Source: Rebecca billardiae RCC1528
Lineage: Eukaryota > Protista > Haptophyta
Direction: 5' to 3'
DNA: 64,000 nt
Assembly: GCA_965240325.2 (NCBI GenBank)
Contig: OZ251240.1
Location: forward strand, 1-64,000
Shown: in pieces, positions 1 to 64,000 of the stretch
How positions within the stretch are numbered: position 1 is the stretch's first letter
Layout: each line of letters begins with the position of its first letter
Program-made: the position numbers and the translations under genes
Notes under the pieces: model-generated
Told to the model about the DNA's origin: nothing
Database searches by the model: none
Seen by the model: only the letters and a program-made list of their open reading frames with translations

Positions 1-450
1 TACACCCTGGACCAAGTTGGTACATTCCGCGGAAATTTGGTACACTTGGTACATTTTCAGGACGAGTTGGTACATTTTTTGGTGCACCCTGGGACAAGTT
101 GGTACACTTTGGGGAGCAGTTGGTACATTCAGGGAGGAGTTGGTACACTTGGTACACTTTTGTGTGCAAACTGGTACATGGTTATTGGTTGGTACACGTT
201 GGTACACTCATGAAATGTACCAAAGTGTACCATTTATGTACCAAAGTGTACATGGTACACCCAATGACATTTGGTACATTGTCAGGATGCGTTGGTACAC
301 TTTGGTACACTATTGGTACACTATTGGTACACTATTGGTACACTATTGGTACACTATTGGTACACTATTGGTACACTTGGTACATCTTTACATGTACCAA
401 TAGTGTACCAATAGTGTACCAATTATGTACCAACGTGTACCATGGTACAT
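1..450. repeat. Array of short TTGGTACA(C) motifs in both orientations, including about 7 tandem copies of an 11-bp unit TATTGGTACAC (about 301-376)
   Basis: The motif recurs with variable spacers from 1 to about 380. The reverse-complement form (TGTACCAA) is clustered at about 216-250 and 393-442. The ORFs here are low-complexity artefacts of the repeat. Confidence 0.85.
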
Positions 451-669
451 CCGCTTAGCTCGGTACACTCCGGTTCTGAGCTCGGTTTGGTCGATCTACT
501 ACCCAAATTGAGACTGATCCGGTCACGGATACTGTCACGCCAAGTGTTAAAACATCATATAGTAAACTGTAACACGGTGATCTTAGCCGCGAGGCGGCCG
601 CAGCCCTCATCCAGGCCTCGCAGGCGGACGGCTGAACGAATTTTTCCGGCGGCGCTACCATCGGCGACG

Positions 670-747
670 GCTTCATGGGCGGTGACAGTTGGCGGGCGTC
701 AATCTCGCCTGCCTGAGCTGTGTGCGTCTCTTATTCTTAGTAAACTG
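670..747 (-). mobile_element. Tc1/mariner-type transposon terminal inverted repeat (right end), followed by TA
   Basis: ...CTCTTATTCTTAGTAAACTG|TA. Near-exact reverse complement of 2275-2353. A TA|CAGT terminus is typical of Tc1-like elements. Confidence 0.6.
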
Positions 748-1424
748 TAGATCAAGAGACGCGGAACTGCGTCCGCGCGCGATGCGCAGCTGGCAGCCCG
801 CGTCGGCAGCGCGAGCGCGGTCAAGCGGACGGACTCACGCTGCCCGCCTGACTCACGCGGCGTGACTCACGTACGGACTGAACAGTGAATATAACTACTG
901 ACTGAAAGAATATACACTGTACAGCGCAGGCGGGCCCGGGTTGTGACCCCGACGCGGTCCGGCCTCCGCCACTCGGACCGGCGAAGCCGCGAGGCGCACG
1001 GCCTCCTGACGCGGGCACTGCCAGGCGCATGATCTGCCGTTGGCGTTTACGTGAATGCCACCCTCATCGTTGGCGCTCGTTACCTCGTAGCAAACATGAA
1101 GCAGGCGGTGAAACAGCCCTGGAGCTGGGCCGAGTGGGCTCTCAGCCTGGTACACGGCGACGAATTCAGCGCACGCGCGCCGGACGAGCTGCCTCCGGAC
1201 AGCAGCGCCAGTGCCTGCGCCCCCGCGTACATGCGTGCACGCCTCTTCTTCGTATTCGTTATTCCACGCGTCTGACCGAGTTGCAGCTGATGCTGGCTTT
1301 CGCTCAAGGCGGACCGTGCACAGGCGGCTGGTGCCAAAGCGAGCTGCCCGCGCGAGCGGCGAGACTGAGAGAGGGCGCGCGCATGCACGGACCTGAGGCT
1401 GTCCCGGGGCACGGCCATGATTCG

Positions 1425-2102
1425 TCACGGGCCTGGGCTCTGATGTTCGCCATCCGCACGCATGACTCGGCCGTGCCACCAGATCGACAGGAAGGAGAAG
1501 AAGATGCCGATCACCCCCACAGCACCTGTCCACGCAAAGCCGTTGAAGCCAGGCATGCCAGAGAAGCCGCATATCTGCGGCAGCCGATTGACGGCCGGCA
1601 AGAGCACCGAGTTGTAGAAGACAAGGCTCATCATCACGATGTGCATGCGGACAGAGCTCCACCGGCGCAGAGCGAGCACGCCGAGGACTTGAAGGGCGAT
1701 TTGTAACGCGCCCGTGGCCATGAAAGCATACTGCGCCGCCTCGCTGATTCGAGACTCTTCGCGGAGGATGATGATGTAACCAGTGACGACGACGACAGTA
1801 CCGCTTACCATGGCGCACCAGCCAGCGACTAGGTGAGCGCGGCGGTACGCTGGGCCATGCGACGGTGTATGGAACAGATTCCAGCTGCAGCACACGACGA
1901 ATGCGAGCGAGAAGACGATATGCACAGCGATCGAGACGGGCGCGCCCGCTGCGAGCCACGTGAGGCCGAGGTAGCACACGAAGAAGATCGAGTACGCCGA
2001 AGCGATCGCCCACCACGGCGTCAGGTTGCCGCTCCAGAGCGAGCGGCTCTTGCGCTCCTCTTGTTCTCTAGCGGGCAGGTTTGCGGCGGCCGCGGTTGCC
2101 AT
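1425..2102 (-). CDS. Multi-pass membrane protein, DUF2306-like (conserved His in TM segments)
   Basis: Intronless 225-aa ORF with about 6 hydrophobic segments. Motifs VHIVF, RRAHLVAGW and MHIVMM. Confidence 0.65.
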   Translation of the reverse strand: MATAAAANLPAREQEERKSRSLWSGNLTPWWAIASAYSIFFVCYLGLTWLAAGAPVSIAVHIVFSLAFVVCCSWNLFHTPSHGPAYRRAHLVAGWCAMVSGTVVVVTGYIIILREESRISEAAQYAFMATGALQIALQVLGVLALRRWSSVRMHIVMMSLVFYNSVLLPAVNRLPQICGFSGMPGFNGFAWTGAVGVIGIFFSFLSIWWHGRVMRADGEHQSPGP

Positions 2103-2274
2103 GGCTGCAGTCCATGGACGGCCCTGCTACTTGGTCGTGGCGTCCCGGAGACGACTTCATCTTTGATTCTTGATTCTTTGATATGATTTCTTTCGCAGCG
2201 GCAGTGCACACCTGGGCTGCTGAGTGCTGACTGCACAAACGACGCCGACGACACGAGCACAGACAGTCAGACTA

Positions 2275-2413
2275 CAGTTTACTAAGAATAAGAGACGCAC
2301 ACAGCTCAGGCAGGCGAGATTTGATGCCCGCCAACTGTCACCGCCCATGAAGCAGCGCCGTCGCTTGTAACTAAGAATAAGAGACGCACACAGCTAGCTC
2401 AGGCAGGCGAGAT
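2275..2413 (+). mobile_element. Tc1/mariner-type TIR (left end, TA|CAGTTTACTAAGAATAAGAGACGCACACAGCTCAGGCAGGCGAGAT) plus a second partial copy at 2370-2413
   Basis: Same sequence family as 670-747, 7930-7977 and 27421-27463. TA at 2273-2274. Confidence 0.6.
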
Positions 2414-2988
2414 ACGCAGTGTCAGTAAACAGTCAGTCTGAGTCCGGCTCACCGATTAGACATTAGTCCGACGCGCGGACTCTGCGACTGCAGTCGGAGC
2501 CAGTGGACCGTCTGAGCCCATGCCTCCGGGCGCGGACAGGCCGGCAGCCGGCAACATCAGACTGAGTCTCAGTGACCGTGTGTGTGTGTGTGAGCGCGGG
2601 ATGTCAGAATCGTCCGATGAAGAGTCTGAGTCAGAGTCAGACGGTCCTCGGCGGCCCGGGAGCCTCGGGCCCTGAGGCAAGCGCCAGATGCCGCGCACCG
2701 TCCTTCTCAGATCAAGCCCAGCGGCCACGCGGCAGCCGTGCCATCGACAGCAGTCCGCATGACGCTGTCGTGACGGGAGCATGCGGCCGGCTGCCCAGGT
2801 GCCCGGACCAGCTCAGCCAGCCGGCGGCAGCTAGCCGCAGCGCCCCGGCTCACTGAGCATCGCGACGCACACGGCCTGCGCGCCCCCCCGGACTCCGGGC
2901 GTGGCCCCGGGCCCCGGGGGCACCCCCACGCGCACCCCGCCGCGCGGCTCTTCGTCGTTCGCGCCGTGCACCGCGGCGCTGCGGGTGC

Positions 2989-3279
2989 TCAGTCCTTGAG
3001 GATGCCGAGCAGGTCCTCGTCGCGGAAGATGAAGAAGTCCTCCTCGCCCAGCTGGATCTCAGAGCCGCCGTACTGCGGGAGGAGCACCTTGTCGCCCTCC
3101 TTCACGCCCATCGGGATGAGCGAGCCGTCCTTGTCGCGCCGGCCCGGCCCGACCGCGACCACCTTGCCCTCGTTCAGCTTGCTCATGGAGCTCTCCGGCA
3201 GCAGGATGCCGCCCACCGACTTGGGCGCCTCCATCCTCTGCACGAGCACGCGGTCGAGGAGCGGGACTAGACGCTTCGC
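2989..3279 (-). CDS. HSP10: Chaperonin 10 (Hsp10/GroES), last exon; first exon not visible (gap)
   Basis: AKRLVPLLDRVLVQR...KSVGGILLPE...GKVVAVGPG...VKEGDKVLLPQYGG...IFRDEDLLGIL. Acceptor CAG ends at 3280 on the minus strand. Confidence 0.93.
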   Translation of the reverse strand, partial: AKRLVPLLDRVLVQRMEAPKSVGGILLPESSMSKLNEGKVVAVGPGRRDKDGSLIPMGVKEGDKVLLPQYGGSEIQLGEEDFFIFRDEDLLGILKD

Positions 3280-3401
3280 CTGCGCGCGCGAGGCGGGCCG
3301 GGGCGGGAGGGGTGGCGCCATGTCGGCGTGCCGCCGCGCCGCGTGCGCCGAGCGCGGCCGCGCGCGGCGAGCATGCTCACGGCCGGGAGGCCGCGTGGAC
3401 C

Positions 3402-3501
3402 NNNNNNNNNNNNNNNNNNNNNNNNNNNNNNNNNNNNNNNNNNNNNNNNNNNNNNNNNNNNNNNNNNNNNNNNNNNNNNNNNNNNNNNNNNNNNNNNNNN
3501 N
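3402..3501. other. Assembly gap (100 N)
   Basis: Run of N. The flanks appear to belong to different genes on opposite strands. Confidence 1.
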
Positions 3502-3631
3502 CCCAGCTGGCGTGAAGGACTGCCCGCGGGCGTACTACCACGTCCCAGTGCTGCTGTGCCTGGAGCTGGCAGTGGTGGTGCTGGGGCGCCTGACTGGCAC
3601 CTGGGCGCACCCGCCAGCGGGCAACGGCTAG
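3502..3631 (+). CDS. 3' end of an unidentified gene truncated by the gap
   Basis: PAGVKDCPRAYYHVPVLLCLELAVVVLGRLTGTWAHPPAGNG*. Coding-like GC3 bias, followed by AT-richer UTR-like sequence. Confidence 0.4.
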
Positions 3632-5367
3632 GCTCAGGTGGGTGCCAGTTCATCGGAGCCGTCTGCGCGGCGGCAGTTATTATGTATGTATAGGTCACTG
3701 CTGCTGCCTGCTGGCTGCTCAGCCGGCGCCCGTACGCGACTAATATATCGTCCGTCGTCGTCACTGCTGACGATCGATGCCGGATTATACAGCCTGCTGC
3801 GCCCGTCGCCATGGCGGATCTTATTATTATATGCGCCGATGATCGATGCTAGTCATATGGCTATTACTGCTGGTACTTGGCGGTAGTACAAGTCGTCGAT
3901 CAGATTCGGTGCGCGCGCAAGACGCCAGCCAGCAGAGCACCGCGTCGCAGTGAACCGACGAGCGCACGTACGCGTCGAGCTCATGCTGACAATAGCGGCA
4001 GGACTACCGTCACAGTGCGGCTGATGTGCACGGGCCGGCACACGTGGCAAGCAGCGGCGGCTGGCCAAAGTGCGCAGGGCGAGAGCGCGCAGTCGCTCGC
4101 GCCGACGCTGGCCCTGCTCTGGGCTGCTGTGGCTGCCACGCACTCAGCTCGGAGTGATGGGATACCCGCGGCGGGCTCTGCTGCGAGCGCGGTGGGGGTG
4201 GAACCGAGGCTCGGCAGCGGTCACAGCGGGTGGACAGGCTGCTGCGCGGGGAGCGGAGGGACGGGCGACAGGCTGGGCGTGCGCGGCGGCGGGCTCTGCG
4301 ACAACCTCGGCGGCAGGCACGGCGGGCGGCGGTGCAGGTGGCGGTGGGCTCGGCTGTGGCCACGGCAGCGGCGTTGAGGGCGGCTGCGAGGCGAGGGCGG
4401 CGGTGAGGGCAGCGGGCGGGCGGGGGGCGACGCCCCGGGCCACGGCACAGCTCGCGCGGCGGGAGAGACACGCCATCGCCGCCCGCCATCGCCGCCGCCA
4501 TTCGCCGACGAAAAAAAAGGAATTCGGCAACACCAAAATTGGAAATCCGCAGGAGCAGGACGATAGGATTTCCATCGAAATTCGAAATTGTGAATATTGG
4601 CCGCGGCGAGCCCTGGGTCACTGGCTGAGCCTAGGTCGCTGAGCTCGCTGGGTGGCGGCTGTCACGCCCCGCGCCGCGCGAGCGCGCGGCGCGCTCGCAC
4701 GTGAGTGCACCGCTCGCCCGAGCGGCGGCGGCGGCACGCGCGCGCTGCCGCTGCTCGGGTGCGCCAAGCGGCCACTGCAACCTAGGCGTCAGCTGGAGGC
4801 GGCCACCGCCCGACCGCCGTCCGAGCTGACCGGCCGGCCGGCTGGGTGCCACGGCACGCAGAGCGGCTGCAGCGCAAGCGCGGCGGCGGCAGGCGCAAGG
4901 GGCGCGCGGGCACCAGCATCCGCGCCCAAGCTACCCACTCTGCCGCGCTGCCGGGCACTGGCTCGCGGGCGCACCCAGCGCTCGTCGCCGCTCGGTGTAG
5001 CCCCGCTGCCGAGCGTGGACGGGTCGGCCGCTCGGCTGCCGACCTACCGCGCGGCAGCGTTGGGTGAGGCGAGGAGCGGAGGTCCGCGCGAAGAGGCGCG
5101 CGCACGCGCAACGCGAGCGCTCGCTCGCGCACCGCCGCCTCCAGCGCTGCCCGAGGCGATGCCTCGCACGCTGGCCACCGCCGCCGCACCCGCTGCGCTG
5201 GCTGGCGCCCCCGGACGCCGGCTGTGACGTCTCGGCCGGCCGGGCAGCATGGTGGGCACGTGAGGAGAGCGAGGGCGCGCGTGCGCGCCGCGCGCGGCGC
5301 GTACGCGCTAACCGCGCGATCCACGCACACTGCGGGCATGCGCGCGGCGCCCTCACCACCGCCGCCG

Positions 5368-7314
5368 GCGCCGGTGGCGGCAGAAGGCTTGCACCTTGCT
5401 CTGCGCATTCAGTCATGAGGCTGTCGAAATAAGGCTCAAGGGTGGGGGCTGCCGCCCCCACACCCCCGCTTTTTTCTTCCGTGGGGGCTGCCGCCCCCAC
5501 ACCCCCGCTTTGGACCGCCTCCGAACGCTCGTTCAGCCCGCTCACTGCCGGCGGCGCCGGCGGCGGGCGCGGCGCGCGGGAGCAGCTCGGTGGCAGCCAT
5601 CGTCGCCGGCGGCAATTTTTGGCGGTGGCATGGAAAAAACAAGTAGTCGTAGTATTCAAAAACCAATATTCGGACAGATTCGCCCGGTGAAACGGCCGCG
5701 CGCTGGACTGAGGCTCTGCTGCCGCCGCGCAATGGCGGCCGGCCCGCCCAGCGTCGTGGCTGGGCGACTCTGGAGGGTGAGAGCGGCGGAACGGCATATG
5801 AGAAGGGTCGGAAGAAGCTATCAGGCGACTCAGTGGGGCATGCTGGTCACGTCAGGCAGCTTTGTTGCCGCGCCCCCGACCCGCTCGCCACCTGCACTGT
5901 TGTTGGGCGCCGGTCGGGTCTGCAGCCGTGCGCCGAAGTAAACTGGTGGTCGTAAGGCTGAAGGGGGGGGCTGCCGCCGCCATACAGCCGCTCTTTATCT
6001 TGCGGGGCTGCCGCCTTCACACGCCCGCGCGCTCTTTCGGCCGCCTCCGCACGCTCGGTCAGCCCGCTCACCGCCAGCGCCGGTGGCGGCAGAAGGCTTG
6101 CACCTTGCTCTGCGCATTCAGTCATGAGGCTGTCGAAATAGGGCTCTAGGGTGGGGGCTGCCGCCCCCACACCCCCGCTTTTTCTTCCGTGGGGGCTGCC
6201 GCCCCCACACCCCCGCTTTGGACCGCCTCCGAACGCTCGTTCAGCCCGCTCACTGCCGGCGGCGCCGGCGGCGGGCGCGGCGCGCGGGAGCAGCTCGGTG
6301 GCAGCCATCGTCGCCGGCGGCAATTTTTGGCGGTGGCATGGAAAAAACAAATAGTCGTAGTATTCAAAAACCAATATTCGGACAGATTCGCCCGGTGAAA
6401 CGGCCGCGCGCTGGACTGAGGCTCTGCTGCCGCCGCGCAATGGCGGCCGGCCCGCCCAGCGTCGTGGCTGGGCGACTCTGGAGGGTGAGAGCGGCGGAAC
6501 GGCATATGAGAAGGGTCGGAAGAAGCTATCAGGCGACTCAGTGGGGCATGCTGGTCACGTCAGGCAGCTTTGTTGCCGCGCCCCCGACCCGCTCGCCACC
6601 TGCACTGTTGTTGGGCGCCGGTCGGGTCTGCAGCCGTGCGCCGAAGTAAACTGGTGGTCGTAAGGCTGAAGGGGGGGGGCTGCCGCCGCCATACAGCCGC
6701 TCTTTATCTTGCGGGGCTGCCGCCTTCACACGCCCGCACGCTCTTTCGGCCGCCTCCGCACGCTCGGTCAGCCCGCTCACCGCCAGCACCGGTGGCGGCA
6801 GAAGGCTTGCACCTTGCTCTGCGCATTCAGTCATGAGGCTGTCGAAATAGGGCTCTAGGGTGGGGGCTGCCGCCCCCACACCCCCGCTTTTTCTTCCGTG
6901 GGGGCTGCCGCCCCCACACCCCCGCTTTGGACCGCCTCCGAACGCTCGTTCAGCCCGCTCACTGCCGGCGGCGCCGGCGGCGGGCGCGGCGCGCGGGAGC
7001 AGCTCGGTGGCAGCCATCGTCGCCGGCGGCAATTTTTGGCGGTGGCATGGAAAAAACAAGTAGTCGTAGTATTCAAAAACCAATATTCGGACAGATTCGC
7101 CCGGTGAAACGGCCGCGCGCTGGACTGAGGCTCTGCTGCCGCCGCGCAATGGCGGCCGGCCCGCCCAGCGTCGTGGCTGGGCGACTCTGGAGGGTGAGAG
7201 CGGCGGAACGGCATATGAGAAGGGTCGGAAGAAGCTATCAGGCGACTCAGTGGGGCATGCTGGTCACGTCAGGCAGCTTTGTTGCCGCGCCCCCGACCCG
7301 CTCGCCACCTGCAC
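5368..7314. repeat. Tandem repeat, 709-bp unit, about 2.75 near-identical copies, carrying GGGGGC-TGCC-GCCCCC hairpins
   Basis: Anchor CAGAAGGCTTGCACC at 5381, 6090 and 6799 (period 709). Confidence 0.95.
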
Positions 7315-7929
7315 GGTTGACGTGAGCCGGTCGGAGGCCCGGTCGGGCTCCGCCCGCCCACGCGACGAGCCAAGACTCGAGATCGGCATATGAGACTGCC
7401 GCCAAATAAATTGGGGAGGGGTCCTCATACCATGCCCATCACGACCAGCCGAGTGCGCGCGTGGCCCCGTGATTTTGGGGAGTGGGCACCTCTTATACAC
7501 GCGCTGGACCACGGCCTCGCCGCGCTTGACGCGGATGTGGTGCCAGGTCGTCGTGCCAATCGTTTGGCTATCGACAACGGGCATGGGCACCTCAGCGATC
7601 ACGACAACGCCTGTCGCGTAGGCTGTGTAGCGATGTCCGTCCACGACTCCGTCGTGGGTGGACGGCGCACGCCATCGCGGCCGCGGGCGCAAGTGCATCT
7701 CGTGAATTGTTTTTTTAATTCACTAATTCGCCCAGCCGCTACATCGAACTCGACAACGGTTGCGTCACACCCGCGGTCTTTTGACTGTGCAAATGGGGCG
7801 CCGCCCCATGCTCAGCAAATCCGAAGAGAACGAATAATAATAATAAGATGTAAAAGTGTCTAGTCCCTAGATATGAGATCATCCCGAATCCGCGCGCGAT
7901 ATCACCCGTATGAGTGCGGGCGTCAGCCC

Positions 7930-7977
7930 GTCAATCTCGCCTGCCTGAGCTGTGTGCGTCTTATTCTTAGTAAACTG
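7930..7977 (-). mobile_element. Tc1/mariner-type TIR (right end), followed by TA
   Basis: GTCAATCTCGCCTGCCTGAGCTGTGTGCGTCTTATTCTTAGTAAACTG|TA. Confidence 0.6.
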
Positions 7978-8194
7978 TACCCCGATGACAGGCTGACACG
8001 CCTCGGCCCCTCAACTACTTTACCCCCGGTACCACGTTCCGTTCCTCACCATGTGATTGCCATATTTGGTTCCGAGCCATTTAACCACATTTCATCAACT
8101 CCGCGTCAGTCGAACCACCTCGTCCCGATGACAGGTGCCTCCGTGGCCAGGCGACACTTGTACTCGCGGGACCGAGATCGACAGTTTGCAGGAG

Positions 8195-11100
8195 ATGCCG
8201 CTCGGCGTGGGTCTGCTCGCGCTCGTCGCGACGACGGCGCCACATCCGGGGCCGCTGCTGCGCGTGGGCAGCGCGGGTGGCGTCGCGCGCATCTCGAGCG
8301 GCGCGCAGCACACCTGCGTCCTCTACGGCACTGGCCTCGCGAAGTGGTGCGCCTCGCGCGCGGCGTCGATGCGCGCTCGCCCGCGCTCCCCACGACGCAC
8401 GCGCGCTCCGCTCACGCGCCGGCCGCGCGGGGACGCGCGCGGCGACGAGCAGCTTTGGGTGGAACTCGGACGGCCAGCTGGGCTACGACAGCACCGCCGA
8501 CATCGGCGACAATCCCAACGAGCTCGGCGACGGCCTCCCGTTCCTCACCATGCCCACCAGCACCACGATCACCGACCTCTCGACGGGCGCTGCGCACTCG
8601 TGCGCGGTGCTCTCGGACGCGACGATCCGATGGTGCGCGCCGCGCATCGGCGGGCGCGCGCGACGCCGGCGCGAGTGCCCCGGCGCTCAGACGAACCCCT
8701 CGCACGCGCGACGCGCCCACGCGCCCACGCGGGATCGGTCGGCGCCCCGCCTGCCCGCCGACCGCCGCGTCCTCGCCGCAGCTGGGGGCGGAACGACAAG
8801 GGGCAGCTCGGGACGGGCGACACCACATCCGCTGGAGACGGCTTGGGCCGTGCCATGGGCAACACGCTGCCGGCGGTTAACCTCGGCGGCTCCGCCACGC
8901 CGCAGGCCGTGCGCTGCGGGTTCTCGCACACGTGTGCGCTCACCACGATCTCGTCCGTGCTCGGCGTGCAGTGCTGGGGCAAGGGCGACAAGGGCGAGCT
9001 GGGGTACGAGACTTTGAACGACCGCTCGACGCCCGGGGGCCACGTCTCCTTCGGCAGCGGCCTGACTGTCGGCTCGATCGACGTGCACCTGGGCGAGCAC
9101 GGCTGCGTGCTCTTTGCAGACGGCTCTACTGTCAAGTGGTGCGCGCGCGCGGCGACTCACGGCGGTTGGCGCGCGAGCCGTGCGCGGCGGGTGCATCGCG
9201 CCGAGTGCGCGGGCGTGCGGCGCGGTGCATTCTTGGGCAGCGCACGGCGCACGCCGCACGAGCCGCCTCCGGCGCCCGGGCGCGCGCGCAGCCCTCGCAC
9301 GGACGCATGGCAACGATGGCCAGCGAGGGCGGCAGCCTGCCTCACGCGCTCGCGACGCGGATGCCCCACGCGCCTGATCCCGCGCGCAGCTGGGGCGACA
9401 ACGGCAAAGGGCAGCTCGGCACGGGCGACTTTGACGCACGCGGTGCCTCGGGGAGCTCGATGGGCGACGACCTGCCCGCGACGCTCTCCGCGGGCTCGGC
9501 GGACGAGGTGGCGGTCGGGCTCCAGCGCTCGTGCGCACGCCTCACCGCCGGTGGCATCAAGTGCTGGGGCGATGGCGCGTCCGGGGCGCTGGGCAACGGC
9601 AACACCGACCTAGAGAACGACCCGTTGACAGTGTCGAGCTTCACGCTCGGCTCAGGGCTCACACCCACCGCGCTCAGCCTCGGCTCCATGCACAGCTGTG
9701 CGGTCGCAACGGGCGGAGCGCTCAAGTGGTGCGCGATGCGACTGCCCGCATCGCGCCACGCGGCCCCGACCCGGCGGGCCACCGCGCCGTCCGAGGCGGC
9801 CCACCCGCCGTGCAGCTCACCGCAGGGCCCCCTTCACGCCCCTCGCCCGCCCCTCGCGAACCCCGGCCGCCCGGCGCGCGCCGCGCGCGCTCCCGCCCTT
9901 GCCACCATGCATGCGCGCGTGCGGCCGCCGGCTCCGCGACTCTGCGCAGCTGGGGGGATGCGTCCAAAGGACAGATCGGCTCCGGCGACTCGTCGAACCG
10001 TGGCGACTCCGGAGGCGAGATGGGCGACGTGCTCAAGCCCGTCAGCCTCGGGAGCGGCCTGACCACCGAGGCGGTGAGCGCTGGCACCTGGTTCACGTGC
10101 GCAGCGACGGACGACGGCGGAGTCCGATGGTGCGTGCGCACGCGCGCCCCCGCGCGCAGAGTGGGTTGCGGGGCGGGGCTTGCGGCCGCGCAGCGCGCCG
10201 GCCGCTGCGGGCGTGGCTGGTAGCTCCCGCGCGCGGCAAGGCGAGCGGGGGCGCGCCCCGGGCGCGCACGAGCGCTGCTCGGCCGCCGCCCATGGCAGCG
10301 CGCGCACGCATGCGGAGGCCTGGCGCTGCAAGCGCACTCTGAGAGCTCGAGCCTGACCCCCGCGCGGTGCACGCGGCCGCCCGGCGCGCGCGTGCTGCGC
10401 AGCTTCGGTGACCCGGACAAGGGGCAGCTGGGCACGGGCGACGACGTGCAGCGCGGCTCGAGCGCTGGGACGATGGGGAACAATCTGCCCTCAGTCGGGC
10501 TGACGCCGCTGCCCTTTCCACCGCCCGCGCCGCCCTCTCCTCCGAGCCCGCCGCCCTCGCCGCCGCCGAGCCCTCCGCCACCGAGCCAGCCACCCTCGCC
10601 GCCGCCTTCGCCACCGCCGTTGCCACCACCGTCGCCACCACCCAGCCCACCGCCGTCGCCACCGTCGCCACCGCCCAGCCCGCCGCCCTCGGCACCACCC
10701 AGCCCGCCACCAAGCCCGCCGCCTTCGCCGCCGCCGAGCCCGCCGCCGAGCCCTCCACCTTCGCCGCCAGCGCCGCCACCGAGCCCACCGCCGACCCCGC
10801 CGCCACCGAGCCCGCCACCGAGCCCGCCGCCGTTGCCGCCGCCGCGCCCACCGCCATCTCCGCCGCCTCCGCCGAGCCCGCCACCGAGCCCTCCGCCGAG
10901 CCCGCCACCCCCAAGCCCGCCTCCGAGCCCGCCGCCGACACCACCGCCTTCGCCACCGCCTTCGCCGCCGCCGCCGAGCCCCCCGCCGAGCCCCCCGCCG
11001 AGCCCGCCTCCGCCGCCCCCACCCAGCCCGCCGCCGCCCAGCCCGCCGCCATCGCCACCGCCGTCGCCGCCGCCATCAACACCGTCGCCGCCACCGCCAA

Positions 11101-14100
11101 GCCCGCCACGGAGCCCGCCGCCAGCCCCGCCGCCCAGCCCGCCGCCCAGTCCGCCGCCAGCACCGCCACCGAGCCCGCCACCGCCGTCTCCGCCGCCAAG
11201 CCCCCCGCCCAGCCCACCGCCATCCCGGCCGCCGAGCCCACCACCGCCGAGCCCGCCGCCATCGCCGCCTCCCTCGCCACCGCCGGTGCCGCCGCCCAGC
11301 CCGCCGCCGCCATCACCGCCGCCCTCGCCGCCGCCCGTCTCGCCACCCTCGCCACCGCCAAGCCCGCCACCGCCCTCGCCGCCGCCGAGCCCGCCGCCCG
11401 CCAGTCCGCCGGCGCCACCGCCAAGTCCACCGCCGCCCAGCCCACCACCAACGCCACCGCCGAGCCCGCCACCGTCGCCGCCGCCGTCGCCGCCGCCACC
11501 CGGCCCGCCGCCCAGCCCGACGCCGAGCCCGCCGCCTTCGCCACCGCCCGGCCCGCCGCCGAGCCCGCCACCATCGCCTCCGCCCTCGCCGCCGCGTCTG
11601 CCCCCACCTCCGCTTCCCCCGCCGAGCCCGCCACCGAGCCCGCCGCCGAATCCACCGCCGTCGCCGCCGCCGCCAAGCCCGCCGCCCGCCCCGCCGCCCG
11701 CCCCGCCCCCGCAGCCACCGCCGTCGCCGCCGCCGCCGGGCTTGCCACCAAGCCCGCCGCCGAGCCCGCCGCCCGCGCCGCCGCCGCGCCCGCCGCCGCC
11801 CAGCCCGCCGCCCAACCCGCCGCCGCCGCCGCCGCCGAGCCCGCCGCCCAACCCTCCACCCCCAAGCCCACCGCGGAGCCCACCCCATTCGCCGCCGCCG
11901 ACGCCGCCGCCTCCCGGGCCACCGCCGTCGCCGCCGCCCGCTCCACCGCCACAGGCGCCACCGCCGCCGCCACCGACGCCGCCGCCCTCGCCGCCGCCGC
12001 TCCCACCACTGCCCAGCCCGCCACGCCCGCCGCCGTTCGTGCCACCGCCGCTGCCGCCAAGCGCGTCCCCGCCGCCGAGCGCGCCGCCGCCGTCCGCGCC
12101 GCCGTCGCCCCCTCCGCTCTCCCCGCCGCCCTCTCCGCCCGGCAGCTCGTCCTACCTCGGCCTCACGCTCGACGCCGAGCCGAGAGCGTACGGCACACAG
12201 GCGGCGCAGCGGGCGCTGGCCGACGGCCTCGCGAGCGCGGCGGCCATCCCGGCCGAGTGGGTGGGCGTGGTCTCCGTGTCGGCCGCGTCGGTGCGCGTGG
12301 TGCTGCGCGTCTTCCAGCCGAGCGACCCGGCCGCCCCCGACGCGGCCGCCGCGCTGCAGGCGCTCTCAGCGGAGGGCCTGGGCGCCTCGCTCGGCGTGGG
12401 CGTGCTCGTGACGCCCGAGCCGCTCATCGCGGGCTGCTCCGAGCCGGGCGCGGCCAACTACGAGCCCGGAGTCGAAGTGGACGACGGCAGCTGCGTGGCT
12501 CACTCGCCGCCGCCGCCGGCGTCGCCGCCGGGCGCGCCGCCGAGCCCGCAGCCCGCGTCGCCGCCGCCGAGCCCGCCGCCGGCCCTGCCGCCGCCGCCTC
12601 GCGCGGAGCCGTTCCCGCCGCCTGCGCCGCCAAGCCCGCCGCCGCGCCCGCCTCCGCCACGCCCGCCGCCGAGCCCGCCACCGAGCCCGCCGCCCTTGCC
12701 GCCGCCGCCACCACCCGGCACGCCCCCGGCGTCGCCGCCCTCGCGGCAGCCGCCGCCGCCTCACGCGCCGCCTCTGCTGCCGCCCTCGCCGCCGCCCTCG
12801 CCACCGCCGATGCCGCCGCCGCCGTCGCTGCCACCCTCGCCGCCGCCTCGCCCGCCGCCGCCGAGTGCGCCGCCCGCGCCGCCGCCGCCGCCGCGCACCG
12901 AGCCGTTCCCGCCGCCGGCGCCGCCGAGCCCGCCGCCGAGCCCGCCGCCGAGCCCGCCGCCGCCGAGCCCACCACCCAGCCCGCCACCAACCCCACCGCC
13001 AAACCCGCCCTCGCCGCCTCCGCTGCCTCCGCCGCGTGATCCGCCGAGCGCGCCGCCAGCGCGCCGCCCACGCCGCCGCCCTCGCCGTCGCCGCGCCCGC
13101 CGCCTGGCGCTCCGCCGAGCTCGCCGCCGATGCCGCCGCCGAATCTGCCGCCGCACGTGCCGCCGCCGCACGCGCCGCACAGTCCGCCGCCTGGCACACC
13201 GCCGCCGATGCCTCCGCCCTCGCCGCCGCCTACGCCGCCGCCGCCGAGCCCGCCACCCTCGCTGCCGCCGCCGCCGCGCACGGAGCTGTTCCCGCCGCCG
13301 GCGCCGCCGAGTCCGCCGCCGAATCCGCCACCGCCGAGTCCGCCGCCGAGCCCCTCTCCGCCTTCGTCCCCCAGCCCGCCATCGCCGCCTCCGCCGCCTC
13401 CGCCGACCGCGCCGCCGAGCGAGCCGCCGACCACGCCGCCAGCAGCGCCGCCCACGCCGCCGCCACCGCCGCCGCCGCCCGCGCCGCCGGCGCGCCCGCC
13501 GCCGGTGCCGCCGACACCGCCTCGCACAGAGCCATTCCCGCCGCCGGCGCAGCCGAGCCCGCCGCCGAGCTCGCCTCCGTCACCACCGCCCAGCTCGCCA
13601 CCGCCGCCACCGCCGTCATCGCCGCCGCCGCGCCCGCCGCCGAGCTCTCCGCCGCCGCCGCCGCCGCCCGCGATCCGCGTGAGCGTGCTCAGCGGCAGCC
13701 GCGAGGGCGCGCCGCTCGGCTCGGACGGCGCGGCGCTCGAGCTCGAGGGTGCGGGCTTTGACAGCCTGGCCGGCGGCGAGGTTGGCGAGGTCCGGTGCGC
13801 CTTCACGCGCGCCGACGGCGGCGGCGGGGACGGTGGCGGCCCGCTGCTCTCGGGCGCGACGGTGCTGAGCGACGCGCGGCTGCGCTGCGCCATGCCCGCC
13901 GCCGCCTCGTCCGGCGCGCCCTCCGCCGCGGGCGCGTACACCGTCGGCCTCGCCCTCGGCGCCGTGGGCGCGTCCGCGGACGTGGCTGTCTCCGGGCTCT
14001 TCGGCCCGGTCTCGTTTGAGCTGTACGACATGGTGGCCGTGTCGGTGCTCGAGCTGCGCCCGCCGGGCGGGCCGGCGGGCGGCGGCACGGCGGTCACGCT

Positions 14101-17100
14101 CGTGGGCTCGGGCTTTGCCGAGTATGGCGAGGGCCAGCTGTGCTGCGTGCTCGGCGGCGGCGGCGGCTGCGCGGCGCCGGCGACGCTGCTGCCGCCGTCG
14201 GCGGCGGCGCCAACCCTGAGCCGCGCGCGCTGCGTGCTGCCGCCGCCGCTGGGCGGCGCGGCGGGCAGCGTGGCGCTCGAGCTCTCGCTTGGCGGGGGCA
14301 GCGCCGACTCGACCACCGCCTCGGCGCTGCCCTTCCTCGCGTACGACCCGCCCACCCTCGGCTCCGTCAGCCCGGCGAGCGGCGAAGCGAGCGGCGGCAC
14401 GGAGGTGACGATCGGGGGCGCGGGCTTTGACGCGCTGGCCGGCGGCGCGCTGCTGGCCGTGCGCTTCGGCGACGCGCCCGCGCAGCCGCCGGCGCGCGTC
14501 ACGGCGGGCGAGGTTGTCGTCTCCACGCTGTACGGCGCCGCGGGCCGCGCGCAGCTCCGCGTCTCGCTCAACGGCCAGCAGTTCACGCCCGCGGCCGCCG
14601 CGACGCCGCCGCCCGCGGGCGCGCTCGCGTTCACGTTCGTCGGCCTGCACGCGCCCGTGCTCGAGGGTGTGGCGTTCAACAGCGCGGCGACGCTGATGGT
14701 GCTGCGCTTCGACGCGCAGCCGACTGACCGCGCGGGCATGGGCAGCGGCGTGGGCGAGTGCTCGCGCGTCCTCGACGACGACACCGTCGCGCTGGTCGGC
14801 GGCGGCGCGGCCGCGGCCGCGGCCGCGCCGCCGCAGTGCTACTGGATGGACGACTCGACGCTCGTCGCGCGGCTGAGCTCGGCGACGCTCGCGCGCGCCG
14901 GCTCGGAGGTGGGCGTGCGCGCGGGCGCGCTGCGCCCCGAGCAGTGCGGCACGCCGTGCGCCGCCGCCCTCGCCTCCGCCGCCGCGCGCGCCGCCATCGA
15001 CGCGGACGCGCCGTGCGGCGAGGGCGCGCCGTGCCCGACGCCTGTCGCGGCCGTGTCGGGCCCGGCGGTGCTCTCGGCGTGCCCGGGCGCGTCGCTCGCG
15101 CTCGACGCCTCCGCCTCGTCGCGCGGCGGCATCGGGCCCGCCGCCTTTGAGTGGCGCGTCGACCCGAGCCGCTCGGCGCGCGCGGCGTCGCTCAACGCGC
15201 GGCTGAGCGCGCTGCCGGCGCGCACGCCTCGGCTCTCGCTCGGCGGGCCCGGTGCGGCCTCGCCGACTGAGCTCGGCGTGAACGGCTCGTTCGTGTTCGT
15301 GCTGCGCGTCACGTCGTTCCTCGGCGTGCGCTCCGCGCCCGCCGAGTGGGCCGTGTCGCGCGGCGACGGCGCCAGCCCGATCCTCGCCATCGACGGCGCG
15401 CCCGAGCTGCGCGCGCGCGCCTCCGAGCCCACGCTGCTGAGCGGGCGCGCGCAGCTCGCGCCGTGCTGGCCGCCGAGCTTCGAGCCGGCGATGGCGTTCC
15501 GCTGGGCGCTCGAGGGCGCGGCGCGGGTGGGCGACGGCGCGAACGCGAGCAGCAGCGCCTCCGCCAGCGAGCTCGCCGCCGCGACGGACGTGCTGCTCGC
15601 GCGCCTCGCGTCCGCGCGCACCGCGGTGCTGCAGCTGCCGCCGCACGCGCTGGCCGCCGGCTGGGCGTACGACCTGGCGCTCACGGCGAGCATGGCGGCG
15701 GCGCCCGCGCAGGCGTCGACGGCGCGCGTGCGCGTGCGCGTCGTGCGGCAGCCGCTGCGTGCGGTGATCGCCGGCGGCGACCGCCGCGTGCCGAGCTCGC
15801 TGCGCCTCGCCGTCGACGCCTCCGCGTCATTCGACCCCGACGCGCCGACGGCCGACGGCGGCCCGCGGCCGCTGTCGTTCGCGTGGAGCGTGGCGAACGC
15901 GAGCTCGCTCGAGCCGGTGGCGCTCGGGCCGTCCGCGGCGAACGCGAGCGGCGCGCTCCTCGAGCTCGCGCCCGGCGCGCTGCCGCCCGGCGTGTACGCG
16001 CTCACCGTGCGCGTGTCCGCGCCCGGCCGCGCGCCCGCGGCCGCGTCGGTGACGATCGAGGCGGTGCCGGGCGCGGTGCCCACGCTCGGCTTCGAGCCGC
16101 TCGGGCGGCGCAAGTGGCCGGCGGTGTTCGACCGGAACCCCGAGCGGCTGGCGATCAGCGCGCGCCTCGACGCCGCCTCGCGCGCGCTCGAGGCGGCGGG
16201 GCGGGCGCGCTTCAGCTACGAGTGGAGCGCGCGGCGCGTGGGCGCGGCCGGCGCGCTCGAGCCCGCCGGTCTCGACCTCGCGGACAGCGAGCGGGTGACC
16301 ACGACGGGCGCGGCGCTGCGCGCGCTCGCGATCCGCAGCGGCGCGCTCGCGCCCGGCGCGACGTACGCGTTCCGCCTCGCCGCACTCGGCGGCGCGCAGC
16401 CCGCGTACACGGAGGTGCGCGTCACGATCAGTCGGCCGCCGTACGGCGGAGGGCTCGAGGTGGCGCCGGCGTCGGGCGTGGCGCTGCACACGAGCTTTGC
16501 GCTGCGCGCGGCGGGGTGGGCGGTGGACGACGAGGAGGACCTGCCGCTGAGCTACGCGTTCTCGCACGCGCCGCTCGGCGCCGCCGCCGACGCCGACGCC
16601 GCCGCGCTCGGCGCCGCCTCCGCCGCCGCCTCGGCGAGCGCGCTTCTCCCCGCGGGCAACCGCATGCTCACCGTCAGGGTGGCGGACGCGCTCGGCGGCG
16701 CGGCGCTCGCGCGCGCGGCCGTGGCCGTCGCGCCGCCCGGCGGGGGCGCGGGGCTGCTCGACTCGGTGCTCGCGCGCGCGTACGCCGCGGTCGCGACGGG
16801 CGCGGCCGAGACCGCCGCGCAGCTCGTGAGCGCCCTCGCCGCCGCGCTCGACGCGACGCCCGCGGGCGGCGACAACGCCACCGTCGCTCGGCTGCTCGAG
16901 CTCACGGCGGTCGCGGCGGCGGCGTCCGCGCCGACCGCCGAGGCGCGCGCGGCGAGCGCGGCCGCGCTCGCCGCCGTGCTCGGGGCCGCGCCGCCCGGCA
17001 CGCTCGACGCCTCCGCGCAGGCCGCGGGCCTCGAGCAGGTCGCCGCCCTCGCGTCGCAGTCGGCCGCGTCGGGCGTCGACGGACCGACCGCGGCCGCGCT

Positions 17101-19275
17101 GCTGCGCGCGGCGGACGCGGCGCTCTCCGCTGACGCCGACGCACCGCTGAGCGCGGCGGAGGCGGAGGCGGTGGGCGCAGCGGCGACGAGCGCGGCGGGC
17201 GCGCTCGCCACCGCGCTGCTCGCCGGCGCCGTGCCGGGCGAGGCGCCCTTCGAGGCCGTGGGCAAGGCCATCAACGTGAGCGCGACGCGCGCGGACGCGG
17301 CCGCGCTCGGCAACATCACGCTGCCCGGGCCGGGCGGCGCGGGCTCGGTGGGCGTGCCGGCGAGCGTGTTCGGCGGCGTGCCGCCCGAGCTGCTCGAGGG
17401 CGGCGTCGACGCCGTGCTCTGGTCCTCCGCGCGCAACGTGCACGGCGACCCGTCGACGCAGGCGAACGGCACGGCCGTCGCGTCGGGGCTGGTGACGCCC
17501 GTCTTCTCCGTCACGCTCTACTCGGCGTCGGCCGGGCTGGCGCTCACCATCTCCGACCTGCCGGACGACGGGCGCGTGCTGGTCGAGGTGCCCGGGCTCG
17601 ACGGCGCGGGTGGCGCGGGCGAGTGGGGCTGCGTGTGGTGGGACGAGGGCGCCAGCGCGTGGCTCGATGACGGCTGCGAGACGGTGGTCGCGCGTGCGGA
17701 CGATGGCGCGCTCGCGCGCTTCTGCGCGTGCACGCACCTGACCGACTTTGCGGGCGTGGCCGTGCCGACGGACGCGGACGAGGCGCGCTCCGAGGTGGTC
17801 GAGTTCAACATCAACACGCTCTCCGCCGACGACGCCGCCGCCGCCGTCGGCGTGGGCGCCGGCCCCGTCCTCGCGCGCAACCCGTACATCTTCTGGCTGG
17901 TGGTGGCGATGAGTGCCGGCTGCGCGCTCAGCGTGGCGCTGTTTGGCGCGCGCGACGTGCGCGACCACGCGCGGCGCAAGGAGCGCATCCGGCGGCTGCT
18001 CGCGAGCGAGGCCGGCCCTGCTGGCGGGCTGCTGGCCTCGCCGGCGAAGCCCTCCCTCTTCCAGCGCCGCGCGGCCAAGCTCCAGGCGGAGGAGGACGCC
18101 CTGTTTGGCGGCTCGCCGTTGCGGCCCGCGCCCGCCGTCTGCGAGCGCAGCCGATCCGCCTCCTCCTCCGCCTCCTCCTCCGTCCCGGGGCCGCGCGGGA
18201 TGGCGCCGGCGGACGGCGGGGGCGAGGGCGAGCGCGCGGCGCGCGCGCCGGCCGCTGTCGCCCCCATCTCGCCCGGGCGCAGCTTCGCCACGCGGCAGCC
18301 GCCCCAGCTCTGGCCGCGGCGCGACACCGACTGCGCCCCCGACATCGGCGGCGCGGAGGCGCTCGGCTTTGCCGACAGGCTCGAGGCGCGGCTCGACGAC
18401 CTCGACGACCTGGTGGACGAGACGAGGCGGCGCGCGGCGCTGACGATGCAGAAGTACGCGCGCGGGCGCACGGCGCGCGCCCGTGTCGACGAGGCCTCGC
18501 CCCAGCTCCGCGAGCGCAAGGCGCGCGCCTCGGAGCGCACTCGCGACCACTCGCTGACCAAGCTCATGCGGCTCGTGGGCGAGAGGCTGAGCACAGACCA
18601 CTCGCTGCTCGGCATCTGGTTCGCCGACCCGGAGGACGCGAAGCGCGCCGAGCTGGCGCAGATCTTCTGGAGCATCGCGATGCTCGGCCTCGTGATCACG
18701 TGCATGCTCTACGACGCGAGCGGCGGGCCTCCGGACGCGTCGGCGGCGCCGAGCGTCTCGCTGCTGAGCGCGGTGCTCACGGCGCTTCTCACAGCGGCCC
18801 TCTCGTCCCCCGCGCTCGCGCTCTTCCGGCTGCTCTTCCGCTGGGGGTACGGCCGGCGCTCGGCGCCGCTCTCGAAGCGCGTGTTCGCCGCGTTCCTCCG
18901 CACCGAGCTCGCGCAGCGCGAGCGCGAGCGCGCGCCCTTCTCCACCGCCGTCAGGACGAGCGTGCGCACCGGCGCGTACCTGCTGCCGGTGCTGCCGCGC
19001 AAGACCTCAGACCGGCGCGGTGCCGGCGGCGCGCTGCGCGCCGCCGCGCCCGCCGACCTCGAGCTCGCGCGCGATTTCGCGCGCCGCGCGTCGATCGAGG
19101 CGGAGCGCGCCTCCTCGCCGGGCATGCCCAGGCTCGCGCCGGTCACGCTGCCCCGCATGCCCGGCCGCTCGTCGCCGCGCGCCAAGCCGCGGCCGCCGCC
19201 GCCGCCGGCCGTGCCGGTGCGCCGGCCGGGCGGGCCCCGCGCCACCGCCCAGCTGCCGCCGAGCATGGCAGCGTC

Positions 19276-19311
<36 letters not shown>

Positions 19312-20657
19312 TGGAGCGGCCGGGGGCGAGCGCGCCGACGCGGCCGCCGCGGCCGCGGACGCCGAGCCGGGCAGCCTCTTCGCGCCGCGGGCGGTGGCCG
19401 TGCCGACTGCCGACGCGTTCAAGCAGGCGCGAGTCACGCCCGTGCCCACCGCGGGCGCGCTCGACCCCGGCTCGTTCGGCCGGCACAGGAAGTCGGACGA
19501 GGACGAGTTCGAGCAGCTTCAACCAAGCGTCGTCCGAGCGCGCCGCCCGGCGCGCGGTCGCCGCGTCGCTCAGCGTCTCGCTCCGGGGCACGAGCGCGCA
19601 CGCGGAGGCGGAGCGCGCGGCCGCGGCCGAGCCGCCGTCCGCGCTCGGCCTCGTGCGCGACTTCGCCGACGTGGCGTACCACCGGCGTGGCCGCTCACCG
19701 CACCCCGGCTCGCCGCCGCTGAGGCGCGACGACGCGCCGCTCACGCCCAGCGGCCCCGCGGGTTGGCAACGTCCGGGCGCGCGCCACTCGTCGGCCTTCT
19801 CCGCCGCGTCCGGCGCGAGCGCAGAGGACCTCGGGGAGGGGCGTGCGACCGAGGAGGCGGAGGCGGCGATGCGCACGAGCATTAGCGAGGTGCTGCCCAC
19901 GCCCCCGCCCAGCCCGCCGCCGCCGGGCGGCCCGGCGTTCTCGTTCAAGACGGGGCAGGTCCCCGCGCCCACCGGCCTGCCGCCCGCCAGCGCACCCGAC
20001 GACGCGCCCGCCTCGGCGCCTGAGGCGGCGGAGGAGGGCGGCGGCCTGGACGAGCAGACGGTCGCGCTGCTCAGGCTCAAGTTCGACGCGTTCGACGCGG
20101 ACGACAGCGGCTCGGTGGACGGCACCGAGTTCGGCGCGCTGCTCGAGTCGCTCGGCTTCCGGCTGCGCCCTCGCCGCGTGAAGCAGCTCGCGTCGGAGCT
20201 GGACACCAACGGCAACGGGCTGATCGGCTTCGACGAGCTGTGCGACTGGTACGAGAAGATGGTCGCGGAGGAGGCCGCAAAGGAGGCGCGCCGCGCAGCG
20301 GGCTGGCAAGGCCGCGTGCGCCGCGCGCTGCGCAGGCTGACGCCGCCGCCACTCGCCAAGCTCGTGCTCGCGTGGCTGGCGATGTGGGCCATCTTCGTCG
20401 CGCTCGCGCTGCTCGCGGTCGCGTACGCGCTCACGTTTGGCGCGCAGCAGACGCGCTGGCTCCTCTTCAGCTGGACGTTCGCCGAGGCGCAGACGCTCGG
20501 GCTGGAGGAGCCGGGCATCATCGCGCTCACCGTGCTCGCGCCCATCCTCTTCGACAGGCTGCTCTCGCAGGGCGGCGCGAGGGGCGAGGCGATCAACGAG
20601 CTGCTCGCCACGACCGTCGGGACGGCCGTCACCGCGATGCACAACCTCTGCGGCTGA
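8195..20657 (+). CDS. Giant polycystin-1 (PKD1/REJ)-like receptor: signal peptide, 7 RCC1-like repeats, Ser-Pro extensin stalks, SEA-like module, IPT/TIG, REJ, GPS, about 5 TM, IQ motif, EF-hand pair
   Basis: Introns 8347-8452, 8633-8781, 9139-9389, 9729-9949 and 10130-10402 join C(W/F)GxNxxGQLG repeats. GPS: CVWWDEGASAWLDDGC...CACTHLTDFA. IQ: MQKYARGRTAR. EF hands: DADDSGSVDGTEF and DTNGNGLIGFDEL. PKD1-like YALTFG...W...EEP. Two frame breaks near 13060 and 19515. Confidence 0.8.
10510..13670 (+). repeat. Coding Ser-Pro(n) low-complexity repeats (two extensin-like blocks)
   Basis: SPPP/PPSP repeats at about 10510-12140 and 12505-13670, interrupted by a globular insert. Confidence 0.9.
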
Positions 20658-20982
20658 AGTGATGAACTCGGCGGCGGATCGTCTGCTGATGATGCTGTCG
20701 TGACGCGCGAAGCCTGCTCGCGGCGGCGATGCGCATGATGATGGCCCGCGGTGCAGGGCGGAGCGCGCAGCGTGGAGCCCGCACCAGCGGGCCCGAACCA
20801 CGTTTCAAAAAGATCTTTGATCAAGAAAAAAGGGACGGGGGGCGATTTTTTAGGGCTGGAGGAGACCGAGTTTCGATTTTGAGACTCCCTTACAGGTGCA
20901 TTAGCGTCGAAAAAGGGCGCGTCCGCCGTCTTGAATAGTGAACAGAGGAATCAACGAAACCCACGCCCAAGTGTGCGAGGCA

Positions 20983-21440
20983 GGGTAATTGTGGGTAGAC
21001 TCTCCTTAATGTAGTGTGACCATAGTAAAATAATATGGCCTCGCCGCCGCAAGATGCCATCACTAGAACGACAGTTGATCAACATTATAGCCGAGTCCAA
21101 CCAACTCCAATAGTGCGAGACATTCAGCAAGGCAAGGGCTGTATCGCCTCTTGATTGGGTAATTGTGGGTACTATCGTTCAGTCTATCATATCATAGCGA
21201 GCAAGGCAAGGGCTGTATCGCCTCTTGATTGGGTAATTGTGGGTACTATCGTTCAGTCTATCATATCAGTACATTGGCTCGCTATGATAACGGTGTTGGG
21301 GGCATAAGGTCATTTTGGGTAATTGTGGGTATTATCATACCCAGTTGGGAGCCAGGGGGCGCGCGGCACGCGCTCGCTCCAAAAACGGGGCGAGCCCTCG
21401 ATCAAAATCGACCGCCAAACGGGGCGAGCCCTCGATCGAC
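20983..21440. repeat. Cluster of direct repeats, probably a TE remnant
   Basis: 69-bp direct repeat at 21126-21194 and 21200-21268. GGGTAATTGTGGGTA occurs four times (20983, 21157, 21231, 21317). AAACGGGGCGAGCCCTCGATC occurs twice. Confidence 0.8.
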
Positions 21441-21879
21441 CGCCATCGGTGTGGACGACCGCGCGGAGCGCGCGCCGCGCGCGCGCCGCCCGCGCGGCCG
21501 CGGGCGCCTCCCGCGCGGGTGGCGCACGCACGCCCGCGCGCCCGCCCGCGCGCGCGGCCGCGTTTGCGGGCGCGCGCGGATTGTCGATGAAGGCTTCTGT
21601 CTGTCGGGCGTTGCGTCAATCGTGCGCCATGTCGTGCCATGTCGTGGCGTGCGCATGTGCGCACTCTCGGTGGGGTGGTGCGCGGGCGGCGGCGCTCTCC
21701 TGAATTCTACCCCGCGCCCGTTTCGCTGTGCGTGCGCGCTGCGTCGCGCAGGCACGCGAGAGTACCTGCGGCTCCCGCGCGGCCGACGTGGACGGTCGCC
21801 CCCGGCGCGCCGCTCGAGCACGCGCTCGCGTGTCTGCGTGGACTGGGTTATAGCGCGCGTGCCGCGCCTTCTTTTCTCG

Positions 21880-22536
21880 GTGCAGGCGCGCTGGCTGCAG
21901 GCCTTGGCCATCGACTACGCGGCGCGCACCCTAGCACTCCCTAGCAGCCAGCCGCGACGAGTCCGAGTCTGCGCGCGCAGATGGGCGGCGGCGCGCAGGC
22001 CGTGCGCGCGCAGATACACGAGCACGTGCGCGTGAAGGCGCTGGGCGCCGAGCTGGCAAAGCGCGACGCCGAGCTCGACGCGTGCGCGCAGAGGCGCTGG
22101 GCGCCGAGCTGGCGAAGCGAGACGCCGAGCTCGACGCGCTGCGTCACGCGGCACGGATGCGCTGGGCGCGCGCGCTGCCCTTGTCCACGCCCTGCAGCAG
22201 CTCGAGCAGGTGTGGACGGCCCTCGAAGCTACGGTGGGCGAGCGCGCGCCACTCAGCCTGCCGCTGGCCGCCGCCATCCTCGAGGCCGACGCGGCGGAGC
22301 AGGCGGCGGGCGAGCACGGCGGCGCGGTGCGGAGCAGGGCATGCGTGCGCCTGGCGGCGGGCGCGACACGCCACTCGCTTCGTCCCACCCCGAGCTCCGC
22401 TCGGTCTGCGCGTGGCTGCGCAGCGTGGGCGGGCAGCAGTGGCGCGCGCTCTCGCTATGCCGGCCCGAGGCGCGCCGGCTGAGCGACCAGCGGCCCTTCG
22501 TCGAGCGCATGGCGCAGCGCGAGCACCTCAAGCAGG
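21880..22536 (+). pseudogene. Degenerate coiled-coil-like coding fragment
   Basis: Coding-like pieces in different frames (VKALGAELAKRDAELDA, VWTALEATVGE, QRPFVERMAQREHLKQ) with an internal duplication. No intact ORF. Confidence 0.3.
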
Positions 22537-23153
22537 TGCGCGCGCGCGCGCGCACGCGTCGGCCCGCGCCGCGCGGCGCCTCTCGCCCTGCACGCGCGCC
22601 GCCCCGCTTCCCCGCGCGGCCCGTCCGCGCCTCTCGCCCTGCGCGCGCGCCGCCCCGCTTCCCCGCGCGGCCCGTCCGCTGGTGTCCCGTGCCGGCCACC
22701 CTTGGCCGTCGGCGCGCCCATTCACGCGCCGCGAGTCCGACGGACGGGTCTGACTCTCACTCACTCTCCGAGACGGTGCGGCTGCCTGTCTGACTGCCAG
22801 GCAGACGCCAGACCGTGCGGATTGACGACGTCACGGTCTCATTCTCAACCACTGCGCCGCGGGCCCCCAACTGCGTTGGTTCTACGGAAAAGGACCGCGG
22901 AACGCGGTCATATATATATTATTAATTATATATATATATATATAGTAGTATATAGACGATAATGAGCGCGCGCACTCGACTATATACGTACTATGACGAT
23001 GCTGAACGGATCCTAGCTAGGCGTGCGGCGCGGCGGCGCCGCCCGGCCGCGACGACTCAATCACTCAACCGTCATCATCAGCACATCGCGTAGTCATTAT
23101 TATATGCGCAGCGCATCACTATAACTACGCGCGCGCGACGACACGCGCCGCCC

Positions 23154-25100
23154 TCAGCACTCGGCGCCGCCCTCGGCCGGCTCGGCGTCGCCGGCGTGCA
23201 GCGTGAAGCCGAAGAGGCGCGCGGCCGAGCGCGCCGCGTGCGCGGGCGTGCACAGCAGCAGCCGCAGCCGCACGCGCCGGCCGCGCAGCGCGCCGAGCTC
23301 GGCGGCGGGCTCGCGCCAGCGCGCGCGCGCGCACGCCGAGTCCCCCTCGACGGGCAGCGCGTCGGCGGCGGCGTACCCGCGCAGCGGCCGCCGCGTGTCC
23401 GCGTCGAGCACCTCGACGAGCGCTCGCGCCCCGCCGGCCCCGGCGCGCACGTTGAGCGTGAGCGCGCGCGCGCGCAGCTCAAAGGGCCGCGTGAGCAGCG
23501 CGGCGCACGCGCACGGCGCGCGGCCGCAGCGGGCCGGCGCGCCTTGCACGCGCGCGTCGCAGCCGGGCGTGCGCAGCACGCCGCCGAGGCGGTGCCACCT
23601 CCACGTCGCCGAGCCGATCCGGGGCGCGCTCGCGAAGCGCGCGCGGTGCCTGCTCGTGCGATGCTCGTACAGCAGCGTGTGCGCGCCGCCCGCGTGCACG
23701 AGCTCGGACGCGGCCTGCATGTACCCGATGCGCGCGATGTGCGCGCCCGCCGGCACGAGCTCGGCGTGCGCGTACACGGCGCCCAGGTCGAAGAGGGCGC
23801 CGTCGCGCGAGGTGAGCAGGTACACGCGCGTCGCGTCGGCCGCGGCGCGCTGCCGCGCCGTGCGCGCGTCCTCCTCGCGCAGCGTGGGCCACTCGAGCAG
23901 CGTGAGCAGCCCGACGCGCAGCGCGTCCGGCGCCGCGCCGCCGCACGGCGCGCCCGGCGCGCCCGGCGGCGCGGCGGACGCGGGCAGCTCGGCGACGCCG
24001 AGCGCGTACGCCTGGCGCTGGAAGCGCTCGGCCTTGCCCAGCCGGTCAAAGTACCACTCGCGCAGCGGCTCGAACGCCTTGGGCTCCGCGTCCAGCCCGG
24101 CGCGGTTGGCGTACACGCCCACGCCGCGGATCTCGCGCCAGAAGCCCACGCCCGGCGCCGTGCCAAACGACGCGCGGCGCACGAGGCGGTACGCGCAGTC
24201 GGGCTCGGACCAGCGCACGCAGTTGGACGAGTCGGCGTGGTACGCGCACGCCGCGCCGCAGCAATGCGGCAGGTCCGAGCAGTTCGCGCCCGGCGGCACC
24301 GCGCGCGGCCCGCCGGCGAGCGGCGCAAAGGCGGTCGGCGCGTCCTCGGGCGCGCTCGCCACGCACGCCGACTCGGCGTCGTTGGCGCAGTCGTAGCCGA
24401 GGAGCAGCCGGCGGCGGCGCGGGTCGTGCGTGACGCACACGTTGTCCGTGAGCACGCCGCCCGCCGAGACGTTGCCCAGCGCCGTCGACCAGCGCGACCA
24501 GTTGCGCCCGTCGGCCGAGGCCATGTGCAGGCCCATCCACTCGCCGTACCACAGGTGCCACTCGCCGCGCAGCAGCAGCGCGGAGCCGTAGAAGCCGCCC
24601 GTGTCCTGCTTGCGCACGCGCCGCAGCGCGCGCACCGTGGCGTACGGCGCGCGCCGCCGCGCATCGGGCACGACCACGCGGAGGCGCGGCGCCTCGAGGT
24701 CGCGCGAGGCGCACGCGTGGCCGCCCAGCGCGTGCTCGTCGAGCAGCAGCTGCGCCTCGCCCGCCGCCGGCGCGAAGGGGAGGCGGTGCAGCGAGGCGCG
24801 GTGGGCGCGCTCAAAGCACGCGGTGCACCGGCGCATGTGCGACGTGTCGACCGCGTGCCCCGGCGGCTCGGGCTGCTGGTCGCGCTCGAAGCGCACGGCG
24901 CCGGCGGCGATCGCCTCGCGCAGCGACGCGTCCGCGCGCTCGTCCGCGGCCGCGCTCGGCGGCCAGTGCGGCACGGCGTGCTCGGCCGCGTCGAGCCAGC
25001 GCGCGGTCAGGCCGTCCGCGCGCCCCGCGACGCCGGCGGGCCGCGCGAGCGCGCCGGCGAGCGCGCCGACGGCGACGGCGGCGAGCGCGCGCGCCAGCAT
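23154..25100 (-). CDS. Secreted beta-propeller glycoside-hydrolase-like protein (GH32/GH43-like fold) with bacterial-type C-terminal domain
   Basis: Intronless 648 aa with a signal peptide. Asp-box-like ASADGRNW and TSRDGALF. C-terminal LLTRPF...LTLNV...VEVLDADTRRPLRGY...VEGDS...W...LRGRRVRLRL...LFGF. Confidence 0.7.
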   Translation of the reverse strand: MLARALAAVAVGALAGALARPAGVAGRADGLTARWLDAAEHAVPHWPPSAAADERADASLREAIAAGAVRFERDQQPEPPGHAVDTSHMRRCTACFERAHRASLHRLPFAPAAGEAQLLLDEHALGGHACASRDLEAPRLRVVVPDARRRAPYATVRALRRVRKQDTGGFYGSALLLRGEWHLWYGEWMGLHMASADGRNWSRWSTALGNVSAGGVLTDNVCVTHDPRRRRLLLGYDCANDAESACVASAPEDAPTAFAPLAGGPRAVPPGANCSDLPHCCGAACAYHADSSNCVRWSEPDCAYRLVRRASFGTAPGVGFWREIRGVGVYANRAGLDAEPKAFEPLREWYFDRLGKAERFQRQAYALGVAELPASAAPPGAPGAPCGGAAPDALRVGLLTLLEWPTLREEDARTARQRAAADATRVYLLTSRDGALFDLGAVYAHAELVPAGAHIARIGYMQAASELVHAGGAHTLLYEHRTSRHRARFASAPRIGSATWRWHRLGGVLRTPGCDARVQGAPARCGRAPCACAALLTRPFELRARALTLNVRAGAGGARALVEVLDADTRRPLRGYAAADALPVEGDSACARARWREPAAELGALRGRRVRLRLLLCTPAHAARSAARLFGFTLHAGDAEPAEGGAEC

Positions 25101-25187
25101 GCCGCCCGCGGCACGGGCAGGAAGCGCTGCCCTCCGCGCCGATCAATCGATTACTACTCGTACTCGTCGTCGAATATGATTATTATG

Positions 25188-27318
25188 GTTGTATAACCGC
25201 TCGGTTATGCGGGTATAACTCACCGGTAGCCCTCATGAGGGCGGGCTGGCAGCCCGGGTCCGGCTGCCCGAAGGTTTTCCGGTCGTCAAGCCGAGCCAGG
25301 CCCGGACAGGGGGTGGGCGCGGATCCGCGCAGTAGCTTGGCAAGCGATGCGCCTCTCTGCGCGCGCTCGCTGGCTGCATCCGCGGCTCGGCGGCCGGCGT
25401 GGCTGCTGGGTCACCGCGGCGCTGGTGGCTGCCCCTCCTCTGGGAGTAGCTTGGCAAGCGATGCGCCTCTCTGCGCGCGCTCGCTGGCTGCATCCGCGGC
25501 TCGGCGGCCGGCGTGGCTGCTGGGTCACCGCGGCGCTGGTGGCTGCCCCTCCTCTGGGAGTTGTTTCTTCCAGGTGCGTGTGCGTCGGCGGTAGGCCGCC
25601 CTCAGCCCTCGCTCTCTCCACTCGTGCACCTGCCCTGCTTGCTGCCAACGCGCGATCGGGCTGTCTGTCGCTTCTGCTCGCTGCGAGGGCACCTCGGACC
25701 CCTCCGGGTGCTCTCTGCTTTCGATGGGGGCGCCTCGGAACCGCTTCGAGGCGTCCCCGTCTGCAATCGTCCCATGCTCTGCTTTCGATGGGGGCGCCTC
25801 GGAACCGCTTCGGGGCGTCCCCGTCTGCAATCTTCTCATGCTCTGCTTTCGATGGGGGCGCCTCGGAACCGCTTCGGGGCGTCCCCGTCTGCAATCTTCT
25901 CATGCTCTGCTTTCGATGGGGGCGCCTCGGAACCGCTTCGAGGCGTCCCCGTCTGCAATCTCCGCATGCTCTGCTTTCGATGGGGGCGCCTCGGAACCGC
26001 TCCCAGGCGTCCCCGTCTGCAATCTTCTCACGCTTCGCAGTCTCGCTTGCCTTCATCGCCTGGCGGGTGGGTGCTGCTCTCTCCTTCTCTGCAGCCTCCT
26101 CTGCAGTCTGCAGTGCACTGCTGTGTGTGGGGATGCGACCTGCTACCTTATCTGACGCTACGCGTGCGCGTGCGTGTCTCGCGCCTGCTTCCCGCCTGCG
26201 CCGCCGCCGCCGCGCATGTCTTTGTGCCTACTCGTCGCACTTACCGTCGGGTTCGTCCTCACACAATCCTGCGGGGAGCCCCTCTGGGCCTCGGCCGCCT
26301 TCGGTCCTCGCGCTACCCCTTCGGCGGCCTCGGCCTCTTCGGGCCCCCGGCCACCACCCCTACGGGGTGTGGCATTCCACACCTCCTTCTGGGTGGAGGC
26401 CCTCGAGGCCTCTGCCCCCTGCGGCGCCGCGCTCGGCCCAAACTTGCGTTGGGGGAGGGCGTCGGCTGCCAGCGCCTGCGGTCTATCTACGTGCTCCATC
26501 GAGTACTTCCTCTTCGGCGTCTAGGCGGTCGGCTCCTGTCGGCGTAGTTGCTCGAATGCATCGGCGAGTCCTTTCTGGTCGGCGTCGCATCCTGGACGGC
26601 TTCGGGGGTGTGACCTAGTCACCTCACGCGTTTATCAACGCGGCCCCCACCTCAATCTACTCTCATGTGGGTCTACCGAGTGAGTTATGGTTGTATAACC
26701 GCTCGGTTATGCGGGTATAACTCACCGGTAGCCCTCATGAGGGCGGGCTGGCAGCCCGGGTCCGGCTGCCCGAAGGTTTTCCGGTCGTCAAGCCGAGCCA
26801 GGCCCGGACAGGGGGTGGGCGCGGATCCGCGCAGTAGCTTGGCAAGCGATGCGCCTCTCTGCGCGCGCTCGCTGGCTGCATCCGCGGCTCGGCGGCCGGC
26901 GTGGCTGCTGGGTCACCGCGGCGCTGGTGGCTGCCCCTCCTCTGGGAGTTGTTTCTCCCTGCCCTCCCACCCGGCTGGTTGCTGGGTGGGCATGGCCTGG
27001 GTGCGCGCGGTGTCGGGGGGGGTGGAGGCCCTCGAGGCCTCTGCCCCCTGCGGCGCCGCGCTCGGCCCAAACTTGCGTTGGGGGAGGGCGTCGGCTGCCA
27101 GCGCCTGCGGTCTATCTACGTGCTCCATCGAGTACTTCCTCTTCGGCGTCTAGGCGGTCGGCTTCTGTCGGCGTAGTTGCTCGAATGCATCGGCGAGTCC
27201 TTTCTGGTCGGCGTCGCATCCTGGACGGCTTCGGGGGTGTGACCTAGTCACCTCACGCGTTTATCAACGCGGCCCCCACCTCAATCTACTCTCATGTGGG
27301 TCTACCGAGTGAGTTATG
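25188..27318 (+). mobile_element. Non-autonomous split-direct-repeat element (A1-internal-B1-A2-B2), Ngaro/PAT/TOC1-like tyrosine-recombinase retroelement
   Basis: A1 25188-25568 (includes a 114-bp internal duplication), B1 26391-26689, A2 26690-26956, B2 27020-27318. TTATG is shared at the left flank, the B1/A2 junction and the right end. Confidence 0.7.
25713..26030. repeat. 64-bp minisatellite, 5 copies, each with a hairpin
   Basis: CTCTGCTTTCGATGGGGGCGCCTCGGAACCGCTTCGAGGCGTCCCCGTCTGCAATC at 25713, 25777, 25841, 25905 and 25969. Confidence 0.95.
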
Positions 27319-27420
27319 ATAAGGGGGCCAAGTCTCACCGACGCGTACGGTAGCAGCCAGCCAGCCAGTAGTTATTTATTTAACCTAGGCGCCCAGGTTG
27401 TACTTTGATACACGGTAGTA

Positions 27421-27463
27421 CAGTTTACTAAGAATAAGAGACGCACACAGCTCAGGCAGGCGA
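27421..27463 (+). mobile_element. Tc1/mariner-type TIR (left end), preceded by TA
   Basis: TA|CAGTTTACTAAGAATAAGAGACGCACACAGCTCAGGCAGGCGA. Confidence 0.6.
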
Positions 27464-28051
27464 CAGTAGGCGCGAAAAACGATCGATGATCCGCCGCCCT
27501 TGACCCTTCTCGCGCCGAGCTCTTCATCAGCATGTCCGCCGTCCGTCAACGACGTGAGTGGAGGGCCGTCGACGCCGAGTCGTCGCCGCCGAGCGCCTCT
27601 GCATGGTCGTACACTCCCCTGAGGGGGTAAACACAGTCCGGGCGCGACGTCATCTCATCACCTGCGCGCGAAATGCGCCCGGCGATGGCAGCGCCCGTGC
27701 AGGCGGCGGATGCGCTTCCGGGCGGCCGTGCTTCACGCCGGTCAGTCACCGTAACTCGTCGGCTGGCGCAGAGCGGGCATTGGGTGGAGTGCACCCGCTC
27801 GCTGTCCGGTGCACTTGCCGGCCGTTCATGCCCTGCGCCGGACGCGCCTCCCCCCGACGCCCGCCGGCATCGAGCGCCGCAGCAGGCCGGGTGCACGCCG
27901 CTCTGGGCGGCTGCTTTGCTCGCCAAGCGCCGCCATCGTGCGTGCTCTGGTGCGGCTCGCCGCTCGCGAGCGCGTTTGTGATCGACATTCGAGTCCCCCG
28001 TCCCTTTTCAATTCGATCGCGGCGGCCGCCGCCGCCGTCGCGCGCGCCACG

Positions 28052-30688
28052 ATGTCCACCTGGTCCGACGACACCTTCGAGCGGTGCCACTCGGGTCAGC
28101 GCCGGCCGCTGTCGGCGCGCAACGTCGGCGCGTGCGACGGGCTGCTCGGGTTCGAGTCGCTGACGGGCACGATCCCGACCGAGGTGGGCGCGCTGCGCGC
28201 GCTCTCGATCCTCGAGCTGCGCGGCAACGCGCTGTCGGGCTCGGTGCCGACCGAGCTCGGGCTGCTCACCGCGCTCGTCGCGCTCGACGTCTCGCGGAAC
28301 GCGCTGACGGGCGCGGTGCCCACCGAGCTCGCGGCGCTGCCCTTCGCCCTCGTCGACGCCGCCGCGACCGACCCGTCCGCGCCGCCCGCGTGCGCGCTCA
28401 CCTCCGACTTTGCCTTCTCGGTCTCGAACCGGTTCGCCCACCCGGCGCCCGCCGCGGTCGCCGCGCAGTGCGTCGTGCTGCTCGACGGCTGGCTCGCGCT
28501 CGCCGGCGCGTACGGCGCGTTCAGCCTGGCCGTGCTCGCCCTCCTCGCCGTCGCGCTGCGCTCGCGCATCTCGGTCGGCGTCGCGCGCACGGCGCGGGCG
28601 GCGCACGCAAAGGCGGCGGCCGCGGCCGGCGGCGTCGACGCCGAGGCGGCGCCGCGCGGCGCCGCGCTGCGCGCGCTCGAGCTGCCCGGGCTGGTGCGCC
28701 CGCCCGAGCAGGCCGAGGCGCCGCCGCCGCGCGCGCTCGCGCCGCTCGCGCCGTACGGCGCGAACCGCGCGTCCGCGCCCGGCGTGCTCGTGAGCGTGCC
28801 GGGCGCGCTCGCGGCGCTCGACGCGCTCGAGCGCGGCCAGCCGCCCGCCGACGCCGCGCGGCGCGCGCGGCCGCGGCTCGCGCTCGCGCGGCCGGGCGAT
28901 CCGCCCGAGGCGGCGGGCTTCGCGATGGTGAGCTACGCCTCGGCGCTGCTGCGCGACGCGCCCGGCCGCGCCGCGCTCCGCGCCGCGCTGCGCGCGGCGG
29001 CGGGCCGCGGGTACTCGCGGCTGTGGTGGGACTGGCTCGTGATCGACGTCGACGACGCGGCCGGCCGGCCGTACGTGCAGGCGCAGTTCGAGGCGGCGAT
29101 GCACTGGGCGTCGGCGAGCGCGCACGTGGTGCTCGTCGTGTGGCCCACCGTCCCCGCCGCGCGCGCGTACCTGCAGCGGCCGTGGTGCTGCTCCGAGCTC
29201 GCGACCGCCGCGCGGCGGCGCGTGGCGTGCGCGCTCGTGGGCGACGAGGGCGCGCTGTACAAGGACCCGCGCGCGGACGGCGCGCAGCGCGCGGCGGCGG
29301 CGCTGCTCGGCTGGGGCTGGCTCGCGTCGCTCGTCGTGGTCGCGCTCGGCGTCGCCTCCGCCGTCGACGCCTCGCCGCTCGGCCGCGCCGACTCGCAGCG
29401 CGCGCTCTCGCTGCGCACGGTGCTGAGCGTCGCGCCGCCCGCGCTGTACGTGTACGCGAGCGCGGCGCTCGCCGCGCTCGCGCGCCAGTGGCTCGAGGCG
29501 CGGCACGCGCTGTCGTCGCACGCGTACGGCTTCCCGGCGAACGCGCTGGCGTTCCTGCACGACCCGCCCCGCCCGCGCCCGCGCGGCGCCGTCGCGCGCT
29601 GCCTGCGCGGGCCGCGCGAGGACGACGCGGCGCGCGCGGCGACGCGCGCGGCCGAGGCGCTCGTGCGCGCGCTGCGCACGGCCGGCCACCTGCGCGCGCC
29701 CATGTACGACGTGGGCGACGCGCCCGTGTGCGCGGCGGTGCTCGGCGTGCGCCCCGCGCCCTTCGTCTTCGACCAGGCGCTGCTCAAGCTCCTCGCCCCC
29801 GGGCGCGGCGCCGACTTCTCGCCCGCCGCGCTCGCGGCCGCGTTTGCCGTGCGCGGCGCGCCGCACCGCGCCATCGACGGCGGCCGCGCGTCGTGGCTCA
29901 GCGGCGAGCTCGCGACCAGCGCGCAGTGGGCGGCGGTGCCCGCGGTCTCGCCCGAGTACGCCGCGCCGCTCGCGCTCTGCGCCTCGCGCCTCGCGCCGCG
30001 CGACGCCGCCGACGCCGACGGCGACGCGGCGCGGCGCGGCTGCTGCGGGCGCGCGCGGCCGGTGGTGCTGGCGCGCGCGCTGCTGGTCGGGCCGGCGCTG
30101 CAGGGCGCGCTGCTCGGCCACGGGCTGCTGCTCATGGCGCTGGCGGGGCTCGCGCTCGGGCTGACGGTGGGGCTGCACCCGGGCGGCGGCTGCCCCTTCA
30201 TCGGCTGCGAGCCGGGCGAGCGCGACCCGCCGCCCGCCGGCGGCGCGATCGCGTCGCTGGCCGCGTGCCTCGCGCTCGAGCACGCGCTCGCCGCCGCGCC
30301 CGCGGCCGCGCTCGCGAGCGGCCGGTGGACGCTCGTCGGCACCGCGCCCGGCTCGGCGCGCGCGCCCGGGCTGCACCTGCTGCTGCTCGCGCACCTGCTC
30401 GCGTGCACGATCTTCGGCCTCGCCGCGCTGCCGCAGGCGCTGCTGTACGACGGCTGGCGCCTCGGCGCGGGCGTCGCGCTGGGCGCGTACGCGCTGCTCT
30501 GGCTGCCCGTGCTCGCGCTCGGCGCGCTGCTCGAGGCGCCCGCGACGCTCGCGCAGCTGCTGCTCTGCGCGCCGTGCCGCGGCGTCGCCGCCGCGCTCGA
30601 GTTCCACTTCCTCCGCGCCGCGCTGCGCGTCGGCTACCCGTCCGGCGCGTGGCTGCTGCGCGTGGTGCGCTCGCGCACCGTGTCCTGA
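28052..30688 (+). CDS. LRR - TM - TIR/HET-like domain - multi-TM protein
   Basis: Plant-type LRRs (LTGTIPTEVGAL, LELRGNALSGSVPTELGLL, LDVSRNALTGAVPTEL), then a TM helix, then FAMVSY...LWWDWLVID...VVLVVW...YLQRPWCCSEL, then further hydrophobic segments. Intronless. Confidence 0.75.
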   Translation: MSTWSDDTFERCHSGQRRPLSARNVGACDGLLGFESLTGTIPTEVGALRALSILELRGNALSGSVPTELGLLTALVALDVSRNALTGAVPTELAALPFALVDAAATDPSAPPACALTSDFAFSVSNRFAHPAPAAVAAQCVVLLDGWLALAGAYGAFSLAVLALLAVALRSRISVGVARTARAAHAKAAAAAGGVDAEAAPRGAALRALELPGLVRPPEQAEAPPPRALAPLAPYGANRASAPGVLVSVPGALAALDALERGQPPADAARRARPRLALARPGDPPEAAGFAMVSYASALLRDAPGRAALRAALRAAAGRGYSRLWWDWLVIDVDDAAGRPYVQAQFEAAMHWASASAHVVLVVWPTVPAARAYLQRPWCCSELATAARRRVACALVGDEGALYKDPRADGAQRAAAALLGWGWLASLVVVALGVASAVDASPLGRADSQRALSLRTVLSVAPPALYVYASAALAALARQWLEARHALSSHAYGFPANALAFLHDPPRPRPRGAVARCLRGPREDDAARAATRAAEALVRALRTAGHLRAPMYDVGDAPVCAAVLGVRPAPFVFDQALLKLLAPGRGADFSPAALAAAFAVRGAPHRAIDGGRASWLSGELATSAQWAAVPAVSPEYAAPLALCASRLAPRDAADADGDAARRGCCGRARPVVLARALLVGPALQGALLGHGLLLMALAGLALGLTVGLHPGGGCPFIGCEPGERDPPPAGGAIASLAACLALEHALAAAPAAALASGRWTLVGTAPGSARAPGLHLLLLAHLLACTIFGLAALPQALLYDGWRLGAGVALGAYALLWLPVLALGALLEAPATLAQLLLCAPCRGVAAALEFHFLRAALRVGYPSGAWLLRVVRSRTVS

Positions 30689-31096
30689 TATCGGCGGCCG
30701 GTCCGGCCCGATGGCTTATTGGCTATGATGGCCTGATGATGGTCCCATCAGGCCCGCCAGTGGCGCCAGTCGCAGCAGTTTCAAAGTATACATCAATCTG
30801 CTACTGCTGCTGGCGCGCTGTGAGACCGTCAGCACGGTAGCGTATATATAGGCCGATCCGAGCAGCATCAATCATCATCACGCTGATGCAATTTGACTCA
30901 GTGCAAAGCCACGCGACTGCTGCGTACGACTCTGATCAACATACTGGCTCCGCCGAGGCGGTATACGTCAGCCGATCCGCCCGACGATGCGCTTGGCAGC
31001 TGCTTGGCTGCCTAACGGCAACGCCATTCGGGCGGCCAGCATGTGGCAGCGCCGTGCAGAACAATGTGACTCCGGCCAGGCATGCGGCACCAGGGC

Positions 31097-32383
31097 CTAG
31101 CCCGACGCGGCGGCCAGTACCGCGTGCATCGAGTCGGCCCCGAGCGCGCCCAGGGCGGACATGGCCGCGCCGGACACGGCCGCTGCGCCGGCGCTCGCGA
31201 GCCAGACGTGCGCAATGCCGATCGCGAGCGTGCGGCGCAGTGCGCACGACGGCGGCAGCGAGGCAAAGGTCGTCGCGTCCACCGCCTTCTTGAGCGACAC
31301 GAGCGTGCCCGGGCCAGCGAGCGCGTACGGGTTGAAGCCGCCCGACTCAGTGCGCTCCACGATCGCCATCACGCGCTCGAGGAACGCCGGGTCGAGCGCG
31401 TACAGCGCGCGCAGCGGTGCGGCGAGGAGGTGGGTGAGCCCGTTCACGACCGTGCCCGAGCGGAGCGCGGCCGGCAGCGCGCGAGCCAGCAGCTTCGTGT
31501 AGGACGAGGCGACGACGCCGTTGACGACGATATCTCCGTGGAGGGTGAGCGGCGCGTGCAGGCCAGCCTTGAAGACGGCGCTCGTCGCCGTCACGAGCGC
31601 GTCCGCACACGCCGCCGCCTCCTCCGCGACGCGCATCCGCATCCCGGCGCGGAGGTCGCGCGCAGCGACGTACGCGCCGTCGGCGAGCGCGTAGTGGTCT
31701 TCCGTGAGCTCGAGGACGTGGCCGGACGCGAGCTCGACGCGCACCATCTCGTGCAGCGCACCCGCGCGCGTGTCGTCATGCGCGACGGCGTACACGGCCG
31801 AGAACGTCCCGCTGCCGTCCACCAGGACTTGGTCGCCGACGGCAAGCTCGTCCATGCGCTTGGGCCCAGCAGGCGTGGTCACGGTCGCGTCCGCCGGGAA
31901 GCAGCCGTCATTCTCAATGCATTGGCGATACGTCTCCCCTGTTTCGTCGTCGGTGATCCTGTTGCTGCACACCAAGTCGCCGCAGCACTGGCCGTCTCGT
32001 TTGCAGCCGCGCTCCAACTCCCCGATGCAATTCGGCGACGGCGGCGGCGATGGCGGCGGCGGCGGCGATGGCGACGGCGGCGATGGCGGCGGCGATGGCG
32101 ATGGCGGCGGCGATGGCGGCGGCGATGGCGGTGGCGAGCCCTCCGGTGGAGGCGGTGACGGCGGCGGTGCCGGTGACTGCGGCGGCGGAGGCGACGGCGG
32201 CGGCGACGGCGTCGGCGGAGGCGACGGCGGCGGAGACGGAGACGGATCGACCCCCGGGCAGCACGACGGAGCGCAGCCGCAGATGCTATCGTTCGGGGGG
32301 GCGCAGCAGGAGATGGCGGATGCTCCACCCATTGACAGGAGGAAGGCGACCGCCTGGAGCGCGCGCCGAGGCGTTGCCGTCAT
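31097..32383 (-). CDS. Secreted Hedgehog-type Hint (Hog) domain protein with Cys-rich head, Pro stalk and knottin-like module
   Basis: Signal peptide; G|CFPADATV cleavage site; LAVGDQV; LELTEDH; GLHAPLTLHGDIVVNGVVASSY; SRR-like HLLAAPLR. Confidence 0.9.
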   Translation of the reverse strand: MTATPRRALQAVAFLLSMGGASAISCCAPPNDSICGCAPSCCPGVDPSPSPPPSPPPTPSPPPSPPPPQSPAPPPSPPPPEGSPPPSPPPSPPPSPSPPPSPPSPSPPPPPSPPPSPNCIGELERGCKRDGQCCGDLVCSNRITDDETGETYRQCIENDGCFPADATVTTPAGPKRMDELAVGDQVLVDGSGTFSAVYAVAHDDTRAGALHEMVRVELASGHVLELTEDHYALADGAYVAARDLRAGMRMRVAEEAAACADALVTATSAVFKAGLHAPLTLHGDIVVNGVVASSYTKLLARALPAALRSGTVVNGLTHLLAAPLRALYALDPAFLERVMAIVERTESGGFNPYALAGPGTLVSLKKAVDATTFASLPPSCALRRTLAIGIAHVWLASAGAAAVSGAAMSALGALGADSMHAVLAAASG

Positions 32384-33170
32384 GGTGCAGGGGAGTTGGG
32401 GCCTCGGGGGTCGGACGTGGTGCCAGCCGGTGCGGCCAAGGGAGGGTGGTTGGCGTACAATACTGTGCAGGGGCCCTGAGCCGGAAAAGCGCGTGATCGT
32501 GATGAGATCGTCCAATCAGACGAGTCAAAGCCGAGCCGGGAAACAACAGCACTCGCTAGTGATGATAATCGAGCGGCTTAATGGCGTGACAGATATGTGT
32601 AGTATCATCACATACACTTACGACGAAACATGTACGACGACCTTTGTCATCGTCAAATAAGGGGAATTTATTAAGCCAGCCCTGTCGGTTACACTACTCG
32701 TACGAACTATTGTATGCGGTTCAGATGCGATAATTGACGCCTGCCGATGACGCTGCGACATGCTCTTGGCGGGCGTCGATGGCATCTGGCGCTGGGTTCG
32801 GCGGAGGCCCGCGGACAGCTGGTCCTCACACGTGTGTGCGAGCGCGAGTGCCGGCAGCGTCGTCGAGCCACGCCGGCTGAGCGCCATTCTGCGTGTCGCG
32901 CGCGGCCTTCGCCGCCTGCAGCAGCGCGCTGAGCCCGTTCGTCATACTATTAAATCGTGTTTGCCGAGCGCACGCGGCGCGGCGGCGAAAGCACTCGTCG
33001 CGGTTCCTCAAGGTGGGAGCGGATGGTCGCGTAGAAAAGCGTCCTATGTGGCGGAATCGCAACGCCACATCCCTATGGGGCGCGCTCAAAAAGGCAATGA
33101 CATGCGTTCTCGATTCCAGAGGCGAGCCTAATCAAAAGACGTTTGAGGCCCCATTGTTCGTATTCCTACT

Positions 33171-34010
33171 GACCCGTTGCATGCGTGAGCGCCGAAAAAA
33201 CGACACTTTGGCAGTGATAGTCATCACCGTCGCCGCATCGTGGGCATGCCGCTGCCGCCGCCGGCGGCGGCAGCGGGAGCGTGGCAGCAGATCTACCACC
33301 TTCCGCGTTACGCGCTGCGTCGTGTGCGCCAGGTGGCAGGTTTCCCAGGTCCGCCGCGCGGAAGGCAGCGTGAGCGGTCGGCGAGCGCACGGAGGTGAGA
33401 AGTAAGCGCGCATCGTGAGAGCTTCAGCAGCTTGCCCACGCGCTTCACGAAGGCGGTGTGGTTGCGTGCGCACGCCTTCTGTACCCGTACACGCGATCAA
33501 AGCGTGAGCCACTCCCTAGGTCTTGCCTGCACATCGCGGGCCGCGCCTCGTTCACGAGGACAGCACGTGTATCCGTGTACGCGCTCGCGGCCGATGGCGG
33601 CTCCCCGCGTCGAGAGCCGTTTGGCTGGAGCCGCATCCAAGGGCATATATCGTCACGGCCCCACCCGATGCTGACGCTGAGGTGGCGTGCTTGCCGAAGG
33701 TAGCCGCATTGGCTGATCTCTCTGCCTTTGGGCAACCCTTTGCAACCGCGCCGGCTCACGCTGCCAGCGCGCGCGCGGCGTGGCTTCGTGGTGGACACCT
33801 GCCCTGGGTTTTGTCGTTCGTTCTCAGCGACGGTTGGGTCGATTGACATGCGGATTGGATTGGTGCATTGCGAATCGGCTTCGCAATGCACCATTGCGCT
33901 CGGATCGGCGCGGACGTCAGCCATGCGGCAGCGCGAGCGACAAAACCGCGAGAATTCATACGCTTGTCGTTTTTTCATACGCTCACGGTTACTCACCCGT
34001 GCAACGGGTC
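33171..34010 (+). mobile_element. Non-autonomous TIR DNA transposon (840 bp), GACC...GGTC ends, 4-bp TSD TACT
   Basis: TACT|GACCCGTTGCA...TGCAACGGGTC|TACT. Diverged inverted sister copy at 54151-54996. Confidence 0.85.
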
Positions 34011-35070
34011 TACTCCGGTATTACTTTCCCCATCAGTGATAGTGGACACCCAATTAAAGGGGGTCGGAGCTGGGTCTCCCAGGGCCTTGTCACGATGAGT
34101 TAATATTGTAGTTTTATAAAAAGCTGTTTTCACCGGAATCGTGTATGATAAAGTGGATCCACGACCGAGGTAGGTGCGTGAGCAATAATACGAAAATGCC
34201 CACAATTCGGATTTTCCCTATGAAAAGTCAGCGCGGATCGACTGCCCGCGCCGGCCGCTGCCGCAACTCTCGACGGCGGTGCGCCGTTCAGTCACGTCAG
34301 CGGTTGCTCGACTGGATCTGCCATTTGGCATTTCTGCGCACACGGTCAGGGCCGTCGTCGTCTGTCTGTCTGCAACTGTTCACGGCCGTCCACCAGCCTC
34401 CAGTCCGAGGCCCAGTGGGAGCACGCGCTTGATGCGTGCTATGCCCTGTGCGGTTGTCACCTGGCTGCCTGCCCCTGCTGCTGCAACTCTCGACGGCGGC
34501 GCACCGATCAGTGTTGCTCGACTGCGGATCTGCGCACCCTGACCCGGGCCCGGCGTCGCCTCGGTTAGCTGTTCGCGGCGGCACCGCAGGCCGTCCGCCA
34601 ATGGTCCTACTACAATGACTACAATCAGAGCGGTTCAGTGACTAGCTCACTGTAGTGACAGCCCGGGCGCGCGCTTGATGCGTGCCCTGCGCAGTTGTCA
34701 GTTGTCAGGCCGCACCGCACGGGCAGGCTCTGCCACCGGCCCCGCCCCGCAGCGTCCGCAGCACCGTAGCGGGACCGTGCATGGCACCGCAGAAACACGA
34801 TTACGCGATGGAGAGGCCCCTACTCGCGCAGCTCAGTGGCGTACACCGAGCGGGTGCGCGACGGCCGCGCTCGCGCTGCTCGCGCCGTGTGCCAGCTGTC
34901 GACACCACGGCGGCGAGTTCCCAGCCAGTAGGCCCACCTGCCATCGCTGCGGGGCGGGGGCGCGCCGGCCGGTGAGCCGCGCCGCGCGTCGGCACGCGCA
35001 GGCCGCTGCGCGCGCGCGCGCGCACCTTCTTCCCCGCTCGGCGTGGGCGCGGCGCGCGTCCGGCGGCTCG

Positions 35071-37364
35071 CTACCGCCTCGGCGGCGGCTGCGGCCGCGG
35101 CGCGCTGTGCGTCCACCGGCGTTCGGGCGGCGGCAGTGGCGGCGGCGCGCGGCCGTGACGCGCGTCGGCGTACGGGTGGGGCGGTGGTCCGCGCAGGGCG
35201 TGCGCGTGCGCGTGGGGCGGCGGCCGCTGCGGCGGCGGCATCTGCTGCTGCTGCTGCTGCTGCGCGTACGGCGCGTGCGGCACGTGCGCCGGCCGCGGCG
35301 GCTGCTGCCAGTGCGCGGGCGCGGGGTGCTGCGGGTAGGGCGGCTGGTACGCGGGGCCCGGGCCGCCCGCGCCCGGGGGCGGGCCGTGCAGCCCGCCCGG
35401 CGCGCCGACGCCCGCGGCCGGGACGCCCGCGGCGCGTGGCGGCAGCGGCGGCGGCAGTGGCGGCGGCGGCGGCCCGTCGTCGGCGGCGGGCGCGTCCGCG
35501 GCGCGTGGCGCGGAGGCCTGCACGCTGAGCGTGCGCAGCCGCTGCTCGAGGAAGGAGCCTGCGCAGGAGGGGCCGGCAGGCAGAGGGGCGCGGGGGTGGG
35601 GCGAGGGGGTGGGCGCGCGCGCACACGCGCCGCGCCGCGCGCCGGCTGCGCGCGCACACACGCGCACACGCGCGCGCACCGTACTGGTCGAGCTTGTTGT
35701 CCGGGGGCGGCGGCGTGCACGCGGAGAGCGCGTGCCGGATGCGCTGCGTGAGCGCGCCCAGCCCCGCGCCCAGCGCGTGCTGCCTGCACGCCGGCGCCGC
35801 GCCCCAGCGCGCGCCCACCTCCGCCGCGCCGCCGTTGCGCGCCGGAGCGTCCGCGGCCGCGCGCGCGCCCGGCCCCGCCAGCTCAAAGCGGCCGCGGCCG
35901 ACGGGCGTGTGCCGCCCCGCGCGCAGCGCGGCGCCGTCGGCGAGCGAGACGGCCGCGCCCGCGTACTCGCACACCGGCCGCGCCCCCTCCGACGCGGCGC
36001 GCTGCGGCAGCGCGGCGGGCGGCGGGCCCCAGTGCGCGTGCGGCAGCGGCGGCGCGCCCCACGCGCCCGGCGGCGCGGTGCAGCACGCGCACAGCGGCGG
36101 CGGCTCGGCGGCGCGCGCGCCCGGCGGCAGCGGCGGCGGCATCGGCGCGGGCTGCGCGGGCGGGGGCGGGCGCTCGAAGGGCGGCGGCTCGGCCGGGTGC
36201 GGCGCCGGCCGGTGCGCGGGCGGCGCCGGCATCGGCGGCGGCGGGCCCCAGTGCGTGCGCGCGGGCGGCGAGGGCGGCCGCGCGCCCGCGCCGCGCCGCG
36301 CGTCGCGCTCGTCGCCGCGCCAGCCGGCGCGCGGCGAGCGCGAGCGCGAGCGGCCGCGCCACCGCGGCGGCGAGCGCGAGCGCGAGCGCGAGCGCGAGCG
36401 CGAGCGCGAGCGCGAGCGCGAGCGGCGGCGGTGCCGGTGGTGGTGGCGGCGGCGGTGGCGCGGCCGCGAGCGCGAGCGCGAGCGCGAGCGGCGCGGCCGG
36501 CGCGCGTGCTCGGCGCGCACGCGCGCGTCGGCGCGGCGCCGGGCGTGCCACGGCGCCCGGCCGGGCGGCGAGTCCGACGCCGAGCGCGAGAGCGGCGAGC
36601 GCGAGTACGAGGAGGGCGAGCGCGAGGAGGAGGACGGGGACGACGAGCGGCGGCGGCGCGGCGAGCGCGAGCGCGAGCGGCCGCGGCCCGGGCTGCGCTC
36701 GGCGCGCGCGCCGTGCGCAGCGCCGCGGCCCTCGGCGGCACTGGCCGGGCGCGCGCCGTCGCGCGCCGCCGCCGAGGCCGCTGGCTGCGCGGCTGGTGCG
36801 GGCGGTGGCGGCTGGGCCTGCGGCCGCGGCGGCGGCGGCGGCTGTGCAGTTGGCGGCTGCTGCTGCGGCGGCGGCGGCGGCTGCGGCGGCGGCGGCTGCT
36901 GCGACGGCGGCGGCGGCTGCCCCTGCAGGTGCGGCCCCTTGGTCCCCTTCTTCATCTGGCTGAGCAGGCCCATGCCAATGGACGTGATGGCCGCCGCCGC
37001 CGCGCTGCCGCCCTCCTGCTTGCACGCCGACCTGCCGCCCGCGCCGCCGCCGCACGCGCCCAGCAGCGGCGGCGGGCAGCTCGGCCGCGCCTGCCTGCCC
37101 GCCCCCGCGCCGACGCCGGGTGCGCGCCTGGGGCCGGCCGCTGCGCCGCCAGGCCCGCTCCCGGGCGTGCTCGGCGCGGCGTGCCCCGTGCGCGGCCGCT
37201 TGCCCTCCGCGCCGTCCGGCGGCGCGGCCGGCAGCCGCTTGGCGCCCGACGCGCCGCCAGCCGCGGCGGGCGCGGCCGCGGGTGCCACCGCCGCCACTGC
37301 TTGGGCGGCGGGCGCGGCGGCAGGCGCGGCGACGGGCTCGCCGGCGGGCGCTGCGGCGGCGGGC

Positions 37365-37419
<55 letters not shown>

Positions 37420-37460
37420 GCGCTGCGGCGGCGGGCGCGGCGGGCGCTGCGGCGGCGGGC

Positions 37461-37515
<55 letters not shown>

Positions 37516-37580
37516 GCTCGCCGTCGGCGGGCGCGGCGGGCTCGCCGGCGGCGGGCGCAGCGGGCGCGGCGGCGGCAGGC

Positions 37581-37611
<31 letters not shown>

Positions 37612-38473
37612 GCGCGGCGACGGCGGGCGCGGGCGCGCAGGCGGCGGGCGGCTCCGCGGCCTCGGCCGTGGGCGCGGCCGCGCCGTCGGCGGCGGGCGCC
37701 TCCTCGGCGGCCGGCGGGCGCTGCTGCGCGCGGCTGCGGCTGCGCAGCCTGCGCGTGCGCCCGTTGGGCGGCTGCGGCCACTCCTCCCGCGGCCCCTCCT
37801 CCGACGCCTCCTCCGGCGCCTCCCCCTCGTCGTCGCCCTCCGCCTCCGCCTCCCCCGGCGCGGCGCCTCCGCCTCCGCCCGAGGGCGCGGCGGCGGCAGC
37901 GTGAGCAGCGCACCCGTCCGCGCGCGCGGCGTGCGCCGCCTCGGGGTGCGCCTGCGAGAACTCTGCGATCTTGCGCGTGGCGTGCCGTGCGCACCAGTAC
38001 GCGCGCCTGCCGCTGCTGTCGGGCACCATGTGCGTGGCCGCCTTCTTGCACACGCCGCGCCCCACCAGCGAGGCGCACGGCATGCGCGAGCCCTCCACCA
38101 GCACCTCCACGCCCGCGGAGGCGGCCTCCTCCTCCTCCTCCGCCTCCTCCGCCTCCGCCGCCTCCTCCTCCTCCGCCTCCGCCTCGGCGGTGCCTCCGGC
38201 ACCACCGCCACCGCCGCGCTTGCCGTCGTCGTCGTCGTCGCCGCCGCCGCCGCTGCCGCTGCCGCCGCCGCTGCCGCTGCCGTTGGCGGCACCGTCGCCA
38301 GCGCCCGCGTCCGCGCCGCCCTCGGCCGCGCGGTCGTCGTCGCCCTCGTCGTCGCCCTGCTCCGAGGGCGCGCCCGAGCGCGCTTCGTGCGACTCGTCGC
38401 ACGCGCCGTCCTCGTCCCCGCCGCCGCCGCCGCCGCGCTCCGCGGTGGGCGGCGGCGCGCCCACCTGCGCCAT
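35071..38473 (-). CDS. Low-complexity protein: acidic tract, CCCH-like motif, Ala/Pro repeats, RS domain (SR-related), Pro/Gln-rich tail
   Basis: Long open frame with (RS)n tracts. Intron 35559-35679 joins NKLDQYG to SFLEQRLRTL. Start codon uncertain. Confidence 0.6.
37350..37625 (-). repeat. 18-bp coding tandem repeat (APAAAA/PAAPAA)
   Basis: About 15 copies of a GCGGCGGCGGGCGCGGCGGGC-type unit. Confidence 0.85.
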
Positions 38474-39713
38474 GCGCCGACGGCCGCGTGCCCGCAGGCG
38501 CTCGCCACGCCGCGCGAGCGCGCCGGCACATGGCCGCGCCGCCGCGCGCCGCGCCGTGCCGCACGGGCCGCGCGGCGCGGCGGAGCGCGGCGGCGCGCGC
38601 TCGGCGCCGGCTGCGGCTGTCGGCCGCAGCGCCCGCGCGGCCGTCGTCGCCACGCACCTCGGCCGCCGAGCGGCGGAGAGCGGGTCGCGCGCAGCCGATT
38701 CGGCGCGCGAAGCCGCCGGCGGGCGCGCCCTCAGGCGCCGCCGGCCGCGATGCGCGTCGCCGCCGCGCGCCGCGCACGCCGGCCGCGCGGCGCCGATGCT
38801 GGCGGCGGCCGCCATCGCGGGGGCGGCTGCGCGCACGGGCAGACCGCCAAGCGTCTGCGTCGCGCGCTCCGCCGCGCGCGCTGCGTGCGCACGCTGCGCG
38901 CCGGGCTCGGCGGTACGTGCGGCCTCGTCGGCAGGGCGCAGCCCGCGCGCGCCTTCCGGCTCTCGCCTCATCTGCGCAGGCGGCGCGCGAGTCAGTCAAG
39001 CCACGGCGGACAGATGATATTCCTTTGAGGTCAGTGCCGCGTCATCTGACGCGCGGGCGAGGCAGTCAGCTTCCAGCTCAACTGATGCCGCACGCCGCCT
39101 TTCGCCCGCGACGGCTTTTCACTCTGACACCGCTGAGTCCTGATGTGCCGTATCTTGAGTCGGAGCAGCCCACTGCGCACCGCGGGAGGCAGCAGACGCG
39201 GAGGAGAAGGATGCAAACGTGCATGTATTTGTATAGAGAGAGAGATAGATATAGATAGATATATAAGACGCCACCTGGCCGGGCGCGTGTACCTCGAGTA
39301 GTCGCGCCGATGAGGCGGCAATCGAGTCGCGCGCGCGCCGCCGCTTATACACTCGACGGCATCAGTCGATCGGCTGTCGTCGTCGTCGTCGTCGGTCATC
39401 GTCGCCCCGCGCAGCTGGCACGGGCCAGCGCAGTCGTGGACGGGCGGGCAGAGTAGCCGCACGTGCTCTAGGCGAGCCGCGTTGCGCGCGCGCCCGCTCC
39501 AAGTCCAGCACGCTCGCGCCGCGGCCCGCGAGGGCGCGCGCGAGCGCGCCAGCCCCCGGTGCGGGGCCAAGGGGCGCGGCGAGGGCGGCCGGGCGCACGC
39601 GCCGCTCGTCGCCCGGCGGGCCACGGGCGACGCGCGCGAGAGGCAGCATCGGCCGGGCCCCGCGCGCGGCTGCCCGCGCGCGCGCCCCCGCGCGCTGGGC
39701 GCGTGCGCCCGCC

Positions 39714-41539
39714 CTACTTGGCGGTCTCCCCCGGCTTTGCGTCCGGGAACGCGTCCGCCTTGGCGCGCGGCATGCTGAAGGGCGTGGGCGGCAGCGCCTC
39801 TGCCCGGATGAACTCGTCGCGCGGGAACTCGTACGTGTTCTGCGCGCGCAGGGGGCGGGGCGCGCGCTCAGCGGCCGCGCGCGCGCGCCGCTCCCTGCGC
39901 GCCCTCCGCGGCGCGCGCACCTTGTGCGCGACGATCTGGTAGCAGGTGGCGCTGCCCGCGCCGGACGCGACCACGCTCCAGCCGAGGAAGATGGTCCACA
40001 GGTTGCACAGGAACGCGGGGTACTTCTTGCGCATCGCGCCCTGGTTGGCGAGCCAGTTGGTGTACCAGTAGCGCATCGTGTGCGAGTAGTGCCGCCCGAT
40101 CGTCTCGACGCTCTGCACCTCGAACCCCGCCTTCTCCATCTCCAGCACGTACCTGCGCCCGCGCGGCGCCGGCCACGCGCGCACGCGCGCACGGCCGGCC
40201 AGCGCGCCAGCGGGGCGGCGGGCGCGCGTCAGGCGGCGCGCCCCCCTCGCGCGCCCTCGCGCGCGCTCGCGCGCTCTCGCGCGCACGCGCACCAGTTGAG
40301 CGGCGTCGACGCGTCGGCCCCGGGGAAGATGTACTTGGACATGAAGAGGCCCCACGCGGTGTCCTCCCAGTTCGAGCCCTTGCGCAGCCCCGAGACCTGC
40401 ATGAGGAAGGTGCCGTCGTCGTGCAGCAGCTCCTTCACAATCGACAGGTACGTGCCAAAGTTGTTCAGGCCCACGTGCTCCGCCATCTCGATCGAGGCGA
40501 TGCGCTTGAACGCGCCGACGCCCTTGGCGGGGAGCTCGCGGTAGTCGCCGTACACGATGCGCACCTTCTCCTCGCCCAGCCCCTCCTGCGCGTTCTTCGC
40601 CTCGCACCACTTCTTGCCCTCGACCGAGAGCGTGATGCCGGTCGAGGTGGCGCCGTGCTGCTTGGCCGCGTGCCGCGCGAGCGTGCCCCAGCCGCAGCCG
40701 ATGTCGAGGAAGGCGTCGCCCGGCTGCACGCCGAGCTTGGTGCACACGGTGTTGAGCTTGTTGAACTGCGCCTCCTCGAGGCTCTGCCCCTTCCCGCCGT
40801 GGAAGATGCCGCACGTGTACACCATGCTCGGCCCCATGAACGCGCGGAAGAAGTCGTTGCCGCGGTCGTAGTGGTCGGCGATCTCGCGCTTGGTCGCGAG
40901 CAGCGACTTGAACGAGGTGGAGAGCTGCGGGAAGGCCTGCACGATGAGGAAGCGGATGATCGAGAACGTCGGCCGCCACGCGATGAACTCGTGCCGGTGG
41001 TGCTCCAGCGCGTCGAGCAGGTCGCCCTTGAAGGTGAGCTTGCCCTCGCAGTACGCCTCGTACAGCACGCAGATCGGGATGCGCTTCTTGCCCCACCGGG
41101 CCTCGAGGCGCGCGTCGGCGAAGGCGAGGAAGCGCGCCGTGTCCGCGGGCGGCGTGTTCAGGTACGCCAGCTCGTAATACGCGTACGCCGCGGCGTACAG
41201 CGCCGCCACCGCCCACACGCCCACCGCGCGCGAGAGGGTGAACACGAGCAGCGGCTGCGCGCCGATGCCGAGCGGGATGGCGAGGATGAGCACGGCGGTG
41301 CTGTCGGTCCACGAGTTGGCCATCGAGAGGCCCACCTGGATCTTCTCGCGCGCGCCGCCCTGCGAGCACAGGCCGAGCACCGCGCTCAGCCCGGCGACGG
41401 TCGGCAGCAGGAAGAGCTGCGGGTTGGCCGCGCACAGGTGCATGCCGAGCGGCAGCAGCACGCAGAAGATGAGCGCGAGCGCGAGCAGCGCGAGGTTGGC
41501 CGGGTCGACGCCCGTCATCTCCTCGTCCACCCCCTTCAT
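39714..41539 (-). CDS. Sphingolipid C9-methyltransferase-like enzyme (CFA synthase/SAM methyltransferase family) with N-terminal TM helices
   Basis: HYDRGNDFF...GPSMVYTCG, LDIGCGWGTL, IEMAEHVG, WEDTAWGLFMSKYIFPGADASTPL. Introns 40153-40292 and 39840-39920. Confidence 0.85.
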
Positions 41540-41840
41540 CCTCGAGCCGGGGCGGGCGCCCGAGTGGGGTCGGGCGGCGGGCGAGCGAGGCGGCGGAGAG
41601 GGCGCGACAGCGGGTGCCGCGGCGGCGCTTGGGTTCAGCCCTTGCAACGCGCGCGCGCGTGCCAGGACAAAGATGCAAAGCGCTGCTTGCTGGCTGGAGA
41701 GCTGCTGGCTGCTGCTGCTGCATTTCCGCGCGCTCCGGGCGCGGCGCCGCCGCCCGGACTCGCCGTCACGCGCCAAAAGGCCGCCGCCGCCGCCGGCGCA
41801 CGCGCAAGCAAGGGGAGCCAGCAGCAAGCAGCAGCAAGGG
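41540..41840. promoter_or_regulatory. Putative bidirectional promoter (301 bp between divergent starts)
   Basis: Head-to-head ATGs at 41539 (-) and 41841 (+). Confidence 0.45.
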
Positions 41841-43669
41841 ATGGCGACCAAGCGCGACCTCGCGACGATGCAGGCGCTCGCCGCCGGCTCGGCGGCGGGC
41901 GTCGCGAGCGGCCACGTGCACGTGACGGACATGAGCACCGCCGAGACCCACGCGCTCTCCGCCGCGTCGCAGCAGGCCATCGAGCGCCAGGCCGCGCTGC
42001 GCGAGGCGCTCGAGAAGCGCAAGCGCGCGCGCGAGCTCGCGCTCCCCACCGCCGACCCCGCGGTCAAGCAGCGGCTGCGCGAGCTCGGCGCGCCGATCTG
42101 CCTGTTCGGCGAGGGGGCGCCCGAGCGACGCGACCGGCTGCGCGAGCTGCTCGTCTCGCACGGCCCGCGCGGCGACGAGGACGAGGCGGCGGGCGCGGGC
42201 GCGGGCGCGGACGGGCCCGAGCGCGCGGACGGCGCCGGCGCGGACGACGAGGACGAGGCGGCGACGGCGGCGGAGCGCGAGCGCGTCGCGGCGGCCGAGC
42301 TCTTCTACACCGAGGGCACGCCCGCGCTCCGCGCCGCGCGGCTGCAGCTCGCGCACGAGTCGTTTACCGCCGCCGCGCAGCGCGTGGCGGCCGAGCGCGC
42401 CGCGCGCGACGCGATCGGCGCGGGCGCGGGCGGCGGCGCCGCGGCGTACGGCGCGCGCGTGCTCGAGCGCGCGCTGGGCGCGCTGAAGGGCGTGTGCGCG
42501 CAGCACTCCGCGCCGGCCGACGCGCGCCCCCTCTCCGCGCTCGCGCTCGCCGAGCCCCCGCCCGGCTGCGCGGGCGCGCCCGTGCTGGCGGTCGGCTCGT
42601 GGGGCGGCACCGTGCGCGCCTACCAGCTGCCGAGCGGCACCGCGCCGCCGGGCGGCGGGCGGGCGCTGCGCGCGCACGAGGACGGGCGCGTGAGCGGCAT
42701 CGCGTTCCACCCGCGCGCGCACGCGCTGCTCGCCGCGGCGGCGGACGGGCCGGGGTGCGCGGAGGGCGGCGCCGCGTGCGTGCTCACCGGCGGCGCGGAC
42801 GGCGTCGGCCGGCTGTGGAGCGCAGACGCGCTGCTCGGCGGCGGCGGCGGCGGCGGCGGCGGCGCGGAGGCGGAGGCGGCGGTGGCGCGGGCGGAGCTGC
42901 GCGGGCACGCGGACAGGCTGGCGCGCGTGTGCTGGCACCCGCACGGCGCGCTGGCCGCCACCGCCTCGTTCGACTGCACGTGGCGCCTGTGGGACGTGGG
43001 CGTGGGGCGGTGCCTGCTGCTGCAGGTGGGCGCCTCGCGCCCCGTGTACGCCCTCGTGCGCGCACGCGCACGCGCACGCGCACGCCCGCGCGCACGCCCA
43101 GGCGCGGCGCGCCGCTCAGCCGGCCGCGCCGCCCCCTCCGCCCGCCGCCCGCCGCCCCGCAGGCGTTCCACCCGGACGGCTCGCTGTGCGTGTCCGCGGG
43201 GCTGGACGCGCTCGTGCGCGTGTGGGACCTGCGCTCGGGCAAGTGCGTGCAGGCCTTCCCCGGGCACCAGCGGCAGGTGCTGTGCGTGGCCGCCTCGCCC
43301 GACGGGCACACGCTCGCCTCGGGCTCGGCCGACCACACGGTGCGGCTGTGGGACCTCCGCCGCCGCCGCGCGCTGCACACCATCCCGGCGCACACCGCGC
43401 TCGTCTCCGCCGTCGCGTTTGGGTGCGCGGCCGCCCCCGCCGGGCTGCGCGGCGGGTACGTGTGCTCCGCCTCCTTTGACGGCAGCGTGCGCATGTGGGA
43501 CGCGCGCGTGCAGCTGGGCGCGCCGCTCAAGGCGCTGGACGGGCACGAGGCGCGCATCACCGACGCGCTCGTCTCCGCCACCGACGCGTGCGCGGTCACG
43601 TGCTCGCACGACCGCACGTGGAAGCTGTGGGCCAAGGACGGCTTCATGAAGGCCGACGCGCACGGCTGA
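41841..43669 (+). CDS. PRP4: U4/U6 snRNP protein Prp4 (PRP4 motif + WD40 repeats)
   Basis: PTADPAVKQRLRELGAPICLFGEGAPERRDRLRELL, FYTEG, WD40 repeats. Intron 43056-43162 gives SRPVYAL|AFHPDGSL. Confidence 0.92.
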
Positions 43670-44100
43670 GCACAGCGGGCCGCGCGGCGCGTCCAAAGCC
43701 GCCAGTGCAGCGCCCGGCACCCCGGCCGCCGGGCCGACGAACGGCATCGACCGCGCACGCGCCGCACGCCGCCGCGGGGCGCGCGCGCCAGCGGCTCCGG
43801 GTGGGCGCGCCGGAAGAATCCGCCCGCACTGGTCATGCGTGCCCGGACCGGACCTGAAGCGGCCGACTGGCCGAGTGCGACGGCGACCGCCGGACCGGCC
43901 AGGCGGCACCTGGCGGGTGACGGGTGACGACGATATGCTATTCAGTTTTCGTCGTAGCGCGCGCGTTGTGCGTCGTGTGCCGAGTGAGGACTGCTCCGTC
44001 GGGCAGATCCAGCCTGGCATCATCAGTGTCATCGTCCTATACGATTTAATATATTAAATATAAATTTTATTATTTTTAAAAATATATGCATCATGCTGCT

Positions 44101-45015
44101 GGCCTGTTTTATTTCTACGAGAGCCCAAAGGCGCGACATTCGCCAAAACGCGGCGGAACAATGGCGGCTTGCCCGCTGGTGCGGGCGCCGGAGCTAGTCC
44201 GGAGTAGTGATGGCACGTCATTCGCGCATTCTCGTGTTGATGCGCTGCGCTGTAGCGAAGAATGTTGTCAGACATGCTGCCTCGCCTTGCCGTGGTGCTT
44301 CGCCTTGACACAGGGGTCACTCGCGGTGCACGGCAGTGTGTACGATGCAGCCGGCGAGCGGCGGGCAAACCGCCGCAGCTGCAGGCCCTCTGCAAGCTGC
44401 AAGCACTCTGCCTTGGCTGCATCGCACCCGTGTCAGTTAGCGACCAGTTCACAGCCAGATAGACTGCAATCGCCACCAGCTCTAAACGCTCCGCCGCCAC
44501 TACCTTGTCGAGCTTGAGATGCTTCCGTTCGGCGTGCGCTTGCATGCAGCTTGCCGCCTGCATTTGAACGTGAGCGCGGAAGGTTGGTAGGCCGGATGCT
44601 CAGGCCTCCTCGGCGTAAAATACGACAAGGTGCGTGCCACGCGCACCCATGACGCGCGGAAAGGCGTGCACACGTCTCCTGGCGCATCTGGCAGGCTGCA
44701 GTCTTGGCCAAGATGATGAGAACAAGCCTGCAATCGCTCGCCGCGCGGGCGCAGAGCGCGCGGAGAGTTTTGGGATACGACCCATGGTGTTGGATGTACC
44801 TCGTGTGCGACAACGACGAGGCGGACGAGCGCCGCAACTGGATTCCTGCACTCACCGGTCACCGAGGAGTGCAGGAATCGCGTTCCTCGCGCACGTGGGG
44901 GCCGCCATCGGCCGTGAGAGGTACATCCAACGGGGCGTGACACCGATTCCCACCGGCGGGCAGGGGTTTGTCGCCGTGACATAGGAAATGGAATCTGGTA
45001 GAAATAAAACAGGCC
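44101..45015. mobile_element. Non-autonomous TIR DNA transposon (915 bp), GGCC ends, 4-bp TSD TGCT
   Basis: TGCT|GGCCTGTTTTATTTCTAC...GTAGAAATAAAACAGGCC|TGCT (18-bp perfect TIR). Confidence 0.8.
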
Positions 45016-45202
45016 TGCTGTGTGACTGTGTGTGTGTAGTGTATCCATTCGCCGCGCGTAATAACGTAGCAGCCTACTGTAGCCAGCCTCAACGACGACG
45101 GTATCAGCATCACCAGGATTGTCGTATACGCGACATATATACGTAGCGCGCGCGCTGCCAATGATGAGAGTGCAAACTACCTGCTCGGGGCCGACCGCCT
45201 CG

Positions 45203-45766
45203 TCAGCCGATCAGGAAGAAGCGCGCGGCGAGGAGGGCGACGGAGAGCGAGGTGACCAGCGTGCTCACGTTGAACTTGAGCGTGTCGACCTTGGACGCCT
45301 CCGAGTTCGCGCGCATCTCCGCCAGCTTGGTGTCCTCGGTCGCGACGAAGTCGCGCACGCGCGCCTCCTGCGCGCCCGCCGCCTCGCGCACGCGGATGCG
45401 CTCGTGCGCCGCGCGCAGCCGGCGCTCCTGCGCGGCGCGGTCGAGCATCTGGCGGTACTCGCGGCGGAGCGACGACAGGTCCGCCTGGAACGCGGCCATC
45501 TCGATGCGCAGCAGGCTCTTCGTCGCGCGGCGCTGCGAGACGAGGTGCGCGTCCACCATCCGCTCGAGCCGCGCGTGGCCGGAGCTCACAAACGCGCGCG
45601 CGTCCTCCGTGGCGGTGAGGGACGTGTCGCGGACCACGCCGCGCAGGCCCTCCTCCTGCGTCTTGCTGATCGGCCGGCCGCCGCCGCCGCCTCGCGCCGC
45701 CTGGCTCAGCGGCCGGCGCAGCGCGCGCGAGAGCGCCCGCCGAGCCGGTGCGAGTCGCGCCGCCAT
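45203..45766 (-). CDS. DUF1640 (CCDC90/MCUR1/Fmp32-like) mitochondrial coiled-coil membrane protein
   Basis: Arg-rich transit-like N-terminus, coiled coil, EASKVDTLKF, C-terminal TM ending in RFF. Confidence 0.7.
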   Translation of the reverse strand: MAARLAPARRALSRALRRPLSQAARGGGGGRPISKTQEEGLRGVVRDTSLTATEDARAFVSSGHARLERMVDAHLVSQRRATKSLLRIEMAAFQADLSSLRREYRQMLDRAAQERRLRAAHERIRVREAAGAQEARVRDFVATEDTKLAEMRANSEASKVDTLKFNVSTLVTSLSVALLAARFFLIG

Positions 45767-45963
45767 CGCCCGGTGGGTGCGGCCCCGGGCGGGCGGGTGC
45801 GCGGTTGAGCAGAGAGCAACTTGAGAGAAGGCGACCCAACCGCCCTGCCCCGCCGACAGGCAGGCACCCGCACGCGCGCGCGCCCCCAGGGCCGCGCCGA
45901 GCGAGCCACGCGCGGGCCGCGGGCGCCGCGGCACCGCCGAGCGGCGCACCGTCCGACCCCGCC

Positions 45964-48751
45964 ATGATCGAGTTCCTCGGCCGGTGCGAGGCCGCCACCC
46001 GCGCGCCGCGCGCGCCGCGCGAGCGCACGCCGGGCGGCCGCGCTTGACCGCGCCGCGCCGCGCCGCGCCGCCGCGCGCGCAGGGGCGGTGGCGGCGCGCC
46101 GATCCGCGACGCGCAGGGCAACGTGCACGCCGACCTCCGGCGCTCCGTCGCCGCGCCGCCCGCCGCGCCGCAGCTGCACCCCGCCTCGCTGCAGCCGCAG
46201 CCGCAGTACCCGCCGCAGCAGCCGCAGCCGCACGCGCCGATGGCGCCGCCGCCGGCGTACGCGCACGACGCGGCGCACGCGCCGTGGCAGCCGCCCCCCG
46301 TCGCCGGCGCGCCGCCCACCGTCGTGTACGCCGCGCACGTCGGCTCGCCGCCGCCCGCGCCCGTGAGCGGCGCGCACGCGCTGCCGGCGCACGGCGCTCG
46401 CTCGCCGATCGCGCCCGGCCCGGCGGGCGGGCACTTTGGGCGCTCGCTCGGCGCGATGATGGGCGACGTGACCGAGGAGGACGCCGCCGCCGCGCGCGCG
46501 CGGCAGGACGCCCTGCGCCGCGACCTCGCCGCGCAGGTGCTCGAGAAGAAGGCGCGCGACGCGTCTGAGAAGGAGCGCACGCGCCGCGAGGACTTGCACG
46601 CGGAGGGCAGCTTCTACGCGCAGCAGCAGCAGCCGCAGCCGCAGCCGCACCCGCACCCGCACCCGCACCCGCAGCAGCAGCAGTACGCGCCGCAGCCGCC
46701 GCCGCAGTACGCGCCGCAGCAGCAGCCGTACCCGCCGCAGCCGGTGGGCGGCGCGTACGGCCAGCCCGCGTACCAGCAGCAGCAGCCAGGTCTGCACGCG
46801 CACGCGCACGGCGCCGCGCCGCCCACGCCGCAGTGGCTCGGTGCGCAGCCGTGGGGTGCGCCCCCGGGCCCGGTGGGCGCGCCGCCGCCCGGCGTGTACG
46901 CCCAGCCGCCCATGCAGCCGCCCATGCAGCCGCCGATGATGCAGCAGCAGCAGCCGCCGCAGTGGCAGCCGCAGCCGTCACAGCCGCAGCCGCAGCTCAG
47001 CCCGCACCGCCCGCCGCCCGGCACCGCCGCGCCCGCCCTCAGCGGCGTGCCCGCCGCCGAGGGCGAGTCCGTGCTCGGGCTCGCGCAGCAGGCGCAGCAG
47101 CGCGCGGCCGCGCACGCCGGCGCGCACAGCCCGGCGGGCTCGGCGGGCGGCGGTGCCATGAGCGCGGCGCAGCGGATGCGCATGCGCGCGCAGCCATGCG
47201 CGCAGCAGCCGCACACCGCGGGCGGCGCGTACGGCGCGGGCGCGCCGCTCTCGCCGCCCGGCGCGGCGCCGAGCGGCGCGGCGCTGAGCGCGCTGCTGCG
47301 CCCCATCGGCGCGGCCGAGCCGGCAGCGGCGCACCCGCCGCCAGCGCACGGCGGCGGCTACGGCGCGGCGCAGCAGCCGCCGCCGCCGCCGCCGCTGAGC
47401 GCGCCGCACGCGCAGCCGCGCGCGCGCGCGAGCTCGGCCACGCGCGGCGCGCCGCCGCCCGGCGCGCGCGGCGCCGCGGGCGGGCGCGGGCGGCGCGCGA
47501 GCGGCGGCGGCTTTGCGGCGGCCGCGGCGGCGGCCGGCGCCGAGGGCGGCGGCGCGCCGGGCCGCGGCGGCTCCAAGCGGCAGCCGATGGCGCTGCAGGC
47601 GGGCCGAGACGCGTCCTCCACGGCGGCGGAGCGGCGCGCCAAGGGCGAGGCGGCGCGCCAGGCCGCGACCGCGCCGCGCGGGCGCAGGCACGACCTCGCG
47701 GCGGGCGCGCCGCCGCTCGACGGCTCGGCGGGCGCGCGCGGCCGCTCGGGCGCGGCGTCGGCGGGCGCGGCGGGGCGGCGCGCGGGCGCGGGCCGCGAGC
47801 GCGGGCGGCGCGGCTCGGCCGCGGACGCGGGCGCGCACGCGGAGGGCGGCGCGGACATGGCGTCGCTGCAGTCGGCGGTGGCTGCCAAGGAGAGCGAGCT
47901 GCAGCGGCTGCGCGGGCTGCTCGCCTCGGCCAACGCCAACGCCAACGCCAGCCTCGACCTCGGCGCGGGCGCGGGGCAGTGGGGCGGGCCGCAGCCGCAG
48001 CCGCAGCAGCAGCAGCCGCCGCCGCCGCACGCGGGACACGTGCGCGCTCGCGCGAACGCGCGTCCCGCGCACCCCGCGCTCACGGCCGCGTGCGCTCCCG
48101 CGCTGAGTCCTCCCCCGCGCCCCTCCTGCCCTCCCGCCGCGCCGTGCGCAGCCGCAGCCGGGCGACGAGCTGGACGTGTTCATGCGCTCCACCGCCATGG
48201 CCGCGCTGCAGCAGCAGCCGCCGCCCGCGCACCAGCCGCTGCCGTCGCAGCAGCAGTGGTACGCGCAGCAGCAGCAGCAGCAGCCGCCGCCGCCGCCGCA
48301 GCAGTGGGGTGTGGTGCCGCAGCAGACCCAGCCCGCGCCTGCGATGCCGCACCCACCGCCGCCCATCCGCGCACCCGGCGGCTCGATGCCCGGCAGCGGC
48401 CGCGCCTCGGCCGCGGCCTCCCCGTCCGCGCCCGGCTCGGAGCGAGACCCGTACCTGGCGCTGCACAAGGCGTGCGTGCGCGCGGACAGGAGCCGCTGCG
48501 GGCAGCTGGTACGCGCGGCGCGGCGCAGCCCGGCCGTCGCGGTGCGCCCCCGCCCTCACGCGCGCCTCCCGCCCGCCCCTGCGTGTCCCCGCCCGGCGCA
48601 GGACTGGCCGCAGCTCGCAGACCACCTGCAGCGGCACCGGCTGCACGTGCCGCCCGAGCTGGCGGACAGCGCGGCGCGCAAGGGCTCGGTCAAGTACGCG
48701 CCCTTCATCGACCGGCTGCGCGAGCTGCAACCCACGCCCAGGCTCGCGTGA
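45964..48751 (+). CDS. CSPP1/CCDC66-like centrosome/cilium protein with Pro/Gln tracts and a degenerate EF-hand-like tail
   Basis: Splicing out 45984-46082 yields LGRGGGGAPIRDAQGNVHADL. LRRDLAAQVLEKKARDASEKE follows. Further introns at 48040-48151 and 48509-48601. Confidence 0.6.
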
Positions 48752-49034
48752 CGAGACGTGCTGACGACAGGTGCGACTGCCGACCGGCCAGGGCTGCGTG
48801 CCCGGCAGCCCGGTGCCGGCAGTGCCGTCGAGTATATGCTGCTCTCGGCTTACTTTCGGACCGTCTTGACGCCGTCGAGCCCGTCGACGCGCACGTCACA
48901 GCAGTCTGTAGTGCGCGCGCATGATGCGATACACACACATATATATACATATATATACATGCTGTGCTGGGGCGTTATGGTGCAGCGCAGGAATATATGC
49001 GGATGACTCTGCTATAGCAGCCCGTCAGATGATG

Positions 49035-51296
49035 CACAGTGAACAGATGGACCTCAAAATGTCTACTTTAGAAGCCCCCCTCGAGCGGCCACAAAGGGCA
49101 AGATGGCGGATTGCGGCGGCCCGCCGCCATCCCTCAGTGCCCGCCCATCAGGTGTCCATGACCGACGTCACACTCGATCTCGAGAGAGCAGACCAAGACG
49201 GCGAGGCGGGTGACACGACCCATTGCATCCCCGAACTCGGTCGAGAAGACGAAGCGGCGCTACAACGCGCGTGGCAGCAAGCTGCGGACGGTGCCCGCGG
49301 TGTGCGGCTGTCATGCCACCTCGCGCGCGCACATGCGCGGCGTCCCGAAAACCTTCGGTCGATGTCTCGCGAAACGGGCCAAATGGGAGGGAGACCCATG
49401 CGCGCACCCTCCCTTGAATTTGCAACCGGCATTGACCGGCCAATCTCGCGCGATGTGCAACCTCTCCGGCGCGCTCGCGCAGAGGTGAGATGGTGCAGTC
49501 GCCGCAACTCAAGCTGAAGCACCAGCAGGAGGCGCCGAAGGCCGCGGCGGGTGACAGAGCACTGCCGGAGCAGTACCAGGTGCGATACGAGGCCGCGCCG
49601 TTCGCTCGGCAGTGCAGCTCTCTCTTCTCTTTCGTTGCGCGCCGGATCAATCTGAGGGTGGGCGCGTGGTGAGCAGCGCAGCTCGACACTGGCCAGTGCT
49701 CGCAGAGCACCAGATCCCGAGGATGGACAGCGGCGTGGCGGCGAAGCTGATGGCAGCGATCAGCGCCCCACCGGGCTACATCGTACCGCCGGGGTGAGCG
49801 TCGGGAGTGATGCGCTCTCTGATGTGGGCGATCGCGAGCGCGCATTCTGATGTGCGCTCGTGGATGCAGCTCGAGGCGGGGAGGGCCATCAGCTGGTGTG
49901 ACCCTCAGCCGTGCCCTGCTGCGACAGGGGCGGGAGCTGATGGAGGATCCTGTCGCCGACGCAGTAAGCGCGCCGTTGAGCACCTCGGTCTGCAGGAGTC
50001 CGTGCTTCGTTCGGCATCATGGCGAGCAGCGCGCGGAATCTGGGCGCGACGAGCAGCGTGATCGGATGCGCGCGTCCGGACGAGCCGATCATGTCTTTGA
50101 CTGTTTCAGCCCTCCGCGGGCTCCCGTGCGCTTCGGGCAGGAGCCCTCATCATCAGTCGTCTGATGCCCTGCATGACGCTGCCATACTACTACGACACAC
50201 GTACGCGTGAGTCACTGTGAGTCATATCGATGCGATCGTCGCACAGCAGTGGCGCTGCACGGCCGCGGAGCCCAGGGCTGACGATCAGTGTGGACCGAGC
50301 CGTCGGCAGACGCAGAGTGGACACGACGAGGTCGTAGTGCGCGCCGCGCGCGGCCAGGTACCGCCAGGGCCAGGGCCACGCCGGTGACGGCGGGCAGCAG
50401 AGGATGCAGCACGCGCGTGACGCCAACGTGCCGTGCGAGGGCTACGCCAACGCTGCTCAGGCACCGCAGCAGCCGCAGCTCACGCGTGAGGACTTCTGCC
50501 GACTGTGGTTGGCGGCGGTGCGCGAACTCGTCGGCGGCGGCCGACGACCGCCGCGGAGGTGAAGGTGATGGTGCTTGCTGCGCTCAACGCCAGGTGCGCG
50601 TATGCGCGCGAGCTCAAGCGGTGGACGAGCACGGTCGCGTGCTACCCGCACGTGGTCGTCACCATCGCCCCTCGCGCCATCGTGCGACTCGGCGGCGCGC
50701 TGCACCGCGCGAGCACACAAGCGTCGGAGCACGACGGCAAGATCATCGGCAACACGTTCCGCGACCGCACGTGCCGGGCGGGCGGGCTGAGCTCAAACAG
50801 ACGCGGCACGAGCATGCCGCGAGCTGGCCGCGTCGAGCAGGCCGCCAAGCAGGTGATCGTGGGCAAGATCATGAAGAAGCGCACCAACACCGTCGACAAG
50901 AACGGCCGGCTGCGACTGCTTGCAGCAAAGACGGTGCAGCCGGGCGCATCCAGTGGCAGCGGGCCTGCGCGCGAGGTGCGTCTGCGCGAGATCGTCCATG
51001 CGCGTCGCACCGCATCTCCACCTCCGCCATCTGACGCCTGCGCACCGCATGCGCGCGCGGCCGCCCGGTCGCGCGACGCACTGGCGATTGAGATGACATT
51101 CACGCGTGTCGCGGGCAGTAACAGACGAAAAGACGAGGTGGCAGGGGCTGGTGAGCGGTGTCTGAAGCATGTATTGGGTGGTTGCGCACCTGCCAGTGCC
51201 CGTCCGCGCCGGCTCAGGGTTCTTACTAGGCCGCCGGCCCGCGTCGCGCCGGCGGCGCCCTAAAGTGGACATTTGGCCGCCATTCTGTTCACCGTG
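49035..51296 (+). mobile_element. Transib/RAG-like DNA transposon (decayed), 37-bp bipartite TIRs, 5-bp TSD TGATG
   Basis: TGATG|CACAGTGAACAGATGGACCTCAAAATGTCTACTTTAG ... CTAAAGTGGACATTTGGCCGCCATTCTGTTCACCGTG|TGATG. Confidence 0.85.
50160..51263 (+). pseudogene. Degenerate RAG1/Transib-like transposase C-terminal remnant
   Basis: DALH (50163) and YPHVVVTIAPRAIVRLGGALHRASTQASEHDGK (50643-50741) are in the same frame, separated by stops. They resemble RAG1 DALH and [32 protein letters not shown]. Confidence 0.6.
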
Positions 51297-51404
51297 TGAT
51301 GAGACAGATATGACTCGCGCCGGCCGGCGGGCCGTTGCCCGTCAGCAGATCGAGCCAGCAGTTTTACGGCTTCGTCGCAGCTTCGTGCTGACGATGCGCG
51401 CGGC

Positions 51405-53105
51405 TCACGCGTGCGTGGTGGACGGCGCGATGCTCGCGGCGACGGGGCTCCACCCCGCGGCGAACTCGACGCCGGGCGAGATCCGCCCGAGCAGCCCGAG
51501 CGCCTCCCCGAGCAGCGGCTGCGCGACCAGCGCCGCGTCCAGGTAGGCGTACGCGTACAGCAGCGCGTTGAGCACGAGCACGTCCACCGCCCAGCCGAGC
51601 AGGAAGGGCAGCCGCCGCCCGGCGTACGTGGCGAGGCAGGTCTGCCGCAGCGCGAGCGGGCACGCGCCGAACGCGAAGAGCGCGTAGTACGCCAGCGTGC
51701 GCAGCGCGAACTCGTGCGCGCTCGGGCTGGCGGGCGCGCCGTGCGCGTGCGCGAGCGCGGCCACCACCTCGAGCGGCAGTGAGACGCTGTCCACCACGCC
51801 CAGGCACGCGTACGGCAGGAACATGAACGCCATCCAGCCGTACGGGATGGCGAAGGGCGCGCCGATCGCGGCGCGCACGTGCTCGTGCAGCTCGGTGCGC
51901 ACGTACGTCTCGAACGCGCGCGTGCTGCCCCACAGGTTGGTCAGCTCCGCCTCGACGATCGGCCGGTCGCTCTCCACCGACACGCGCGCCGAGTCGAGCG
52001 CAAAGAGCGACACCTGCGCCATGCTGCGCTCGTGCGAGCGCACCTTGACGCGGAGGAGCGCGCACGTGACGAGCGAGGGCAGCGCGCCCACCACGATCCA
52101 GAGCGACGCCGCGCCCCACGCGCCGTGCGCGTGCAGCAGCCGCAGGTACAGCGCCGAGCGCTCGACGGCGAACGCCACCACCACCGCCACGACCGACGCG
52201 GCCGAGACGACCAGCAGGAAGGGCGGCAGCCACAGCGGCACGAACTTGATGCGCAGCGGGCCGAGCTCGCGGCTGGCGATCGCGAGCTCGAAGATGCACC
52301 ACAGCCGCTCGAAGTAGTCCTCGCTCCACAGCACGGTGAGCTCCCTGCACGAGCGCAGCGCCACGTCCAGGTGCTCGACGCCCAGCTGCTTGAGCACGCC
52401 GTCCGACTGGTGGATGCAGAGCCGGTCGAGGAAGCAGCTCTGCCGCAGGCTCACGCCGAGCACGGCGGGCAGCCGGTGGCCGAAGAGCAGCACCGCGGCG
52501 TACAGCACGCACGGCCAGCCGATCAAAAAGTCGAACGCCTCGTGCGACGCGTACCGCCCCGCCGCGTCCTCGGACACGTGCCGCGTGAGCGCGGGCACGG
52601 CCGCAAACAGGAAGAGGCCGCACGCGAGCACGAGCGCGCCCGTGTGGTGGTGCGTGTACAGCAGCGCGAGGTGCTTCGCGCGGCGCGAGGAGGACCACGA
52701 GTGCGAGATGAACCGGTCGCACCCGTGCAGCGGCGCCGGCTTGGAGCGCGCGTACAGCGCGGCCGCGTCGGTCCGGCTGATGCCGCGCCCAAACGTGGCG
52801 GTCGAGCGCATGCTCGTGGAGCGCGCGGAGAAGGAGCCGCCGCGCACGGTCTCGGCGAGCGGCGAGGCGGACTGCAGCGAGAGCACCGAGAGGCGCCGCC
52901 GGTCGACGACGTGGAACACGGCGCCAAAGTCGGCCAGCACCTCGGCGGACGAGGTGACGCGCCACCGGAAGCGCGACGCCGCGCGCTCGCTGTCGTACTC
53001 GTGGTCGGGCGGCGCGACGGTGGAGACGCTCGCGCTGCGCAGCGCGTCGATGTCCAGCAGCTCGAGGTCGTCCTCGCGCCGCGCGCGCGCCGCGCACTGC
53101 CCCAT
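51405..53105 (-). CDS. Multi-pass membrane protein with TIR/HET-like domain
   Basis: CDRFISHSW, TM hairpin, CFLDRLCIHQ...LTVLWSEDYFERLWCIFEL, further TMs, SDRPIVEAEL...FETYVR. Intronless; start uncertain. Confidence 0.8.
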   Translation of the reverse strand: MGQCAARARREDDLELLDIDALRSASVSTVAPPDHEYDSERAASRFRWRVTSSAEVLADFGAVFHVVDRRRLSVLSLQSASPLAETVRGGSFSARSTSMRSTATFGRGISRTDAAALYARSKPAPLHGCDRFISHSWSSSRRAKHLALLYTHHHTGALVLACGLFLFAAVPALTRHVSEDAAGRYASHEAFDFLIGWPCVLYAAVLLFGHRLPAVLGVSLRQSCFLDRLCIHQSDGVLKQLGVEHLDVALRSCRELTVLWSEDYFERLWCIFELAIASRELGPLRIKFVPLWLPPFLLVVSAASVVAVVVAFAVERSALYLRLLHAHGAWGAASLWIVVGALPSLVTCALLRVKVRSHERSMAQVSLFALDSARVSVESDRPIVEAELTNLWGSTRAFETYVRTELHEHVRAAIGAPFAIPYGWMAFMFLPYACLGVVDSVSLPLEVVAALAHAHGAPASPSAHEFALRTLAYYALFAFGACPLALRQTCLATYAGRRLPFLLGWAVDVLVLNALLYAYAYLDAALVAQPLLGEALGLLGRISPGVEFAAGWSPVAASIAPSTTHA

Positions 53106-54150
53106 GCGCGGTGCCGCGCGCCCCGCCGGGTGCGCCGCGCTGGTGGTGGCGGCGGGCGGCGAGCTGGCGCTGCGAACGCTGCAAAGATGCGGCGCTGCCA
53201 CTGGTCCAACCCGCCAACCGGCAAACCCGCGGTCGCGCCGCCCGCTGCGTCCTACCTATGTCGTTAAATCAGCACACAGTTGAATGAGTGAACTGTATCA
53301 GCATTGGTATTTCATCATCAGTTCTTCGTAGCTCGTGAGCAGTGAGTCAAGATGCCCGCGGTCACCGGGCCCACCGCAGGCAGTCGGCATCGCCGTGGCG
53401 GCGGGTCGGCCTCAGCGCCTTCGCAGCCCCAGGCTCAGCGATGCAGAATGGCTGCATGCACACAAGGCGCGGGTGCACGATGCGCGTGATCGAGCAAAGG
53501 ACGTCCGGCGGCCCCACATCCTCGTCGGGCAAGTAGGGCCCGTCATCGTCGGCGGCAGGGGCTCTCGTCCACGCTGGTTGTCGTGCGCAGCGCTTGCTAC
53601 TTTGGCCCGTGCGAGCGCTCGACGTGCAAGTCGGGCGAGGACCGCCCCAAGTCGCACGATCGTGTCGACGCGCCGAGCGTACCGCATCAAACGGGTAGGT
53701 CGATTTCGCCCCCGTTCGACCTGCACGCGAGACGACGAGGGCAGCAATCGCGAATCGGGCGAAAACCCGCAGCTCGGGAGTCCTCTCACGATGTCCGCGC
53801 CGGCGTTGGATCTGGCGCGCGCGGCCCACGCGCTCCGCGCCATGGCCAAGATGGTTTTCGGCCGAGCGTCCCCAGTGGGAGCTGCGAGGGCGCCCGGTAG
53901 TGAGCGAAGCGATTTTCTTTTCTTGGGCCAAGCGATTTTCTTTTTCTTTTTTTCTCTTATATATTATTATCTTTTTCCCGCGGGCAAGCTACAAGGGGCG
54001 GACCTACGGCCCGCCATATATATATATAATATAGCGCGGAGTCACCGGCGCCCGCGTGAACGTAATCATATTGCGCATCGTCGTCAGCATAGATTGCTGC
54101 TGATTGCATCGATCACGGACGATCACCCGACGTCCCGACAGGCCCGAGAT

Positions 54151-54996
54151 GACCCGTTGCACGGGTGAGTAACCGTGAGCGTATGAAAAAACGACATGCG
54201 TATGAAATGTCGGTTTTGTCACTCGCGCTGCCGCATGGCTGACGCCCGCGCCGATCCGAGCGGAATGGGGCATTGCGAAGCCGATTCGCAATGCCCCAAT
54301 CCAATCGGCATGTCAATCGACCCAACCTTCGCTGAGAACGAACGACAAAACCCAAGGCAGGTGCCCACCAAGCGACGCCGCCCGCGCGCCGGCAGCGTGA
54401 ACGCGCGGTCGCGCAGAGGTGGCCAATGCAGAAGGCATCAGCCAATGCTGCTGCCTTCGGCAAGCGCGCCACCTCAGCGTCAGCATCGGGTGGGACCGTG
54501 ACGATATATGCCCTGGATGCGGCTCCAGCCAAACGCCCTCGACACGGGGAGCCGCCATCGGCAGCGAGCGCGCAACGGATACATACACGTGCTGTCCTCG
54601 TGAACGAGGATTCAGGAGACGAGGCGCCGGCGGCTCGGCCCGCGATGCGCAGGCAGGCTGGAGTGGCTCACGCTGCGATCGCGTGCACGGGTACAGAAGG
54701 CGTGCGCACACAACAACACCGCCTACGTGAAGCGCGTGGGCAAGCTGCTGAAGCTCTCACGATGCGTGCGCGCCTTCCTTCTCACCTCTGCGCTCGCCGA
54801 CCGCTGCCTTCCGCGCGGCAGACAGGGGACACCTGCCACCTGGCGCGCACGATGCAGCGTGTAACGCAGAAGGTGGTAGATCCGCTGCCACGCTCCCGCT
54901 GCCGCTGCTGCCGGCGGCAGCGGCATGCCCGAGGCGGCGACGGTGACTATCACTGCCAAAGTGTCGTTTTTTCGGCGCTCACGCGTGCAACTGGTC
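54151..54996 (-). mobile_element. Second copy of the GACC...GGTC element (846 bp), 4-bp TSD AGAT
   Basis: AGAT|GACCCGTTGCAC...GTGCAACTGGTC|AGAT. Colinear in reverse with 33171-34010. Confidence 0.85.
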
Positions 54997-55237
54997 AGAT
55001 ACATTGAGTCTACTGAGATAACTGAGAAGGCCGAGAACCTCGTCCTCGGCGTGCGGACACATGCACGCCGTCACTCCCGTGCCCCTGGCTTGGCCGCGCC
55101 GCGCCGCGCCAGCGGCCACTCCCGTCGCCAAAGTGGCCTGCTGGCGGCGTCTCGTCACGGGCCGGCGCACGGCGCACGGTGCCGCGGGGCTCGCGGCCCA
55201 CTCACTCACGGCTGCCACGGGGCCGGCGCCTCAGGCC

Positions 55238-56181
55238 TCAGCCGCGCCGCCCCTGGCCCTTGGGCTTGCGCGCCGCCGCCTTGCGCACGCCGCCGCTCGG
55301 CTTGGCGCCGTTGGCCCGCCTGGGCTTGGGCCCGCCCGCGTACTTGTCGGCGAGCGCGTCGAGCATCGCGGCCTGCGCGCCCGCGCGGCTCTCCTGCCGC
55401 GCGCGGATCAGCTGGAACAGCTCGTCTCCGCCCCCCTCGGCGCCGGGCGCGCTCCTCCGCTCCTCCAGCGAGCGGCGCGCGCGCGCCTTGCGCTCCGCGT
55501 CGCTCGGCCCGCGCGCCGGGCGGAAGGCGGCGAAGCCGGGCAGCGCCTCGGCGCGTCCCGCGGCGATCTCGCGCTCGAGCAGCTGCCGGAAGCGCCACAG
55601 GTCCGCCTCCTCCGCGTACGGCACGTACTCGGCCGCGCGCGCCATCGTGCCGCGCGTGCGCGCGTAGTGCTCGAGCACGTCCGCCGCCTCGGCGGCGCTG
55701 CCGCCGACGTACTCGGCCTCGTACTCGGCGATGGACTCGGCGCTCACCGCGGCGTGCATCTCGCGGAAGTAGCGGCGCAGCTCGTCGAACGACTTGCCGC
55801 GGAAGCGCGCCGCGCCCGCCTCCTCCTCGTCGCCCGTGAGCCCGGTGGCGTCGTACAGCTTGCGCCGCTCCTCGTCCAGCAGCACCTCCTGCGGCGCACG
55901 GCGCGGCGCGCGCGGGGAGGGGAAGGGAGGGGCGCGGACGCCGGCTCGACGCGGCCGAGGGCGCGCGCGCGCCGCGCGCGCCGCGCGCGCACGGCGCGCA
56001 CGGCGCGCACCTTGACGCGCGTGAGCGCCTGGAAGCGCTCCTTCGCCTCCACGTCCCCCGGGGCGTGCTTGTCCGGGTGGCAGCACAGGGCGAGCCGGTG
56101 GTACGCCTTGCGGATCTCGGCCGTGCTCGCCGCCCGGTCCACGCCCAGCAGCTCGTACAGCGACTTGCCCTCGTCCTCCAT
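55238..56181 (-). CDS. J-domain co-chaperone, DNAJC9/AtJ6-like
   Basis: SLYELLGV...IRKAYHRLAL..HPDK; intron 55889-56010; VLLDEERRKLYD...YVGGSAAEAADV. Confidence 0.88.
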
Positions 56182-56803
56182 CGCACCTGCGCTCGCGCAC
56201 CCGCCTGGCGCGTCCGCCGCGAGCGAGCTCCAGAGCGGCTGTCCCAACGGCGTGCTCCGGTCTCTCCCTATTTTTTTAAATTATTGCGGAGCGCGCTTTG
56301 CGCAGTTATTATTTTGATGATGAGGATAGTTAACGACGTGGCATGCGCGCAACGGGCAAGCGTCAGGCACAGGATGATGAGGATACGGTGCCAATAGCGG
56401 ATCGTCCTGTTTATTGCGGAGCGCTTATTTGCGCAGTTTGCGCTCATCGTCATCGGAGAGGTGCGGTGCAGGTGGCACGGGAGTCGGGAAGCGCCGGAGC
56501 CGGAGGGCGCCCGCGGGCCGGGTTCTTAAAAGAGGCAGTGCCGGCGTGCCGCGCGAGCAGCGCGACCACCTCGTCGGGCCCATGCTTCTGCACCATTGCG
56601 GCACGCCTCCGGGAAGGCGGCAGCTGCTTGCCGAGCGTGCCGATCGGTGCGGCTGCCGGCTGGCAGGTCCCTCAGTCTGAGTCGGTGCCGCAGCTGCAGT
56701 GCCCGGTGGCGTCTCTGAATCGGCGCCGGCGCTCGCTCGAACGCAAAGCTCGTCGTGATGATCGTTGGGAGATCATCACGACGAGCCACGCTTCACGGCT
56801 TCA

Positions 56804-58348
56804 TCAGCCTGCACCGTCGCGGATCCTGGCCCTCCTGGCCATCACCACAGGTATGTCCTGTGGTTGCTGCCGTCGTGCTGCTCCCGCCGCCATGGATGGT
56901 GATGGTAGTCCTGGCAGACCCTGGTCGTAGATGCCATAGGCAGCCCGGACTGCGTTGTCACCTGCGTTGCCGGGCAGATGCCGCTCGTCCAGGGCCCAGG
57001 CATCATCATTGACCACCCCGTCATCAATCGAGTGGATCGTGCCATCTGACGAGCGCCAGCGGACGATGCTGACAGCGACCAGCGGCGGCGGTGGGGAAAG
57101 CTGCGGCGCGGCATCCGAAACAGCGGCAACGCAGCTGGTGGATTTGTGCTGTCGCTTCGCTGCGCGCGTGCCCTGGTCGCCGGTGTCATGCTCCAGCCCG
57201 CGCTTGGGGACGGCGAGCCGACCGCCAACCATGCCTGCCAGCTTGTGCACAGCGCACCGCCTGGCGCGCGCGTCGCCCGGCATGCCAAAGGTAGGCCGTG
57301 TGGTGCAGCCGGTATGATCACACTTGGGGCTCCTCACGTCGACCATGCCGGCCAGCTTGTGCGTAGCGCACCGGCTGGCGCGCGCGTCGCCCGGCATGCC
57401 GAACGCAGGCTGCTTGGTGCAGCCCGCGTGATCACACTTGCGGCTCACCACGTCGACCATGCCGGCCAGCTTGTGCGCAGCGCACCGGCTGGCGCGCGCG
57501 TCGCCCGGCATGCCGAACGCAGGCTGCTTGGTGCAGCCCGCGTGATCACACTTGGGGTTCTTCACGTTGATCATGCCGGCCAGCTTGTGCGTGGCGCACC
57601 GGCTGGCGCGCGCGTCGCCCGGCATGCCGAACGCAGGCTGCTTGGTGCAGCCCGCGTGATCACACTTGCGGCTCACCACGTCGACCATGCCGGCCAGCTT
57701 GTGCGCAGCGCACCGGCTGGCGCGCGCGTCGCCCGGCATGCCGAACGCAGGCTGCTTGGTGCAGCCCGCGTGATCACACTTGCGGCTCACCACGTCGACC
57801 ATGCCGGCCAGCTTGTGCGCAGCGCACCGGCTGGCGCGCGCGTCGCCCGGCATGCCGAACGCAGGCTGCTTGGTGCAGCCCGCGTGATCACACTTGGGGT
57901 TCTTCACGTTGATCATGCCGGCCAGCTTGTGCGTGGCGCACCGGCTGGCACGCATGTCGCCCGGCATGCCGAAGTGAGGCTGCGTGGTGCAGCCCGTGTG
58001 ATCGCACTTGCGGCTCTTCAGGTCGACCATGCCGGCCAGCTTGTGCGCAGCGCACCGGCTCGCGCGCGCGTCACCCGGGATGCCAAATGAAGGCCGCGTG
58101 GTGCAGCCCGTGTGATCGCATTTGGGGTTCTTCAGGTCGACCATGCCGGCCAGCTTGTGCGCAGCGCACCGGCTGGCGCGCGCGTCGCCCGGCATGCCGA
58201 ACGCAGGCTGCTTGGTGCAGCCCGCGTGATCACACTTGCGGCTCTTCACGTCGACCATGCCGGCCAGCTTGTGCGTGGCGCACCGGCTGGCGCGCGCGTC
58301 GCCCGGCATGCCGAACGCAGGCCGCTTGGTGCAGCCCGCGTGACGCAC
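56804..58348 (-). CDS. EsV-1-7-type cysteine-rich repeat protein (10 x 38 aa)
   Basis: CDHAGCTKQPAFGMPGDARASRCAAHKLAGMVDVVSRK repeats with a 114-bp period. The 5' end is unclear: in-frame TAA just upstream, first ATG at 58309. Confidence 0.8.
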   Translation of the reverse strand: MRHAGCTKRPAFGMPGDARASRCATHKLAGMVDVKSRKCDHAGCTKQPAFGMPGDARASRCAAHKLAGMVDLKNPKCDHTGCTTRPSFGIPGDARASRCAAHKLAGMVDLKSRKCDHTGCTTQPHFGMPGDMRASRCATHKLAGMINVKNPKCDHAGCTKQPAFGMPGDARASRCAAHKLAGMVDVVSRKCDHAGCTKQPAFGMPGDARASRCAAHKLAGMVDVVSRKCDHAGCTKQPAFGMPGDARASRCATHKLAGMINVKNPKCDHAGCTKQPAFGMPGDARASRCAAHKLAGMVDVVSRKCDHAGCTKQPAFGMPGDARASRCATHKLAGMVDVRSPKCDHTGCTTRPTFGMPGDARARRCAVHKLAGMVGGRLAVPKRGLEHDTGDQGTRAAKRQHKSTSCVAAVSDAAPQLSPPPPLVAVSIVRWRSSDGTIHSIDDGVVNDDAWALDERHLPGNAGDNAVRAAYGIYDQGLPGLPSPSMAAGAARRQQPQDIPVVMARRARIRDGAG

Positions 58349-59534
58349 AACACACTTTTACCTGATGCTCCCCCCCCGACTCCTCTACCGTATTGGCAAA
58401 TAGGACATTGTTCGCGCGCGCGATCTCGATTCTTTGTATGTGGCGTGGGGATTACTTTCATACAAACCGTCCTCCTAGGACAACCTATAAGAATGTGTGG
58501 AGAAGTACTCACTCGCATATGTCTTTCGTATCGCCTTGCCGTTTCGATAACCGACCACGAGCGTCCGCGACATCGGTGTTCCGTCGTTCGAAGCGTGCAT
58601 GCCACGCCTCCGAGTTTTGCTGACGACGAGACGTGTGGCCCTCGCGGCCCTGGCCGGCGCAACGGCGGTGGCCGCGATGGCCGAAAAACCGCCGAAGCCG
58701 CCGAGCCCGGCCGCGGTTGTCCTCGAAGCTCTTTGCCGTACGTCGGCCTGCGTCCCAGAGTGGATGCACGGCCCACGAGAGGAGGTCCAGCGTGCAATTC
58801 CGTTCGCACGTGGCGTGGTCCGGCGTGAATCAGCCGGGATGCCGACGGAGCCGCCCGCGACGCGCGGGCTGCACATGGCGGGCGTCGACCCCCTCGACGC
58901 GACGGAGACGCACATCGCCATGTTCACACGCGCGCTGCGCTGCACGCCCGCGCACATGCCCGACGCTCGTGCGTGCGTCTGGCGCGCGCTGCGCGAGGCG
59001 CAGGGCCGTCCCCGCCCGGTGCCCGCTAGGCGACAGCCGCGCGCGACGCGCGGGCTCGATTTGCCGGGTGTCGACGCCTCCGACGAGACGGGCACCCAAA
59101 TTGCTGTGCTCGAGCGCGTCACACGCGCCGTGCCCGCGCACATGCATCACGTTCTCGCACGCGCGCAACGCGCGCTGGACGTGGCACGCCGGCGTGCCGT
59201 TGCTGAGCAGCAACACGCGCTCACGGACGCGCGCACACGCGATCGGGCGCTGGCGACGGAGGCGCGCCTGGCGAGGCGACGCGCGCGCGCGGCACAAGCG
59301 CAGCGCGCACGTGAGCGCGCGCGCGCACGCGCCCGCCGAAGCGGAGCTGGCCGGCATGTGTTCGCGCAAGGGCGCCAGCGCATCTTTGGTGGCGGCGGCC
59401 GGGAGCGCACGCGCAGGCGGCGAGGCCGCAGCAGGTCCAAATCTCGGAGCCGGCCGTCACGCGCCTCGCCCAACTCACGCGCCGGCGAGCGCCCGGCTGC
59501 ACCGCGCCAAGCCAACCTCAACAAGGCTTCAATA

Positions 59535-62500
59535 ATGCGCAAGGCGACCGCCGAGCAGCGCCGCGCGCTCGACGGCGTGCGCGCAGCAGTGGCGCTCGCG
59601 GACGGTGGTGGGGCAGAGGGCGCACGACGCGAGGCGTGGGTCGCGAGCGTGCGCGCCGCGTGCTCGGCGTTGCGCGTGCCCGACGCTCGCACGCTCGTCT
59701 CCACCGACGACGTCGCGCTGCTCGACGTGGCGATGATGACCGTCGCGCGCGCTTGGCTGCTCCGACACGGCCGCGCGCCGCCACTGCATCTGCTCGAGGC
59801 ACCAGCCGCGGCTGAGCTGCGAGCGCTCTCCGCTGTCGCTCGCGCCTCGAAGGCGGAATCGGGCTGGCGAGGCGTGGCGTTCGCCGTCGCTCACGCGCGG
59901 CTACGACGCCAGCGGGCCGCGCGCGCCATCCAACGGCGCGCACGCCCGCTCTGGCGCATCCGCGGCACCGCCGCTGGCGCGAGTGTGGAGTTGGGCCGGG
60001 CGCCGCGGCGCGTGGGCGCGGTGCGCGGCGCGCTCGGCATCGTCTGCATGGAGCGGCGGCGCGCACGGCTGATGGCCGACGAGGAGATGCTCATGCCCGG
60101 TGGCGACTACTTCTACACGCCGATGGCGTACGCGCCGGGTGCGATCGCCGGCGCCGAGCCCGCTTCGTCGCCGCCGCCGCAGCCGCCGCCGTCGCACGAC
60201 CGCATCGCGTCGACCTCTGCCGGGCAGCACTCGCGCTCAGCCTCGGGCTGCTGCTCTGCGGCAGGCTGCGCCGCGCGCGTGGGCCGCCCAGCGCCCGTGG
60301 CGGCGGACGTGCTGTACGCGGTGCCGTGCGCGCACGTCGGCGCGCCGCATCGTGATCGTGCGGCGAGTGAGGCGGACACGGCGCGAACGTGCGGAGCTGG
60401 CGAGCCGGGCGCGCCCTTGGCGCCAAGTTTGGCAGCGCGCCCGGGCGCGCACGCGGACGGCAGCAGCCAGCTCAGCGCGCACGTGCGCGGCGCATCGCTG
60501 GCCGAGGTGCTGGGCGCGGACGGGCTGGCTGACGTCCTCAGCGTCATCACGACGCGCTTCGAGTCCACGCTGTTCTCGGCCGAGCAGAGCCTCGCCGTGC
60601 TCGAGAGCAGTCTGACTTACGGCTCAACCAGTCAGCATCCCGCGCTGAGCAATGTCTCGCTCGACCAGTGCCACAGGCACCGCACTCGCCTGCGCGCGCT
60701 GCTGGGGAAGCACGCACCCACCGCCGCCCAGCGGCTCGACGCGCACCGCGCTTCAAGCGCACGCGGCGGCGCTACTCCATCCGCCTCGGGCGCGACGGCT
60801 GCCACGCGAATCGACGCGCACCGTGCCCCGAGCACGCGCGGTGGCGCCGCAGCCGCTGACCACCGCGCGCCCCACCTGACGGGGTCGGAGTCGACGACGC
60901 GTCGTCCATCCACCACGCAGGCGGCGGCTGACGGGAGCGCCATCTCGCCGCCGCCGGCCACGTTGCTGCTGGAGGTCCTCGGCGCCCAGGCGCATGCGCG
61001 CGTGTGCGCGCTCATCAGCTCGCGCTCGCAGTCCCAGCTCTTCTCGCTCGAGCAGAGCCTCGCGGTGTTGGAGACGGGCGTGGCTGGCGCGCCGCCGGGC
61101 AACCACGCGCTGCTCGCCGACCTCAAGCCCCAGCAGTGCTACTCGCATCGCTGGACGCTGCACAACCTGCTGCGCGGCGAGTGCGCCGACGCGCTCGAGC
61201 GCCTACAAGCTGTGGGCATCGAGCGGCTTCGCCGCCCAGCCGCCGGCAAGCGGCCGCGCCCCACCGACTCGGTGGCGAGCGCGCCGGGCGCATGCGCGCC
61301 GCGCGAGGCGCGCGCGTGGCCGGCGGCGCTGGACCGCGCGCTCGGGGCCGAGGGCCGCGCGCTGCTGCTCTCCGTGCTCGACGAGCACGCGAGCGAGCTG
61401 TGCCTGCCGGTCGACGACGCGCTCGCCGTGCTCTTCATGCAGTTCGACGGCCGCTCCGCCAAGAGCATGTCGCAGCGTCATCGGCAGGCGTCGAAGCCCG
61501 CGCTCGCGCAGTGCGCGCGCCAGCTGCAGGTCATTTTGCGCGCGCACGCGCCGCGCGCGCACGCCTGCGTCTGGCCGCTCAGCACGCTCTCGGGGGGCTC
61601 GCCGTGCGGCACCGACGCGGGCGGGGCGGCGCCGCGCGCGCACGAGGTGGAGCCGTCCGTGACCGACATGGACGTCGACCCCACCAGCCCCGCCGCCGCG
61701 CAGCTCTGCCCCACGGCCGAGGCCATGTTGCCCACCGGCTGTGAGGGCGACGGCGCCCACGCGGCGCGCGGCGCGCAGGCGGCGCGCGGCGCGCAGGGTG
61801 AGCAGCAGCCGGGCACCGCGCCGCAGGGCGAGCTCTCGCCGGAGGACTCGCCCGAGCGCGCGTTCGGGCGCTTGCACGCCGCGCTGCGCACCATGCACGA
61901 CCAGCGCGTCCTGCGATTCTACACGCAGAACGACTCGTCGTGGACGATCGAGCAGGACATCGGCCTGCTGCAGACGCAGTACGCTCACGTGCTGCGCGCG
62001 ACACCGCAGCGCGCGTGGCCCGCGTTCGAGGGGAAGACGCCGAGGGCGTGCAAGGAGCGGCTGCTGCGGCTGAGGGAGGTCGTGGACAGGCTCGAGCCGC
62101 GGCTGCTCGCGACGCTCTTCCCCGCCGACGCAGACGACGAGCTGCGCGAGCTCGTCCGACGCTGCGCCGATCCTGCCGAGCGCGCGCGCCTGTGTGAGGC
62201 CGAGACGGGCGAGCTGCCGAGCGCGACTGCCGCACTGCGCGCGGCCACGGCCGGGATGCCCGAGGCGCACCGGGCGGAGGCGCTGCGGCTGCTGCGCGTC
62301 GAGTTCGACACGGCGCAGCCCCCCGAGGCCGTCGATCGCGTCGACTACTCGCGCCCGCGCACGCGCCTCCTGCACGGCGTGTGGACGCCGCTCGAGCCAG
62401 GCGCGCACTACGCGCCAGGCGCGCGCATAGATCGTCGCCGGCAGCGCGCGACCATTCCGCACGAGTTTTCGTTCACCGTGGTCCAGGAGCAGCTCATCCT

Positions 62501-64000
62501 GTCGGCGTGCACGGCCGACACGATCGGTGACTGCACGTGCTGCGCGCGCCGGTGCCTTTTGCGCCTCGGCCCCGCCGTGAGCGCGAGCGCGACCGGCGCG
62601 GCCGCGGGCAGCGGCGGAGACGGCGACGACGACTCGGGTGACGGGTCTGCGATGGGCGTTGGGGGCGCGGCGCGCCGCGACGCGGCGGCGGCCGGCGGCG
62701 CGGGCGCGGCCGCGGGCGGCGGCGGAGGCGGCGGGGACTCGAGCGACGGCTCCGAGCCGCGCAGCTGCGGCGCGGAGGGCCGCGGCGCAGGGGCGGCCGG
62801 CGGCGCTAGCGACGCGGGGCCGGGCCCGGCAGCAGGCAGCGGCGGAGACGGCGGTGACGCGAGCGACCGCACTGAGACGGGCGACTGCGGCGCGCCGGCA
62901 ATCGGCGGCGACGGCGGCGCGAGGTGTGATGGCGCGGGTGGCGCGCACGGGCGCGGCGAGAACGCGTCGTGCTCCACGGCCGCGCTCGAGGTGTGCTCGG
63001 CGTGCGAGGCGTGCGTCCACGCCGATCAGTTCCTCGCGCCGCCCGCGCCGCGCGAGGCGATCACGGTCGCGGACGTGACGGCGGACACTACCATCGGCGC
63101 GATCGTGGCGGAGCTCTCGGCGGCGGTCGCGGCGGCGGGAGAGGGCGACGCGGCCAACGCGAGCGCGGTGCCTCCGCTGCGTCTCGTCCACGTCTCGCAC
63201 GACGGCGCCGGACGGACGACGATGCGCGAGCTGCCACCCGACAGCACGGCCGCCGACGCGGACCTGTTCAACCTCGCGCCCGAGGTGATCGTGACGACGT
63301 ACGCGATCGGCGACCAGTCGCTCTACGCGGTGCGGCGCCGCTCGGCGCACGCGGCGTACTACGCGGCGGTGGGGTCGGGCCTCGAGCACCTCTCCACCGT
63401 GCGCGCGCTCGCCGCCGAGCGCGAGCAGCTCGGCGGGAGCATGCAGCTCGACCTCGACGAGAAGCAGTGGGGGGCGCTCGCGGAGACGCTCGCGATGTAC
63501 GACGATCGGCCGTGCCGCGTGTGCTTCAGCTGCGGCACGATGATGTACGCGAAGGAGGCCAGGCGCGTCACCGTCGTCGGCGCCACCTCGCTCGAGTCGC
63601 TGCGCGCGTACCGCGTGTACCAGCCGTTCATCCGCGAGCTCGAGCGCGAGCACACCATGGTCGCCGCCGACCTCTTCAACTTTGCGCCGGACGAGGAGGC
63701 GGAGGGCAAGGAGCGCGCGTACGCGGCGCGCATGCTTCTGCAGAACAGCTACGACACGCGCCGTTCGCGGCGGCAGTACCACACCGCGTGGTCGTGCACG
63801 CCGTGCGCGCAGGCCACCAAGCTGCCGACCGAGCCGTTTGCGGTGCACACGACGTCGACGTCGCGCCTCGACCTGTGCGACGGCTTCACCTCGATGGAGG
63901 GCGAGCTCAAGCCCACCGGCCTGGGCGTGCCGCTGCCGCCCGCCCTCGCTGCGCTCACCGTCGAGGAGCGGCTCGCGCTGTCCGTGCTGAAGATGGAGTC
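59535..64000 (+). CDS. Large intronless ORF running off the window (>1488 aa); probable N-terminal part of a Helitron/Helentron RepHel protein
   Basis: Frame open from ATG 59535 to the window edge, so it is absent from the ORF track. Ends with CFSC...CTPC...GVPLPPALAALTVEERLALS, resembling the DUF6570-type region found before the Helitron Rep domain. Confidence 0.6.
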   Translation, partial: MRKATAEQRRALDGVRAAVALADGGGAEGARREAWVASVRAACSALRVPDARTLVSTDDVALLDVAMMTVARAWLLRHGRAPPLHLLEAPAAAELRALSAVARASKAESGWRGVAFAVAHARLRRQRAARAIQRRARPLWRIRGTAAGASVELGRAPRRVGAVRGALGIVCMERRRARLMADEEMLMPGGDYFYTPMAYAPGAIAGAEPASSPPPQPPPSHDRIASTSAGQHSRSASGCCSAAGCAARVGRPAPVAADVLYAVPCAHVGAPHRDRAASEADTARTCGAGEPGAPLAPSLAARPGAHADGSSQLSAHVRGASLAEVLGADGLADVLSVITTRFESTLFSAEQSLAVLESSLTYGSTSQHPALSNVSLDQCHRHRTRLRALLGKHAPTAAQRLDAHRASSARGGATPSASGATAATRIDAHRAPSTRGGAAAADHRAPHLTGSESTTRRPSTTQAAADGSAISPPPATLLLEVLGAQAHARVCALISSRSQSQLFSLEQSLAVLETGVAGAPPGNHALLADLKPQQCYSHRWTLHNLLRGECADALERLQAVGIERLRRPAAGKRPRPTDSVASAPGACAPREARAWPAALDRALGAEGRALLLSVLDEHASELCLPVDDALAVLFMQFDGRSAKSMSQRHRQASKPALAQCARQLQVILRAHAPRAHACVWPLSTLSGGSPCGTDAGGAAPRAHEVEPSVTDMDVDPTSPAAAQLCPTAEAMLPTGCEGDGAHAARGAQAARGAQGEQQPGTAPQGELSPEDSPERAFGRLHAALRTMHDQRVLRFYTQNDSSWTIEQDIGLLQTQYAHVLRATPQRAWPAFEGKTPRACKERLLRLREVVDRLEPRLLATLFPADADDELRELVRRCADPAERARLCEAETGELPSATAALRAATAGMPEAHRAEALRLLRVEFDTAQPPEAVDRVDYSRPRTRLLHGVWTPLEPGAHYAPGARIDRRRQRATIPHEFSFTVVQEQLILSACTADTIGDCTCCARRCLLRLGPAVSASATGAAAGSGGDGDDDSGDGSAMGVGGAARRDAAAAGGAGAAAGGGGGGGDSSDGSEPRSCGAEGRGAGAAGGASDAGPGPAAGSGGDGGDASDRTETGDCGAPAIGGDGGARCDGAGGAHGRGENASCSTAALEVCSACEACVHADQFLAPPAPREAITVADVTADTTIGAIVAELSAAVAAAGEGDAANASAVPPLRLVHVSHDGAGRTTMRELPPDSTAADADLFNLAPEVIVTTYAIGDQSLYAVRRRSAHAAYYAAVGSGLEHLSTVRALAAEREQLGGSMQLDLDEKQWGALAETLAMYDDRPCRVCFSCGTMMYAKEARRVTVVGATSLESLRAYRVYQPFIRELEREHTMVAADLFNFAPDEEAEGKERAYAARMLLQNSYDTRRSRRQYHTAWSCTPCAQATKLPTEPFAVHTTSTSRLDLCDGFTSMEGELKPTGLGVPLPPALAALTVEERLALSVLKME

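Follow-up and report, generated by a model that had tools for sequence, protein, structure and literature searches.

A divergent TIR-superfamily domain with a conserved catalytic-type glutamate in a probably receptor-like, LRR-bearing multi-pass membrane protein of the haptophyte Rebecca billardiae

A single-exon gene of Rebecca billardiae RCC1528 encodes an 878-aa multi-pass membrane protein in which leucine-rich repeats (LRRs) precede a domain that modeling and family alignment assign to the TIR superfamily, as a divergent member. The domain keeps the catalytic-type Glu of TIR enzymes, and its enzymatic activity is putative. The gene lies on the forward strand of the window, the whole stretch of 64,000 nucleotides that was analyzed (contig OZ251240.1, positions 1 to 64,000). 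We regard the product as probably a receptor-like protein, with an outward- or lumen-facing LRR cap, a cytosolic divergent TIR-superfamily domain, and signaling triggered by clustering. A first-pass annotation had proposed a Toll-like LRR-TM-TIR/HET protein that was assembled independently of other such receptors. Its TIR-type fold, conserved Glu, opposite-side topology, and independent assembly are supported; the HET identity and the simple LRR-TM-TIR layout are not. The features of the gene and its product are as follows.

28052..30688, + strand: entire coding sequence in one exon, 878 aa and then TGA (GC3 and Diacronema lutheri orthologue)
28160..28375, + strand: three plant-type LRRs, residues 37-108, predicted extracellular or lumenal (24-residue periodicity, Pfam, orthologue)
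28487..28561, + strand: TM1, residues 146-170, predicted N-out/C-in signal anchor (hydropathy peak 2.1, charge bias)
28760..28831, + strand: conserved juxtamembrane motif of the AP-x-VVV-x-I-x-x-A type, residues 237-260 (full-length family alignment)
28916..29251, + strand: divergent TIR-superfamily domain, residues 289-400, predicted cytosolic (AF2, Foldseek, VIA-align, ESM Atlas, TIR_2, hhalign)
29195..29197, + strand: Glu382, catalytic-type, of the W378-x3-E382 motif (invariant in 20 homologues; hhalign register)
29300..29491, + strand: TM2-TM3 hairpin, residues 417-438 and 457-480 (family-mean hydropathy peaks)
29651..30046, + strand: second conserved soluble domain, residues 534-665, predicted cytosolic (conserved in 13 homologues)
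30101..30544, + strand: C-terminal membrane bundle, with TM4 at 684-708, a weak segment at 731-754, TM5 at 773-798, and TM6 at 805-831 (hydropathy, own and family mean)

The gene is intact, running in one exon from the ATG at 28052 to the TGA at 30686-30688. GC content by codon position in this frame is 0.82/0.61/0.993. The third-position value (GC3, 99.3%) is confined to the frame, rising sharply at ~28020-28050 and dropping at the stop codon. Other long open frames, on the opposite strand and in another forward frame, are explained by the 80% GC content. Two of them, an opposite-strand ORF of 953 aa and a +1-frame ORF of 918 aa, were rejected as coding, since both are Arg-rich and have the GC3 signal at the wrong codon position.

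Three plant-type LRRs had been read from the N-terminal region, and this reading was borne out by a repeat unit of 24 residues with the pattern LxxLxLxxNxLsGxvPxELgxL. When the N-terminus was scanned alone against Pfam, LRR_1 scored 20.9 bits, just above its cut-off of 20.6, and LRR_14 was matched with an E value of 8e-5. The repeats are kept in the Diacronema lutheri orthologue, where LRR_1 reaches 26.8 bits. As had been remarked earlier, no signal peptide was found in the 878-aa protein, whose N-terminal end is hydrophilic; the 1 kb upstream of the gene contains no hydrophobic exon with an ATG start that could encode one. A signal peptide is also absent from the D. lutheri model.

Hydropathy agreed with the previous count of one TM segment before the TIR-like domain and more after it. 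TM1 is followed, beyond the domain, by five or six further hydrophobic segments common to the family, with some uncertainty in the number of C-terminal helices. TM3 is weak in the 878-aa protein and clear in its paralogue, and a conserved G-x-L-T-x-V-G motif lies inside the C-terminal bundle at 757-763. Hydrophobic segments thus number at least six, and the TIR-like domain, placed between TM1 and TM2 and followed by ~480 more residues, is an internal loop of a multi-pass protein. The order of parts in the LRR-TM-TIR description is therefore retained, and its simple layout is not.

The distribution of charged residues points to the orientation of this protein. TM1 is flanked by no K/R residues on its N-side and four on its C-side. 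Summed over 16 family members, the last TM segment before the TIR-like domain is flanked by nine K/R residues on the N-side versus 45 on the C-side. The family-wide bias predicts a cytosolic TIR-like domain. In three members (P0005, P0012, and P0014), an N-terminus resembling a signal peptide precedes a single TM segment. Together, the charge bias and these relatives support a topology in which the membrane separates the N-terminal region from the TIR-like domain; a location on the same side had been named earlier as contrary to a Toll-like arrangement. Because no signal peptide precedes the N-terminal region of ~145 residues, the outward position of the LRRs in particular rests on these two lines of evidence.

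The motif SY...W.D...RPWCCSEL, from which the domain was originally recognized, is present as S294-Y295, WWDW (W325/D327), and RPWCCSEL (residues 376-383), and the Glu that had been noted at the WCxxEL position is Glu382. The motif is not a chance resemblance: across 20 homologues there is no variation at M, S, Y, G, W, D, Y, Q, F, E, M, A, Y, R, P, W, C, or E. The box-1 SY, the strand-B Asp, and the W-x3-E Glu are thus invariant, and the W-x3-E spacing is the one found in catalytic TIRs. Pfam TIR_2 matched this same domain in 6 of the 20 family members, all below the cut-off; the best score was 26.6 bits (E 8.9e-6) against a curated cut-off of 28 bits. The 878-aa protein's own TIR_2 score (12.5 bits, E 0.21) is insignificant and below the gathering score, and at the sequence level the TIR assignment rests on the family rather than on this protein taken by itself.

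Comparison with domains encoded in the same genome also pointed to TIR. In hhalign, strand B, helix B, strand C, and the Glu came into register with six canonical TIR_2 domains (P 0.006), E382 being aligned to their invariant Glu, with a probability of only 6% against the canonical TIR_2 alignment. When the 72-Mb genome was searched with the family profile, two of the three next-best matches were themselves weak TIR_2/TIR/HET matches, and hhalign related one such domain to the family with a probability of 84% (E 7e-6). Searches of PDB sequences with phmmer and with profiles returned chance matches only.

Modeling with AF2 from the 20-sequence alignment gave a beta-alpha-beta order with a pLDDT of 84.9 and a pTM of 0.76; a model from a two-sequence alignment was unusable (pLDDT 49). 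The top Foldseek matches were SPARTA TIR-APAZ, AbTir, TIR-1, RPS4, MAL, and SARM1; their probabilities reached 0.99, but E values were weak (0.02-0.2). VIA-align matched AbTir (Z 9.5, rmsd 2.9, 89 aligned), MapSPARTA (Z 9.1, 24% identity), and SARM1 (Z 8.8), to be read with the knowledge that models lacking a clear match often reach a best Z of 7-8. The top VIA-align match overall was the 2-deoxyribosyltransferase 6evs (Z 9.6), and nucleoside 2-deoxyribosyltransferases (NDTs) score as well as TIRs in comparison with the model. TIR_2 is carried by nine of the ten nearest ESM Atlas family sets, and one Atlas set is NDT; an Atlas feature search with the TIR-like domain gave no usable match (best 0.85, unnamed). 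The check proposed earlier, that the domain should model as TIR, thus came out in its favor at the level of fold. The predicted structure has a flavodoxin-like alternating beta-alpha fold that can be superposed on solved TIR domains, with NDT-family chains equal in score.

Four strands precede TM2 in the model, at positions 13-18, 45-49, 83-88, and 116-120. A full TIR core has five strands (A to E), and strand E and helix E may be missing from the modeled domain. A two-copy complex prediction of the domain (score 0.00, uncertain fold, alignment not used) carries no weight either way. It was considered whether the conserved domain at residues 534-665 supplies the C-terminal piece that a split TIR fold would lack; the idea is so far without support, because this domain does not resemble the C-terminal half of TIR_2. 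The second domain carries the motifs GHL-x-G-x-M-Y-D-L-G-D and ASWL, is conserved in 13 homologues, in which D, Q, R, W, and L do not vary, and had no Pfam, PDB-profile, Atlas, or hhalign match. An ESM Atlas feature search with the C-terminal half of the family member P0005 likewise returned no usable match.

A full HMMER search of 1.84 billion proteins recovered the family. Of its 33 cluster representatives with E<=1e-3, 19 also pass E<=1e-10, and one representative is an MMETSP transcript. D. lutheri KAG8459137.1 (UniRef A0A8J5XE91) is an orthologue with 40% identity from end to end, LRRs included. The paralogue in R. billardiae, on contig C5, is 34% identical and has no LRRs, their place being taken by a soluble region and four TM segments. 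A Logan contig containing the paralogue was rejected as evidence of transcription, as its collinearity with the genome is 100% and it runs out in simple repeats. Family members are otherwise 25-54% identical, and ~30 relatives carry N-termini other than LRRs; the ectodomain of P0005, for example, consists of four DUF285 repeat blocks. A word-index protein search returned nothing with the TIR-like domain, and the query's own cluster with P0034 only. A scan of viral contigs with the family alignment found no relative. The members form a small, uncharacterized family of marine protist membrane proteins.

LRRs occur in the two pavlovophyte-type orthologues only. Because the orthologue, the LRR-less paralogue, and ~30 relatives differ in their N-termini, the LRR cap is best read as having been added, in this lineage, to a TM/TIR-like chassis that is itself conserved. 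The restriction of LRRs to these two orthologues, with varied N-termini elsewhere, indicates that the combination was assembled independently of animal TLRs, in line with the first-pass annotation.

Our searches of the literature on algal, haptophyte, and protist TIR, HET, TLR-like, and LRR proteins turned up no publication describing the family or its architecture, and the D. lutheri orthologue, which shares the LRR, TM, TIR-like, and multi-TM layout over its full length, is annotated only as 'hypothetical protein'; it adds conservation and no functional knowledge. Among the nearest described counterparts are TIR proteins of another haptophyte, Gephyrocapsa huxleyi (PMC12489294). These ectodomain-TM-TIR proteins, found with standard TIR Pfam profiles, have no LRRs and keep the conserved Glu; some are induced early in viral infection, in which they are proposed to act as receptor-like signal generators (PMC12489294). 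The R. billardiae protein resembles them in its predicted order of outside region, TM helix, and inside TIR-type domain with a catalytic-type Glu, but its domain is far more divergent and it has LRRs, a second conserved domain, and further TM helices.

Like animal and choanoflagellate TLRs (PMC6040629), the algal protein has the order LRR, TM, and TIR-type domain across the membrane, as predicted here. Unlike them, it has only three LRRs, of the plant type, at least six hydrophobic segments versus one, and a TIR-like domain that is internal rather than C-terminal. Of the features that characterize TLRs in PMC6040629, multiple LRRs are present and the outside location is predicted, whereas the signal peptide and the single TM with a C-terminal TIR are absent. 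Since there is no sequence kinship to TLRs beyond the superfamily, this comparison also indicates independent assembly. Enzymatic TIRs (SARM1, AbTir, SPARTA TIR-APAZ, and plant TIRs; TIR_2 PF13676) share with the algal domain the flavodoxin-like beta-alpha fold, a box-1 SY after strand A, an Asp ending strand B, and a W-x3-E starting helix C. The algal domain differs in falling below the Pfam cut-off, in its four modeled strands, and in forming an internal loop between TM helices.

Several other readings of the domain were weighed. It could be a non-catalytic scaffold that makes homotypic contacts only, as in animal TLRs and adaptors, with a structural Glu. The fifth strand absent from the modeled fold and the failure of every family member to reach the TIR_2 cut-off would fit such a role, and many TIR domains are known to signal as adaptors (restated in bioRxiv 10.64898/2026.04.20.719644). 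We nevertheless consider it unlikely, given that S, Y, D, W, and E never vary among members that are otherwise 25-54% identical, a typical active-site pattern, and that the proteins most similar in structure and sequence (AbTir, SPARTA, and SARM1) are enzymatic TIRs. An enzyme of the NDT or nucleotide N-glycosidase-like type, acting on nucleosides or nucleotides and not on NAD+, would account for the rank of 6evs, for the many NDT, DNPH1, and MilB chains with Z 7-9, and for the NDT set in the Atlas. It is nonetheless very improbable: identity is 5-13% to NDTs against 14-26% to TIRs, PF05014 was matched by none of the 20 members scanned at E<=10 whereas TIR_2 was matched by six, and the box-1 SY and W-x3-E are TIR features. 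The alternative identity offered earlier was HET, which as known from fungi is a module that induces cell death and is akin to TIR without being a TIR proper. The motif order of the domain (SY, W-x-D, helix, R-x-W-x-x-E) recalls the three blocks of HET (PF06985). Moreover, a second domain family in the genome (L011 and L013) weakly matches TIR_2, TIR, and HET (HET E 0.019), and it is a domain of this type that matched the family profile in hhalign, touching both profiles. A remote homology of HET to TIR has been published (PMC10197012, citing PMC4986451). Against this, not one of the 20 members matched Pfam HET at a cut-off as loose as E<=10, the Pfam and Atlas matches name TIR_2, and the membrane context is unlike that of fungal HET proteins; a genome search for HET also gave none, as did its 14 control genomes, and is thus uninformative. 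The HET identity was accordingly set aside as improbable.

A further reading concerns the protein as a whole, which might not be a surface receptor at all: the LRRs could be cytosolic, or the protein could reside in an internal membrane with a housekeeping function and no immune link. The missing signal peptide in both orthologues, the soluble N-terminus and four TM segments of the paralogue where LRRs would be, and a conserved length made up mostly of a membrane bundle and a domain without known fold would all agree with this. The positive-inside bias, however, is strong and runs the same way throughout the family, several relatives combine signal-peptide-like N-termini with repeat ectodomains, and varied N-termini on a conserved chassis are as expected for sensor swapping. 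We therefore rate it, too, as unlikely, and retain the receptor-like reading as the probable one.

The protein has the family chassis of a variable N-terminus, TM1, the TIR-like domain (predicted cytosolic), the TM hairpin, the second conserved domain (likewise predicted cytosolic), and three or four TM helices. The variable part, here and in D. lutheri, is the three plant-type LRRs, predicted to face outward or into the lumen, with TM1 as a predicted uncleaved, N-out signal anchor. A ligand on the LRR cap may cause the protein to cluster, bringing together cytosolic TIR-like domains that would then act like enzymatic TIRs, by cleaving NAD+ or producing a nucleotide signal, or might instead recruit partners. 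Regulation or output would fall to the second cytosolic domain and the C-terminal bundle. An immune or cell-death role and NADase activity are putative. A bolder version, which we hold to be a long shot, is a self-contained sensor, enzyme, and effector: a swappable ectodomain (LRR, DUF285, or others) would elicit a nucleotide product or conformational change from the TIR-like domain, which would act through the adjacent cytosolic domain to open the protein's own C-terminal bundle. If true, eukaryotic phytoplankton would have a new class of membrane effector coupled to TIR, for use in defense or programmed cell death.

TIR domains are a link between the immune systems of bacteria, plants, and animals, and a recent study implicates them in how a bloom-forming haptophyte responds to its virus (PMC12489294). 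Because this family is too divergent for standard survey profiles, algal TIR repertoires are likely undercounted. The family retains catalytic-type residues on a conserved multi-pass chassis, and D. lutheri is a culturable alga that carries the orthologue. Pavlovophyte-type haptophytes have put LRRs on a TIR-type membrane protein, arriving at a TLR-like order of parts from unrelated pieces.

The DNA around the window gene (positions 28052-30688, forward strand) is ~80% GC, a composition that leaves several reading frames open over long distances. Among the open frames of the gene, coding-like composition was found only in the one that starts at ATG 28052, in which GC by codon position was 0.82/0.61/0.993. 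The third-position GC signal set in at ~28020-28050 and ended at the TGA at 30686-30688; because it was uninterrupted from the ATG to the TGA, the gene is read as a single exon of 878 codons. The 1 kb upstream of ATG 28052 contained no GC3-rich exon and no ATG-led hydrophobic peptide. The window gene is intact and conserved. Its GC3 was 0.99-1.00 throughout, compared with only ~0.6-0.9 in its paralogue on contig C5 (L003:4607-7678). This sharp contrast points to a strong heterogeneity of GC3 across the genome, either regional or linked to expression. Just upstream, positions 25286-27250 of the window hold directly repeated ORF segments, with identical peptides of 30-60 residues in two or three copies in several frames, and these limit the likely promoter region to ~27320-28050. 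The adjacent minus-strand gene (31097-32515) encodes a long Pro/Ser-rich (PPSPPP) stalk, and no evident functional link between the two genes was seen.

The 878-residue protein bears out the first-pass annotation, which had described LRRs, a TM segment, a domain with SY, W-D, and RPWCCSEL motifs that retains the Glu, and later TM segments.

Features of the window protein (residue numbers)
37-108: three plant-type LRRs of 24 residues each
146-170: TM1
237-260: conserved juxtamembrane motif
289-400: TIR-like domain, carrying S294-Y295, W325-D327, and R376-P-W-C-C-S-E382-L
417-438 and 457-480: TM hairpin
534-665: conserved second soluble domain
684-708, 773-798, and 805-831: C-terminal TM segments, plus a weak segment at 731-754

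When the N-terminus was scanned alone, LRR_1 scored 20.9 bits (cut-off, 20.6) and LRR_14 gave an E value of 8e-5. No signal peptide was found in the protein; its absence, noted earlier, is upheld by the hydrophilic N-terminus and the lack of a hydrophobic ATG-led peptide within 1 kb upstream.

The proposal that the central domain would model as TIR was borne out by structure prediction. AlphaFold2, run with a 20-homologue alignment in which 18 positions are invariant (S, Y, D, W, and E among them), predicted with confidence (pLDDT 84.9, pTM 0.76) a fold in which strands and helices alternate. A Foldseek search of the PDB placed TIR domains on top (SPARTA TIR-APAZ, AbTir, TIR-1, RPS4, RPPT-TIR, MAL, and SARM1) with probabilities up to 0.99, yet with E values of just 0.02-0.2 and with nucleoside 2-deoxyribosyltransferases interspersed. 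VIA-align Z scores were 9.5 for AbTir, 9.1 for MapSPARTA (24% identity), and 8.8 for SARM1, and enzymes of the NDT type scored 8.5-9.6 at 5-13% identity; the fold is common to TIR domains and nucleoside-acting enzymes. The model has four strands, versus five in TIR, and the second soluble domain showed no similarity to the missing part. TIR_2 appeared in nine of the 10 nearest ESM Atlas family sets. The window protein alone gave an insignificant match to TIR_2 (E 0.21). Six of 20 members matched TIR_2 over this domain (best, 26.6 bits, E 8.9e-6), none passed the 28-bit cut-off, and the library search joined the matching members to the window protein at E 1e-8 to 1e-14. Canonical TIR_2 domains number at least ten in the genome; when the family was aligned to six of them by hhalign, the match was weak (P 0.006, probability 6%), yet the register was as expected and Glu382 fell on their invariant Glu. 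The domain is assigned to the TIR superfamily, and its invariant residues of catalytic type include Glu382.

The same annotation had labelled the domain TIR/HET. Pfam HET matched none of the 20 members, even at E<=10, and a search of the whole genome for HET found none, but the controls of that search gave none either. Of the three top hits other than self-matches in a scan of the 72-Mb genome with the family profile, two were near-identical copies of another divergent domain.

G000:C13:2450404-2451102, forward strand: L011, divergent domain with FVSHCW, LWLDKACCPQ, and SRAWCVYEW
G000:C12:2126436-2127134, reverse strand: L013, near-identical copy with the same motifs

This domain matched Pfam TIR_2 (E 0.003-0.005), TIR (0.017), and HET (0.019-0.19) weakly, and hhalign joined it to the window-gene family with a probability of 84% (E 7e-6). 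In this alga it may represent a family that bridges TIR and HET, and its matches on both sides place the window-gene family within the TIR/HET continuum known from published work (PMC10197012; PMC4986451). All of the named matches put the window-gene family closer to TIR_2 than to HET. The TIR half of the label is supported; the HET half is not.

Relatives were not found by word-index protein search. Among 1.84 billion proteins, a two-sequence HMMER profile of the TIR-like domain recovered 33 cluster representatives at E<=1e-3, and 19 of these reached E<=1e-10. One matching cluster includes Diacronema lutheri KAG8459137.1 ("hypothetical protein"), whose identity with the window protein is 40% over the stretch from the LRRs to the final residues RTVS; the entire architecture is thus kept in two species, and the host most probably belongs to the pavlovophyte-type haptophytes. 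Other members derive from assemblies of marine metagenomes or transcriptomes, MMETSP being the source of one. Within the genome (72 Mb, 41 contigs), the single paralogue, on C5, shares 34% identity from residue 211 on, with a soluble stretch and four TM segments in place of the LRRs. It begins (L003:4607-4760) with a short motif of the type VVVPPG...L.V....G..V.V.IP.G..PGQ.F, ahead of those segments. Across the other members, the chassis from TM1 to the C-terminal TM segments is constant and the N-terminus varies. P0005 (1158 aa, ENA assembly) opens with a signal-peptide-like stretch and carries four DUF285 repeat blocks (E 1.8e-144), which give the family a second, independent ectodomain of the repeat type; P0012 and P0014 have signal-peptide-like starts as well as Ser/Thr- or Cys-rich regions, and some others have just a few residues ahead of TM1. 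P0010 (972 aa, NCBI-sourced) carries tandem TIR-like domains (residues ~180-330 and 366-504), the first degenerate (LSS for ISY in box-1, RPWC-x-x-E motif lost) and the second intact.

Topology was predicted from K/R counts in the 15 residues on each side of the last TM ahead of the TIR-like domain. Summed over 16 members, the N-side had 9 and the C-side 45 (0 and 4 in the window protein), an excess that, by the positive-inside rule, would make the TIR-like domain cytosolic. P0005, P0012, and P0014, with a signal-peptide-like N-terminus and a single TM, agree with this orientation, and the C5 paralogue, whose N-terminus has a soluble stretch plus about four TM segments, points to the cytosolic side as well. 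Through the TM2-TM3 hairpin the chain would re-enter the cytosol, so that the second conserved domain would be cytosolic too. The K/R bias thus predicts LRRs and TIR-like domain on opposite sides of the membrane, as a receptor reading had supposed. The LRRs would then lie outside or in the lumen, with TM1 as an uncleaved N-out signal anchor. An anchor of this kind is possible but less common when 145 residues precede it, and the receptor model is weakest at this point.

A TLR, by definition (PMC6040629), has a signal peptide, several LRRs, a single TM, and an intracellular TIR at the C-terminus. The window protein lacks two of these features, and "Toll-like" holds for the order of parts only. 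Its W-x3-E spacing is that of WC-x-x-EL in plant TIRs and SARM1, whose Glu is given as the putative catalytic residue in PMC12489294 (citing Essuman 2017, Wan 2019). Ectodomain-TM-TIR proteins with the conserved Glu have already been described in another haptophyte, Gephyrocapsa huxleyi, some induced no later than 0.5 h after the virus was added (PMC12489294). According to that paper, those proteins are without LRR or NBS domains. Our literature search found no paper on the family, on D. lutheri TIR proteins, or on microalgal membrane TIR NADases.

A ligand at the LRR cap could cluster the protein and bring the cytosolic TIR-like domains together. Once gathered, these would cleave NAD+ or produce a nucleotide signal or, alternatively, serve as a homotypic scaffold, and the second cytosolic domain and the membrane bundle may regulate or execute the output.

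Follow-up and report, generated by a model that had tools for sequence, protein, structure and literature searches.

The 64-kb stretch of DNA analyzed here (the window) contains an element of 2262 bp at positions 49035-51296. It is flanked by a perfect 5-bp match. The left copy of this target site duplication (TSD), TGATG at 49030-49034, directly abuts the terminal CAC of the element, and the identical right copy is read in the sequence at 51297-51301. Both copies were re-read at these positions, and the 2262-bp element with a perfect TGATG duplication, as given in the preliminary description of this DNA, stands. The element occupies the middle of a spacer of approximately 215 bp, which is bounded by the stop codons of a convergent pair of ORFs, 46123-48924 on the + strand and 51405-53201 on the - strand. 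The G+C content of the element is 65-70%, as against 75-90% in the flanking genes. Upstream of the insertion site, at a distance of approximately 70 bp, a (CA)n/(TA)n microsatellite is present at 48925-48964.

The two ends form a bipartite terminal inverted repeat (TIR) of 37 bp. The left TIR (49035-49071, +) reads CACAGTGAACAGA-TGGACCTCA-AAATGTCTACTTTAG, that is, a 13-nt terminal block, a 9-nt variable stretch, and a 15-nt inner block, and it starts with the heptamer CACAGTG. The right TIR (51260-51296, -) reads CACGGTGAACAGA-ATGGCGGCC-AAATGTCCACTTTAG as its reverse complement, with the heptamer CACGGTG. Identity between the ends is 12/13 in the terminal block, 3/9 in the spacer, and 14/15 in the inner block. 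The heptamers, the bipartite layout, and these identities had been described before and were all re-obtained. The layout of 13 + 9 + 15 nt is the same at both ends; the spacing is symmetric, with no 12/23 asymmetry. In an inverted-repeat search, the 37-nt ends (78%) ranked first by length among the inverted pairs of the region. The terminal 13-mer occurs without mismatch in the 64-kb window only at the two ends of the element. The inner 15-mer has two matches in the window, both at the element ends, against 0.07 expected. The CACRGTG heptamer termini, the bipartite 37-bp TIR, and the 5-bp duplication are structural hallmarks of the Transib/RAG-like branch.

A nonamer-like sequence of the RSS type had also been claimed 12 nt past the heptamer. 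An A-tract is indeed found at this distance at both ends, but its agreement with the nonamer ACAAAAACC is weak (TCAAAATGT, 5/9; GCCAAATGT, 4/9), and the tract is absent from the related end of the metagenome contig L003. The block that is conserved between the window ends and L003 is ATGTCNACTTT.

No second copy of the element was found within the 64 kb. An independent sequencing run (X1) contains short contigs of 90-100% identity that span only 49083-51167 and carry no flanks. These contigs would fit a multi-copy family with diverged members, of which they represent the interior part of the repeated unit.

A naive chance test, in which a 13-mer inverted repeat is combined with a TSD, is swamped by (GCG)n-type repeats in this low-complexity window. 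When the test is filtered for composition, a non-GC-rich 13-nt inverted repeat with a perfect 5-bp duplication is expected approximately 0.13 times per shuffled window, a value that leaves out the second block with its 14/15 identity. With this second conserved block, a chance origin of the ends becomes negligible. The only other filter-passing 13-nt inverted repeat with a 5-bp flank identity in the window (TCGCGTTCACGTT, at 14625-17285, flanked by CGCGC) is located within a long gene and probably arose by chance. We also considered the length of the duplication. For a true TSD of any other length, perfect identity over 5 bp of flank has a probability of approximately 1/1000, as computed from the flanks of the element. 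A 2- or 3-bp duplication would need five independent base coincidences, and we therefore assign a 5-bp duplication to this copy, with n=1, one copy being examined with both flanks.

The interior of the element consists of two parts. The region 49072-50489 (+) has no recognizable coding relic; its ORFs are interrupted by stop codons in all frames, and no Pfam, tblastn, or tblastx match was obtained. The second part is an open frame of 257 codons at 50490-51260 (+), which phmmer, tblastn, and alignments A1/A3 identify as the 3′ remnant of a transposase gene. All six frames of the element hold long ORFs, as is expected at such a base composition, and the 50490-51260 frame is the most protein-like of them. 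Inside it is a conserved C-terminal domain (50556-50981, +) with a conserved Glu codon (50727-50729, +) in the context ...YPHVVVTIAPRAIVRLGGALHRASTQASEHDGK... The window copy keeps this shared domain intact, with the Glu included, and keeps only the first His of an H(3-4)H motif. A Pfam search with ten ORF pieces of the element gave no relevant family, and a search of PDB sequences with the window ORF gave low-complexity matches or none. By tblastn, the element (at 50559-50981) matches only residues 830-956 of the full-length relative P0003 (described below). The catalytic core is therefore missing from the element. In the 1.45 kb upstream of the remnant, tblastn and tblastx detected neither the P0003 core nor ORF1 of the related contigs L001 and L003.

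Two candidate relics in this upstream part were rejected. The stretch 49436-49669 resembled, by eye, the conserved end of the L001/L003 ORF1 (FRVA…WPxWG), but the best match of a profile search (E ~1) lies elsewhere in the window. The sequence SDALHD, which had been described as a RAG1-like DALH motif, is present at approximately 50160, but it has no tblastn support as a coding relic. An intact ORF with three catalytic residues is absent, and the rest of the element is full of stops. The first two catalytic Asp residues, already reported as not recognized, are not recoverable in this copy. The further views that the copy is dead and that it has no RAG2-like gene agree with our results: stops interrupt the element, no catalytic core was found by Pfam or tblastn, and Pfam detects no RAG2-like ORF. 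The element is thus confirmed as a real, dead, non-autonomous copy of a DDE-type DNA transposon.

When 1.84 billion representative proteins were searched exhaustively by phmmer with the 50490-51260 ORF as the query, only 5 matched. P0001 (215 aa, E=3.8e-13) and P0002 (153 aa, E=5.5e-11) are the strongest. P0003, from an estuarine metagenome, has 957 aa and matches over residues 830-932 (E=2.7e-08); it is the sole full-length member. P0004 is an EF-hand protein that matches the low-complexity tail of the ORF (E 4e-4) and is probably not a relative, and P0005 is a decayed relative of P0001. The domain shared in alignments A1/A3 reads ELRRWTxSxxxYPHVxxxIAPRxIxxLGxxxxxASTQAxEHDGK. The searches and alignments show that the 3′ ORF is homologous to the C-terminal domain of the transposase of this family. 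The H(3-4)H motif is present as H(4)H only in P0002; P0001 has H(3)C, and P0003 has the first His only.

In P0003, the order of motifs is D360, D448, C455xxC458, DVLH579, H860, and E887, which follows the signature of the CACTA-Mirage-Chapaev-Transib (CMCT) clade and RAG1 (PMC12730594), and a C467xxC470 pair is present too. Its N-terminus is a coiled-coil. Between the transposase core and the C-terminal domain with the Glu lies a Gly/Arg-rich low-complexity linker of approximately 100 aa (700-780), and P0001 starts with an RGG stretch of the same kind. Three word-indexed protein searches with P0003 (residues 200-957, 230-690, and the piece 340-700) returned P0003 itself only. Scanning IMG/VR with the A1 profile gave no relative, and Pfam gave nothing relevant for P0001-P0005 or for sub-regions of P0003.

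P0003 is encoded on L001, a 4-kb estuarine metagenome contig, and a metagenome scan gave seven more contigs of its family. In L006-L010, an internal deletion has precisely removed what corresponds to positions 1211-3322 of L001, leaving the 5′ part together with the C-terminal domain. These copies are bounded by 34-nt TIRs, CACGGTATGCTAAAAATGSCGGTAG…. In L010, the P0003 element is present at 98-2725 as a deletion derivative of 2.6 kb with 34-nt TIRs CACGGTATGCTAAAAATGSCGGTAG.GGGTCCCC, and the same is seen in L006-L009 and L011. No matching duplication was found at the flanks of the P0003-family contigs (GGGGT/CGAGC in L010 and TACGG/ATATA in L006), which points either to chimeric assemblies or to TSD-free integration.

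The right end of L003, the contig of P0002, is AAAGTTGACAT, followed by 18 nt and CACTGTG. The right end in the window parallels it closely, with AAAGTGGACAT, 17 nt, and CACCGTG. A CACRGT terminus and an ATGGCSG motif (CACRGT…ATGGCGG…) are common to three families, and the ATGTCNACTTT block is found in two. In each of the three families, the tail of the transposase lies just inside the right end. Deletion derivatives would retain this tail because it is linked to terminal sequence that is required in cis.

The relatives also carry an upstream ORF of approximately 220-229 aa (L001:157-846 and L003:218-880) with the conserved end LPP…FRVA…WPxWG. It may be a second protein encoded by the element or an N-terminal exon of the transposase. 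A RAG2-like gene was not found in the relatives; this ORF1 of L001 and L003 has no Pfam family. On L002, the end of an ORF at 1033-1209 (-) resembles P0003 622-679 (E 0.001); it lies beside the P0001 ORF and is convergent with it, which suggests a second copy placed tail to tail or a two-gene layout in the host.

Transib is the transposon family that is ancestral to the antibody-gene recombinase RAG1. The profile comparison with RAG1/Transib that the preliminary description had proposed did not bear out its assignment: no match to RAG1 or Transib was found in Pfam, in PDB sequences, or with HMMER for the window ORFs, for P0003 and its sub-regions, or for the A1 profile. Protein-language-model features were also compared for the full-length relative. 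The nearest neighbors of P0003 230-690 are the RAG1 RNase H/ZnC2/ZnH2 clusters (0.96, 185/256 features). With RAG1 families excluded, the ranking is led by unnamed cnidarian clusters and DUF1280 clusters (0.95), followed by Transposase_21 (CACTA; 0.92) and Plavaka (0.89). This places the P0003 core in the CMCT clade, nearest to the RAG1/Transib side, without clean separation. The window ORF alone gives no RAG1-like signal by these features, its score of 0.70 being uninformative.

AanRAG1L and FcoRAG1L (Tao et al. 2022 supplement, PMC9435367) were also aligned with a stretch of 40 residues surrounding the Glu. For P0003 and AanRAG1L, this comparison gave a z of 4.2 (STQALEHDGKTL vs STESLEAGNKVL). 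The 40-aa region of the window itself gave z values of 1.2-1.9 with published RAG1-like proteins, which are not significant. The Glu at 50727-50729 had been aligned by eye with the catalytic Glu of RAG1. Its position in a domain conserved across the relatives favors this proposal, but the alignment of the window sequence does not reach significance. AlphaFold models had pLDDT values of 42 (P0003, single sequence) and 57 (window domain with four relatives) and were too poor for a fold search.

We conclude, with a probability of approximately 0.8, that the element is a decayed, non-autonomous copy with an internal deletion, derived from a rare, undescribed CMCT family that has the hallmarks of the Transib/RAG-like branch. 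Membership in the CMCT clade is well supported. By its ends and the length of its duplication, the element is of the Transib type; the protein evidence reaches no further than the CMCT clade as a whole. An autonomous relative would have provided the transposase in trans, and this enzyme would have bound both ends and made its cuts at the CAC borders. Insertion would then have taken place by a 5-bp staggered strand transfer into the spacer between the convergent genes. The conserved Glu would be the third catalytic residue of such an enzyme. The retained piece of the ORF may survive only through the adjoining right end, which would be required in cis; the same pattern is seen in L006-L010.

A stricter assignment would make the element a member of the Transib/RAG-like superfamily itself, a deep protist branch that shares direct ancestry with RAG1 and the RSS. 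We put this at slightly less than even odds. The 5-bp TSD is diagnostic of Transib (PMC1131882), and it is accompanied here by the CACAGTG/CACGGTG heptamers. The RAG1 clusters are the top language-model matches of P0003, and its ST-x-x-L-E-x-x-x-K motif is aligned with STESLEAGNK of AanRAG1L in the comparison with z 4.2. The left end (49035-49061) matches the 5′ TIR of AanRAGL, a RAG-like transposon from another alga, at 17/27 positions without gaps and has the CCTCAA box at the same 13+4 offset; when the CAC is left out, the match is 14/24 (shuffle p 5.5e-4). This likeness is suggestive. The right TIR, however, is unlike that of AanRAGL (10/27, no resemblance). The strict assignment is further weakened by the failure of HMM and profile searches to match RAG1 or Transib, by CMC-type clusters that score nearly as high, and by the motif alignment of the window itself, which is not significant. 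ESTA, a non-Transib lineage, is likewise reported to resemble RAG1 in HHpred searches (PMC12730594). The symmetric ends, the A-rich nonamer that is not conserved, and the lack of a RAG2-like gene argue in the same direction. The earlier claim of a divergent Transib/RAG lineage is thus upheld as far as the ends, the 5-bp TSD, and the features of P0003 are concerned, and it is not supported at the level of profiles, with CACTA and Plavaka clusters nearly equal to RAG1.

The element could instead come from a CMCT lineage outside Transib, the 5-bp flank identity being a coincidence or an occasional variant. The P0003-family contigs, which are possibly chimeric assemblies, show no 5-bp TSD, and the DUF1280 and Transposase_21 clusters are close to P0003 by features. 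A 2-bp TSD, on the other hand, would need the specific target TGATGATG, which has an a priori chance of approximately 1/1000, and we consider such an origin unlikely. A third explanation is that the locus was never mobile and that the inverted repeat and the flank identity arose by chance in a GC-rich, repeat-prone intergenic region. Naive searches for an inverted repeat plus TSD do match often in this low-complexity window, but these matches are of the (GCG)n type, and the filtered expectation of 0.13 does not yet count the second 14/15 block. This explanation is effectively refuted by the restriction of the inner block to the element ends, by the diverged copies in the independent run X1, and by the ORF next to the right end, which is homologous to a transposase tail that lies beside a similar end in L003. 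Its probability is very small. The decayed CMCT copy with Transib-type ends remains our preferred interpretation.

How V(D)J recombination originated from Transib/RAG-like transposons is a classic question, and non-animal lineages can help to date and polarize the heptamer and the bipartite ends as well as the 5-bp stagger. The element adds to this a very rare family in an alga, invisible to standard profiles, with the structural hallmarks of the Transib type. More tentatively, it may stand for a deep-branching protist RAG1/Transib lineage with the exact RSS heptamer CACAGTG and a 5-bp stagger, distinct from but related to AanRAGL, of which intact autonomous copies would exist elsewhere in the genome. 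We regard this as possible, but less likely than not. If true, it would provide a second independent algal system in which the origin of heptamer recognition and of the 5-bp stagger could be tested. The value of the present copy is limited, as it is dead and has no catalytic core, its protein link to RAG1 is indirect, and an active RAG-like transposon from an alga is already in the literature (PMC9435367). The copy is mainly useful as a single data point (a 5-bp TSD with the exact RSS heptamer) for a genome-wide analysis of the family.

In Transib, the 5-bp TSD is a hallmark, and the 38-bp TIR consists of CACAATG, a 23-bp spacer, and AAAAAAATC (Kapitonov & Jurka 2005, PMC1131882). The element described here is similar in its 5-bp TSD, in the CAC heptamer at the start of the TIR (CACAATG in the consensus vs CACAGTG/CACGGTG here), and in a TIR of approximately 38 bp with a second conserved block. 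It also resembles Transib in the presence of the Glu in a C-terminal S-x4-E-x3-K context and in the occurrence of autonomous together with deleted non-autonomous copies. The second block differs: instead of an A-rich nonamer that follows a 23-bp spacer, the element has AAATGTCYACTTTAG at positions 23-37. Sequence similarity to Transib/RAG1 profiles is not detectable, and a 12/23 asymmetry is absent. The full-length relative P0003 is also distinct from Transib in its architecture, with 957 aa, a coiled-coil N-terminus, and the Gly/Arg-rich linker of approximately 100 aa before the Glu domain.

The alga Aureococcus anophagefferens harbors AanRAGL, a RAG-like transposon that is active (Tao et al. 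2022, PMC9435367). Published Transibs also come from fungi, plants, and bacteria (PMC9435367), and a protist lineage, as had been suggested, is therefore not new. AanRAGL has 5-bp TSDs, and its ends consist of CACACCCAAACCT, a 4- or 13-bp spacer, and CCTCAAYAYG (PMC9435367). The window element shares with it an algal host with a GC-rich genome, the 5-bp TSD, a 13-bp CAC-starting block followed by a second short block, and a similar ST-E/Q-x-L-E-x3-K motif. The terminal block CACACCCAAACCT is particular to AanRAGL and is absent from the window when searched for. The spacers of AanRAGL are asymmetric (4/13), whereas the ends in the window are symmetric. RAG2L and RAG1L of AanRAGL are recognizable by sequence search, whereas the window element has neither a RAG2-like ORF nor a recognizable RAG1 core.

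The CMCT clade has 5′-CA..TG-3′ termini, a TSD of 2-5 bp, and a signature order of motifs, and its members are EnSpm/CACTA, Mirage, Chapaev, Transib, Plavaka, ESTA, as well as Lanisha (Kojima 2025, PMC12730594). Unlike EnSpm/CACTA, the window element has the termini CACAG/CACGG instead of CACTA and a TSD of 5 bp instead of 3 bp. ESTA differs by its TA duplication. In Repbase, the TSD is 2 bp for Mirage and 4 bp for Chapaev, and the window element with 5 bp differs from both. The H(3-4)H motif of the clade is complete only in P0002. The 5′-CA..TG-3′ termini and a TSD within the range of 2-5 bp agree with CMCT membership. The C(2)C motif after the second Asp and a His-containing motif approximately 25 residues before the Glu are partial points of agreement, and Transposase_21 and Plavaka are among the language-model neighbors of P0003.
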